Source of the DNA: Eledone cirrhosa
Lineage: Eukaryota
Length of the DNA stretch: 64,000 nucleotides
Direction: 5' to 3'
Assembly: GCA_964016885.1 (NCBI GenBank)
Contig: OZ024747.1
Location: forward strand, 64,914,001-64,978,000
Program-made: the position numbers and the translations under genes
Part shown: positions 1-64,000 of the stretch, piece after piece
How the letters are laid out: every line of letters starts with the position of its first letter
Numbering within the stretch: position 1 is the stretch's first letter
Notes under the pieces: generated by a model
Told to the model about the DNA's origin: nothing
Seen by the model: only the letters and a program-made list of their open reading frames with translations
The model's database searches: none

Positions 1-170
1 TGGAGTATTTATAGTTCTGAGTTTAAATACTATCGTGATCAACTTTGCATTTCATCCTTCCAGAGTCGATAAAACAAAGTACCAGTAAAGTACAGGGGTT
101 GATTTAAACGACTTCTCTCTCCCCACAACACAACATTGCTGGCTTAGTGCCCACATTAAAAACATTTATT
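1..170 (+). mobile_element. SINE, major family of this window (5'-truncated by window edge)
   Basis: Diverged match to the recurrent body TTCTGAGTTCAAATCCCGCCGAGGTTAACTTTGCCTTTCATCCTTACGGGGTCGATAAAATAAAGTACCAGT...TTGCTGGCCTTGTGCC with a (TTA)n tail. Confidence 0.75.
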
Positions 171-1529
171 ATCAGGTGATGTTTTACTCTGAAATATAAA
201 TATGTCTGGAAGAAGATATAAATCAAATGTAACCATACCTGGCATCCTGACATCCTGGCATTCTGGCATCTAGAGAAGTGTTGGGAATATTGACAAATGG
301 GTGGCCCACATATATTTCAATATGGTTTATATCACTGTCAATTGTCAATTCGTTATACGAATTATATTGCGTTGGTGTAAAGGTTTCACAGAATTGTCCT
401 TCACACCACATTGTTCTTAATCCAAATGTCACTGGCTGCCACTATAAATATCATGATCCCAATGTTGGTAATATAGGTATCGGTCGCCTCTATCTCTCTC
501 TCTCTCTCTCTTATCATCCATAGTTCTCTATGTCAAAATGTTGGTAATATAGGAATCAATCATGTATCAAAATCGGTTGAGTCACTTCAATATCATTGCC
601 ATAATTGATACTCCTCGGTATTAAATTGGGAAATCAACAAAATCACTATCGAAATCCAGTGAAGGTGAACAAATTAACGGGCATACATAGCTTAGACTCC
701 ATAAATTTCATCTGAATTCCAATATTTCCATTACTGAGTATATCATTCGCCACCTGTAAGATAATAACATATGTTACAGTCATAAATATTTCAATATAAT
801 TGACAAAAATATCTAACGATGAAATCTTTAGACATGGAGTATTGTTAGGGCAATCTGTCAACCGCAATGCATCTTTAGAGATACCCCTTTAAAAAATTTA
901 TTTTCATAGAAAACTTTAACGTACAGGAAGATATCAGCAGTGATAAATCTAGGAAGAGATAAAAATAGACAAAAAAAGTGTTAGAAACAATTAGAGATCT
1001 TTAAAATATTCATGTTTGATAATCTGTTCGTATTGTCTGTCAAAAACAATAGAAATACAGAGAAAGAGAAATTGAAGCCAAACATTTGAGTATTGTGAAA
1101 TAAGTTTAAGTGGAATTCATACTCGATGTTTATGTAAAAGAAATTTAAACAGAAAAACATGAAATATTGAAATGTTTAATGTGTTTTAGAAAGTATGCTA
1201 ATTTATAAACACGTGATAATACACAAACTTAAGCATTTGGTATAAATCTCCCCTGATCCTTCTTGATAATTGGGATTATCAATCTTGATTGTCATAGCTT
1301 TGGTGCCTTTTCAGAGATCTGGGCCACCGGAACGCACTTTCTCTATTTAAGATTTTTAACATCTCGGATCGAATTTCATCCTCCCCAAAGGTCGTGGCAC
1401 ATTTGAGTGATTGAATTTCCTTCAGTACAAATACTCAGATCAAGTTACTTGCTAAACATAAAATTCCGAAATTAATTCATTTTATCATATTAAATATATT
1501 ATAAAGGCTTCTATTCTAATATCTGCCTG

Positions 1530-1850
1530 TTTATCTATCTCTCTAACTAGCTAGCCATGTATCTATCTAACTATCTAATAAACATATCTATCTATCTATC
1601 TGACTATCTGTCTGTTTACCTATCTAGCTATATCTATCTATCTATGTATCTATATATATATCCCTTTATCTACATATCAATCTCTCTATCTATCTATCAA
1701 CCTGACTATCTATCTAACTATTTGACTGTTTCTCTATCTATCTATCCATCTATCTATCTAGCTAGCTAGCTATTTATCTATCTATCAATCGATCGATTTA
1801 TCTAGCTACCTAGCTAACTATTTAGCTATCGATCTATCTATTTATCTCTC
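1530..1850. repeat. Degenerate (TCTA)n/(GCTA)n microsatellite
   Basis: Direct reading. Confidence 0.9.
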
Positions 1851-2278
1851 AGTACATACAACAATATATTTTCAAAATATCATTATGAAAGATAATGTAT
1901 TGGATTATTTCACGGCTGTTTTAGTATCATTAATCTTCGTCTAGATGAACACATGTCAAATACCATTTGCAGTTATGGAAGCAGAAAAGGGTTAATATAT
2001 GATATATCGTGATTTAAGTATTAATATATAATAAATCAGGATAATACGGATGGTTAATATGTGATAAATCATTACACTCCGTGTTAATATGTAATATATC
2101 ATGATAATATAAGTTGAGTTCATATGTAATCATTATTATAAACACACTTAAAATGTTATATATCATGGTTGATATGTTATACATCATTATGATAACGGTT
2201 AATATGTAATAATCATGAAGACAATCTAATATGTGGTAATATATTACACTATCGTCAATACATTAGGTGAAACATATA

Positions 2279-2466
2279 CAGTCAGCTCGCTTTTTACGCG
2301 GACTCGAAATACGTGAATTCGCTTTAATTCAGTTTGCGTGATTAACGGGCTATAACGTGTGTGTGGGTTTTAATTATTTTAATCACAAGAAAATTAGACG
2401 TGGATTACGCGAATTTGCTTTACGTGCCGCGTTCACGAACGCATCTTCGCGTAAAAAGCAAACACA
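2279..2466. mobile_element. Tc1/mariner (pogo/Tigger-like) MITE
   Basis: TA-CAGTCAGCTCGCTTTTTACGCG at the left end and CGCGTAAAAAGC at the right end; the outer right TIR is degraded. Confidence 0.6.
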
Positions 2467-2663
2467 TACTTCCTATATGTAGAGAAATAGGTTGAGACTT
2501 TTAGATATCCGATACTTCATGAACTACGTTGAGCGTTTTTCAGCAATTACAGGAGAATTGATCATTACTGGCAGACATAGTTGCTAGAATTGGCAAGCAA
2601 ATTCCCACAAAATCCCAAATAACATTGTGAGGGTGAATCCCTTTCATTTGTAACTATTGTTGT

Positions 2664-2934
2664 CAGGGCTGGATTTAATGGGGGGCAAATGGGGCAATTG
2701 CCCCAAGACCCCTGCAGTGGGGGACCCCACCAGCGTCTGCCATAGCAATTTATTTGTGCTCTCTACTGGCCTTTTTAGTTTTATAATGTTTAGATTTGTT
2801 TAATGTATTACCTGAATGTATAATTTCTCAATTCCAATTACTTGTGCCAAGCTGATGTTGATATGTAAAATTAGGGAGGCCCCCACCCATATCTGAAGTG
2901 CCCTGGGCCTCACCAAGGGCTAAATCCAACCTTG
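2664..2934. mobile_element. hAT-type MITE
   Basis: TIRs CAGGGCTGGATTTA / TAAATCCAACCTTG; 8-bp target duplication ATTGTTGT at 2656-2663 and 2935-2942. Confidence 0.85.
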
Positions 2935-3369
2935 ATTGTTGTTGTTGTTGCTCCATAGATTATCTCACTTGTGTTGATGACAGAAATGTCACAGTTTCCA
3001 TATCGCTATGTTGAATGTCAACAAATATTGACTCCAATAAACTTAAGTGACGTACAGCTTCCGAGAAGATAATTATCATATTGAGTTTTCTTGTTGCTTG
3101 TGAATGTTGATGAATAGCTTAAAAAAAAAAACTTTTTCATAGAATCCTAGACTTTTTATAGCTTTGAATTGAATAATAAATATATAAGTATAAAATATAT
3201 CGATAGTAAAATTTAAATATACAGAATCACTGTTATATTCGAAATACATAAAATCAAAAAGAATCTCAATAAACTTTTAACTTACAAACAGCAATCAATA
3301 AATTTGATATTGCATACATTTTTTCTCCCTCCCTCCCTCATTTTCCTTCACGTTTCACATAAGCCTATA

Positions 3370-4130
<761 letters not shown>

Positions 4131-4216
4131 CATGACAAGAGTGGAAGAAGGGTTTTTTGAGGGTGGTTTTTGATGATAACACCCCCAGTGATAAAATTTG
4201 CTCCGAACGAAATACC

Positions 4217-4307
4217 CGTGTCTGAAAGAACCTGCAGCAGTAGAATCAGCCAGATCCATACACGGACCATGACTCGAGCTACCTGCCGGCGAAACAATTG
4301 TAACACG
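4217..4307 (+). ncRNA. Type I hammerhead-like motif with long stem II (family A)
   Basis: CGTGT-CTGAAAGA-(~60 nt)-GAAA-CAATTG-TA-ACACG then AATAAA; stem I CGTGT/ACACG; the core has one extra A. Confidence 0.6.
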
Positions 4308-4362
4308 CAATAAATTAAGTCCAGATGCATCACTGATTTTTCGTTTTCTTTACACTAGAGAG

Positions 4363-4467
<105 letters not shown>

Positions 4468-4554
4468 ATATATATATATATATATATATGGAAAAGAATG
4501 AAACGAAGTTTCATTTCTCACTCTTAGTACGGCTGATATATATATATATATATA

Positions 4555-5113
4555 AAATTAGTCCTTCATCAGTGATCTTCCAACTTTCATTGGTATTTCA
4601 TCGCTTTAAAAATCTTATACCTCTAGTTGATGCGAGCAATAACAAATAAAATTATTGGGACAAGTAAAATAGGGTGAAACGAGCGAGACATGTAAACAAA
4701 CAACGATGGTATGGCAACGGAAAGATAGGAAGAGACAAGCGCATGAAATCTGTAAGCTTAAGCTTGGTGAATTCATGGGCGAGAGATACAGACCATCCGA
4801 CATGGGTGAGACGTGAGCGAGAAAAGGATTTCGCACAGGTCAAACGGAAGGAAGTGAGAGAGCGGGAGAAGAAGAGAGAGAGTGAGTAGAAGTGTGAGGA
4901 AGAGACCAGCCGAGAGAGAGTGTGACTGGCAGAGGGGGTAAAAAGAGGACAGAGATACAAAGAGAAGAGAAGCAGTAAGAAAGAAACAGACAATCGCAGC
5001 TTAGGAAAAAATATAAATATGAGAAAAATGAGGCGCTGCGTGGTTGCACATGGGTTACATATGAATAAAATTAGTCCTCCATCAGTGATCTTCCAACTTT
5101 CATTGGTATTTCA

Positions 5114-5115
<2 letters not shown>
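4555..5115. mobile_element. ~510-bp non-coding unit with ~50-bp terminal direct repeat inside (TA)n (family E)
   Basis: AAAATTAGTCCTYCATCAGTGATCTTCCAACTTTCATTGGTATTTCATC at both ends; homolog at 25497-25910. Confidence 0.8.
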
Positions 5116-5120
<5 letters not shown>

Positions 5121-5161
<41 letters not shown>

Positions 5162-5391
5162 AAGTAAGTATGTTTTGAAACAGTGAGCAGGTTAGAAAAT
5201 AGAATAGCTTTCACCATATGTTTGACTAAAGGAATTTTAGCCTGATAATGGGGTTTAGAACCCTCAGATAAATGGAAAAAGATGCATATTGATGTCCCAT
5301 GTACGTCAATACTCATCTTTTTCCATTTATCTGAGGGTTCTAAACCCCATTATCAGGTAAAATTCCTTTAGTCAAATATACGGTGAAAGGT

Positions 5392-5397
<6 letters not shown>
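5121..5397. mobile_element. Fold-back copy of tRNA-carrying family C
   Basis: Inverted arms meet at ATTGATG|TCCCATGTACGTCAAT (~5297); (TA)n on both sides; homologs at 23330-23807 and 35954-36199. Confidence 0.8.
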
Positions 5398-5439
<42 letters not shown>

Positions 5440-5440
<1 letters not shown>

Positions 5441-5636
5441 CGAAGGAAGTGTGGTAAGGAACCAGGTGGACATTAACTCACCAGAGTACTCAATACTTAG
5501 GGTAGTATAGTGGGTAATAGGAAAATGTTCAAGACTCCAACGGCAGAGCTCAAGCCGTTTCGACGGCTATTTCTGGACAGTCCAAAAATAGCCGTCGAAA
5601 CGGCTTGAGCTCTGTTGTCGGGGTTTTGAACATTTT

Positions 5637-5640
<4 letters not shown>
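5440..5640. mobile_element. Fold-back copy of family D (3' half of an HHR in each arm)
   Basis: Arms ~5517-5577 and ~5581-5641; GAAA-CGGC-TTGAGCTC..-TC-GGGG; homologs at 21835-22025, 27325-27415 and 43790-43985. Confidence 0.75.
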
Positions 5641-5702
<62 letters not shown>

Positions 5703-6687
5703 GGTTAATTTGAACCTAACTGGACAAAATGTTTAGTTTCAGCAAGACGTGTCTTCGTCTAAATATTCACTCGGATAATAGTACCTCACGTCTTGGTGAA
5801 ACTAATAATTTAAGCTTAGTTTTTTTGTGCTAAACTAATTAAATAGTTCATACTCTACGTCTGATATTGTATACTTTTATTCTATTCGTTAACATAATCG
5901 CATTTAAATAATTATATATCATATAGACATAATTTTGTGGTGTTCGGTTCACAATAGTAAGGTCACTAATTTGATTATCAGCGGCACGTTGTGTTCTTGT
6001 ACAAGACACTTTGCTTCCTGTTGTAATTTTAAGGTTAGCTTTGTTACACATTGTGTCACACTCAATATCTTTAAAAGTTATCTTAAAGTTGAACACATCT
6101 ATGGTATACGCAGCCAATCACACGTTAATTTCACATACAGGCTGTACCATTGATTGAACAACTTGAACACTCATCGGCGAAACTGAAGAAGGTCCATTCC
6201 ATCCAGATTAATTTACCTTTATCACATTAGTTACTTGATTACACTGCAGTTTTGTCAGTATCATGATGTATTAACGTTAATGAGGCTAATGAGGTCTACA
6301 TCGCCTGAAACCTGGAGGACCCGATAACTATGATAGTGAGTTTTTGGTATATATTGTTGGAGTAAATTCCCTAGCAAGTCTTAATCATTGACTCAGATTT
6401 GTAATACAGTTTAATATAAAGAATTTGATAGTATTCATAAGGTGGTCGATGTAAAGTGAAGACATACATTAATACATACATACCAAGTGACGTATACAGG
6501 AAGGGAGACACAAATACACACATACACATTCACACACACATCCACACACATACACGCGCACACATATATACTAAATCACATTACATTTTATATGCATTCA
6601 ATTTAAATAGATTTTCTTATACATTATATAAATATATATATATATATATATATACTTATATATATATGTATAATACATATATATGTG

Positions 6688-6749
<62 letters not shown>

Positions 6750-6767
6750 TATACACATATATATATG

Positions 6768-6835
<68 letters not shown>

Positions 6836-6848
6836 CACACATATATGA

Positions 6849-6919
<71 letters not shown>

Positions 6920-7519
6920 TGTATATGTGTGTGTGTGTATATGTATGTATGTGTGTATGTATGTATGTGTATATAAAGAATTCTATTTAAAATGAATATA
7001 TATGAACTTTAATCAATTTCTTGTTGGATACGTCGTGATATTTTCAGGATGTACATAATGAATTCCATTGAAAGAGGAAATAAAGTTAGGTTAACTGTAT
7101 GAAAAAAATCTTTATGCTGGAACTCATATTTTTAAGTGCTGAAAACAAGTCTGACGCAAAGTTTTTCAATAAACATTTTTGCATTTACATCTACAATATC
7201 AACAAATGGTTTATTCATTAAGGATACAGAATAACGATAAATAATAAATAATCATTATCATCAGTTAAACATTTGTAATTTCTAAATAGGGGGATCTAAA
7301 TACGCGTCTAGCACCGTACTTTATTTTTGTCATTTCTTTGAAGATAGACGACAGAATTGCCAATTAGATCTACTACACTTTTTATAACAAATTACCTGAA
7401 ACGACCCCTGATTATGCGATATAAAGTGGTTCGATTTAAAATGTTCATGTTTATCGAAATATTCACCATAATAATTTCATGTAAGAACATTTGTTGTGTT
7501 ATGCTCCAATTACCAATAA

Positions 7520-7680
7520 TGAGAACGTTTAGAGTTCAAATCCCGTCATGGTTAACTTTGTCTTTCATCCTTATGGGGTTTGATGAAATAAAGTACCAGT
7601 AATGAATTGGGGTCGATATAACTGACTTTCCCCCCACCCCAAAATTGTTGTCCTTGTGCCTAAATCAGAAACCAATAATG
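7520..7680 (+). mobile_element. SINE, major family (diverged)
   Basis: GAGTTCAAATCCCG...CTTTCATCCTTATGGGG...AATAAAGTACCAGT. Confidence 0.75.
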
Positions 7681-8886
7681 AGAAGGTCTGATATATAACT
7701 AACTCATTTCAAATTCTTGAATATTTTCAAACAGGTTTAAGATCAGATTTGTTTCTCAGAAATCGGAACCAGCGAATTATGTCTGGTTTGTCTCTAAGGC
7801 AGTATTAACAAATATTAACCCCACATCTATATCTAAATTATCAAGAAACCTTTCAATAACGTTTAAATGTCATGAAAATCTCTGCATCTATCTTCTCTAT
7901 TTACCTACCTATATATCTGTACACACACACACGCACACACAAACACACACGCACACACGCATACATACACACACACACACACACCTCTCTACCTATCATT
8001 CAATTTATCTATCACTCTGTCTGTCTGTATATATGTATGTATGTATGTATAAGTGCATGTATGTATATGTATGAATGTAATCATTCGTAAATCCATGTTT
8101 TTTTTTCCATTTTTTTTTCTCTATTTTTACTTTGATGCTTTTTCCGATGAACGACTCACAACTAAAACGTTAAACACGTACATATTTTTCTGAATATTCA
8201 CCTAATGACAGGAATTTATATTTCATACTGCCTACTGTTATTTCTATTTTACCTACCACTTATGTATATGTGTCAATGTGTGTGTGTGAACTATATGTGT
8301 ATGTGTGAGTGTGTGTGTATGTGTGTCTTTATGTACAAATCCATTCCATGGTGTACTTTATGATGCTACGCATATGCGACATGGTATTTTGTACTTAGAA
8401 CTGTGTTCCTATGATAGAACAATGTTCTATTCGGTGAAATATTTACCTCTTCTCTGCTGAACACACTCTAGTATGTTTTGTCGGCTTCATCCAAGAAGAT
8501 GTTTTTTTACGAAATCATTAGAAGTGCAAAAAAAAAATAGAAGTGAGATATCTGTAAATTCCCGCTCTACAAACGTTTGCAAAAATAGATACATTAGACA
8601 ATGAATATACCAAATTGAAGGATTGTAATGGATAGAATGTTTTTACATCCCAGATTTTTCATCATGGCTGATATAAAGCTAAACATCATCCAAAGCAACA
8701 ACATAATCAACAACAACAGTCGCCATTAAAGCTAGAACTTAGAATCAACTTTCAAATGCAATTCATGGATTTCGAGGAAAATAGCCTGTAGCAATGTTGA
8801 TGTACATTATAGTTGATTGATTATCCTGTAGTATACTCCATGGCCAGTTTATGATAGTGGCATCGTATAGAATATATATATAATTC

Positions 8887-8921
<35 letters not shown>

Positions 8922-8924
8922 AGA

Positions 8925-9117
<193 letters not shown>

Positions 9118-10029
9118 TACATATATATGCATACATATATATACATATATGTATATATATGGCTTTATATATATATATTATATATATATATATATCGTAA
9201 AAATAACAGTGTATATGAATAATATAATCTCTCAACTGTTCTATCCAATACATTCATTTCCCCCTTGATTCTACAGTATATCAAAATATATTCAACGCAT
9301 AAAGCATTACAAAAGAAAACAAGAGAAAAATGAAATAAACATATATATATGTACCCCTCTCTCTCTAAAGAAAGCAATATATTTCAGATTTATAAATAAT
9401 ACAATATAAATGTAAAGAAATTGACAAAGAAAGTTTGAAACGTTTTGCTTACATGTTCTTTGAGAATTCGGTTTTAAGAAATAGGAAAAAGATATATTCG
9501 TAGCGACAAACCCTTTCTCGGCAAATGTACATTAGTTTGTATCAATTGAGGTTTATTTTAAAACTATAAAAACGATCCAGCCGTCAAGCTTTCTTCCTCT
9601 CGTTTTTTATCACTGCTTCATACTTCTAATAAATTACAATTTTCCCTTTATTCTGACTAAATTCATTTATTTTTGCATTATATTTATTAGAAAATCCAGT
9701 GCAGATAACAGAGTGTTATATACGTTATACGCCATTACATATATATGTATGTAAGCGTTTATGTATGTATATATATGTATGAAGATATATATAAATATAT
9801 ATATATTCACATGTGAGCGATGGTGTGAGTTTTGTGTATACGTGTTATATAAGAAAACACGGCTGTATTTGATTTTTCACATTTCTCTATGAGTTTACAA
9901 TATTTGGTGTAAAAAAATAGAGTTCCGGATTACTTGTATATAGGTTCAGTTCCTAACGTAAAATACCACTGTTATAGTCTTTGGAAGGGAAGATGTTGTA
10001 CACACACGCACAAACACACACATTTGCGC

Positions 10030-10465
10030 TTCATCAGCCATGTCATACCTAGGCCCAGAGAGTGTTGGCAGTAGATGAAGCGCGTCACCAATGGAATTTG
10101 ACCTTTCCACAAGAAGTTGAAGAGCAAACGTTCCAATTTAACGAGGGTTGAACGGGGGCAAGACACGACAGTCAGGTGATAATAGATGGCGGGCGCGTTG
10201 TTGGGGTTCGTCACCTCCACCCGACCTTTCAGGGACATCTTCCTCTTGGCGCATATCTCGGTAAGAGGGGCCAGCCTGCCTGTTACTTCGTCTCAGTTCT
10301 TATCTAGCTGGAGGTCTGGTGCATACCAGATCCCGAGCAACTTCACCGATTTATCCATCCAACGTCAAACAGCGCTGTTGCAAGGAATGGTTTGCCTCCC
10401 CACTGACTTTTCCGGGTTCAGTTTGGTTCCCGTCAACCTTTCATATTCTTCTAAGGTCAAGCATA
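10030..10465 (-). pseudogene. Tx1/L1-clade non-LTR retrotransposon RT fragment
   Basis: Translates to EEYERLTGTKLNPEKS...VKLLGIWY...MSLKGRVEV...KLERLLFNFLWKG...GLG, with stops and a frameshift. Confidence 0.8.
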
Positions 10466-10611
10466 CATTGTAAGTCTATGAAATTTTAGTTATACTAAAT
10501 ATGATCTCTTGTAATAGATTGAGCATTGTTTCCTTAGCGTTTTATCTACGAATATTCTGCATTAATATATAGATATATATTTACATATATATATATATAT
10601 ATATACATATA

Positions 10612-10675
<64 letters not shown>

Positions 10676-10678
<3 letters not shown>

Positions 10679-10870
10679 TAAAATAACAGATTAAACTTTA
10701 AGCAAAGAATCGCTGCTTTCACTTTTAACGGGATCTTCTGAAACTAAAAAAAAAGTCTGTGGACGCATAAGTAAATATTTCGAAAAACGTTGCAACCGAA
10801 GGAAAACAGGAAGACGATACTTTGGTTCGTGAAGACGTTCCCTGGCAATGAACGAAAAAAAGCAGAAATT
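10676..10870. repeat. Unclassified TA-flanked repeat; second copy at 23835-23990
   Basis: Shared ATAACAGATTAAASTTTAAGCAAAGAATCGCTGCTTTCACT...AAAAACGTTGCAACCG. Confidence 0.75.
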
Positions 10871-10889
10871 ATATTTGTGTGTGTGTGGG

Positions 10890-11205
10890 CATTAATGTAT
10901 GGTCCTGTAATTCCTGAGTCGTAGGGTCACGATATTGACATACCGGCATTTTAAGCCTAGTGGAGCCCGTCCCTCTCCAGGCCAAACTACAGCAGACATC
11001 TTCCAGAGAAAGATAGATAGTGAGAGAGAGGAAATGAGAAAGAGATATAGAAGAATTGACCCCAGTACTAGACTGATACTTTTTTTATCGACCTCGAATG
11101 GATGAAAGGCAAAGTTGACCTCGGCGGGATTTGAACTCAGAGAGAAGATATCCGGTATGAATACCATAAAGCATTCTATCCGACATTCTAACAACTCTGC
11201 CAATT
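10890..11205 (-). mobile_element. SINE related to the major family, with a different tail; similar copy at 59985-60270
   Basis: TTTTATCGACCTCGAATGGATGAAAGGCAAAGTTGACCTCGGCGGGATTTGAACTCAGA. Confidence 0.75.
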
Positions 11206-11814
11206 CTAGAAAACTAGTTGATAGTTTCTGTTATATATAATATTACTGGCAATGTATATTCTATTATTGTAGTGGTTGTGTCATGGTGACCTTTTAGTCT
11301 TTGTGACTTTTTTGTCTCATATGAAATATTCAACATATCATACATGACACAGAAACATGAAATAGCAGCATTCATTTTCACAATTAGTTGTTAAATATCT
11401 TTTTTTTTTAGTAATTATTCAATAAAATGTTCGGTTTATAGTAGTTGTGTGACTCTATCTTCTTTTACGTAATTATCAAATATATTACCTCAACTTCGGA
11501 TAAATTTACTGACAAATGGTTCTCAACATCGTTTGTCATTTTATGACAAGAATTATACTTTGAAAAATATTTTAAGCAGAAAATATAATGGGAGACGTAT
11601 TTTTAATGTTTAGCAGTTTCTATAAACAGAGGAAGTGATTAAGTGACTCAATAGATGCCGCTGTATAATTATTGTCACCTGAAATAGCTAATCGGCCATT
11701 GCATATATATTGCATATTATATCTTTCATCACAGTGCAAATGAACATGTACGTATTCACATACCGTATGTATATAGAGGGAGATTAATACACATACACAT
11801 ATGCGCATACACCC

Positions 11815-11845
<31 letters not shown>

Positions 11846-11902
11846 ATGTATTTATATATACGCATATATCCATATAATATATATATATATTTACACACAC
11901 AC

Positions 11903-11972
<70 letters not shown>

Positions 11973-11975
<3 letters not shown>

Positions 11976-12312
11976 TATTGGAGGTGCAAATTAGTTGCGT
12001 CCGTAGGCGGTATGCCAAGATGAGCAGAGTATCAATATTAGTAATATATAAGGGAACAAAAAATCAGTCTTGTATCATATACATTATTTAATTACATATT
12101 TCATATGTTTCACTGTCTATCAGCTTGAGGAATCTATTGATTATTGATCCTGACTCTGGAATCGGACGCTCCTCAAATATATAGATGCGAGAATCAGGAA
12201 CGATCATTAATCAAATGTTCTTCGAGCTGATCGACAGTGAAACATATGTAATATGTAATTAAATGTGTAAATGATACAACACTGATTCTTTGTTCCCTTT
12301 AGTTCAACATTA
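11973..12312. mobile_element. Fold-back copy of HHR family I with diverged arms
   Basis: Arms ~12051-12175 and ~12190-12300; minus arm ATAT-TTGAGGA-(long stem II)-GAAA-CATATG-AA-ATAT; plus arm GAAA-CATATG-TA-ATAT. Confidence 0.7.
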
Positions 12313-12337
12313 TATTTATATATATATATATATATAG

Positions 12338-12650
<313 letters not shown>

Positions 12651-12971
12651 ACAAACATTTTATCTATATCTTAACTAATTAATAGCATGTATATAACCCC
12701 ATAGTATTGTTTGTGAGGGTGGACAGCAGAATGTATGTATGTCGTTGAGGTTAATACTATGGAGTGGCATAACTGTTACGGATTAGTCAATATATCGATA
12801 ACATATTCGCTCATTTTGCCCTCTAAACTACTCAATCTTGCTTCGATGGGATATCAACATCAACATTACATTGAGTTTTAATAGGGTTATAAGTCCTGGC
12901 TTAATTTAGTAGAACACAATTGAGTATAGAAATAGGATTTAACTTCAAGCATAGCTGTATAAAGATATGTA

Positions 12972-13049
12972 TAGAAATTTTGTATTTCTAAAGAAACACG
13001 GTATTTAGGAAGCCGTAGCTATGCAAACACCAGGGCTAACGCTCTCTTA

Positions 13050-13116
<67 letters not shown>

Positions 13117-13562
13117 TCGACAGTCGATCGACTTTCGTCAAATCGCACAGAGGAAACAATGTTTCCGTCGGTCTTTCCAATTGCTAATACTATCTGCCAG
13201 ACGCAAATCCAGGCAGAAGGAGCAACGGGAAAAGTATCTTGCTCAAGGACATAACGCATCGCTCGGTCCAGGAATTTAACTCACAATCCCATGTTTGTGA
13301 ATTCAATTCTCTTACCACTCAACCACACGCGTTCACTATATATATATTGAGAGAGAGAGAAATATATGCTTTCGCTGTATTTTTGTCTAAAGAAATTTCT
13401 TTATGCAAAGATACGGCGAAAACTTCTATTTATATTTTTCAAACTCGCTCGCTGTTTCAAAATAAACTTACTAATATATATAGAGAGAGAGAGAATAAGA
13501 GGGCGTTAGCCCAGTGTTTGCATAGCTACGGCTTCCTAAATACCGTGTTTCTTTAGAAATAC
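12972..13562. repeat. ~85-bp inverted repeat pair (12972-13060 / 13480-13562) enclosing a SINE and a family-C-like fold-back (13360-13475)
   Basis: GTATTTCTAAAGAAACACGGTATTTAGGAAGCCGTAGCTATGCAAACAC and its reverse complement. Confidence 0.8.
13100..13337 (-). mobile_element. tRNA-derived SINE (second family); related copy at 48310-48600 (+)
   Basis: Minus strand GTGAACGCGTGTGGTTGAGTGGTAAG (A box)...GAGTTAAATTCC (B box)...TGTCCTTGAGCAAGATACTT. Confidence 0.75.
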
Positions 13563-13660
13563 GATCCCCATAGTTAATTCATTTGGCAGTCAATAAATTA
13601 ACTATGGAGATATAAAAGATGCAGAAGCGAAAAACAACCAAACAGTGAGTGTGTTCTATA

Positions 13661-13701
<41 letters not shown>

Positions 13702-13840
13702 TGCGGCGAAAAATGGGGGGGGTTATACCCGTAATAAGTAGAGCACTCAGTCCAGAGGACAAGTTCGGTGTAGATTTAGTTCCACAGCAAAATAGGAAAC
13801 CATACTCGAGGAAGCTCGTTTCACCCACCAGATTTTTTAA

Positions 13841-13891
<51 letters not shown>

Positions 13892-13931
13892 CCTCTCTCT
13901 CTCTCTCTCCATATATATATAGAGATATATA

Positions 13932-14238
13932 CGAGATGTGTCAGAAAAGTAACAGGACTTATTGTGGTGTGTGGGCTCTGAGTGGCGTAGGTGTTAGCGG
14001 ATTGCGCGACCATGTGACATAATATCCATGTAGTATAGAAATGGGATATCATCTCTCTGCAGCCAATGTATGTTTTTTGACGTGCTTTTGTCAATAGCTC
14101 CTTGTTTTAGGCCATCAGAAGCAGTCGGAATAGAGCAGCAAGTGTACGGAAATGAGACTGGTTTCGAGTGGCACCAAAGGCTCAAGTATCGAGTACTATG
14201 GTGAGCAATGTCTAACCAGTTTCTTACTGTATCCATCT

Positions 14239-14240
<2 letters not shown>
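13932..14240 (+). mobile_element. mariner internal-deletion derivative
   Basis: TA-CGAGATGTGTCAGAAAAGT left TIR and a degraded right TIR; residual QQVYGNE..FEWHQRLK resembles the mariner transposase HTH region. Confidence 0.65.
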
Positions 14241-14272
<32 letters not shown>

Positions 14273-14361
14273 TTCCGAAGAGATTGTTTTGGTAAAAACA
14301 GGAGCAAGCAGGAGAAAGCTCTCAACATTCATAGTTTGGAGTTACGATGGAGATTCAGTAT

Positions 14362-14550
14362 AATAATTATTTCTACTTTTGGCACAAGGCCAGCAATTAT
14401 GTCAGTGCATTACTGATACTTTATTTATCGACCCCGTAAGGATGAAAGGCAAAGTTAACCTCGGCGGGATTTGAACTCAGACAATAAAGGGCCGTAACGC
14501 TATGCTGCAAAGCATGGCGTCCGACCCTCTACCGATACTGCCAATCCACC
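14362..14550 (-). mobile_element. SINE, major family
   Basis: Near full-length reverse complement of the family consensus. Confidence 0.85.
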
Positions 14551-14599
14551 TAACATTAATAAAGATGCTAATGTAACAACATCAGCATTTTTATTAATG

Positions 14600-14670
<71 letters not shown>

Positions 14671-14683
14671 CATATATATATAC

Positions 14684-14730
<47 letters not shown>

Positions 14731-14757
14731 TACATATATATATACATATATATATAC

Positions 14758-14820
<63 letters not shown>

Positions 14821-14949
14821 TTAAAAACTGAATATTAAAGATTTAAAATTAAAATTAAGTGTGTTGGAGTAAGTTTTTTTTCCCCTCATTCTTGCTCAAA
14901 AGAGGACTGGACTCCAGTTTTTAATTCCTATTAATTCTTTTTAATACTT

Positions 14950-14997
14950 AACATTTGATGAGATGAATTTTGATAATACATCGAAACCGGTAATATT
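14950..14997 (+). ncRNA. Minimal type I hammerhead motif (C3U core variant)
   Basis: AACAT-TTGATGA-GATG..CATC-GAAA-CCGG-TA-ATATT; palindromic stem III, GUA triplet. Confidence 0.65.
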
Positions 14998-15212
14998 TCA
15001 TATACTTTATATACTTTATATACATTATAAAACTTTTTTTTAAAAGAATTGTCCCTCTGATTTTTTCAATAATGTCATCTTTTCAATAATGTCACTTTGA
15101 CGAATCAAAGAAAGGAAAAAAAAGAAAAACAGACCCCAAAATATATTTTCCGCGCTATTTCCAATTTCACCTTTTCTCTATATCCACTGTTTTGTATAGA
15201 ACCTTACTTCCC

Positions 15213-15244
<32 letters not shown>

Positions 15245-15315
15245 AATACCAAGGGCGGTGCTCCAGAATGGCCTCAGCCGGATGGCTGAAACAAGGTAAA
15301 AGAGTAAAAGAGTAA

Positions 15316-15411
<96 letters not shown>

Positions 15412-15439
15412 GCATGTATGTATATATATATATATATAT

Positions 15440-15968
15440 ATACTACTGTACGTCTGTATACATATATGTATGTACGTGTACATACTTATATTTAAGTAAC
15501 AGCCGTACTAAGAGTGGGACATGAAATTTCGTTTCATTTTTTCCGTTTATCGTTTTCGGTGCACCCGGCCGATTAACTCGATATGCAAATTGGGCTACTC
15601 AGCCGTTAATATGCATAAGGTAAGTATATACGTTCAACAATCTGGCAGGAAGGTATACGTTGCTGACGATAGCTAATAAGCTTGAAACTAGTACAGCGTT
15701 CCTTTGTCAGTGTTGAACAAACGAGCAATGATGGTTGCTGGACACTACGGCTTAATACGGGATGTTTGTTTACAAACACACCGAGCATTATAATAAATGT
15801 TCGGTGAATCCATCCGTACATATATATATATATGTGCATGTATGTATATATATATACATACTACTGTACGTCTGTATACATATATGTATGTACGTGTACA
15901 TACTTATATTTAAGTAACAGCCGTACTAAGAGTGGGAAATGAAATTTCGTTTCATTTTTTTCCGTTTA
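15440..15968 (+). mobile_element. Retrozyme-like family B: ~418-bp unit with ~105-bp or longer terminal redundancy
   Basis: The sequence starting CTACTGTACGTCTG at 15443 recurs at 15861; central HHR; microsatellite flanks. Confidence 0.85.
15657..15699 (+). ncRNA. Minimal type I hammerhead ribozyme
   Basis: ACGTTG-CTGACGA-TAGCTAATAAGCTT-GAAA-CTAG-TA-CAGCGT; intact core, stems I and II pair, palindromic CTAG stem III. Confidence 0.88.
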
Positions 15969-16035
15969 TATATATATATATATATATAGTATAAAAGAGA
16001 AAACACAGGTAAGCATTAAGAGAAGGATTTTATCC

Positions 16036-16101
<66 letters not shown>

Positions 16102-16291
16102 ATATATATACATATATAATATAATATATAAGAACAAAAGATGGTTAAAAGAGTTCCATGTATTTTATTATGCGCATTTCAAAAACAAATATCATCATGC
16201 AATAATATTTGTGTTTTCATCAGATAAAACAGGAAGACATGATATGAAGGTTAAAAAAACACTTGTGGATAGTGCAGTTTTAAATCAATAT

Positions 16292-16409
<118 letters not shown>

Positions 16410-17089
16410 TATGTTCTATATTAAGGTAAAAGACGATAGCCAGTTGGTGACTATACCCATTTTTATGTCTTATCTTCCACATCAAATGTACGAATTGACC
16501 GCAAATGTTATCTCACATTATGCAATAACTAATGTAATATTTGCTCACACATGCAAAACCTAATCAGATATTTAACTAAACGGAAACGACCATGTTTGCC
16601 TCAAAATACATATATCATTTGCCTCAAAATACATATATCATTTATTCAGATCAGTTTAGTTTAATTTAGTATGTCTCTTACTCAGGAATACCTGCTATAA
16701 ATGTAAATGAGGATTTATATTTAAGACGCAATCATCGACCAATCTTGTTACGTATTTTGTCTTCTTTCGCGGTAAAGCAATTCAGGAAAATATTTTGTAG
16801 TATTTTGCCAGTATAAATCTTGAGGCGATATAAATATAAAAACAAAATATAAAAACAAAAGTAGATTAGAGAGACGTAATACCTTAGAGATTAATAATGA
16901 GTTGGCAGAACTATTGATAGTCAAGTAATTGTGTTGACAGTAATGTTAGGAAACAACTTCTGTAGTCATCTTAATTCCATTCGAATGAAATATTCTATTC
17001 CCATGTTTCATGTTCTTTAAACAAAGTTTTGAGATTAGTTATCCAAAGTGTCATTAGCTAGAAACTATTTTAAATTATTATTATGTCAG

Positions 17090-17445
17090 GGTGGAGGGCG
17101 GTGGATTAGCAGTATCGGTAGAGCGTCCGACACCCTGTTTCATGGCATGGAGTTACGGTCCTTTACATTCTGAGTTTAAACTCCGTAAAGGTTAGCTTTA
17201 CTTTGACTTTACTCTTCTCCGAAATTGCTGGATTGTGCCTAAATAAGAAACCATTATTATGCCAAGATGGTGGATCGCCAGTATCGGTAGAGCGTTCTGA
17301 GTTTAAATCCTGCCGAGGTTAGCTTTGTCTTTCACCCTAAAGGGTTCGATAAAATAAAGTACCAGTCACACACTGGGGTTCATTTAATCGACCTTCCATC
17401 CCCCAAAATTGCTGGCCTTGTACCTAAATCAGAAACCATTGTTAT
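17090..17445 (+). mobile_element. Two tandem SINE copies, major family
   Basis: GGTGGATT.GCAGTATCGGTAGAGCGT heads at ~17100 and ~17268, each with an internal deletion. Confidence 0.8.
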
Positions 17446-17924
17446 GTCATCTCGTTTAGCGTTTGGTTATGCTCAGGGATAATAAAGAGTATACCAAAAA
17501 ATAAAAACACAATGAAATTGTTAAATTTATGTGTGGTATAAGGTTTAACCACACTCACACACAAATGATAAACCTTCACCTGCGCTAAATCATGACTTTC
17601 TAGATGTGCTGCCTGAGAAAAGCTGTGAACAAAATCAGATTAAATAGGATCAGGTTCAACAAGATCGGCAAAATAGCGAAGACAAGACCAATCCCTCGTC
17701 ATATACAACAATGTAGTGTACGATGGATGGTTCGGCCACTTCACGAAAATGCCAGCCTATCAGGATATCTTGTCACAAGTACACATGATCTCATATATCA
17801 TCACACCAGTATAGGCCTTCCAGCTGACTGCAGAACAAAAGCTATTTCTTGTGATACACAGGGATCCAAGCAGAGTTTATATAAAAATAAACAGATATGT
17901 GTAATTTATTGATATACTTCAGAC

Positions 17925-18098
17925 CATCAGTCAGTTGTGATGCTTTTCAGAGTATCAGTCAGTTCTGATATGTTTCTGAACATCAGTCAGTTGTGATGCT
18001 TTTCAGAATATTAGTGAGTTCTGATATGTTTCTGAACATCAGTCAGTTGTGATGCTTTTCAGGGTATTAGTGAGTTCTGATATGTTTCTGAACATCAG
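17925..18098. repeat. 56-bp minisatellite x3 (dimer of diverged 28-mers)
   Basis: CATCAGTCAGTTGTGATGCTTTTCAG at 17925, 17981 and 18037. Confidence 0.9.
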
Positions 18099-19271
18099 AT
18101 TTGGTTGCATAATAATTTTTAAGCAAACGTAGCTGATCAATTAATTAGAAGCAGCTTATTGCTCATGGACCACAGTTATTCATAAACGCAATATCTGTTG
18201 AAATTGATTTTTCAATATTCAGCATTCGCCTTTTCTATATTCTCTATACTGCAAGATAAGATAACCAAAAGTTTTAAAACATAATAGATTCAGTGCGTGG
18301 GCCCCGATTTGCTGACAATAGTGAGAGATGACGAAGGCGGGAGAAGCGGAGACGGGGACAGTGGGAGTTTAGATCTTCTGTGTTCGGAACTGGTGTATAT
18401 ATGTGTATATAAGACAGAATGAATATACATTACTATCTAACATAATTCAATTCACAGTTGTATAAAAAGCATTGGATAGAAAACTATGTGGAGCTGAGAG
18501 ATAGATGAATAGATAGATAGATATGATACTGAAGGAAAAGTTATCGTGATACAATACATTAAAATGTAGTTATTAGTGGTAATAGATGTAAAATGCTCTA
18601 CTAAAGATTCTATGGTGATATTTCCTACGTTCATAATTCAAATGTAATCACCAAGAAAATAAAAATATATATATATATGGCGTAAATGAATTAAAATGTT
18701 TTAATAGAAAATATATGAGATATTTTCAATTCACTAGTTTTGAATTATATGCAATTATTATAAGCCACAAGCTAAATTTTCTGCACTCATAGACTTTGCA
18801 AAAGCTTTACAGAAACCAGAATAAGTATTTCTAAAGGCAACAGTTAATTGTGAGGTATTTGGTGAATATATTCATTTTTTTAAAGCCGACTCCATCCGGT
18901 GTACTTAATAAACTTAGTGTAATTTGTCATAAATGTAATATCATTACATATGTAGTCTTCAGGATAATATCAATTGCTTTGAGTTATATAGAACATTAAT
19001 CTCTTTTTAAGCTATAATGAAGATTTGGCTGCTATTTCATGGAGGTTGGAAAACGTCTTAGAAACTCTCTCATTGTACATCTACTATTCGTTCCTGTGGC
19101 TTATAAATATCATTTCTATATAGTTCATTCCGCCATCGTGTTTGTTATCTTCCTTTGTTTCTCTTGTGGTTTATCGGAATTGATTTTGTCAGTAGTCTCA
19201 TCAACCTGTTGTCGTACCTTTGGACGTATTCCCCCTAATTTTGTTTCAACTTAAATTTTCCTCTCTTCATG

Positions 19272-19654
19272 TTCACCCCGGTCTCGAATAATCGTCCCCA
19301 CCCCACTTATTAATTTTTCAGATTATGTCCACACTTCCCCAACCCCATTTTTATCCTTCCTCTTCCGCTTATTAAATTTTGCTAATCTATCTCCGACGAA
19401 ATTTTATTTTAAGAGGTGGCATTCTTGCGACAATTAATTTTCTTTAGACATTCAAAAATATTATAAATTATAAAAAGTACATTACTAGGAATCCCATACG
19501 TTATAAAAGAAATAGGATGAGATGGGGTCAAAATATGTAAACTAAATGATTCATTCTGGCTTTTTAAAAATCACCAGAGACAATCTAGAAATATTACCGA
19601 TTTCCCCCCTCCCTCGCTTATTCCAACCTACCTATTATTTGGGACCCGAGAGTA
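19272..19654. mobile_element. Probable MITE
   Basis: Right end ATTATTTGGGACCCGAGAGTA versus degraded left CACCCCGGTCTCGAATAAT; C-rich subterminal motifs. Confidence 0.45.
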
Positions 19655-19738
19655 CGTCATTTTTTTGTTACGTTCCTCTATTATTACAAGTATAATTAAT
19701 TTGTAATCATACTTCAACTGTTCTAAGAGTACTCATAG

Positions 19739-19847
19739 CAAACCGGCCAACTCTCCACTTAGGGGTGGGTGACAGTTGTCTTCTTTCGTGGAAATGGGTA
19801 TAGCTTTCATTTCTCCCCGTTTGGGCTTTTTGATATTGGCAGGTCTG
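19739..19847. mobile_element. Small MITE
   Basis: TIRs CAAACCGGCCAA / TTGGCAGGTCTG flanked by TCATAG on both sides. Confidence 0.55.
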
Positions 19848-20444
19848 TCATAGGTTTTAAAGCGGCAACACAACAAAACAATAGATGAGACAATAGCTAT
19901 GAACTCGTCTTTTAATCTTTAGAATATTTCGCTTTTAATAATGAAAATTATATTTTAAAATAACGCCTGAAATGTAATAACATATTTGTTTTGTAATCGA
20001 TTCTCTATGAAACACCTCTAGCTCTAGTTAAATATAGAATTAATATAATTGATTCAAAAGTGGTATATTGACAGCCTCGATGAAGAATTCATTACTTTAT
20101 AATAATTCAATTTCAGATACATTTTACAACTTCTTGTGTTAACGAACTGAATAAGTCTGAGTTTAGCATGGTAAGATATTTGTAGTTAGGTATAGTTAAA
20201 TATAGAATTAATATAATAATTGATTGATAAGCTATATATTGATGCTAGCTATATAGAATACATTATTTGATAATAATATAATTTTAATCACATTGTACCG
20301 TCATCCGCACATTAACAAGGTGAATAATTCTAAGTAAGGTATAATTAAATATAGTTAGGTATAGTTAAATATGGAATTGATATAATTAAATAATACATCA
20401 TTCATTGATAGATGATATATATAATTCATTATATAATAGTGATT

Positions 20445-20620
20445 GCTAATTAAACACAAGTCCTGCAATTTATGGGCAGCGAGACGTCAATTATATCAAC
20501 CCCGTAAGGAAGATAAGCAAAGTTTATCTTGGCAGGATTTGAACTCAGAACGTCACAGCCTGCAAGAAATGCTACGTGAGATTTTTCCGACGAACTCACG
20601 ACTCTGCTAATCGACCGCCT
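20445..20620 (-). mobile_element. Old SINE copy, major family
   Basis: GCAAAGTTTATCTTGGCAGGATTTGAACTCAGAACG. Confidence 0.65.
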
Positions 20621-20936
20621 CGAAATAATTATGTGATACTAATATAATTTTGGACATATTTTACGACCACCCACAAGTTAAAATTCGTTCGTAGCTGGAG
20701 AGAACTCATTACTAATCCTTATAACAGACTAAAATTTCAGACGGTTATATATATATATATGGGGGGGGGGGGTATTGACACATCGCCAGAGTGAAGAGCA
20801 GATTGATAATGGAGTTGGGTCCACAGCTCCTATGGTTGACTCTGAGCCAATCCTCTGAGAAACGCGTGTAACAGATTGATACACAATAAAAATCTAAATA
20901 CATGTAAACGAAATGTCATCGTTTTTTCAATATATA

Positions 20937-21072
<136 letters not shown>

Positions 21073-21076
21073 GAGA

Positions 21077-21450
21077 GGGTTCATAATTTTGAGGACAGAC
21101 GCATAGAGCACGAGAAGATCAAACAAACAATGCCCTGGTGTATCTCTCGAAACGATCGGTGTCTCCATTGAATTGGTATTCCCTGAGTGTGGAAAGATTT
21201 GCTTGAGCAAATCTGTTCTCAGGAGCCACATTCGGAGCCATGTTCAAAGAGAACCAGTGAACTATGATCTCCACTGTATTGTGAAGGTTCACAGGCAACC
21301 TGATGCAGTACCTGAGGCCAGGGAGATCCATAGTTGTCGTCAAGTGCGAAAGAGTGCAAGTCTTTAGCAGGTTTGAAAAGCCATATCCGAGCGTCACACA
21401 TCTGAATCTGACAAACGATTGCAATACTCTTAGCAGATTTTGCAGACAAC
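21077..21450 (+). pseudogene. 3' fragment of an RTE related to the intact element
   Basis: VHNFEDRRIEHEKIK...ECGKICLSKSVLRSHIRSH...SLAGLKSHIR aligns to the C-terminus of the 1181-aa ORF; middle zinc finger deleted. Confidence 0.85.
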
Positions 21451-21772
21451 ATATATATATACAGTGAGAGAGAGAAAGAGAGAGAGAGAGAGAGGGGGGG
21501 GAGAATTATTCAAATTCCGTTTGAGTAATCAATTATATTGATTGTTCTACAAGAATCAAAGATGCCCTACAGTAGTGTTTACTCAAAGGTCATTGTAACT
21601 ACGTATCTAAGTAGTTGGATGGGAAATTAATTTTAATTAAAATAATTAAATAATCAAGTGTCAGCGGTCCAAGACGTATATGTAATGCATATGATGAAAC
21701 ACGTGTAAGTGTTACGCAATAAATGTTATTCCTACTCATCTGGATTATGGTGTGTTTAATATCTTTGTAATT

Positions 21773-21819
<47 letters not shown>

Positions 21820-21834
21820 GTGTGTGTGGGGGGG

Positions 21835-22025
21835 ATTCAGGACCCCGACGGCTGAGCTCCAGCCATTTCGACAGCTAGATCCGAACTAAGCCAGCAATGG
21901 GTGGCTTAGTTCGGATCAGCCGTCTGAGTCCTGACTCTTTACCTATTACCCACTCTACTACCCTAAGTATCGAGTACTCTGGGTTTTTATGGTCCAGCTG
22001 GTATCTTACCACACCTTCTTTGCTA
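21835..22025. mobile_element. Family D fold-back
   Basis: GATCCGAACTAAGCCA / TGGCTTAGTTCGGATC arms; tail CCTATTACCCACTCTACTACCCTAAGTATCGAGTAC. Confidence 0.7.
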
Positions 22026-22040
22026 TACACACACACACAC

Positions 22041-22112
<72 letters not shown>

Positions 22113-22249
22113 ATAAGAATATGTATATTTATATATGTTTAATACAATTATAAATATGGAGGGTTGTACTAAGTACTAGCTGGTTACCGGTATGACAAAA
22201 GGCTCAATGCGAATTTTCAAGTGTTTTACAGAGCCGAGATACAAAGTGT

Positions 22250-23292
22250 TAAAACGATCAAATATTTGTTTAGAACATTTATTTGCTGACAATTGTTTCT
22301 TCCAGGGGGACGTCTGGAATCATCGAAGCAAAGGGAATGTCAAAACATGTGACTAAAATCCTCGTCATTCAGAACATTTAGGATAAATAAGTGTTGTTAG
22401 TGTCATGGACATCATGTGGAGAATCAGGAGTTAAAAAGATGTTATGCTTGAGAGAACACAATTACAAGCAGCACTGGTTGAAAGTGTAAGAGGTATAAGC
22501 AAAAAGTACAGGCAAAAAAGGGTACAAGCAAGGAAAAATGTGGGATAGGATAGACATAAGATATAAGATATAAGACATCTTAACATTAGAAAACAGTTAA
22601 TGTTATGGGTGTACAATTCAGGAGAACAATGGGTGTACAATACATTTGAAATAAACATATTTCGTGTGGGATGTTAAAGCATGCTATAAGTGTTAGAAAT
22701 GTTTAAGATAGCGTGCTATATGTTAGAGAGACATGTGATGATAATGTAGGTATATGTTATGTGAGGTGTAATGCAAAGCACGTGATAGAATTGGATAGGT
22801 GATTTTCACTCAAGTGTTTTTATGTTGTAGTTCGTATGTATGTGTATATGTTGGTTGTAACTCACATCTATTAACCATGGGATTATTTTGAGTCGTTTAT
22901 AGTTAATAGCTGTCTGTTTGTTAAATGTAAATTCCGCCGAATTACAGGCCATAGTGTTATAGTAGGTATATTATATTATGCATGTTTATCTACAAATTAT
23001 CTTTTCTAAGGTTTGTATTAACCGCTATTAAGATGTTGATAAACCGTTACGTTGCTTAATTCTATGAATTTAAACATGAAAATGTAGGGGGGGGGGGGGT
23101 AATAACAAACGGAGGTAATTAAGGTTGTTGATAAATTGAGGGCTGTTTTATTATTGTAGTAGTTTTACAAATTAATCTTTATAGAGTATATATAATATTA
23201 TTATTGGTTATTATTTATATAATTGTTATCTTCCCCCAGGAAGAAACAAATTGTCAGCAAATAAATGTTCTAAACTAAAATTTGATTGTTTT
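22250..23292 (-). mobile_element. Penelope-like 3' fragment with a short inverted pseudo-LTR at the other end (family N)
   Basis: 22255-22310 is inverted at 23232-23292; HHR motif on minus at the left end. Confidence 0.7.
22282..22332 (-). ncRNA. Type I hammerhead motif with UCGAUGA core
   Basis: TTTGCT-TCGATGA-TTCCAG..CTGGAA-GAAA-CAATTG-TC-AGCAAA overlapping AATAAA; perfect 6-bp stems I and II. Confidence 0.75.
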
Positions 23293-23293
23293 A

Positions 23294-23329
<36 letters not shown>

Positions 23330-23461
23330 GTAAGTATGTTTTGAAACAGTGAGCGAGTTTGAAATTAGAAAATATATAGCTTTCACCGTATTTTTGACTA
23401 AAGGAATTTTAGCTTGATAACGGGGTTTAGAACCTTCAGATAAATGGAAAAAGATGAGTAT

Positions 23462-23532
23462 TGACGTACATGGGAGACGAACCCACATCTGTGGTTATCG
23501 GGACCACTGTGCTACCATTACACCAACACATC
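23462..23532 (-). tRNA. tRNA-like cloverleaf (non-canonical anticodon loop CCCGATA)
   Basis: GATGTGT-TG-GTGTAATGGTAGCAC-A-GTGGT-CCCGATA-ACCAC-AGAT-GTGGG-TTCGTCT-CCCAT-GTACGTC-A. Confidence 0.7.
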
Positions 23533-23638
23533 ACCCATCTCTTCTAATTTCAAACTCGCTCACTGTTTCAAAACATACTTACTTGCCATTTAAACTCGCT
23601 AAGAATGTAGTTTCTAATTTGAATGAAAAGAGAACGGT

Positions 23639-23709
23639 GATGTGTTGGTGTAATGGTAGCACAGCGGTCGCGATAACCACAGATGTGGGTTCGACTCCCA
23701 TGTACGTCA
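23639..23709 (+). tRNA. tRNA-like cloverleaf with A box, B box and downstream T5
   Basis: A box TGGTGTAATGG, B box GGTTCGACTCC, 71-nt cloverleaf, TTTTT about 10 nt downstream; lacks U33 and R37, so probably not a decoding tRNA. Confidence 0.75.
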
Positions 23710-23795
23710 ATACTCATCTTTTTCCATTTATCTGAGGGTTCTAAACCCCGTTATCAAGCTAAAATTCTTTTAGTAAAAATTACGGTGAAAGCTAT

Positions 23796-23840
<45 letters not shown>

Positions 23841-24049
23841 TAACAGAAATAACAGATTAAAGTTTAAGCAAAGAATCGCTGCTTTCACTCTTAACGTGAT
23901 CTTCTGAAACTAACAAAGTCAATCTGTAAACGCAGAACTGGATATTTCAAAAAACGTTGCAACCGGAGGAAGACAGGAAGACAGGAAGACATATATATAT
24001 ATATATATATGTATATACATGTACATATATATATATATATATATATAAA

Positions 24050-24180
24050 GTGTCAGATAGGATGTTTTGGCTCTCTGTAGTTTCTGAGTTCAAATTCCGC
24101 CAAGGTCAATTTTTTCCCTTTATACTTCCGAAGACTCAATATAAAAAATTACCAGTCGAGACTGGGGTAAATTGTTTCTC
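24050..24180 (+). mobile_element. Old SINE fragment, major family
   Basis: TTCTGAGTTCAAATTCCGCCAAGGTCAA...TACCAGTCGAGACTGGGG. Confidence 0.6.
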
Positions 24181-25174
24181 TACGCCACTTTCTCATTTAC
24201 GTTTGATTACTCCTTCTTTTTTTCTCTTCTTTCCATGGACTCCGCCATGTTTAAAATGTCCAAGATGTATGTCACTATGGCGCCCCTACAACTCCATCAA
24301 CATTTACTTGTACATACATACATACATACATACATACATACACACATACATATATCCGTACTCACATAGATATATACATATATACATATATACATACATA
24401 CATACATAAATGCATACATATGTACATACACACGTACGAACATACATATATACACACATACACACATACATGCATACAGACGTGCATGCATACATACACA
24501 CATACACACATACACACATACACACATACATATATCCAAACATAAGTTCCGTGTGAAAGCATGTATGTGTATATTGTGCGTTTGCGATTGAGTATTGATG
24601 CATAAATTTGCATATGTGTATATGCGTATATCTGAATATGGGTAAATGCGTGCGTGTGTACCCCAGTTTATGAATTAAGAACTCATATGTATATCCCGGG
24701 AGAAAACAAAACCGAATATCCGACATATACATGCATAGTCACATACACAGACATACACACAGACACAGACATACACACAGACACAGACATACACACAGAC
24801 ACAGACATACACACAGACACAGACATACACACAGACACAAACACACACAGATACGCACAGAAGCATGGGAAAACATGCAAACACACTGACACATGGGTCC
24901 ATATATCGACATATATGCACGCTATTCATACATATATATGTATGGGGCGTGTCACATGTGGATCTATATATACGCATATATGGTTGTGTATATATGTATG
25001 AGTATATACAATTTGCTTTTAAGTATTTTGAGTATATATGCCATGTTGACATTTGATTGAATAAATACTAATATACAGATGTTCTAGACCATCAAAGTTC
25101 ATATGGAATATATATATATACAAACGAGCATTTTGCCTGGGTGTATATGAATTAAATACGAGTATATATCTAAT

Positions 25175-25306
<132 letters not shown>

Positions 25307-25383
25307 GGGCTTAATCGCGGGTAACCACAGTAAGTAGGGTACTCAATACATAGCAGAGTATAAATATTTAATATAGAAATGGC

Positions 25384-25428
25384 TTCTACAGGACTAGAAC
25401 TGTTTCATTTGAAGGAAATCATCAGGAA
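25384..25428 (-). ncRNA. Type I hammerhead of family O (element 25305-25430)
   Basis: TTC-CTGATGA-TTTCCTTCAAAT-GAAA-CAG-TTCTAGTC-CTG-TA-GAA. Confidence 0.75.
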
Positions 25429-25448
25429 ATATATATATACACACACAT

Positions 25449-25496
<48 letters not shown>

Positions 25497-25500
<4 letters not shown>

Positions 25501-25910
25501 AATATGAAAACATGGCGTGCTGCGTGGTTGCAAATGGGTTACATATGAATAAATTTAGTCCTTCATCATCCAGCCTTCATTGGTATTTCATCGCTTTAAA
25601 GACCATATACCTCCGGTTGATGCGAGCAACAGCTAAAGAAAGTCGTTGGGATACGTAAATAGGGAGAACGAGCGAGATAGTAAACAAATAAAGATGGTAA
25701 TGCAACGAAAAGTGAGGAAGAAGGAGTCAACTCCCTGAAATCGATGAACATAAGTTCTGTGAAATCGTGGACGAGAGAGAATAAAGACCATCCAACCTGG
25801 TCGAAATGTGAGTAAGGAAAGAATTTCGCACAGGTCAAACGGGAGGAAGAAGGAGTGAAGTCCCTGAAATCGATGAACATAAGTTCTGTGAAATCGTAGA
25901 CGAGAGAGAT
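25497..25910. mobile_element. Family E second copy, different permutation, with a ~60-bp internal duplication
   Basis: Reads through the unit junction of 4555-5115; 25720-25780 is repeated at 25848-25908. Confidence 0.75.
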
Positions 25911-25916
25911 ATATAT

Positions 25917-25957
<41 letters not shown>

Positions 25958-26683
25958 CTATCTCTCCATGATATGACACTCTTCGACCTCTTTCTCATTC
26001 TGGTTTTATATAAAGAGGGTTACCAACCCCTAGTCTCAAACACACGGAAAACGAAACATAGAGAAGGATAGAAGACAAATAAGAAAAAGGAGGAGGAGGA
26101 GGAGGAGGAGGAGGAGGAGGAGGAGGAGGAGGAGGAGGAGGAGGAGGCAGATAAGGAAAGAACAGCATGGAATGAGATAACACAACAAAAGTGACACTGT
26201 TAAGTATACCACAACAATAACAGAAACAATAACAATATCAAAAAACAACGTAAGCACAACCAGCCAGTGTAGAGGGACCGGGAATTATAATAGGATAGCG
26301 AGGAATGTTACAGCATTAAATGTGTTACAATAACAGAGAGATGTCCTCCTGAATAGGGTTCGAACTTTTGATTTGAAATTAGATGTCTAAGAAGGAAGAA
26401 ATATATAATATCTCCATTCAGTAGTTTCTGCAGATTCATTGGTTTGATACACATAAATCTATTACGCTTCAGACAAACACCATTAAAACTGATCACACAC
26501 AATTGAAGATGAATAGTTGGAATATTTATACATATATATCTATATATATATATATATATGGAAGGGGGCATATATTTATGTAATATATATATATATATAT
26601 GGGGAGGGCATATATTTATGTAATATATATATATACAGGGGGCATATATGTATGTAATATATATATATATATATATGTGTATG

Positions 26684-26781
<98 letters not shown>

Positions 26782-27240
26782 TGTATGGTATGCTAACTTT
26801 TTTTTCATTTGAGATCAATTCTTTTAAAACCGATCGAATCCACTAGAAAATGGCTTACTTTATGGCTTGGAAGAATTTCCTCATTTATTGTCGTGCCATT
26901 CTTTGGAGAGTTGGCAGTCAGAATAGATTTGCTATGACTTCCACGCAACACTGCATGGAAGACCAATTTATAGAAAGCAGTAAGAATACTTAATAAAGGA
27001 GCGAAAGAGTCATAATGATTATATACATACATATATTCATATATATGTACATATTATATATATATATATATTATATATATATAAATATATATATATGTAT
27101 ATATGCCGATTATTATGCTCTTACATGTGTGTGCTTCTAGAAAGGCAATGTTGTACAAATGTAAATATAGCGATGTCTATCAATCAAGCTACCTACTTAT
27201 TTGCTTATCCATCATTTTTCTTCTTTCCACCCTCTATGCA

Positions 27241-27314
<74 letters not shown>

Positions 27315-27412
27315 AATATATATAGGGAAATGTTTAACCTCGACGGCAGAGCTCAAGCCGTTTCGACGGTTATTTCGTTATGGTCCATCTGGTTCCTTAC
27401 CACACTTCCTTC

Positions 27413-27466
<54 letters not shown>

Positions 27467-27469
<3 letters not shown>

Positions 27470-27853
27470 GCTGCCAACTCGTTTTCGAGTACGGCCACTA
27501 CTTTATATCCAAGTAGGAGAACTCCTACCGATGCGCTGAACGAGTGTGACTTTTTAGTCCAGCTAGCGACTTGAAAACTATGGTACAAACACTACACATG
27601 TGGCAATTATTGACACACAGTCCTGGGCCCATGGCACCATGTGACGAGAAGTGCAGAGAGATCTCCAGATATAAAGCAATGCCTGTGCCGTGAAGCTTTT
27701 ATAGTGAGCAAAGGCACTGCACAAAGCCAGTCCCACTCTCCTAACCAAGATGATATTTACCAAAAAGAAGAACAAGTCAACATCATTGGATACCATCAGG
27801 GTTGCAGGTGTTATATCAGAGTTGACAAAGGGTAAGGGCTCAACTCTCTTGGA
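27467..27853 (-). mobile_element. Bipartite non-autonomous RTE derivative (5' UTR segment + 3' stem-loop)
   Basis: 27676-27826 is homologous to RTE 5' UTR 31841-31994; 27467-27501 is homologous to RTE 3' end 27921-27956. Confidence 0.75.
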
Positions 27854-27986
27854 TACATACATACATACATACATACATACATACATACATACATACATAC
27901 ATACATACATACATACATGATGGCTGCCCCCTCGTTATCGAGTATGGCCATTGCACAATAAAAAAAATAAAAATAAAAAATAAAAA

Positions 27987-28050
<64 letters not shown>

Positions 28051-31000
28051 GCAATAATAATAATAACGACAACAACAATAATAATATACATGTTCATATA
28101 TATATACACACACACGCACGCACATAAGCATATCTACACACACACACACACACAAACACACGATAGCAACTAACAGTGCTGCGATCGAATGTGGCTTTTT
28201 AGCCCAGCCAATGATCCAAAATGTCTTGCACAGAGTCGGCAACCAAAACATTTACTGGGAATAGTCGGCTGTGGTTGGAGTTCGTGTACTTTTGCATGTC
28301 GCTTGAGTCCTCCTGCTGATTTACATTCTCTACCACATGTTTGGCAAGCATGATGAGTAGCATCTCCAACAGCAGCCTGGTAGTCAACCACTGGTCTTAC
28401 TTTATGACTGCGAAGATGACTTTCGAGTCCAGCTTTGCTTAGGCAGAGTCTCGCACAGACGCTGCATGTCAGAAACACAGGAGGACCCTCGCCGTCTGGA
28501 AGTGCAACAGCAATACCCTTCCTCACGTCCCGCTTTACTTTCTCGTGTGCGATTCGAGATGCCTCAAAGGCAACTTTTCCCTCATATACAGTCTTTCTCC
28601 ATTTATTACGATCAGCAGCAATATTTTCCCATGTATCAGCAGAGATGTTAGCGTCTTTCAGAGAGGCCTTCAAGGAATCCTTATACCTCTTTTTTGGTTT
28701 ATGTGGCGGTCGTTTTCCTTTAACCAACACTCCATAGAAGAGTTGTTTTGGTATTCTAGAATCCTTCATCCTGGCAAGGTGACCACTCCAACGGAGTCGC
28801 TGCTTAAGCACAAGAGCTTCTATACTGTCACACATAGAGCTTTCCAAAATCTCGACATCACTGATGTGGTCCCTCCAGCGAACGCCATGTATCCGTCTGA
28901 GACACATCTGATGGAAACGCTCCAATTGCTTAAGGTGGCGTCGATATGTGACCCAGGTCTCGCAGGCATAAAGAAGACAAGAGAGTACACATGCCCTGTA
29001 CACCTTTACCTTTGTCCTCCTGCATATGTCTCGCCGACCCCAGAGTCGCCTTTCTAGCTTTCCGAAAGCATCACTTGCTTTCCTAATCCTAAGTGAGATT
29101 TCACTGTCAAGGTTGCCGTATCGATTGACAGTGCTTCCCAGGTAGACAAACTGATCAACCACTCCAAGTCGTTTGCCATACACATAGATGTTTGGTTCAG
29201 TGTACTGCCTACCAGGTGCAGGTTGGTACATGACGACGGTTTTCTTGAGACTGACAGTCAAACCCAGGGCAGTGCAAGCGTCAGAAAATACATTCAAAAT
29301 GTGCTGCATATCACTCTCTGTGTGCGCTACAAGATCGCAATCATCTGCATACAAGAGGTCTCTTATGACTGATGTAAATACTTTTGTCTTCGCAGCAAAG
29401 CGCCTGGTGTTAAATATGCTGCCTGAGGTTCGATATCGGATGTAAACACCATGCTCGCAATTCCTGAATGCAATACAGAAAACCATTGCAAAGTATATGG
29501 CAAACAGGGTCGGTGCTGGAATATCCCCCTGTTTCACTCCATTTTTTACTGAGATAGGCTCCGACATGTTACCTCCGACATTAACCCAAGCCTTCATGTC
29601 GTCATGGAAAGACCTAACTAAAGCAAGGAACTTATCAGGGCAACCAAGTTTCTGGAGAACCTTCCATAATGCATCTCTGTTGACAGTATCGAAAGCCTTT
29701 GTCAGATCGACAAAAACCTGATACAGATCCAAGCCCTGTTCAATGCACTTCTCCTGGAGCTGTCTAGCTGAGAAGATCATATCAGTAGTGCCGCGTCCAA
29801 CACGAAAACCAGATTGACTTTCAGGAAGGACACAATCTGCAATGTGTGTCAGCAGACGGTCCAGAAGCACCCTACATAAAACTTTCCCCACGACAGAAAG
29901 CAATGATATACCTCTGTAGTTCCCACAATCATTCCTGTTACCCTTTCCCTTGTACAAGACCACCATTACTGCATCTCTCCAGTCCTCAGGCACGGATTCA
30001 TTAGCCCATATCCTTCCAAACAGAGAGTGAAGACGTTGCAGGAGTCTCTCACCACCATATTGTAGGAGCTCAGCATGTATGCCATCCATACCTGGAGATC
30101 TTCCACTGTTCAGCTTCGAAATAGCCACTGCAACCTCCACAAGTGTCGGAGGCTCTGCGAGAGCTACTTTCACAGGACTTTCCGGAATGAGATTGAGGAA
30201 ATCTTCACTGACGACAGACGGCTGATTCAAAAGATCATCAAAGTGCTCCCGCCACCTTCGTAGAATTCCCTGTGAGTCACGAAGAAGTTCTTTGCCATCC
30301 TTGCTGCGAATCGGTGTCACCAGAGAAGAAGACGGTCCATAAACCTCACGCAAGAGACTGTACAACAGCTTTGTGTTATTGCAATCAGACGCAGTTTGTA
30401 TCTCACCAGCCTTCTCACTCCACCACTGATCCTTCATCTGAGAAAGACTCCGCCTAACACGTGATTTTACATCCTTGAGCTCCTCATGCAACGTATTCCT
30501 CTCCTGTGGTCTTGCCGTCAAGTAGCGTGACAGAGCGCGCCTCTTATCAGCCAACAAGTCATCTATATGCACATCTTTCTCATTAAACCAGTCCTGATGT
30601 TTTCTCTGCACCAATCCCAGAACACGTCTGCCTACATCATAAACCGACTTTTTAAGGGTCGGCCAATCCTCACCAAGATCTGCAGCCTGCATCTCTTCTT
30701 CCAATGTCCTCTTCACATTTTTATCCTTAAGACGAGCAGCATTCAATCTTTTGGGCAGGGTAACACCAGGAGCCCGGATTTTACGTTTGGTGATTAGATT
30801 CACTTTTGCGCGTACCAGGCGGTGGTCCGTCCAGCACTCAGCTCCACGAAGAACACGAACACACCGCACATCCTGTCTGTCACGCATCCTGACTAGGACG
30901 TAGTCCAAAAGATGCCATTCCTTAGATGCAGGATGCATCCATGTGGTCTTGAATTTGTTCTTTTGTTGGAACATGGTGTTGGTAACACACAGATCCAGCT

Positions 31001-31776
31001 CCTCACACATCTGCAGCAAGAGCATACCATTGCTGTTACACTTTCCCACCCCATGCCTTCCGATTACATTCCATGTGTTAAAATCCCTACCCACTCTAGC
31101 ATTAAAGTCACCAAGCACGATGACTTTGTCTGCCTGAGGGATATTTCTTAAAACACCTTTCAAGGCATGGTAAAAGGACAGTTTTTCTTCATCGACAGAA
31201 TTCATAGTTGGAGCATACACACTCACCAGGGTAGCATATCTTCCCTTGTCCAGCGGAACTCTCATGGACATAAGACGCTCACTAATCCCCACTGGGAATT
31301 CTTCCAATTTATTCACCAGTACAGTCTTAACAGCAAATCCTACCCCAGCCTCTCTTCTGGTTCCTTCATCTCTTCCTTTCCAGAAGAATGTATATTCTCC
31401 ACAAAATTCCGTAAGATGACCATCTCCAGCTAACCTCGTCTCAGACAAAGCCACGATGTCAAGATCGTAACGTCGAAGCTCCTTCGCAACAAGAGCGGTC
31501 CTTCGTTCAGGACGCTCCAAAGAATCCCTGTCAAGCAGCGTCCGTACGTTCCAGCAGCCAAGACTAAATGCCCTGTTTGGCTCTATTACAATGGCACGAT
31601 GACGGGCGGGCCCAGGTTGTGATAACTTGGGGCCCCTGCCCTTATTGCCAATGATCTTTTTTGTTCCAGAACCCAAATTGGCAATTATCTCGTTTACATT
31701 GTTCTGGAACATCATTGAATTGGAAAAAAAAAAAAAAAAAAAAGGGGAGAAAAAAAAAAAAAAAAAAGTAATAATA

Positions 31777-31811
<35 letters not shown>

Positions 31812-33128
31812 ACACTATTAATAATTATTAATGCACTCGTGCAATGCCTGTGCGTGACGAATATTTTTAAAGTGAGGAAAGACTGTGCACTGAACCAATC
31901 CCACTCTCTGAGCGACAGTAGCTATAACCCGAAAAGAAGAAAAGATCAACATCATCGGTAACTACTGAGCCGCAGGTTTTATATCGGAGTTAACCCAGTT
32001 TCCTGAGATGCCTTCTCCTAGAAGAATACCCTGACATGGGCTAGGGGTTCTTCACTCCCAGTGGTTTAACTGCGCGATCGGGCATCCAGCCCGATTATTT
32101 CTATGTCCCCGCGCAAAAAAAAAAAAAAAAAAAAAAAAAATTACTTATTGACACTTATACGTACGACATACACACACACGCATACATATGCGTGCACACA
32201 GCAACACTCACACACACAACAAACACACACACACGCTACTCTACTCACTTACACGCACACACACACATATATATATATATATTACCGTCATTACTGATAC
32301 AAGATTACCAGATTATGTCAACTGTTGACTTTCAAGAGTTTGTATAGTTGAAGCCGATCGTATTACAGTCCAGTATTACTATAATTGCTTTACAGCATAG
32401 AGTTATGGCTCTCCACGGAGTCAACAAAAGAGAGTACCAGTGATGCGCTGGCCAGTCGCTGGATCCGTGCCAAAAGCAGAAAAATTATTATTAAAGTTGT
32501 TCTTAAGGCCAGGTCGCTGGTGATGGTGATGGCGACGGCGGTGGCGGTGGTGGTGGTGGTGGCAGTTGATGTTGTTGTTCTGTTGTGTGTGTGTGTGTGT
32601 GTGTGTGTTTTGTTATTTTGAGTTTTTTTTTTTTTTTCCTTTCTTTTTTTTCTCCTTTTTTTTTTTTTCCCTTCCCTTTTCTTTTTTCTTTTCCCTTCCT
32701 TTTTTTATGTTTTGATGCCGCTGTTGTTGTTGTTGTTGTAATTGTTGTAAATGTTCATTTCAGTTCATTCTGAAGCTGTTGTTGCTGTAAACATTAGGGC
32801 CGGTGTTGTTGTTGTTGTAGATGTTGGGGTTGAAATCTGGTTGTTTGACTGAGTGATGTATATACACACATATACATACACACACATATATATATATACA
32901 TTCATCAGAGAGTAGAGAGTTTGACAACAGGTCGATGACTTTAGTCTCGATAGGGTATGGTATGGTAATGACATGTGATGGTGGGGAGAGAGTGTAGACG
33001 TTATTGTGGTGGTGTGGACAGTGAGATGTATCTAGTTCATTTGACCGTTTTCTTCTCTTAGCAAAATTTGAATTCTAGCCATGTTATATTGAGATGTAAG
33101 TAAATGTAAAATATAAATAAGGATTGCT
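27853..33128 (-). mobile_element. Full-length RTE-clade LINE (5' boundary uncertain: at least 32115, possibly 33128)
   Basis: Single intact ORF, 3' stem-loop at 27921-27956 and (TATG)n tail; RTE-type 5' UTR motif TAGCCC...TCTAGGAGAAGG at ~32010-32060; second (TACA)n run at 33129. Confidence 0.8.
28170..31715 (-). CDS. RTE LINE polyprotein: APE endonuclease + reverse transcriptase + 3 C2H2 zinc fingers (1181 aa)
   Basis: WNVRTL, LSETR, VYAPT, GDFNAR, LDYVLV, TDHRLV (APE); YRGISLLS, QSGFR, DLTKAFD, GVKQG, YADD, YLGS (RT); three CxxC-x12-H-x3/4-H motifs. Confidence 0.97.
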   Translation of the reverse strand: MMFQNNVNEIIANLGSGTKKIIGNKGRGPKLSQPGPARHRAIVIEPNRAFSLGCWNVRTLLDRDSLERPERRTALVAKELRRYDLDIVALSETRLAGDGHLTEFCGEYTFFWKGRDEGTRREAGVGFAVKTVLVNKLEEFPVGISERLMSMRVPLDKGRYATLVSVYAPTMNSVDEEKLSFYHALKGVLRNIPQADKVIVLGDFNARVGRDFNTWNVIGRHGVGKCNSNGMLLLQMCEELDLCVTNTMFQQKNKFKTTWMHPASKEWHLLDYVLVRMRDRQDVRCVRVLRGAECWTDHRLVRAKVNLITKRKIRAPGVTLPKRLNAARLKDKNVKRTLEEEMQAADLGEDWPTLKKSVYDVGRRVLGLVQRKHQDWFNEKDVHIDDLLADKRRALSRYLTARPQERNTLHEELKDVKSRVRRSLSQMKDQWWSEKAGEIQTASDCNNTKLLYSLLREVYGPSSSLVTPIRSKDGKELLRDSQGILRRWREHFDDLLNQPSVVSEDFLNLIPESPVKVALAEPPTLVEVAVAISKLNSGRSPGMDGIHAELLQYGGERLLQRLHSLFGRIWANESVPEDWRDAVMVVLYKGKGNRNDCGNYRGISLLSVVGKVLCRVLLDRLLTHIADCVLPESQSGFRVGRGTTDMIFSARQLQEKCIEQGLDLYQVFVDLTKAFDTVNRDALWKVLQKLGCPDKFLALVRSFHDDMKAWVNVGGNMSEPISVKNGVKQGDIPAPTLFAIYFAMVFCIAFRNCEHGVYIRYRTSGSIFNTRRFAAKTKVFTSVIRDLLYADDCDLVAHTESDMQHILNVFSDACTALGLTVSLKKTVVMYQPAPGRQYTEPNIYVYGKRLGVVDQFVYLGSTVNRYGNLDSEISLRIRKASDAFGKLERRLWGRRDICRRTKVKVYRACVLSCLLYACETWVTYRRHLKQLERFHQMCLRRIHGVRWRDHISDVEILESSMCDSIEALVLKQRLRWSGHLARMKDSRIPKQLFYGVLVKGKRPPHKPKKRYKDSLKASLKDANISADTWENIAADRNKWRKTVYEGKVAFEASRIAHEKVKRDVRKGIAVALPDGEGPPVFLTCSVCARLCLSKAGLESHLRSHKVRPVVDYQAAVGDATHHACQTCGRECKSAGGLKRHAKVHELQPQPTIPSKCFGCRLCARHFGSLAGLKSHIRSQHC

Positions 33129-33200
33129 CATACATACATACATACATACATACATACATACATACATACATACATACATACATACATACATACATACATA

Positions 33201-33259
<59 letters not shown>

Positions 33260-33438
33260 TTAGGCAATCACACACATATGTACATACACATGCCCACACG
33301 TACACATTCATAAAAATTTACTGATCTCTGTACACAGATGTATGCAAGCATAATATCCCAAGTATATACGCATTGGCATTTATCAAGATAAACGCAGGCT
33401 TGTATTCCTTCCTCTCGTGAAAAATACACACGTATACA

Positions 33439-33500
<62 letters not shown>

Positions 33501-33627
33501 TGTATACGTCGGAAAGTTTGTTGCGGTAAAAACAGGAGTAAGCAGGAGAAAGCTCTCAACAATCATTGTTTTTAGTTACGATGGAGAATTTTATAAAAGT
33601 AACAAAATAAGATGCTGCGGCTACATA

Positions 33628-33795
33628 AATCGTTTAATCATAATAATTCTTTCCACGGTTCTCCATGCAATCGAGATGTCCTTCATGCATTTGCTGTTGA
33701 TTATGAGAACGGTTTCTTCATAATCAACAGCAAATGCATGAAGGACATCTTGATTGCATGGAGAACCGTGGAAATAATTATATGATTAAACGATA
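33628..33795. repeat. Near-perfect ~80-bp-arm palindrome
   Basis: TTCCACGGTTCTCCATGCAATC.AGATGTCCTTCATGCATTTGCTGTTGATTATGA and its reverse complement, short spacer at ~33708-33716. Confidence 0.9.
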
Positions 33796-34611
33796 TATAG
33801 ACATTGTAGGACACCATGTTTCACTGGTAGAACCTAAAATGACTTATATATGACTAGAACTGTTTCATTCGTGTCAAATATCTACCTATATATTGTTTCT
33901 CATCTCCGGACACAAATGTATTCCTGTTTTTCAAGCGTACATAAAATATATATTCATGTATCACACCTGGCTAGCAAAATAACTTGAAGTATTATAAGAG
34001 ATTCTTACTTTTTACATATAATCTGCTGTCAAAACTGGAGATTCATACGCAATCCATCGAAACATTAACAACCAAATCTCCTTCACCATACTCTGGGGAA
34101 ACGCCTTCTCCATTTTCTTCGCCGGGGCTGCGCGGCAGCTAGCGCGTCGGCCCCCATTTTCTCATAATATTGAGAGATGGGGAGAGTGGGAGAGATTGAA
34201 GCAGTGAAAGTGTGAGTTTGGTACTTTTGTGTTCGGACCTTGTATATGTGTATATTTTTTACGGAGTCATACTCATACCGCGTCTATGCTTGAATTCTAC
34301 TTTAAAGGGATTCGATCAATCATATTGACTCCGGGACATTTTTTTTTCAATCATCTTCTTTATAAAATACTTTACAAAAATGGCCGAATCATTGAAAGCA
34401 ACTTTAAAGACATTACGCAAAATTAACTTATGTAACTGAGCTGTTATAATAATTATGGAAATGATAAATATTTAATCCCCACCCAACATATATAAATGTG
34501 TGTGTATGTGTATGTGTGCGCTTATGTGTGTGCGTGTGTGTGTTTGTGTTTGTGAATGTATAATATTTAATTAGGAACGTTATTTACTTAGACGTGAACA
34601 TAAGTGCACAT

Positions 34612-34689
<78 letters not shown>

Positions 34690-34803
34690 GTGTGTATAAT
34701 GGTAGCTATGGTGCTTCCATAGGCGGTATGCCAAAATTAGCACTCAAAATTCATACAGAACAGAGTGTGGATAGTATAAAAAGCATCTGGACTCAGTTTA
34801 TTG

Positions 34804-34894
34804 CGTATTACAAATGTTTCGCCGGCAGGTAGCTCGAGACATGATCACTGTATGGATCTGGCTGATTCTACGGCTCCAATTTCCTTCGGACACG
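34804..34894 (-). ncRNA. Family A hammerhead-like motif, second copy (element 34700-34926)
   Basis: CGTGT-CCGAAGG-(long stem II)-GAAA-CATTTG-TA-ATACG then AATAAA. Confidence 0.55.
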
Positions 34895-34922
34895 GGCAGT
34901 TCGTTCGGAGCAAATTTTCTCA

Positions 34923-34989
<67 letters not shown>

Positions 34990-35011
<22 letters not shown>

Positions 35012-35470
35012 CATCCTCAGTGTATACTGATTAATGTTCAGAGCCATCCTCAGCATTCTCGTGTAGCACCCATCCACCATCTGAGTGAGTTTCTTTGTCA
35101 GTGTCCAAGTCTCAGACCCATACAGCAGCACAGACTCCACTACAGCAATGAAGAGGCGGACTTTCAGGTCTCTACGAAGGTCCGACTTCCACACCGATCC
35201 CAAAAGTCAGCTCAAAAGTGACACAGAGGAGACTGAGGTTGGCTGGACATGCTCACCGACATCCAGAGTTGACATTGCACTCAGTGCTCCTTTGGGAGCC
35301 CCTACATGGACACACTAGAAGAGCAAGACCAAGGTTAACATATGTTGATGCCCTAAGGACAGACACTGGTCTGTTGGAGATGCAGGATATGGCAGCGATA
35401 ATGAGGGACAGAGACCGCTGGAGAGAACTCGTCCATGGATCTCGGGAATTTTACCCGCCTTAGATAGATA
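34990..35470. pseudogene. RTE/RTEX-type LINE 3' end with 5' inversion
   Basis: Minus: VWKSDL..KVRLF..VESVLLYGSETWTLT..DGCYTRMLRMALN; plus: RRLRLAGHAHRH..VLLWEP..RPRLTYVD..DRDRWR-stop then (TAGA)/(TA) tail. Confidence 0.88.
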
Positions 35471-35473
35471 TAT

Positions 35474-35545
<72 letters not shown>

Positions 35546-35678
35546 TTATATCCGTATCCTTAACCGTTGGTCAATCAATGATAAACATTGATTGCCAGAT
35601 AAACTAACTATGGAGATATAAAAGATACAGAAGCGAAATCCGATCCAAACCAAACAGTGGGTGTTTTATTATTATTTC

Positions 35679-35872
35679 TGGCGGTGGATTGGCAGTATCG
35701 GTAGCGGGTCGGATACCATGCTTTCCAGCATAGTTACATCCCTTTACGGTCTGAGTTCAAATCCCGCCGAGGTTAACTTTGCCTTTCATCCTTACGGGAT
35801 CGATAAAATAAAGTACGAGTAATGTACTGGGTAATTGCTGGCCTTGTGCCAAAAGTAGAAACAATTATTATT
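35679..35872 (+). mobile_element. SINE, major family, full length
   Basis: GGCGGTGGATTGGCAGTATCGGTAG through GAAACAATTATTATT. Confidence 0.88.
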
Positions 35873-35909
35873 CCTGGCAATATTAATATAATATGACCCT
35901 CCCCATGTA

Positions 35910-35953
<44 letters not shown>

Positions 35954-35956
<3 letters not shown>

Positions 35957-36199
35957 CTTTCACCGTATTTCTTTACTAAAGAAATTTTAGCCTGATAATG
36001 GGGTTTAGAACCCTCAGATAAATGGAAAAAGATGAGTATTGACGTATTCCCATGTACGTCAATACTCATCTTTTTCCATTTATCTGAGGGTTCTAAACCC
36101 CATTATCAGGCTAAAATTTCTTTAGTCAAAAAAATACGGTGATTGCTATTCTATTTTCTAATTTCAAACCTGCTCACTGTTTCAAAACATACTTACTTA
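35954..36199. mobile_element. Family C fold-back
   Basis: Arms meet at ATTGACGTA|TTCCCATGTACGTCAAT (~36047). Confidence 0.8.
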
Positions 36200-36385
36200 T
36201 ATATATATATATATATATATAATATGTTGAGAAGGTAACACACCAGAGAGAGATATATAGTGCGTTATCAATAATACAGGGAAAAAACCACCAGTGTATG
36301 GAATCTATAACCTATGAAAGGCATACTATAGACACGATAATTAAAAATATAAATTAAAGCGTAAATAAATACCTCTATAACTATT

Positions 36386-36468
36386 TTACACACGTACAAA
36401 TCCAGAGATATGTTTCGCCAGAGAAATTGTTGAAAAAAATGTTAGTCTCGGTTCATCAGCGTGTGTAA
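36386..36468 (-). ncRNA. Type I hammerhead ribozyme
   Basis: TTACACACG-CTGATGA-ACCGAGA..TCTCTGGC-GAAA-CATATC..GATTTG-TA-CGTGTGTAA; perfect 9-bp stem I. Confidence 0.88.
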
Positions 36469-36924
36469 GGCTATACATCTCAGACAACACTAAGAGAATT
36501 TTACAATTGACTGTCCAGCCACACGTGGGAGAGAGAAGTCACAGCGTGTTTAAGGGCAGTGAACCAGTGGCCTCTGAGAGACGAACTGCTAGAAAGGGCA
36601 GCCCAAAGCCACTCAGAGAAGAGTGCTCAACCAAACAGAGTTAGGAAAGGCTGTTGTTAGGAGCGAAATATCACGATAAATTAACGGAGGCATAGGCCGT
36701 CGTTATTCCCTGTAAATAATGTGCTCAAAGGGGAAGAGATCCTGAGCCCTTTAGAATATAATATGTTGAGAAGGTAACACACCAGAGAGAGATATATAGT
36801 GCGTTATCAATAATACAGGGAAAAAAACACCAGTGTATGGAATCTATAACCTATGAAAGGCATACTATAGACACGATAATTAAAAATATAAATTAAAGCG
36901 TAAATAAATACCTCTATAACTATA

Positions 36925-37007
36925 TTACACACGTACAAATCCAGAGATATGTTTCGCCAGAGAAATTGTTGAAAGAAATGTTAGTCTCGGTTCATCAGCG
37001 TGTGTAA
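36925..37007 (-). ncRNA. Type I hammerhead ribozyme (tandem copy)
   Basis: Same motif 539 bp from the first. Confidence 0.88.
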
Positions 37008-37205
37008 GGCTATCTAACAACAGCCTTTCCTATCTCTGTTTGGTTGAGCACTCTTCTCTGAGTGGCTTTGGGCTGCCCTTTCTAGCAGTTCGTCTCTCAG
37101 AGGCCACTGGTTCACTGCCCTTAAACACGCTGTGACTTCTCTCTCCCACGTGTGGCTGGACAGTCAATTGTAAAATTCTCTTAGTGTCGTCTGAGATGTA
37201 TAGCC

Positions 37206-37291
37206 TTACACACGCTGATGAACCGAGACTAACATTTCTTTCAACAATTTCTCTGGCGAAACATATCTCTGGATTTGTACGTGGTGTGTAA
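37206..37291 (+). ncRNA. Type I hammerhead ribozyme (inverted copy)
   Basis: Same motif with a 3-nt GTG duplication in the 3' strand of stem I. Confidence 0.85.
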
Positions 37292-37559
37292 TATAGTTAT
37301 AGAGGTATTTATTTACGCTTTAATTTATATTTTTAATTATCGTGTCTATAGTATGCCTTTCATAGGTTATAGATTCCATACACTGGTGGTTTTTTCCCTG
37401 TATTATTGATAACGCACTATATATCTCTCTCTGGTGTGTTACCTTCTCAACATATTATATTCTAAAGGGCTCAGGATCTCTTCCCCTTTGAGCACATTAT
37501 TTACAGGGAATAACGACGGCCTATGCCTCCGTTAATTTATCGTGGTATATATATATATA

Positions 37560-38158
37560 TAAGTATGTACACGTACATACATATATGTATACAGACGTAC
37601 AGTAGTATGTATATATATATACATACATGCACACATATTATAATGCTCGGTGTGTTTGTAAACAAACAACCCGTATTAAGCCGTAGTGTCTAGCAACCAT
37701 CGTTGCTCGTTTGTTCAACACTGACAAAGGAACGCTGGACTAGTTTCAAGCTTATTAGCTATCGTCAGCAACGTATACCTTCCTGTCAGATTGTTGAACG
37801 TATATACTTACCTTTATGCATATTAACGGCTGAGTAGCCTAATTTGCTTATCAAGTGGGTTAATCGGCCGGGTGCACCGAAAACGATAAACGGAAAAAAT
37901 GAAACGAAATTTCATTTCCCACTCTTAGTACGGCTGTTACTTAAATATAAGTATGTACACGTACATACATATATGTATACAGACGTACAGTAGTATGTAT
38001 ATATATATACATACATGCACACATATATATATGTACGTATGGATTCACCGAACATTTATTATAATGCTCGGTGTGTTTGTAAACAAACATCCCGTATTAA
38101 GCCGTAGTGTCCAGCAACCATCGTTGCTGGTTTGTTCAACACTGACAAAGGAACGGTG
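37560..38158 (-). mobile_element. Family B, ~1.5 tandem units
   Basis: Reverse complement of the 15440-15968 unit, permuted; partial copies also at 4490-4537 and 56325-56470. Confidence 0.85.
37732..37774 (-). ncRNA. Minimal type I hammerhead ribozyme (GUC triplet)
   Basis: ACGTTG-CTGACGA-TAGCTAATAAGCTT-GAAA-CTAG-TC-CAGCGT. Confidence 0.88.
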
Positions 38159-38944
38159 TTTCTGTATGTGTGTGTAGGCTAGAAATGGGAGAATATTGCT
38201 TGATTCTAAATCAAAAATATCCATATATCCATATATATGTACATTTATATATCCGATATATGTTATATAAAAGTCAGATATACACATGTTAACATTTCTA
38301 CGTAATATGTATACATGATTTTTTACTCAGGTCTAGAAGCTAATATATGCTATGTTATATACTGACATTTGAAAAACTCCATAGAATTGGAAGCTTTCAT
38401 ATATTTCTCTCTTTTCAAATGCAAATATATATGTAGCTTCCAATTTTTATAGACATATAGCTTTGAAAGTTTAGAAGAATTATGTTATATACATGCGTGT
38501 GGACATGTACACGCATAGATGTATACCTAAACGAAGATTATAGTGTAGTTATGTATAGTTCATGTGCTGCGAGAGTGCGCGTGCGTATGTGTGCATGCGC
38601 GTGTGTGTGTGCCTGCGTGTGTGTGTGCATGTGTACGTGTGTGGGTGGGCGTATGTGTGTATGCATATGCCTATGTGTTCCTGTATGATTTCATTTAGAT
38701 ACAAATATATTTATATATATGTAAAGGAAAAACTTTGCACACACATATTAAAACATGCAGACACACACATACATATAAATATAGGTGTTATGTGTGTGTC
38801 TGAGAGAGAGAGTGAGAGGGGGAGAGACAGTGAGGGAGAGAAAGAGGTACAGTGTTCGTGTGTGTGTGTATATTATAGTCGTAAAGCTACGTGAATGACT
38901 CAAGGGATCTGAGTATTTCACGCACGACACTCAAGTATATATAC

Positions 38945-39035
<91 letters not shown>

Positions 39036-39057
39036 CACATATATATATATACACATA

Positions 39058-39109
<52 letters not shown>

Positions 39110-39110
39110 A

Positions 39111-39248
<138 letters not shown>

Positions 39249-39522
39249 TAATATATATATTAATATATATATATAATATATATATATATGTATATATATA
39301 TGTGTGAGTGTATATATATGTGTGTGTGTGTATGTATATATGTATATATATATATATATATGTATTTATGTGTGTGTGTGTGTGTGTGGGCGTGTGTACA
39401 TGTGTGCGCCTTAATATCAATATGTGTAAAGTCACAAGTATATGCAATGTAATAAAAACAAATGAACGATAAATAATATCCAACTTAAAAGTTCTATAAA
39501 CGCATCAAATGGAATGTATATA

Positions 39523-39585
<63 letters not shown>

Positions 39586-39991
39586 GTGTGTGTGTATGTG
39601 TGTGTGTCGATGGCTGGATGAATGTTCGTATGCATATATGTATATATGTATGCATGCATGTATATATGTATATATGTATTTATGTAGGTAAGTATTTATA
39701 AATGTGTATGCATATATGTATATATGTATGCATGCATGTATATATGTATATATGTATATATGTATTTATGTAGGTAAGTATTTATAAATGTGTATGTATA
39801 TATGTATGTATGTCTTTATGGATTTATTTATGTATGTATGTGTATATAATGGAATGCATATATGAAAGTTGTACTAACATTACTTCCTATGTTATAGCAC
39901 GAAGAAAATGGCTATACTAGCTGAAATTAAAAATGCAGTGAACCGCATATATATGGCTTCCAATACATATTTAAATATGTGTGTATATGCA

Positions 39992-40085
<94 letters not shown>

Positions 40086-40086
40086 G

Positions 40087-40127
<41 letters not shown>

Positions 40128-40143
40128 TGTATTTGGATGTGTG

Positions 40144-40185
<42 letters not shown>

Positions 40186-40189
40186 TGTA

Positions 40190-40242
<53 letters not shown>

Positions 40243-40263
40243 TGGGATGTGTGTATGTATATA

Positions 40264-40313
<50 letters not shown>

Positions 40314-40727
40314 CATATATGTATGTATATATATAATTATATATATATATATACACATATACATATACACATATATCTGCGTATATATATATGTATATAT
40401 ATATATATATATATATACATAAAACAGAGATAAACACAGATATATATATATACATATATGTGTTCAAATCATAAGGGACCGATGGATGATTGGTAGTTAC
40501 CACAATTCCGGTTTGCATTTATTTTCTATTGTCCATAGTTGCTATTTTTTTCACCTTAGCGAATCTGGTCCCTTACGATTTGAACACATATATGTAGGTA
40601 TCTGTGTTTATCTTTCTTTTATATTCAATTATAATATACGACTCGGAAAAATCTCTTTCCTAGAGCTATTTTATTGTAAGAGACTATTTTGAGTTTCTAA
40701 CTCAATATATACCTGCATATATATATA

Positions 40728-40799
<72 letters not shown>

Positions 40800-41084
40800 C
40801 ATTTATATATATATATATATATATACATTTATATATATATATATATATATATATACATTTTTATATATATATATATATATATACATTTATATATATATAT
40901 ATACATTTATATATATATATATACATTTATATATATATATATATACATATTTATATATATATATATATACATATTTATATATATATACATTTTTATATAT
41001 ATATATATATATACATTTATATATATATATATATACATTTATATATATATATATATATATATACATTTATATATATATATATAC

Positions 41085-41142
<58 letters not shown>

Positions 41143-41692
41143 TTTTTTTTTCATGCAAACATATACGCATAGTTATGCATATAAATATGTGTTGAACGCC
41201 ATATGTATGCATATATTGACATATATATATGGGTGTGTATGTGTGTGTTGACGTATGTATGTATGTGTGTGGTTGTATCAGAGAATGTGTTGATTTTGTA
41301 AGTATGAATGTGTGTAAATCATTCATTATATACATTTGTGAACGATAACCTAGTTGGATGTTTGTTCTCATCTACGGATTCGTTGGGCGAATAAAACTTC
41401 ACTTCTACAAATACACATACATATATATATACACATATACAAACATACATACACACATACATAAATGCATACATACACACATACACACACACTGCATACA
41501 CACATATGCATACATATACACACACACATACACACACACATACATACATGCATACGCACAAATACATACATATATATACACACACACACTACATACACAC
41601 ACACATACATACATATGCACGCACACACATACATACATACACATACATACATACTCATACGTACACATATATATATGTGTTTGTGTGCGTGG

Positions 41693-41789
<97 letters not shown>

Positions 41790-42291
41790 TACATATACCC
41801 GATTGTGTAACATCAGTTTCTTTTGCTATTGTATTAGATGTTTAATTCTCTAGTACAGAAAGATTCCCCTGCAGGCAATATCGTGTCTTTTCAATATAAA
41901 TCATTATTCCAAATTGTCATTAGTTTAAAATAAACTAAACAATATTCTATCATGTTAATATTCGTTTTATTTTTTTATTTTTTATTTTATTATTATTATT
42001 TTTTTTTTTTTCTATTATGTATCGCTATAGAAAACTTTAAATGAACTTTGCTTCAATTGACTCATGAGTTTTAAGAAAGAAATATCGTGTTTTCTTCTAC
42101 GAATAAATAAGTTTTTTTTTTTTTTATGCAATAGTTTAAATGTTTACGAGTTCATTTACAGAACATTGGTGGACATTATAATTGTTAATATGTTCCTCAG
42201 CATTCTTATAAGTATCTATAAACAATTGTAATAAAATTACATAATAACTCTCAGTTGGTGCTATAAAATTAGAATTAGTAATTATATATAC

Positions 42292-42395
<104 letters not shown>

Positions 42396-42527
42396 GTAAT
42401 CTGAGTTTTTCGAATATTAATAATAACATTCGATTCGTTTGCAATTATGCAAACAAGCCTCATTTTTAAAGCCATGTCAGTAGAATGAACCCTTCATTCT
42501 TGCTTTTGTGTTGGCATGTAAACTGAA

Positions 42528-42571
42528 CTTAAGACACTAATGTTTCTGGGTATCACCCTTCATCAGTACAG
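42528..42571 (-). ncRNA. Family W hammerhead (element 42392-42612)
   Basis: CTGTA-CTGATGA-AGGGTGATACCCA-GAAA-CATTAGTG-TC-TTAAG; core and stems II/III intact, stem I decayed. Confidence 0.7.
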
Positions 42572-42633
42572 CTCACTGTTCACTTGCCAACTGTCAGAGC
42601 TAGTGAAAATATATGCTATTTTCAAAAATATAC

Positions 42634-42752
42634 ACTGACTGATCGGCCTGATTTGCATATTAGCAGACTGGCTGATCAGTCAGATCTGCATATTAGCAGA
42701 TCCACTGATCCACTGATCAGCCAGATTTGCATATCAGCAGACTGGCCAGTCA
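42634..42752. repeat. ~30-bp minisatellite, about 3.5 copies
   Basis: CTGATCAGCCAGATTTGCATATTAGCAGA-like unit. Confidence 0.8.
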
Positions 42753-43754
42753 GTTTCCTGTATACAAGCGATTAATAATAATATATATACAGTATAGCGT
42801 GAAATTAATAAACATTCGTTGTACTGCCTCTCTGTTTTGTTCCTGTTCAAATTTTTCCATTATATATATACGATATATGTGTTAGGACGCTCGAAGTCAA
42901 CTTAACTCTTCTGGCCATCAGTCGTTGGTATCCTATTTTCAGACATATGTTACTAATTCCCCTGCTTTATTTAGCAATGTAGTTTATTATACATACCTGA
43001 AAGTCCTTACATTTCAGCAATAACTGACGGATGCTTTTGGAAAGATACTATCATAATATCCGGACAGATGTGTATCTATCATCACACAATACCAAGAAAC
43101 TATAACTATTCGTCGATCTTAAACGTTCGTAACATTTTCCATTTGATTGTCGAAGTGTAAATGAAACGAAAATAAAAACAGACGTAACAGAAAACGATAT
43201 CAGAAACACGGTTCACTGGAAGTTTACCTTCTTAATGCACTGCGTTCACTTATAGCGTGAATATCTCGTTAAAGATGAAACCTACACATACATAGTGATC
43301 AAAACTATTGGCTACTGAAGATGTGACTACTGCGATGTTTGAGAACTTCTGGAAAATTATTACTAAAATAAATGAAGCGAGATAACAACTAGCAATCTTC
43401 CTAAACTATGCTCAACATTCAAAAAGAATTATAGGCATCTGTTTTTGTTTTTTTCTAAGCAGCATTTTCACTATAACAAAAGTTGATGTTTGTTCGAGCA
43501 CAGAATGTCAGGCCAAATATGGCTGAATGAGTAGCAATCCGAGCGGATGACTAGCCATGAGGCTAGAGAGTTGTATTCTGTTACCGGTTTGTTCTGTATC
43601 CTGTCAAAGACCAACATATTTAATTCACAAATTACCTTCTTAACTTTAATATAAAGCAATGCCACTTGGTTGGAACAAATGTTTACTTAATGCACAAGTC
43701 ACATCTTAAAATGACGAGTGTTTCACTGGTTTGCTATTTATACATTCGTTCGTA

Positions 43755-44098
<344 letters not shown>

Positions 44099-44152
44099 TC
44101 ATACACACAAAGTCTTATCAGTTTCACGCTTTATATTGAAAAGAGGAAAGAA

Positions 44153-44190
44153 AGTTCGACTTGTCGGGCATAAGCCCTCCTTCAGGAGTA
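44153..44190 (-). ncRNA. Degenerate minimal hammerhead
   Basis: CTGAAGG-AGGGCTTATGCCC-GACA-AGTCGA; two core substitutions. Confidence 0.45.
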
Positions 44191-44326
44191 CAAAATAGAG
44201 ACAGGATCACAAAGGAGAAACAGAAAAAAGGTCCAAGTAAGGAAAGCAAATCGAAGATGAAGAGTGTAAACAAGAGTCTTGGTAACGAGTTGAAACGCAA
44301 AGTGTAGTGTGTGTGTGTTAGTGCCG

Positions 44327-44416
<90 letters not shown>

Positions 44417-44439
44417 ATACTTGGAGGGGGGGCATATTG

Positions 44440-44680
44440 TTGTAATAATATTGCCAGAAATAATAACACACTCACTGTTTTGTTGGTTTTCGCTTCTGTA
44501 TATTTTATAACTCCACAGTTAATTCATTTGGTCCTCAATGTTTATCATTGACTGACCAACGGTCAAAAATACAGATATAATATAGATATAAACACATATA
44601 TATAGTCTAACAAAGTTCTTTCGTTGCACATCTGCAACATCATCAGTGGTACTGTTATGTTCCTCCTGTTGTATTGTATG
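44440..44680 (-). mobile_element. Family H with HHR core (other copies 13570-13658, 35550-35680, 62680-62885)
   Basis: CCA-CTGATGA-TGTTGCAGATGTGCAAC-GAAA at 44619-44650; shared ACAGAAGCGAAAA..AAACAGTGAGTGTGTT. Confidence 0.65.
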
Positions 44681-45265
44681 TCTACGCCATTCTTATTTTA
44701 TCTGTTTATTTATTTATTTATTTTTGTCTTCTCTGCGCATGCGTTTGCGTGTGTGTATAGTGTTTGGTGTGTGTTCGCGTTTGGGTGACTGTGTTTTGGT
44801 TATTGTATTCTATCTTAGTTTACTAGTGTGTCTTTATATGTCTTTGTTGTTATTGTGCTTGTGTATATATTTATTTATTTATTTAGTTACATTTCTCTTA
44901 AGTCAGTATTGTTTGTGTTTAGCTTTGGCCTTCTAAACTCTATTTCGCTTGCCTCTCTGATTTGCCTATCTGCTGGGTCATTTCTATGTTTAGATATTAT
45001 TTTAATTTCTATGTTGTCTGTTACGTTCATGTTGTTGTCTGGCATGTTTGTATAGTATTGAACCGTTTTTTCGTCCTTTTAATTCCCCCCAGTGTTGGTC
45101 TATCCTTTCTCCTACGTCAAGTATAACAATATTTGTTTCGCCACACGATTTCATATCGAAATCCTCGCAAAACAAATTCATCGCCGTTATATTGATGTGG
45201 GATGCTTAAAGCGTCCGTAAGCAGGTGTAATTGGACATTTGTAAACTCTGCTTCGTAGAATCGAG

Positions 45266-45358
45266 ACGTAACTGAGGACCTTGCGATTTCAGAGTCAGGT
45301 TCAATCATTACATCGATTGTGCCTTGAGCTTGTCGCCAGAGAAACGATTGTAATATGT
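45266..45358 (+). ncRNA. Family I hammerhead with long stem II
   Basis: ACGTAA-CTGAGGA-(62 nt)-GAAA-CGATTG-TA-ATATGT then AATAAA and CAACACTGATTCT as at 12277-12290. Confidence 0.7.
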
Positions 45359-45499
45359 CTAATAAATTGTATTCGTCGCAACACTGATTCTCCGTTTCTT
45401 ATGTTATATATATATACAGAGTGAGAGAGAGAGAGGGGGTGGAGATGTGCCAGAATATATGTGCTCTAGTAGAACGCGGATATATATAGCACACAGAAA

Positions 45500-46700
45500 T
45501 ATGAACAAAGATGAATGTGAATTGTACCTTAAATCAGAGGGATCAGAGGAAGCCAGTTGTGGAAAGCGGAATTGGTAAGAAAACCTGTTAGGGTGCAAGA
45601 TATTGCATATTGTAAGATAATGTACCATACAACAAAGGAAAATATAGAGCTTGTGGTTGAATTTCTAACATTGTTTTCTCATATATCAAAGTGTATATTG
45701 AAGAATTAGTATGACATGTGTATTATTGGAGAAAGTATTTGTTACTCTTAAACCACTCAGTGAAAAGTATATCCGACATGCGATTATTGGGTGTTCACAA
45801 AATTCCAATTCAGATTATACACAACTGGAAACACTGCTCCAGATAGTGCATAAATTTCTTAGAAGGCGACCTTCAAGAGAGGAAATTTAATTAAGGATAA
45901 TGACATTATACTAACTAAAGAAACAGTGATGAGAGAATTACAACAAAGACAGACATGCATAAACTGATGAATCAACACACAAACAATAATATTTTAGGAA
46001 GCAGTATTATAGACGGTTGTAGATTAAGAGGGAAAAGAGAGCCAGATGCATTAAACAAATATTTCATTGCGTTGAATTCTTACAATCCTGTTTGTACACA
46101 GTGTTATATTCCTTGTTACTTTAGTTGGAAGCATTAGTTCCTACTTCTCTAGAAGATGAAAGCTATATTGAAATGGGTATAAACATTAAAAATATGTTTC
46201 CCGGGTGGAGGTAAAGATGCACACATTCTGAAATGTTACTGTTTGAAAATAATCAAAAACAAAAACAGATTTAAATGAATTTGAAAATACAAATACGAAA
46301 TATAAATTAAAGTGCCCTGGTTCCACATTTAACATAGCTATATAACAACCATATACAATACCAGTATATGTCTAGCAAATCTTCAACACCTAGAATGTAT
46401 TCAACACTACTTGTTTAACTATAAAGATAAAAACTACATAAAACTGAGGAAAGTGTTTAGAGAACGTTATTTATTCGGGTGGAACAGAATTCTACTGCTC
46501 CGATTCCAATAACTTTAAACTATCAAGGGAAATTAATCAGAATTATATTAGTCAAGTTAAAACTAGTTACTGTTGGCAAACTGTATAGTTTGTAATGCAA
46601 TCAATCAAGATACAAAATGCTGGTAGAGTTAAAAGGTGTTGAACACCTGACGCCAATCTTGTGCATATTCAATAAGTGATATTATTGTAGGGAATCAGAC
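45500..46700 (+). pseudogene. Possible highly decayed non-LTR retrotransposon ORF
   Basis: A-rich coding-like composition; weak motifs DALNKYF and KLKCPG; many stops. Confidence 0.25.
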
Positions 46701-47125
46701 TGTTAAAAACACAGTTTCAGTGAAAACTGTCGCAGTCACACAAAACAACACTTACAAAAAGAGAATATTGTTTACGTACATGCATTCACACTCTTATATG
46801 TATATGTATATATAAATATATATTTATCACATGCACGCACTCACAAAGAGGTTAACACTTCTCACACATCCTACTACCACTTCCGGCCAGTAACGACATA
46901 CAGAGACAGAATAGATGGCGCATACAAGCTAAAAGGTGTTCTCTATTCTCCAAGGTTTTTGACTTCTAATGAGGAAAGAATTAAGGTCGTATTTGAATAA
47001 AGAACAGCTAACACAGAGCAGCTTTGTTACCTTCTTTTATCTGAAATCATACCACACCTTTCACATTATCATACCCTTCCCTTCGAATTACATACCTTCA
47101 TATATATATATATATATACACACAT

Positions 47126-47187
<62 letters not shown>

Positions 47188-47299
47188 TGGAAAGTGTGTA
47201 ATCGTTGACTGTATGCGCATGTTTTCTCATTTTTCTTATCATTTTTTTCCGCCCCTTCTTCTTCTCACTCTTTAACATTCTATTTTATATTCTATCTCT

Positions 47300-47336
47300 A
47301 ACTCTGATAAAGGACTTGTGTCCAAAACGTTAAGAC
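47300..47336 (+). ncRNA. Degenerate minimal hammerhead
   Basis: CTGATAA-AGGACTTGTGTCC-AAAA-CG-TT; two G-to-A changes from CTGATGA/GAAA. Confidence 0.5.
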
Positions 47337-47446
47337 ACTTTTCCTGTTATTTCAAGCATCAAATTAACATATTTCGTTTGCTTTGTTATATCTGTTTACT
47401 TTCTACATATATATTTCTATCCTGATTAATCAACATGTTATCGTAA

Positions 47447-47482
<36 letters not shown>

Positions 47483-47502
47483 ATATATATATATATGTGT
47501 GT

Positions 47503-47626
<124 letters not shown>

Positions 47627-48309
47627 ATGGTTTCTATATATACGAACATGGGTATTTGAGTGAGTTTAGTGTCGATCTAGTAGTTTCCGTTTGGCAACAA
47701 ACCTGAACCACATTCAGTCTTTCTATAAAAATTGAGATTCCTGAAGCGATTCTTTGCCAAATTTAACGACACCGGTTTACTTTTATCTTCAGTACATTCC
47801 CTTGATCAAGCCAGCGTGGATTAAAAGAATAATTGCCAATGACAAACTTTGAAACCTATAATAATTAGATGCCAAAGTTATCGAGATATATCCCTAAATC
47901 ACACAGATATTAGCAAAAGAATCTCTTCACGGAATTGTCCAAAGCGAACGGTTTCTCCAACCATATCATTATCACTTGGATCAAATTCATCAAACCATTT
48001 ATATTAGACAGTCATCCAAAAGAAAGACGTTAAGAACTACTAGACTAAACATTAATGGTTGGTGTTGCCATGTTAAATAATTCCTATTCAAAGCAAAAAT
48101 CAGTTATTTGAATTCAGATTTGGAAATAGGCAGAAGATCAAAAAATGCCAATAACATATATAATTCTCTAGATATAGTTTCCTTTGTAAGAAAATGTAAA
48201 AATTCCTAATTGCCACAACCGCAAAATAAAATTAAAGAAATGAGGGAAAATAAAAAGATATCAGTGTTTAATGATACAATAATTGTAGAATATACATTGT
48301 AGGATGGGA

Positions 48310-48600
48310 AGTGAATGCGCGCGACCGAGTGGTTAGGGTTATCGGCTCTTGGTTGTAGAATTGTGGGTTTGATTACTGGGCCATGTGATGTTGCATCTTT
48401 GCGAAATACACTTCATTTTACCTTGCTTCAGTCCCGACAGCTGGGTAATATGAGTACGAGCAGCAGCTGGGGTTAGGGGTTAAATCTGGTAAATGGACTG
48501 GTAAGCCGTGTCGGAAGGAGAGCCTTGTACCTTAAATCACTTAACACCAATGAAACTGGGATAAACTACGAACTGATGAGCTTCTAAGCTCAAGAAACTT
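48310..48600 (+). mobile_element. tRNA-derived SINE (second family)
   Basis: GTGAATGCGCGCGACCGAGTGGTTAGGG...GGGTTTGATTACTGG...ACACTTCATTTTACCTTGCTTCAGT. Confidence 0.65.
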
Positions 48601-49406
48601 ATAGAGTTTTTCCCAAATTATAAAACTTCAATTGGCAAAGAAACATAGTATTGACCGATTTAACATATATGATTTATAGTATTTGTTCCAACGCTTTACC
48701 TCCTCGGTTAAAATCCAGTCATGGTTCATTTTGTATATTATTTGGAATCGATGGAATGAAGTTCTAGTCAAGTACTGAAAGCATGAGTGATTGCTAGTCT
48801 TTCAAACTAACCTTGCTTCAGCGTGCGTTCTGAAGAGGAAACTTTCACTTTCAAATACCAACCGGTGGTTATCAATGACTGAAGAGGAGGGGGGGTTATC
48901 AATTAGTGCATGTCACTTGACTGTAAATATCGACCATATGGAAAGGCAATTGGCCGCTTTAAAAAACGAATAAAATAGTTAAATAAATGTGCACATATTA
49001 CAACTATTGTCTTGGGTGTGTATATAACTTTCAAATGAATGAATTATATTACATCTATACACATCTATGAAGGCTGTATCAAAATAACTGTTTGTTGGGA
49101 AACACACTAAACAACATATTGAAAAGATAAACGTAATCAAATATAAGCTGTCGTTAAATTGTTGAAAACACTTTTTTATGTTTCACGCACTAAATTCAAT
49201 AAATTTGAAATGTAAAACTCTTGCGAGATCTACATTTAAGATGTTTTACTATTTCGATCATAATTTTGATGTTTAAACGGTATCTTTTACATAATGGCAA
49301 ACAGTTGAGTAGCAAGAGTCAAGTTGATTGGATTGAAATATTAGTAAAGTATTTACATATATATATATATATGCGGGGGTATGGTGTGTGTGTGGTTGTG
49401 TGTATG

Positions 49407-49441
<35 letters not shown>

Positions 49442-49774
49442 CATTAAAATAGCAGAAGGCCGGAATGGAACATTTACTTCAGAATTTTAATTCCACGAAA
49501 GCACTATACAAATTTCGATGGCCCAGCCCTATCATCCGATTATGCAAAACTAGACGATTTCATCAGGTGATTTTTGCAGAATTATATAAAAGGATTGCGT
49601 TCAACCCAAACTTACAATAGAATATAGAAGATAGAAAAATAAAAAAATAGAAGAAATATATATATATATTTACCAATGCCTACACTAATCAAAACCAAAG
49701 ACCAACGTGGCACCCCACCCAACTGAATGTGAACTGGCAGCCTTAAGTATCTTTCACTCTGTCATTAAGGAATC

Positions 49775-49872
49775 CACAAGCCTGATGAGCTATCGATTCC
49801 AGAGTCGGGTACGATCTACACCAATGGATCTTGAGATGATCGGTCACGAAACACGGGTTACATGTGAATAAA
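49775..49872 (+). ncRNA. Family I hammerhead, decayed
   Basis: CTGATGA-GCTATCGATTCCAGAGTCGG...GAAA-CACGGG-TT-ACATGTG-AATAAA. Confidence 0.55.
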
Positions 49873-49875
49873 CAT

Positions 49876-50210
49876 AATAGAGTTATGGCCCTTTATGTCC
49901 TGAGTTCAAATCCACCGAGCTTAACTTTGCCTTTCATCTTTACGGGGCCGATAAAATAAAGCACCAGTAATGAACTGGGGTAATTGCTGGCCTTGTACCA
50001 AAAGTAAAAACATAATTATTATTATTATCATTATTGGCAATATCGGTAGAGCGTCAGACACTATGCTTTGTAGCATAGAGTTACGGCCCTTTAAGTTCTG
50101 AGTTCAAATCCCGCCGAGATTATATTTGCCATTCATCCTTACGGGGTCGATAAAATAAAGTACCAGTCACGCACTGGAGTCGATTTAATTGACTTTCCCC
50201 TCCCAAAATT
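49876..50210 (+). mobile_element. Two tandem SINE copies, major family
   Basis: Consensus body at ~49900 and ~50095. Confidence 0.8.
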
Positions 50211-50272
50211 ATATATATATATATAAGCAGTAAATAAAGGATTATGAGTTCATGCAATTGACTTATGTTTCG

Positions 50273-50342
<70 letters not shown>

Positions 50343-50400
50343 GAGAGAGAGGGGGGGGGGTCATTCAATAGTAAAAAAACAGAACATAATTATAGATATA

Positions 50401-50522
50401 CAGGGTGGCTCACAATCACTAGACCGTTTTCAAATATAATGATTTTTTTTTCACAATTAATTTATAGTAAATAAAAGTGTTATCATATTTTGAAATGGTT
50501 TAATAACTTTTGGGACACCCTG
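50401..50522. mobile_element. Tc1/mariner MITE
   Basis: TA-CAGGGTG...CACCCTG-TA. Confidence 0.65.
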
Positions 50523-51057
50523 TATATTATAGAAAACATTATGTAACGACACGAATTAACAGTAATAACATTAACGTTCACATAAAAACTCCATTTTGTT
50601 AATAGCTGCAGAAATTATTAACAGACTCTCCATAAAGTGAGGCCTGTTGTCAAATGTAACAAATGTCTATATAAAAGGATGAAAGTTATATAATATATTC
50701 ATATAGTTCAGCGACACAACGCTCTTAAGGGGATTTTCAGGATTTAATCGTTGTTATATCGATTTAAAAAACCCCAGTAATATACGCATATAATGTGAGT
50801 AGAATTTACAATTTATCTAAAATATTTACACATATATATTTACGTGAAATCAGCAAACTGGCTGACAACCAGAAGCCAAGAATCCTTATTCTCGATGTGG
50901 CAAAGTGCTCAATAGTTAAAAACCAGAGCTAAACAATGTGTTAAGAAGCCATACAAAACTGAAAAGGTGGTCAAGAAGGCATTAACCACCCAAGCTAAAA
51001 ACCAAATCAAGCTAAACAGGTCAAAACAAAATAAATGATAAAAAATAAATGATAACC

Positions 51058-51152
<95 letters not shown>

Positions 51153-51249
51153 TGTGTCTGTGTGTGTGTGTGTGTGTGTGTCTGTGTGTGTGTGTCTGTG
51201 TGTGTGTGTCTGTGTGTGTGTGTCTGTGTGTGTCTGTGTGTGTGTGTCT

Positions 51250-51338
<89 letters not shown>

Positions 51339-51365
51339 TATGTATGTGTAGATATAGATATATAT

Positions 51366-51411
<46 letters not shown>

Positions 51412-51858
51412 TGCTATCCCGGGGGAATCGAGAAATATAAGAAATAACAACATCCCTTATGTGTTCATGCGGATGAAACAATTCTGGCCCTGTAGAAACC
51501 ATTCCTATATAATATATATATGTGTGTGTGTGGGTGTATTCAAGGGTGTGCCCGTTTGTGCTTGTCTGTGTTGGTCTGTGTGGACTCTGCTAGTAACCAT
51601 AATAATGGTGTCAAGTGGAATAATGTAAGCACATTTAAAATTGCAGATAATTTAAGGAAATTTATTGAATAAATTAAATATGGTAAAAAATCACTCAAAT
51701 GGCAATTTATTATTCTCATACACCAGCCAACAAATACCCCAATGCTCAATTGAAAATATTTGTAAAACACCAAATCAAAAGTGTTTGGGACATTGAAGGA
51801 AATATCTCACGCTTGGTAAGTTCATTAGTATATGAATGACAGCTTTGTTTAAAGCTTA

Positions 51859-51907
<49 letters not shown>

Positions 51908-52062
51908 AGCTTTGGCTTGCATCAGACGCCGTGACCCAGGGTAGGCCAGCTGTACCCTCGGTAGGTGTCGAAACTGTTGAAGTCCATCTGGACGGCTGAA
52001 GACCTTGGAGTTCCGTGTCTTTCGTTGTCGTTTTCTTCTATTTGTTTATTTCCCTCATTTTG

Positions 52063-52150
<88 letters not shown>

Positions 52151-52224
52151 CTTCATTGTACCCTCGTTTGTTTTGTTATTTATGTTTCCTTTTAACACAT
52201 ATATATATATTTGTGTCTGTGTGT

Positions 52225-52373
<149 letters not shown>

Positions 52374-53020
52374 TGCTTGGGATATCGTTCAGGTGTCTTT
52401 TACGCAGAAAGAATTCAATTGTGAAAACATCACGTATGGAACAAAACACGCGTTATAATTATTCATTTGAAACCACGTATGTTAATTTAATTAATTAACC
52501 GGATCAAGTCTTCTATCGATTTCTGGTTTGAACTTCACGTGTTTATCAATTTATGGTTGTTTTGCTTTCTTTTGTTTTGTTTGTTTTCAAATAAGATTTG
52601 CTTCGCTTCGTTTTGCAGACATAAATCTTACTGAAAAACTGAGACGACAAACTGTGATCCATTCGTGATTTTCGTAAATTATGTTTCCTATCGCTTCCTT
52701 AAGTCACCAATCCCCAAGATGAAGATATTTATTTCATTAAGATTTTCATAACACTGGTGCTCGTTTAAATGCTTTGGAATTGCAAAGATAATAGAACATT
52801 GTACTAAATACTAGATACGGTGCAAGATTTCTATTATCGACTTTTGTCAGAAATTTTCTATATAATAGTGTAGTAATGTTATTTTAACTTTTGCGAACAC
52901 TCTCAGTTGCTCACAAGCAGTAATGTACATATATGAATATATACAAACACATACATATGCACGTGCTTTTATTCATTCCTCCCAGGTATTTCGTTGTTTT
53001 TTTGCGTATGTTTAATTGAT

Positions 53021-53051
<31 letters not shown>

Positions 53052-54562
53052 GATATATATGCATATATATATGTATGTATGTATGTATGTGTGTGTGTGA
53101 ATGTGTGAGGATGCAGGAGTTAAATTGTTATGTATATATATATATATATATATTTCTGTTGAGCTCTGCTGACGATTGAAATCCAACCGTGGCCATCTCC
53201 ACTGAAAGTTTTCATGAAATAGTATTTTAAGACTATACAGAGCATTTGATGTTATTCCAAATTGAAGGATAAGTGTTTTAAACTTTATTTTATCATGAGT
53301 TAAAGGTCTATTGATTTTTCCCTGGATTTCACTAAATTCTGTGGATGAATTTGTATCCTGATTCTCTTTTGAGATGAGTTTGAATTATTTTTCCTAAATC
53401 TTACGTGAACTACTTTTCCCATCTTGACGTTATAGTCGCATACGTTATATGTTATAGAATAACATGACGTTATATGTTATAGAATACTATTAGCTTCTCG
53501 CTACAACAATCTCTATACCTCTCATTTATAAATATATATATATATATCCACGTCATTGCATAACAACACCTACGATTGTATGAGCGTCTGATAAAGTCAT
53601 ATACATAACCATGTAACAGAAATATATATCATGCAATAAAGCAACTATGGTGAAGTCTTATCTACATTTAATTCGAAACATATATACATATATCGTTCTT
53701 TATTCAACAATATCTACTCATTATTTTTTACATTCTAATTGGTTAATTGTTCATTCTGTCACATAACTTCAGTCCAAGAATATAGCGTTGCAAGTAACCT
53801 TGGAATACTCAACCGCTTGAGTAGAAATTTAGTTGGCTGAACACCTGAATGCTTATTTTTCGGGATTGACCGAGAATCCCCTCATAAATGCTAACATATA
53901 TTTTTAATTGTATATTTCATTTCATTTTATTATATCTGCGAAGTTATACAAGAGGCCTGATATATCAACTTAGATATATATCAACCTAGATATATACAAA
54001 GCTTTAGTTTCTTCCGTTTGCATGCATATTTTACCACAACACCTAAAAAGAAAAAATGCACTTCAGCAAACCGTTATATTAGACTGCCAGCTGTGTCATT
54101 TACTTTACTTATATAATATATAATCAATCACGCGATCCCTCGCTAAGCAAAATTTCCCCTAAAAATATTTTAATGAGTTCTCATAATACTTTCTTTTATG
54201 TCATAAGTGTATCGTATCTACTTTGGCAACTTTCCATTTACTAATGATATCGTAGCTATGCATATCAGATCATCTTCTCATCAAAGGAAATAGAAATCAG
54301 GATCTTTTTTTCTGCTTTTCAACAGCTAAAGACAAGCTTTGTATGCAGTCAGCTCTTTATGTTCATGAATTAGCTATATCCTAAAGATCAGAATCTTTAA
54401 AATATTTTAAACATTTTTCACTGGTCGTGAAAAGAAATCATCATCATCCTCATCATCATCATATTATTATTATTATTTTTATTATTACCATTATTGTTAT
54501 TATTATTATTGTTATTATTATTATTATCATTATTATTATTATCATCATTATTATCATCATTA

Positions 54563-55014
54563 TTGGGTGAATTGGCAGTATAGGTAGAGGGTTGGACGCC
54601 ATGCTTTCTAGCATAGTTACGTCCCTTTACAGTCTGAGTTCAAATCCCGCCGAGGTTAACATTGCCTTTCATCCTTACAGGGTCGATAAAATAAAGTACC
54701 AGTAATATACTAGGTAAATGCTGGCCTTGTGCCTAAAGTAGAAACAATTATTATCATCATTATTATCATCAGCAACATTACTTCTACTACTACTACTACT
54801 ACTAATAATAATAATAATAATAATAATAATTGCTTCTACTTTAGGCACAAGGCCAGCAATTACCCAGTACATTACTGGTGCTTTATTTTATCGACCCCGT
54901 AAGGATGAAAGGCAAAGTTAACCTCGGCAGGATTTGAACTCAGACTGTAAAGGGACGTAACTATGTTAGAAAGCATGGCGTCCAACCATGCTTTCTAGCA
55001 TAGTTACGTCCCTT

Positions 55015-55016
<2 letters not shown>
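54563..55016. mobile_element. Tail-to-tail pair of major-family SINEs plus a short inverted stub
   Basis: Plus copy 54563-54755, minus copy 54828-54986, stub 54986-55016. Confidence 0.85.
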
Positions 55017-55068
<52 letters not shown>

Positions 55069-55591
55069 CATAATCATAATAATAATGCTGAAAAGCTTTT
55101 ATATTGTTGGAGCCTCGTTATCATTTCATCTGCATATTTCTCTTCAAAATATCTTTCATCTAAAATATGTAATAATGTTAACTTACTTCTGGAACCATTG
55201 CATGCAATATAACAATGTATTATCGTCGCCATTTTATATTGGCCATTTTTAAAAAAAAGTTATTATATTTTCTATTGTTTTGTTGTTTTTATTTATAAGC
55301 AAATCAGGGTTTTGGCATACGATGTAGAATTTATATCGGACTTAGTTGTTTACATGTCGATATAGATATTTTATATGTAGATATTTTATTTGACTTACAT
55401 AACCAGAATCAGTTATTATTCATTTTTATTAATCACAGGGATTCAATGAATGACATCAGTCTGGTCATAGGAACTGCTAGAGATAGCACCCCAAATGCCA
55501 TCAACCATACATGCCGTCATAAGTCAGTATAAAAGGGAATGTTATGTTAAATAATAAAACAGTGTTAGTGATAGTGTACGTGTATATATAT

Positions 55592-55805
55592 AAAAGTAAT
55601 CTGAGTTTTTCGAATATTAAAAATAACATTCGATACGTTTGCAATTATGCAAACAGCCGCTTTAAAGCCATGTCAGTAGAATGACCTCGTCATTCTTGCT
55701 CTTGTGTTGGCATGTAAACAGAACTGCAAACAGTTTCTGGGTAATTACCCTTCTTCAGTGTAGGATACTGCCTACCTGCCAACTGTCAGAGCTAGTGAAA
55801 ATATA
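55592..55805 (-). mobile_element. Family W second copy with HHR motif at 55724-55763
   Basis: CTACA-CTGAAGA-AGGGTAATTACCCA-GAAA-CTG-TT-TGCAG. Confidence 0.7.
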
Positions 55806-55879
55806 ACTGTTTGTTTGTTTTATATATATTTATGAAAGGTGCGTGTGTTTTTATTGACAGCATAATCCTCCCAAATTAT

Positions 55880-55964
<85 letters not shown>

Positions 55965-56048
55965 TAAGTTATTCCGGGTTGAATCGGAGGTAACCACAGT
56001 AAGTAAGGTACTCAATACATAGCAGAGTATAAAAGTTTTAATATAGAT

Positions 56049-56101
56049 GAGATTCTACAGGACTAGAACTGTTTCATTCTTGAGAAATCATCAGGAATCT
56101 C
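56049..56101 (-). ncRNA. Type I hammerhead ribozyme
   Basis: GAGATTC-CTGATGA-TTTCTCAAGAAT-GAAA-CAG-TTCTAGTC-CTG-TA-GAATCTC; perfect 7-bp stem I. Confidence 0.88.
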
Positions 56102-56126
56102 TGATGATTTCTCAAGAAATTCTCAA

Positions 56127-56175
56127 GATTCCTGATGATTTCCTTGGAATGAAACAGTTCTTGTCCTGTAGAAGC
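56127..56175 (+). ncRNA. Type I hammerhead ribozyme (other subfamily)
   Basis: GATTC-CTGATGA-TTTCCTTGGAAT-GAAA-CAG-TTCTTGTC-CTG-TA-GAAGC. Confidence 0.8.
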
Positions 56176-56256
56176 CATTTCTATATTAAATAACTATACT
56201 CTGCTATGTATTGAGTATCTTACTTACTGTGGTTGCCCCGATTGAACTTGCGATAC

Positions 56257-56327
<71 letters not shown>

Positions 56328-57949
56328 TATGTATACGTACCTACATATGTGTATACAGACGTACAGTAGTATGTATATACATACATGCATGTATATATAT
56401 GTACGTATGGGTTTACCGAACATTTATTATAATGCTCGGCTTGTTTGTAAACAAATTTCATTTTTTCCATTTATATATATATATATATATATATCTATAT
56501 ATATATATATATATATATATTCATAGGTCTGATCGACCGCGATAACATTGTCTAAGCATAGTAACATTAAGTCGTTGAATATATCATTACATGCGAAACT
56601 ACAAGGAGAAACCAGATATTTGAACCAACGAAGGTGTCTCTATCTTCTTACAAGACGTGCTAGAAATATCAGGCAATTATTTCTCAAATTACACGTTACC
56701 GTTGTAATAATGGACACCTGATTGGGTAATCAATCAATTGATTTCGAGTATGGTACTTCGATTATGGTACTTTGTGAAGATACATTACTGAATGATCTAT
56801 ACGTAAAAGTTCTAAGTAGAGCCATGAGGTGTAAGTCACTGCTGTAAACAGCGCCAATACTACTGTAGAAAGGAAGCGTCGAATATCCCTTCCCAGAAAA
56901 TAAAGATCTTATACAAGTGTAAATATGAGAGATATATATTTAGCCTAATGATTTGTATTACTTACAGTTACTAAGAGCCTGCTCTATGCATGCTTAAGCA
57001 TTCGAAATGTATCATATTAAAACTATTCATGTCATTCAATGTGAATTGAATTGGAAGATTTATGGCGCTTTGAGTTTCTCGCATAGAATAAAATATGAAA
57101 TAAGATGGTGGAACGTAATTGATTCTAGGTTCACGTAATTGTTTCTAGGATCATGAAATATTTTCATGGAAATATATTGTTTAATATAAAAACAAATACT
57201 AATATTCAAGTTACTGTTTCTCCTAGGAGACAAAACAACCTCGGTAGCCTCTAATTAGCAAGGGGAAGCGACAGTGATTGCAAGAACGTTAGTTCTTTTA
57301 TTATTTATTTCATTTACCTAAAACCTACTCTTCCATATTGAATCATATAAAACTGCTAGTTCAGCATAGTAAAAGATATGCTATTATCCTTATACAAACG
57401 ATAAAGAGAGAGCAAATATTTTATGATAAATACCTGGCACATTTAATTCGACTGAAATCTGTCATCCCTTTATGCATCGCAATATATAATCGAACAATGT
57501 ATATCGGTGATGTTATTAAACATCAATTTATTTTAAACTTATTATTTTCTTGTTTATTCTTTCTCTACAGTATACCACTTCAATCTAAAATGCATTATTC
57601 ACAGATTTTCGCTTCTCTTTTGATGATTAAATTCATAAATGACATTTTCGGCGTGACAGATTTTCACTTTGTAATCGCATCAGATGATGACTCAGGCATC
57701 CAACATATTATTTTAGAAAGCTCTCAGGAACCAAACGCCATTTCCATTTACCTCTACGGTTATCTCAACATTGAAGTAATTGTTGCTTTATTACATTATA
57801 TCACTCACTGCTTTCTGGACTAAAGTTTTATGTTGTTGGCATATGAAAAAAAAATTAGATAACATACTTTTGCTGATGTCATTCCATATGTAGTATTTAT
57901 ATGAGTTGGAAGACTAGAGAGGCTCATCACTTGTAACATAGTTCTACAC

Positions 57950-58395
57950 CTGAGGTTCTCAAAGTGGGCGCCCCGGGGGGCGTTGAGAAGGTCCAGGAGG
58001 TGCTGGTGACTAAGGGGGTGATGGGGAAGCGGTAGAGATTATATAATAATATATTCAATATCGAATGATATATATTATACATAAATATAGTAAAATAAAA
58101 AATATATAATATATATTTATACATTGTATATATATATTATAATCCCGCCGAGGTTAACTTTGCCTTTCATCCTTACGGGGTCGATAAAATAAAGTACCAG
58201 TAATGCACTGGGTGATTGCTGGCCTTGTGCCTAAAGTAGAAACAATTATTTATTATATATAAATTGACGATTTTATCTATTATATATTATTTACATTTAA
58301 CGTGTAGGCAGGTCTCTCTGGAAATATGGGTGGGGACGCTGAGTGTATTACGTGGTCGTGAGGGGGCGGTGGCCCAAAAAGTTTGAGAACCTCTG
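57950..58395. mobile_element. hAT (Charlie-like) MITE with a nested SINE fragment (58141-58250)
   Basis: TIRs CTGAGGTTCTCAAA / TTTGAGAACCTCTG. Confidence 0.75.
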
Positions 58396-58475
58396 TTATA
58401 CCTGTTCAGCATTTCATTTCTAACGCATATATATCGTATACTTTCATGTATAAGGTGCATTTTCTAGGAAACTAT

Positions 58476-58786
58476 TACGTGAAAAACCAGCATACAACTT
58501 ATATACTGGATCTACAAAACCATGTTCAGAATATGCGGTACAGTGTAAATTCTGTATGTAAAATAGAGGCTTGATGTAACTAGAGGTGCGACCTATACAC
58601 AAATATATATAATTCGTTAGTTTTACTGGAAAGGTTACTACGTGAAAAGCCAGCATGCAACTTATATATTGGACTTACAAAACCCAATCAGAATATGCGA
58701 TATAGTGTAAATTCTGTATGTAAAATAAAGGCTTGCTGTAATTAGAGATGCGACCTATACACAAGTATATATAATTCATTAGTTTT
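58476..58786. repeat. ~163-bp tandem duplication
   Basis: TACGTGAAAARCCAGCATRCAACTTATATA...TGCGACCTATACACAA twice. Confidence 0.88.
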
Positions 58787-59282
58787 AGTAGAGTTCTATC
58801 ATAAATACAGTTCCGGTCCTATTCATGACTTGCATTGTACAATCAACATTTTCGATAATGTTTTTCTTCTATTCATATCTATATTGTACAATTTATAGTT
58901 TCAGGCATCGCATCTCTGTTTGTTTGATGCCATTGGTGTTCAATATCAAGTATATAACCTTTATTGGTAATATTTAAAATGTAATATCTAGTAGTAATTA
59001 GTAAATAATGAATGAAGCTGTGTAAATATTTATGAAAGTTAATAGTATAATATGAACTTTGCTAATATTTATAGCGTAATAGTATAACTGTGATTCTAAT
59101 AAAACTGCTATTCAGGTAGAATTATTGTGAAATATGTTGGGTTTCTACACAGAGGAAGTAGGAACGAAAGACATAGACATCCATATTTTCCCATAAAATT
59201 GATCATAGATTTGATTTAAATAAATATCATAGCGCTACAAAAATTGACTCCATTAATTTAATGAATCTTCTTCTGCACAGAT

Positions 59283-59488
59283 ATATTTTAATCTGTTTTA
59301 AACAAAGTTCAATCAATTTGTTTTTGCAATACAGTAGGTGTTCAGATGAAAAATAAAATTTTTTACTCAGTTATATCATTTCTAATATATTTTAATCTGT
59401 TTTAAACAAGGTTCAATCAATTTGTTTTTGCAATACAGTAGGTGTTCAGATGAAAAATAAAATTTGTTACTGTTATATCATTTCTAAT
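59283..59488. repeat. ~103-bp tandem duplication
   Basis: TTCAATCAATTTGTTTTTGCAATACAGTAGGTGTTCAGATGAAAAATAAAATTT twice. Confidence 0.9.
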
Positions 59489-59575
59489 GTAATCTTCAAC
59501 ATGAATATATTGCGACCATATTTATATTGTTATCCTCATTATTTTCATTAACGACAGCGGTGTCGTTGATTGAAA

Positions 59576-59745
59576 TAATTGTTTCTACTTTTGGCACAAG
59601 GTCAGCAATTATCCAAGCGTATTACTGGTACTTTATTTTATCGACCCCGTAAGGATGAAAGGCAAAGTTAACCTCGGCGGGATTTGAACTCAGATTATAA
59701 AAGGCCGTAACTCTATGCTGCAAAGCATGGCGTCCGACCCTCTAC
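59576..59745 (-). mobile_element. SINE, major family
   Basis: Reverse complement of the consensus. Confidence 0.85.
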
Positions 59746-59984
59746 CTCCAAATGACCCTCTACCTCCAAATGACGGCCATGACGATCCTCATCACCACCG
59801 CCATGATCATTATCACCACCACCATTATCTTAATTACAACCACCAAATACGTAGTCATCAACATCATCACTATCATCATTATTCACACCATCTTTATCAG
59901 AACGCGCAGGGCTGTACGGTGGGGTTAGGGGGGGGGCTGCATGACATGGTATGATTCCCTAACTGCTTGACATATGGCGTTTCT

Positions 59985-60270
59985 ACGGCTTTTATCAAAC
60001 CTGTCGGAGCCTGTCCCCTCTCCACGTCTGAAAACAGCAGATCTATCCCAGAGAAGGATAGAGAGTGAGAGAATGGAAATAAGAAAGAGATGTAGAGGAA
60101 GAATCGACCCCAGATACTTGACTGATACATTTTTTATCGACCTCGAATGGATGAAAGGCAAAGTTGTCCTCGCTGGGATTTGAACTCAGAGAGTTGAACG
60201 TACAGAGTCGAAACGAATTCCGTAAACCATTCTATCCGACGTTCTAACCACTGCTAATTCGTCGCCTTAC
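59985..60270 (-). mobile_element. SINE, variant-tail family (as 10890-11205)
   Basis: GGAGCCTGTCCCCTCTCCA...TTTTATCGACCTCGAATGGATGAAAGGCAAAGTTG. Confidence 0.75.
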
Positions 60271-61399
60271 TGTACGGGGAACAATGACATCTATATATAA
60301 ACAAATACGATCCTGTCACAACACGTAAAAGAGAGGAGTAGTTTGACTACCTCATACTACTGCTCTCTCTTTACATCTGCTGCTTGCGTGAATGTATGTG
60401 TGTGTGTAAAAGGAAGGAAGGGGATGGTGAAACATCTACGCTGTGTGTGGGTGTATGTGTGTATTTGTGTAAATGTATGTGTGTGTGTTTGTGTGAATGT
60501 ATGTATGTGTTTGTGTGAATGTCTGTCTGTGCATGTGTATTTTTGTAAAATGTGTCTGTTTTTGTTTGTTTTTTTTTGCATTTATATATTATATAATCAT
60601 ACATATAAATGTATGCACATACATACACGCACATGCATATACACATACGCGTTAGCGTATGGAAAAAAATTCTAGTATTCAAAATTATTGGAATGTGAAT
60701 GGAAACTATGTCACAGTTAAATTTAAAGTTTAGTCTTCAGTTTCCAAATTTGAATTCATACCGAAAACATATTTACTAAAAAGTATTCTATTCGTAATAT
60801 AACTCTTATCTGATTTTCTATATTTATCTACGTTATATTCAGCTTCGCATAAGGATTTAACTATAATAACATATAACACAGACCGGTTTTATAATATATA
60901 ATTCAACTAATTTAATGTTAACTGCAAATAGCTTTCTTACCAAACTAATATTAGAAATATATTATTATATATCAACGTGCAATATTGTACCCACGGGGAA
61001 AACGAATCCATAAAGCCATATATTCAACGTTTATTTTCAAACATATTTCTCTCGGGGAAAAACATTAATATACGAAAACGGGTTTCATGTATATGGCAGA
61101 GTAAAAATGAAATAACAAAGAATTTGAGAAAATTCTTCAGAAATTTATAAATATGCATATATCATATACATTTAGTGAAATTATTTATTAAATAACACTG
61201 CAGAAAATACTTCAGAATCTTCAAACATTAAATAACAATATTACCAACGGCACTAATAATTTTACGTGATTATGAAGCTTTTACGCTTAAGTGGAGGTAT
61301 TATTTAAATACTTTATAATATCTAAAATGTTTAGAAAGTTATTTAAAACTCCACAGAATAAACCAATCTTGATTGTAGCAATTTTAAGTTCCAACAATT

Positions 61400-61610
61400 T
61401 TAGAAACAATTCGGATGAAAAAATAAATTTGCGAAATTCCAGAGATTCTAATATAAATATGTTATTTTTATGATACGATAATTGTGATAGATATATTGCA
61501 TATTGAATGGAATTGAAATAACAGGGAAACGTTCCAACTCGTTTTTGAATTGATAGATTTGAGAAGAAGAAGAATGGAAGATGTGATATCAAAGAATGGC
61601 GTAAATAAAT
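61400..61610 (+). pseudogene. Possible Tc1 transposase C-terminal relic
   Basis: NSRDSNI (SPDLNPI-like) then EW..ETFQLVFELIDLRRRRMEDVISKNG (LIDSMPRRMEAVI..KG-like). Confidence 0.35.
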
Positions 61611-62015
61611 GGATTGCAGCAGCTGTAATTCTTACAGCTGAAGAGACCATGTTTGGAAAAATGGAAAAAAACTAATAATTTTACAAGAATTCGTTTTTTT
61701 AAAAGCAAAGACACACACATATACACAGATGCACTCACGCACACACGCACTGAAACACACACAGATACACTCACTCACACACAAACACACACAGACACAC
61801 TCACATACACGCACACACGAACACAAACATACACATACACACACTCAAACCAGCATAAAGAATTGGTTTTTGTGAAGGTTATTGTTACTACAATTGAATG
61901 TGTTTTTATTTCAGGTTTTGAAGTACATTCTATACATTTTTACAACTATTTTGCATGGAATGTCTCTTGTAGATTGGAACGTGTCCTACGGTATTTATTT
62001 TTATGAGAATGAAGG

Positions 62016-62039
<24 letters not shown>

Positions 62040-62052
<13 letters not shown>

Positions 62053-62683
62053 TGAGGATGTCTGTCTGTGTGTGTCTGTGTCTGTGTGTCTGTGAGTTTG
62101 AATTCCTAAAACTCAAGAAGCACCCAACCGATCTTTTTCAAACTTTACATGTGTATTACTTATGTTACAGGGAGTATTATGCACATAAAACAATTCAACC
62201 TTTTGATCCCTAGGGCCCGCATTAGGTGAAAAACTGCGTTTTTTCAGCTTTTTAGGAGTTTTTTTAGACGCTACGTCAGGCCGATTTCCTTGAAATTGTA
62301 ACTATGTATTAGTCCGTCTCTTCTTCATACCGTGAGCAAAGAAAATCCAACTTTTATATGGCCTAGGGCCTGCATTAGGTGAAAAACTTCATTTTTTTTC
62401 AGCTTTTTAGGGCTTTTTTGAGGCGTTACATCTAGCCGTATTTCCCGAAATTTCAAGGCATATTATGTACATAAAAAAAAAAATTCATTTTCTTGATTCC
62501 CTAGGGCCCGCATTAGGTGAAAACCTGCATTTTTCCTGCTTCATCGAGGAAAATCTTAAACATTATCCAGCCATCAGAGTATTCGGTTTATTTTCATTAC
62601 AGGCATGAATTTTTTCCACGATTAGGTCTGTTGGCGGCCCGCGTTCCAAAATACCTTATCCCGTGCAACGCCGGGTACCACAG
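62040..62683 (+). mobile_element. Non-autonomous Helitron-like element
   Basis: TATATAAAA start, (TGTC)n, three CCTAGGGCCYGCATTAGGTGAAAA subrepeats, 3' hairpin CCCGTGCAACGCCGGG; terminal CTAG missing. Confidence 0.65.
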
Positions 62684-62881
62684 AACACACTCATTGTTTG
62701 GTTGGTTTTTGCTTCTGTATCTTTTATATCAGTTAATTTATTCGGTCCTCAATGTTTACCAACGGTCAAAATTACAGATAAAATATAGACACAAACATAT
62801 ATATATATAGTCTAACAAACTTCTTTCGTTGCACATCTGCAACATCGTCAGTGGTGCTATTATGTTTCCTCCTGTTTTATG

Positions 62882-62937
<56 letters not shown>

Positions 62938-62979
62938 TATATTTCGTATATATATATATTATATATATATATATATACA

Positions 62980-63039
<60 letters not shown>

Positions 63040-63040
63040 C

Positions 63041-63078
<38 letters not shown>

Positions 63079-63387
63079 GTGTGTGTGCATATATATATAT
63101 ATATGCCAAGCCTAAAAACTTATAAAAGGGAAACTCCACCATCTCATATGCCATATCGTTAAGTGAGCATGCCTTCCACATTTTCTCCGTTTTTATGTGA
63201 TTTTCTTTAATGAATTATGTTTATTTGTATGCATTCCATTGAAAGGAATATTGATTAATGTATCATGGGCTCAACAGATGTTTCACTTATTACTTTATAG
63301 TGCAGTAGGATTGTACTCTTACCATGTGGTTGTGACATGAACTTTTTATATATACGACCACACAGGAACAACAACAACTACTACTAC

Positions 63388-63422
<35 letters not shown>

Positions 63423-63424
<2 letters not shown>

Positions 63425-63667
63425 CTGCCATGAAGTCAAAGTGATCCCGATTGTCATAGGCGCACTGGGGACTATCTCCAAAAGTTTCCAGGGATGGTTA
63501 AAGAAAATCGGCCCCTTCACGCTTTTTGGAACGCTTCAAAAGGCATGCTTGCTTGGAACAGCAAGAACCCTCCGATACGTCCTGAATATCTGAGGCTGCA
63601 GGTAGTGGCTTGATATTCAATCCAACGGACTTTCCAGTTAACCAACATCAATGACTGAGATTCAAGG
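63423..63667 (+). pseudogene. Dong/R4-clade non-LTR retrotransposon 3' end inserted in (TAA)n
   Basis: 63423-63593 encodes VKVIPIVIGALGTISK..LQKACLLGTARTLRYVL-stop; (AAT)n on both sides. Confidence 0.88.
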
Positions 63668-63862
63668 AATAACAACAATAATAATAATAATAATAATACT
63701 TCCACTACCACCATCACCACCACCACCACTAGTAACACTACTACTACCATCATCACCACCAGTAATACTACTATTATAATCACCACCATCACCACCACCA
63801 CTAATACTAATACTAATCCTAATACTACCACTGTTACTATTATTATTATTACTACTACTAGT

Positions 63863-64000
63863 AAGGCGGTGGGCTGGCACTATCGGTAGAGGGTTTGACG
63901 CCATGCTTTACAGCAAAGAGTTAAGGCCCTTTATGGTCTGAGTTCAAATCCCGCCGAGGTTAACTTCGTCTTTCATCCTTACGGGGTCGGTCGATAAAAT
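63863..64000 (+). mobile_element. SINE, major family (runs off the window)
   Basis: AAGGCGGTGGGCTGGCACTATCGGTAGAG...CTTTCATCCTTACGGGGTCG. Confidence 0.85.

Follow-up and report, generated by a model that had tools for sequence, protein, structure and literature searches.

A short tRNA-bearing repeat of Eledone cirrhosa with Penelope-type insertions and a candidate m1A58 signature in its genomic copies

The genome of Eledone cirrhosa harbors a short repeat with a tRNA-like module inside each unit, and this repeat occupies well over a thousand sites. We consider it about two in three likely that it is a non-coding, Penelope-type (PLE-type) retroelement probably copied in trans by an autonomous PLE, whose tRNA-like module probably folds and is methylated to m1A58, and that reverse transcription stalls there in approximately half of the arms. 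The repeat was recognized in a window of 64,000 nucleotides (GCA_964016885.1, contig OZ024747.1, positions 64,914,001 to 64,978,000 of the forward strand), the whole stretch of DNA that was analyzed, and its copies were counted in a 3.0-Gb assembly (G000).

Exact matches in this assembly numbered 1323 for an 18-mer motif from the D arm, 1462 for a T-arm motif and 1759 for a tail motif, and the reversed control of each gave 0. The copies fall into at least three subfamilies that differ in the anticodon loop and the tail: A (259 nt), B, and C (282-290 nt, with a tail of ~60 nt). The same variants and T-arm joints were present in three sequencing runs, which are contigs of one sample, possibly the source itself, and not independent. 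Throughout, unit positions are counted from 1 at the start of the tRNA-like module; on this scale, unit A56 and G55 correspond to standard A58 and G57, and the anticodon loop spans 31-37.

A preliminary description of the window had reported one permuted unit of ~260 bp. A natural tandem copy bears out the period (259 nt), but the locus at 23330-23807 consists of two inverted arms rather than one unit (Table 1), and a 46-nt inverted repeat (23330-23375/23537-23582) terminates inside the insertion. Comparison of units, together with the tandem copy, also bears out the proposal that ~95 bp upstream of the module are part of the repeat, and the circular permutation of the tandem unit is supported. 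A diverged short relic of the 3' part of the family lies at 13360-13472.

Table 1. Coordinates of the tRNA-unit insertions and their parts in the window.
Feature	Position	Strand	Basis
(TA)n target flank, left	23310..23329	.	sequence
Long arm, unit ~-10 through tRNA to 203, tail included	23330..23543	-	
PLE-type tail, unit ~170-203, at only one outer end of insertion	23330..23363	-	
tRNA-like module of long arm; A58>T at 23477	23462..23532	-	
Short arm, one full unit + ~7 nt (unit 163 round to 169), terminal TTCTAAT	23542..23807	+	
Leader, predicted pairing with trailer	23622..23638	+	
tRNA-like module of short arm; A58 equivalent at 23694	23639..23709	+	
Trailer including T5 (23719-23723), 3' strand of predicted 17-bp helix	23712..23728	+	
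Two small hairpins, not HHR; motifs 23732-23758 and 23758-23774	23732..23774	+	
(TA)n target flank, right	23808..23835	.	
Second family insertion, both arms truncated in T-arm region, one from unit 58	5161..5398	.	
Third family insertion, arms truncated in T-arm region, one from unit 57/58	35949..36198	.	

The 71-nt cloverleaf noted previously is in fact present twice, with Rfam tRNA scores of 36.7 bits in the short arm and 43.4 bits in the long arm, and ARAGORN calls the module "Ser-CGA". The A and B boxes are perfect, as had been described (A 23646-23656, B 23688-23698), and the reported T5 run starts 10 nt past the discriminator and sits within a predicted 17-bp leader/trailer helix (fold z -4.8 in an intact copy and -1.9 in the mutated window copy). 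The minimum-energy fold of the bare 71-mer is not the cloverleaf (z +0.96), and no compensatory pair changes were found among 10 closely related copies. Two downstream hairpins that had been pointed out do fold, but are no more stable than shuffled sequences (z 0.07). The anticodon loop had been called non-canonical, and the odd loop is real, but it is confined to the young subfamily, the others having U33 (CTGGATA). G33 occurs in subfamily A, T37 occurs in every subfamily, and the top acceptor pairs are not kept in subfamily C. By U33, a purine at 37 and a locus of its own, the module does not qualify as a translating tRNA gene, and all 30 of the D-arm matches examined fall inside the repeat.

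The tRNAs closest to the module are bacterial and phage tRNA-Trp (17 of 18 pattern matches are Trp), which agree with it at 38-45 of 71 positions ungapped and 53 of 71 gapped; host Trp scored below them in a host panel that is partial and biased. Since large tRNA collections favor chance best matches, we claim no bacterial origin for the module. Other tRNA-related sequences were seen in the course of these searches. A tandem array of ~50 tRNA-Trp-motif copies lies at G000:C4:353394880-353489295, and dispersed high-scoring tRNA-like copies that have one common body and Ala, Val, Thr, or Asp anticodons (L143, L145-L153) are probably another tRNA-derived repeat.

In agreement with the preliminary description, no hammerhead ribozyme (HHR) was found in the unit by Rfam or by a motif scan. 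The scan gave 0 strict matches on six strands; it recovers two of four control HHRs and misses those of L101 and L109, and unusual variants could escape it. A relaxed scan for the HHR core returned a sole match, which lacks stem II and is on the antisense strand. The layout and (TA)n target had been likened to those of HHR families, and a HHR family within the window does share both: at 36217-37548 it forms an inverted two-arm insertion with a 539-nt tandem unit and a type I hammerhead core at ~37215-37279. Its 88-nt tail has 460 exact matches in G000, and its 3' ends fall at 178/182 and at 264-266 (23 loci parsed of 30 fetched). End mapping thus ties this retrozyme-like family to PLE-type insertion.

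The insertion architecture of the tRNA-unit family was read from the first 100 of the 1759 tail matches (chromosome C1), which gave 88 regions and, after removal of 3 duplicates, 85 loci with 145 arms; four insertions already known from other searches were not drawn again into this sample. In 50 of the 85 loci a long arm is paired with an inverted short one; 30 loci show a single orientation and 5 are arranged otherwise. A (TA)3 or longer tract lies directly outside 123 of 140 outward ends. The 3' ends are bimodal (157-173 and 202-209), which gives two fixed ends ~40 nt apart that define the tail. Partial tandem organization is present (24 of 145 arms exceed one unit), with arrays of up to 3.5 units. 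The short arm extends further 5' than the long arm in 20 of 49 two-arm loci, which argues for separate cDNAs rather than a fold-back copy.

These features are familiar from PLEs, for which sections of Craig et al. (PMC8557442) describe partial tandems, an inverted truncated copy, a 30-40-bp tail and a bias toward microsatellites; the same sections describe Naiad PLEs without canonical HHRs and the HHR motif as absent in Naiad/Chlamys. Reverse transcription in PLEs starts internally at two sites, which define the tail, and involves AT-rich nicking and extension of both strands (Frangieh et al., PMC11167929). Autonomous PLE ORFs, with RT followed by GIY-YIG, are abundant in G000. No DNA homology of the unit to PLE bodies was detected in 70 of the 150 listed GIY-YIG loci (10,596 candidates), the sole match (L359) being a neighboring insertion, and its resemblance to one autonomous PLE family (L091) is limited to an 8-nt terminal motif. 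Given the lack of body homology in these 70 loci, we describe the element as working like a non-autonomous PLE and assign it to no clade. Overall, we regard its mobilization by PLE machinery as very likely.

L091, L092, and L097 are autonomous PLEs in which a minimal HHR with a U3-A8 type of core lies downstream of the ORF. Where insertions of L091 and L092 meet (TA)n, they terminate in TTTCTAAT, and so does the short arm of the tRNA-unit family. Another short inverted, (TA)n-flanked family is found in L211 (~1780-2250), where two lie in a row. In L140, ~25 nt are duplicated in inverted orientation on the flanks, and L137, which is not located in (TA)n, has a short direct repeat, possibly a target duplication.

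The arms of the tRNA-unit family frequently break off in the T arm. Of 122 arms that reach unit position 66, 62 stop at 56-66 (42 of 72 when counted by locus), compared to 1 of 61 at 45-55 and 6 of 127 at 67-77. The stop occurs in long arms (37/60) and short arms (23/44), and is therefore tied to position and not to arm length; it is also seen among loci with a single orientation (13 of 29, one with a small inverted fragment). Microhomology is not a sufficient explanation, given that a perfect TATATA tract at 153-163 collects just 2 stops. In the HHR family that served as a control, the 44 5' ends are dispersed, 5 of them within 9 nt of the cleavage site. An exact inverted junction at the CATG palindrome is common to 554 loci, with 1 in the control. 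Genome-wide, apparent starts at unit positions 58, 57, 56, 55, and 54 number 78, 37, 54, 35, and 3, respectively, so that the count drops from 35 to 3 immediately 5' of G57, with the qualification that the five start patterns filter flanks unequally. Chance matches with the flank shift apparent starts 5' by 1-2 bases. The cliff 5' of unit 55 (G57) lies 1-2 nt past the textbook m1A arrest, an offset that we ascribe to chance and microhomology matches, although this is not proven.

Substitutions also concentrate at this position. Relative to the 1462 exact T-arm copies, there are 46 single changes at A58 (23 to T, 16 to G, and 7 to C), compared to 26 at A45, 17 at A62, and 15 at A66. The excess is 1.8-3.1 fold (p 1.5e-5; transversions p 1.6e-6) and involves ~3% of copies; it appears only in the genome-wide counts and is not discernible in a smaller set of 148 copies (3 changes). 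The A>T loci examined (21 of 23) are spread over several subfamilies, and 6 of them have a sister copy with a full T arm, which retains the A in 5 cases, including the locus at 23330-23807. A>T is also the commonest change at the control A62 (9/17), and A58 adjoins a CpG. The signature of m1A is described as arrest 3' of the site together with misincorporation (PMC4787781), which, in the part of a study on MALAT1 that deals with the tRNA-like mascRNA, is mostly A>T and affects an RNA modified at this very position (10.1101/648345). A TRMT61-type gene is present in G000. The combination of truncation and substitution at A58 corresponds to the m1A58 signature of reverse transcription and suggests that the module is likely folded and methylated as a tRNA in vivo. 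Judging from these genomic copies, we find a block to reverse transcription by m1A58 probable.

In the mechanism that we favor, tandem copies would be transcribed on the tRNA-sense strand into RNA that exceeds the length of a unit. The A/B-box (Pol III) promoter would most likely drive this, with read-through of the T5 into the next unit; host read-through RNA could also be the source of the longer arms. Use of the Pol III promoter seems to us an evenly balanced proposition, and the T5 just behind the tRNA should end most Pol III transcripts before the sites at which reverse transcription starts, which counts against the model, as do the 24 of 145 arms that are longer than a unit. TRMT6/61A would then methylate A58 of the folded module. 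A PLE protein, acting as a dimer, would nick both (TA)n strands and prime cDNA synthesis internally, at unit ~169 and at unit ~206, and both cDNAs would tend to stall at m1A58. The CATG palindrome, which lies 3-6 nt inside, would allow the stalled cDNAs to be joined to each other; alternatively, AT/TA microhomology would join them to the target. Read-through, at times with a wrong base opposite m1A, would regenerate complete units.

We considered whether the same PLE-mobilized element could meet its limit at the T loop through RNA structure (the T arm/elbow) or through nuclease cutting in the T loop, without methylation. Arms also stop in the anticodon loop (14 of 60, between 34 and 44) and close to +1, and these secondary peaks resemble cut sites; the cliff is at G57 and not exactly at 59, and three overlapping palindromes at 61-69 would favor joining there. 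However, structure or cutting would leave the independent, A>T-rich substitution excess at A58 unexplained, and the stronger 17-bp helix gathers only 10 of 137 stops (78-88); we therefore consider this reading unlikely. Slightly less doubtful, and compatible with the preferred PLE model, is a tRNA-processed analogue of retrozymes, in which RNase P (or P plus Z) would cut multimers and the monomers would circularize and be copied by rolling-circle reverse transcription. The leader/trailer helix closes the permuted monomer, the tandem arrays are consistent with such multimers, and 31 of 154 tRNA copies, in a sample biased to full copies, have an arm 5' end at -4 to +13. On the other hand, these ends are spread broadly and do not pile up on a single base at +1, nor at 72/73, 112 of the 154 copies run beyond -34, and mononucleotide shuffles differ from the circular fold, which is the more stable, by only ~1.3-1.8 SD. 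Pairing between leader and trailer makes an atypical substrate for RNase P/Z, which also counts against processing of this kind.

Two further readings are far less probable. One is a tRNA-SINE moved by a LINE that targets (TA)n, for example RTE, in which twin priming would have produced the inversions; the A/B boxes and T5 fit such an origin, and an intact RTE-type ORF lies at 28170-31814 (-), where the stop-to-stop frame of an RTE-like LINE runs uninterrupted for 1214 aa and includes endonuclease, RT and C2H2 fingers. A window-wide blast of the unit gave no match at this LINE, however, and the upstream sequence belonging to the unit, the two fixed 3' ends and the partial tandems all speak against a SINE. 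The preliminary description had noted the lack of a SINE-type tail and of target site duplications; the unit indeed carries neither a simple-repeat tail nor an A tail, and target site duplications are unreadable in (TA)n. In an ordinary SINE most copies would begin at tRNA position 1, which is true of only 9 of 145 arms (257-7; a tenth is an alignment split), and end mapping thus largely refutes this reading. The least probable alternative is a MITE or foldback DNA element whose center was deleted after insertion. Its inverted termini in (TA)n and the instability of long palindromes would suit this origin, but the outer ends are unequal because of the tail and matching terminal inverted repeats at both outer ends were not encountered. 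Moreover, single-arm loci share the stop site, and neither the tandem permuted units nor the substitution excess at A58 would be expected.

Among known systems, non-autonomous PLEs (e.g., MRC1 of the Chlamys clade) are described in parts of PMC8557442 and PMC11167929 as having partial tandems, an inverted 5'-truncated copy, a 30-40-nt tail at one end, AT-rich or microsatellite targets and no coding capacity, all in common with the tRNA-unit element. The latter differs in its internal tRNA-like module with A and B boxes, its lack of an HHR, the absence of detectable homology to an autonomous family and its single dominant truncation site. The pLTR of canonical PLEs (Penelope/Neptune) has a hammerhead motif, whereas none was detected in the element. 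Metazoan non-LTR retrozymes, as portrayed in sections of PMC7229834, likewise form tandem non-coding units (170-400 nt), and PLEs are proposed there as their mobilizers; each retrozyme unit has a type I HHR, however, and circRNA is abundant, whereas no such HHR was detected in the tRNA-unit element, for which circles are hypothetical.

The nearest concept is that of TRIMp3 (Cassandra, Helenus, Ajax; PMC10886601), for which passages of that work describe a small-RNA gene in the terminal repeat of a non-autonomous retroelement, a proposed Pol III promoter and often no sequence in common with the partner. According to those passages, TRIMp3 elements have two LTRs, PBS/PPT, 4-5-bp target site duplications and LTR machinery, in contrast to the PLE-type ends found here; compared to Helenus, the tRNA-unit element has head-to-tail units without an internal region, and inverted arms. 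SINE2-type elements, which are tRNA-derived, also have a tRNA-related region with A and B boxes, but here the tRNA is internal rather than at the head, and two fixed 3' ends replace a single LINE-like one. Tailless retropseudogenes are depicted in a portion of PMC5322556 as 3'-truncated, while the copies described here are 5'-truncated inside the tRNA. The mascRNA of MALAT1, as treated in part of 10.1101/648345, is likewise a tRNA-like fold in a longer RNA that is modified at the A58 position, but it is not mobile, and its signature came from RNA-seq whereas ours comes from genomic copies. Sections of an octopus repeat annotation (PMC13282606) list many unclassified SINEs and no such element. 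In the open-access literature we found neither a tRNA-bearing PLE-type element nor a genomic m1A fossil, although repeat databases might carry the family as an unclassified SINE or repeat.

We tentatively suggest, with somewhat less confidence than we place in the promoter, that the element may represent a third class of parasite built on a small-RNA gene, the first two being SINEs, which LINEs drive, and TRIMp3, which depends on LTR machinery. It would be a PLE-driven, Pol III-transcribed tRNA mimic, in which host tRNA enzymes replace the hammerhead, copies record m1A58 at base resolution and host methylation limits spread. The element would add PLE machinery to the systems that mobilize elements derived from small RNAs, and it shows that a short unit of PLE type can do without a hammerhead. 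That the two arms halt at the same site and are linked by a 4-nt palindrome also lends in vivo support to the idea that a PLE dimer carries out twin priming, a step of the PLE cycle that is still open and for which the element could serve as a small test substrate. Finally, genome assemblies alone could reveal RNA modifications of past germline transcripts.

Follow-up and report, generated by a model that had tools for sequence, protein, structure and literature searches.

A hammerhead-bearing repeat family of Eledone cirrhosa whose paired start sites point to Penelope-type double priming

A 539-nt non-coding repeat, here called U and marked by a type I hammerhead motif, is dispersed through the 3.0-Gb genome of Eledone cirrhosa, and we conclude that the U family is very probably a non-autonomous Penelope-like element, or PLE (a non-LTR retrozyme), inserted by PLE-type double priming. 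This assignment is the most likely one because the arms of inverted U insertions mostly start as a pair, one at each of two fixed sites, A and B, and this A+B pairing is the 'tail' signature of PLEs. The locus dissected below lies in a (TA)n-rich window, by which we mean the whole 64,000-nt stretch analysed (positions 64,914,001-64,978,000 of contig OZ024747.1), and is by itself an ordinary member of the family.

Structure of the window locus

The insertion consists of two inverted arms set between (TA)n tracts (Table 1). Unit positions are numbered from u1 = 36222, with u439 and u447 equivalent to 36660 and 36668, and 36222-36760 serves as the reference unit. The B arm, whose RNA sense is the minus strand, contains the direct repeat described in an earlier note on this DNA, which we confirm: 36217-36474 and 36756-37013 are spaced by 539 nt and differ by 3 mismatches in 258 nt. 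The A arm, with its RNA sense on the plus strand, is 535 nt long, 532 nt of it templated (0.99 unit), and is 98.4-98.9% identical to the unit apart from one 3-nt insertion. This inverted arm had been placed at 37013-37545, running from the equivalent of 36660 to that of ~36672; its structure and its first end stand, whereas its limits shift to 37014-37548 and its other end to the equivalent of 36668. The arm does cross the supposed unit junction (36221/36760), but this point is merely start site B and not a template end. The longest stop-free frame across the insertion is 88 aa, in agreement with the claim that it lacks an ORF. With about 0.5% change per copy estimated since insertion, the locus is probably young.

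Table 1. Features of the U insertion, in window positions
Feature	Position	Strand	Remarks
Left (TA)n target tract	36198..36221	.	Seen in the sequence; final bases overlap start site B
B arm, tail-less	36217..37013	-	u535 to u539, u1-539, u1-253; 797 nt = 1.48 units
Full 539-nt unit (reference U)	36222..36760	-	
Type I hammerhead motif, copy 1	36386..36468	-	Predicted cut after 36395; 9-bp stem I
Predicted 539-nt monomer from double cleavage	36395..36933	-	Arithmetic from predicted cuts 36934 and 36395
Predicted structured domain, u461-u62	36682..36822	-	Surrounds starts A and B
Type I hammerhead motif, copy 2	36925..37007	-	Predicted cut after 36934; 9-bp stem I
Inversion junction	37013..37014	.	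Meeting of two cDNA ends, u253 / u439; blunt
A arm, tailed	37014..37548	+	u439 to u1, u539 to u447
Hammerhead motif, copy 3	37206..37291	+	Stem I broken after 4 bp by private 3-nt insertion
88-nt 'tail'	37461..37548	+	From start B (u535) to start A (u447); only at right end
Right (TA)n target tract	37546..37561	.	Seen in the sequence; overlaps start site A

The predicted domain around the two starts is likely the RT-binding region, and arms also tend to end within it. It folds better than shuffled sequences (z=-3.3, compared with z=-3.1 for the whole circle), with B placed in a predicted hairpin loop, and 9 of 12 changes between young and old copies at its paired positions keep the pairing; RNAalifold recovered two helices only from 120 domain copies.

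That the structure arose as an assembly artefact (a fold-back read) or by DNA-level rearrangement of a satellite is hardly credible. None of the records listed from four independent sequencing runs bridges the junction 37013/37014, although ordinary unit-to-unit continuity is present in the same runs; yet the arms do not form a mirror palindrome, every copy has private differences, and the A+B rule described below is obeyed by 86 further insertions spread over many contigs. In the sequencing runs the U family was abundant in X1 (1660 records) and X14 (2283 reads), with 4 contigs each in X4 and X6. Runs X4 and X6 are labelled as organisms other than that of X1, and their few, low-depth contigs hardly differ from the unit (at 2 of 184 nt in X4); these may represent relatives, transfer or contamination.

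Paired start sites across the U family

Genome-wide searches for exact patterns returned 778 matches to a 25-mer of the tail, 56 to a 23-mer of the youngest ribozyme and 513 to older ribozymes. Reversed-pattern controls gave 0 matches, against 778 and 56, and the family is therefore far above chance. A whole-unit search yielded 2,759 candidates, 40 of which were scored, and a phage collection contained no match to U. The family is multi-copy and low in GC, with tandem runs of up to 4.4 units. Mapping gave 177 distinct insertions, a set that excludes loci fetched by PLE proteins (L061-L134) and insertions less than 60 nt from a locus edge.

Arms begin, on the RNA 3' side, at two fixed sites: A at u447, and B at u531-u3, most commonly u535 (40 of 75), 88 nt from A. 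TA-rich DNA adjoins 217 of 257 A or B starts. Among the 104 inverted insertions, 87 combine A with B and 17 have one or both ends elsewhere, and the AA, BB and head-out classes are each empty among the 177; the 73 insertions of a single orientation start at A (56), B (12) or another position (5). If each arm chose its site independently with equal probability, the chance of finding no AA in 87 would be ~5e-16, BB being ignored in this figure; the tail pattern is biased, missing short BB insertions and enriching for AA, while the whole-unit and ribozyme searches could return BB. Insertions picked by position only gave the same picture (44 A+B and no AA or BB, n=78), as did an older subfamily, ~80% identical, in which 13 of 16 inverted insertions are A+B. 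The earlier note had traced the locus to reverse transcription of a circular or tandem RNA, with priming on either side of a broken (TA)n tract. An RNA template, priming on both sides of the break and a template that is circular or longer than one unit are all retained here; what that account missed are the fixed start sites, which identify Penelope-type machinery.

Nearly every A+B insertion has its own junction, and of 39 junctions, 13 share 1-5 nt between the arms, 4 are blunt and 22 have intervening letters. In 11 of 64 insertions (e.g. L035, L170, L174 and L209) the two arms end within 10 nt of one another, compared with 5.1 after shuffling (p=0.008), which may mean that both RTs reached one break in one RNA. 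Simple snap-back copying was rejected as a general rule because B arms are often longer than A arms, and same-strand pairs spaced 3.8-6.3 kb apart were rejected as LTR pairs, being independent insertions or duplications. Nor does the ~0.98 circuit covered by the window's A arm by itself mark a footprint of the template, as had been proposed: of 62 A arms reaching at least 500 nt, 3 stop at 520-539 and 24 at 560-640, leaving no hard stop after one circuit.

A coding PLE follows the same rule

As a positive control we used a coding PLE family of the same genome, F1, whose end has 2,216 exact matches. F1 has a GIY-YIG domain at 22.8 bits (Pfam cut-off 22.6), a weak RVT_1 match and its own hammerhead motif, and its two ends lie 58 nt apart. 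A+B pairing was found in 15 of 18 position-picked inverted F1 insertions and, for all loci together, in 24 of 29, with no AA or BB. Because U has fixed starts and A+B pairing as coding F1 does, it inserts like a PLE.

Mobilisation of the unit by a LINE through L1-style twin priming, for example by the APE-RT element at 28170-31814, is extremely unlikely. Twin priming also yields inversions with 5' truncation, and intact LINE ORFs are present, but its second site is variable, lying where the first cDNA ends, whereas both start sites of U are fixed and its arms overlap by hundreds of nucleotides. Furthermore, U insertions have no poly(A) or 3' tandem tail, and the coding PLE obeys the same A+B rule.

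We also consider it very unlikely, and largely refuted, that the unit is the pseudo-LTR of a coding PLE and that the U loci are its 5'-truncated ends. The anatomy of U is that of pLTRs, and one locus (L002/L121) joins the RNA-5' side of the unit to a PLE-like ORF; against this, the arms continue into the next unit, for up to 4.4 units, and not into an ORF, and among 74 PLE-protein loci a U-like terminal repeat was found only at two seed loci and as one 63-nt fragment. The related alternative raised in the earlier note, fixed-end LTRs of a longer coding element, holds as far as the ends, which are fixed; between the four widely spaced U pairs that were fetched there is no coding body or PLE ORF.

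L002/L121 (G000:C2:320311290-320312700) is the lone chimeric junction, and U was otherwise not seen flanking an RT/GIY-YIG ORF. Its ORF, fused to the RNA-5' side of a U arm, is truncated at the CxC motif ahead of the endonuclease, and the remainder is absent within 9.9 kb; this single case in 177 is possibly a template-switch chimera.

PLEs with an endonuclease occur in the genome, with 150 GIY-YIG matches out of 10,595 candidates and one 938-aa frame that combines RT and GIY-YIG. The start domain of U has no significant similarity to four PLE 3' ends (p=0.40-1.0); these ends and the 74 loci, from a partner search over GIY-YIG, F1 and L002-type PLE loci, sample a small part of the PLE families of the genome. 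Site B at first seemed to resemble the end of F1, but the resemblance did not survive a shuffle test (p=0.40), and AT-rich matches of u107-152 and of a 20-mer, u366-385, to PLE loci were discarded as noise.

The hammerhead motif

A motif scan located three CUGAUGA...GAAA...GUA motifs, at 36459(-), 36998(-) and 37215(+). Stem I is the open helix, as in type I, and no unique core lies between the units. The call is based on the motif scan and on conservation within the family; the Rfam models do not score it, giving no hammerhead match at this locus either at the gathering cut-off or at E<=10. An intact hammerhead with a long stem I had been claimed for all three copies, which is correct for copies 1 and 2 and incorrect for copy 3, in which the interrupting 3-nt insertion is a singleton in the family. 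Copies 1 and 2 are consecutive complete motifs set 539 nt apart, and the earlier arithmetic for the monomer is right, since precisely that distance separates the cuts predicted to fall after 36934 and after 36395.

The hammerhead core is nearly invariant in ~120-130 aligned family copies and is retained in the older subfamily, where stem III is better paired. Because the core is invariant across subfamilies ~20% apart, cleavage appears to have mattered. Position 11.1, at the base of stem II, is C in all three window copies, creating an A.C mismatch; across the family it is U (A-U) in 79 of 126 copies and C in 47. Nearest-neighbour folding of the transcript that the earlier note had proposed for a cleavage assay gave stem II P<=0.10 and stem III P<=0.30, and opening the hammerhead core costs a predicted 2-4 kcal/mol, so that the active fold is not favoured in silico. 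In a transcript through the whole insertion, the copy-1 ribozyme is predicted to pair into the inverted-repeat duplex (P=1.00).

These predictions, together with sequence variants, lend no support to the suggestion that the locus is itself a source element: the active fold is disfavoured in the proposed transcript, the whole-insertion transcript would pair copy 1 with the inverted arm, and the u103 variant of the locus was found in no other insertion of the youngest subfamily. This variant has 12 exact matches in the genome, 3 at the window locus and 9 elsewhere; the 7 outside matches that were fetched fall in 6 insertions that are just 87-94% identical, in a search that is blind to daughters truncated before u103.

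Template of reverse transcription

Counted over the first 115 insertions, the predicted cleavage site lies within 53 of the 96 A arms and within 56 of the 79 B arms; 13 arms run through it twice. There is no pile-up at the site, with 2 of 175 arms stopping at u170-180, and no recurrent indel there. Crossing without pile-up or scars indicates a continuous template, either a ligated circle or an uncleaved multimer, and rejects end-to-end jumping on cleaved linear monomers.

Copies within one insertion differ by 1.2-1.3%, compared with 2.9% between insertions. Among 131 young insertions, variants private to one insertion recur from lap to lap within an arm in 4 of 18 cases (7 sites; expected 0.15) and are common to opposite arms in 6 of 24 (8 sites; expected 0.07). 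Allowing one other carrier raised these counts to 5/18 and 8/24, compared with 3/116 for nearest copies elsewhere, and a looser alignment gave 3/23 and 6/40. Examples include private variants in all three copies of L013, u166 in all four of L030, and u103T in all three window copies. The majority of multi-lap insertions have no shared private variant (14 of 18, or 20 of 23 with the looser alignment). The shared variants favour a single template behind the two arms and every lap, but they may also stem from gene conversion at a later time than the insertion. In L030 the four laps carry two haplotypes in the order X-Y-Y-X, and this insertion is therefore not the product of a single monomer circle.

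The same double priming at A and B could have copied a linear multimeric RNA, transcribed from a tandem locus and left uncleaved. Re-insertion in tandem or local duplication would then renew the multimers, and gene conversion would keep them alike. We regard this as a serious possibility, if one that falls short of an even chance. The order of laps in L030 and the disfavoured ribozyme fold fit such a template, scar-free crossing of the cut site is expected equally from it, and unprocessed RNA serves as the predominant substrate of the PLE protein PAc in vitro, as described in the available text of PMC11167929. In addition, an unbroken template of ~885 nt is enough for the window locus, and the genome contains arms that exceed this length. 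On the other hand, successive laps share private variants (as in L013, at u166 of L030 and at u103 of the window), the hammerhead core is unchanged across the diverged subfamilies, and arms would presumably shorten each cycle under linear-only inheritance. The combination that we prefer, PLE double priming at A and B on a circular monomer, is in our judgement evenly balanced as a joint reading.

Arms on their second lap tended to stop near the start domain. Of A arms on lap 2, 14 of 17 ended within u476-u116, whereas on lap 1 this was so for 36 of 73 (post hoc comparison in the position-picked set, p=0.016); the corresponding figures for B arms, 7/14 and 16/53, do not differ significantly (p=0.21).

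Neighbouring repeats

Immediately left of the insertion, 35956-36198 is a short inverted repeat with 79-nt arms between (TA)n tracts, its right arm alone being longer by ~50 nt. It has the look of a further PLE-type insertion with a single tail, one end of which supplied the tract that U entered, and relatives of ~81-94% identity occur in L142, L144 and L258. An end motif at 35888-35913 (+), before (TA)n, is close to start B of F1 and also terminates several other repeats. The right flank contains a duplicated ~190-nt repeat (37554-37737 and 37942-38158).

Elsewhere in the window, a LINE that looks intact occupies 28170-31814 (-); its 1,214-aa frame has no interruption and contains an endonuclease domain, an RT domain (E 1.7e-30) and a C2H2 domain. 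Four more type I hammerhead-like motifs belong to other families, at 53169(+), 56094(-), 25425(-) and 16223(-), and two of them recur in L129. Near-identical tRNA-like matches at 23462-23532(-) and 23639-23709(+), inverted and 106 nt apart, are perhaps SINE heads. Outside the window, a hammerhead repeat distinct from U, with a period of 459 nt, lies downstream of a PLE ORF (L123:5700-6230) and is probably a further retrozyme family.

Discussion

We propose that U is copied by a borrowed Penelope RT/GIY-YIG protein, the RNA template being probably circular. By analogy with known retrozymes, a multimer locus would be transcribed, its hammerheads would release the 539-nt monomer, and a host ligase would close it into a circle. 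The PLE protein would then bind the predicted domain u461-u62 and introduce a nick into each strand of a (TA)n tract. One nick would prime at A (u447) and the other at B (u535), 88 nt on along the RNA; the A+B pairing is observed, and shared private variants suggest that both primings use the same RNA molecule. Each RT passes the ribozyme site and sometimes a full unit, and often appears to stall on re-entering the start domain, an observation of modest significance. Finally, the two cDNA ends would be joined, by whatever chemistry, into the tail-out inverted arms with a single tail that are seen in the genome. A more specific model, in which a dimer of the PLE protein primes the two nicked strands on one circular retrozyme RNA with its subunits at A and B, each travelling around the circle with strand displacement until it stalls at the occupied start domain, is offered tentatively and would need to overcome some doubt on our part.

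Several features of this scheme have precedents among PLEs. A PLE protein cuts and extends both strands at AT-rich DNA, and RT starts at two internal sites, the distance between them being the tail seen in genomes (PMC11167929). PLE insertions can comprise a pair of direct pLTRs and a single inverted one with a 30-40-bp tail, often at a single end, show a (TA)n bias and include non-autonomous head-to-tail derivatives (PMC3846280; PMC8557442). Like U, the elements PAc/Poseidon (PMC11167929), Adineta Pen2a/Pen3a (PMC3846280) and Naiad/Chlamys (PMC8557442) have, in the available text, two internal starts that leave a tail on a single end, copies arranged both in tandem and inverted, AT-rich or (TA)n targets and a hammerhead upstream of the starts. 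U differs from them in having no ORF, a tail of 88 nt instead of 30-40 and whole-unit head-to-tail runs. It also pairs its sites strictly, whereas the start sites of PAc are alike on both strands in vitro, where hammerhead cleavage is dispensable (PMC11167929). The ribozyme of PAc depends on protein. Non-autonomous Chlamys elements such as MRC1 are likewise non-coding PLE dependants with multicopy head-to-tail insertions; in contrast to U, for which no homology to a partner was found among the PLE loci sampled, they have 3' sequence in common with an autonomous family, and their clade is described as lacking canonical hammerheads, whereas U carries the motif (PMC8557442).

Metazoan non-LTR retrozymes resemble U in their non-coding tandem units with a type I hammerhead (PMC7229834; PMC4209133; bioRxiv 10.64898/2026.07.22.740005), and also in low GC, dispersal as monomers to multimers and co-occurrence with PLEs (PMC7229834; bioRxiv 10.64898/2026.07.22.740005). 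The latter two sources propose a circRNA template yielding tandem cDNA, and their available text does not describe RT starting at fixed points, arms in inverted orientation or a preference for (TA)n targets. They demonstrate expression, cleavage and circles, which for U are proposed, and report PLE pLTR homology for 24 of 57 Xenopus retrozyme families, whereas none was found for U in the PLE loci sampled. The 539-nt unit compares with a typical 150-450 bp and with the range of 51-972 in the bioRxiv study (10.64898/2026.07.22.740005), in which 1 of 9 predicted Xenopus dimers was cleaved. PLEs have been proposed to mobilise animal retrozymes on the grounds that the two occur together and are related in sequence, and the same study in its available text leaves the mechanism of mobilisation open. 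Plant LTR retrozymes share with U the ribozyme-flanked monomer and have a circRNA intermediate; they differ in their type III hammerhead, LTR/PBS/PPT architecture, which U lacks, and use of Gypsy machinery (bioRxiv 10.64898/2026.07.22.740005; PMC7229834).

The class to which U belongs is thus known and U is a new member of it; the useful part is the strict, quantified A+B rule with its exact start sites. A literature search covering the main texts of mostly open papers returned no quantified one-tail rule and no report of the U family. Here the PLE signature is in the anatomy of the insertions themselves, counted in 177 of them with a coding PLE as control. The exact starts and the 539-nt ORF-free template make two questions testable, namely whether a PLE RT copies a circle and whether its start sites are used one per strand. 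If the dimer-on-circle model is true, the U family would preserve in a genome, for the first time, a record of reverse transcription on an animal ribozyme circle. The A+B rule, which coding F1 shares, would then describe an asymmetric step general to the integration of PLEs, unseen in the published in vitro system.
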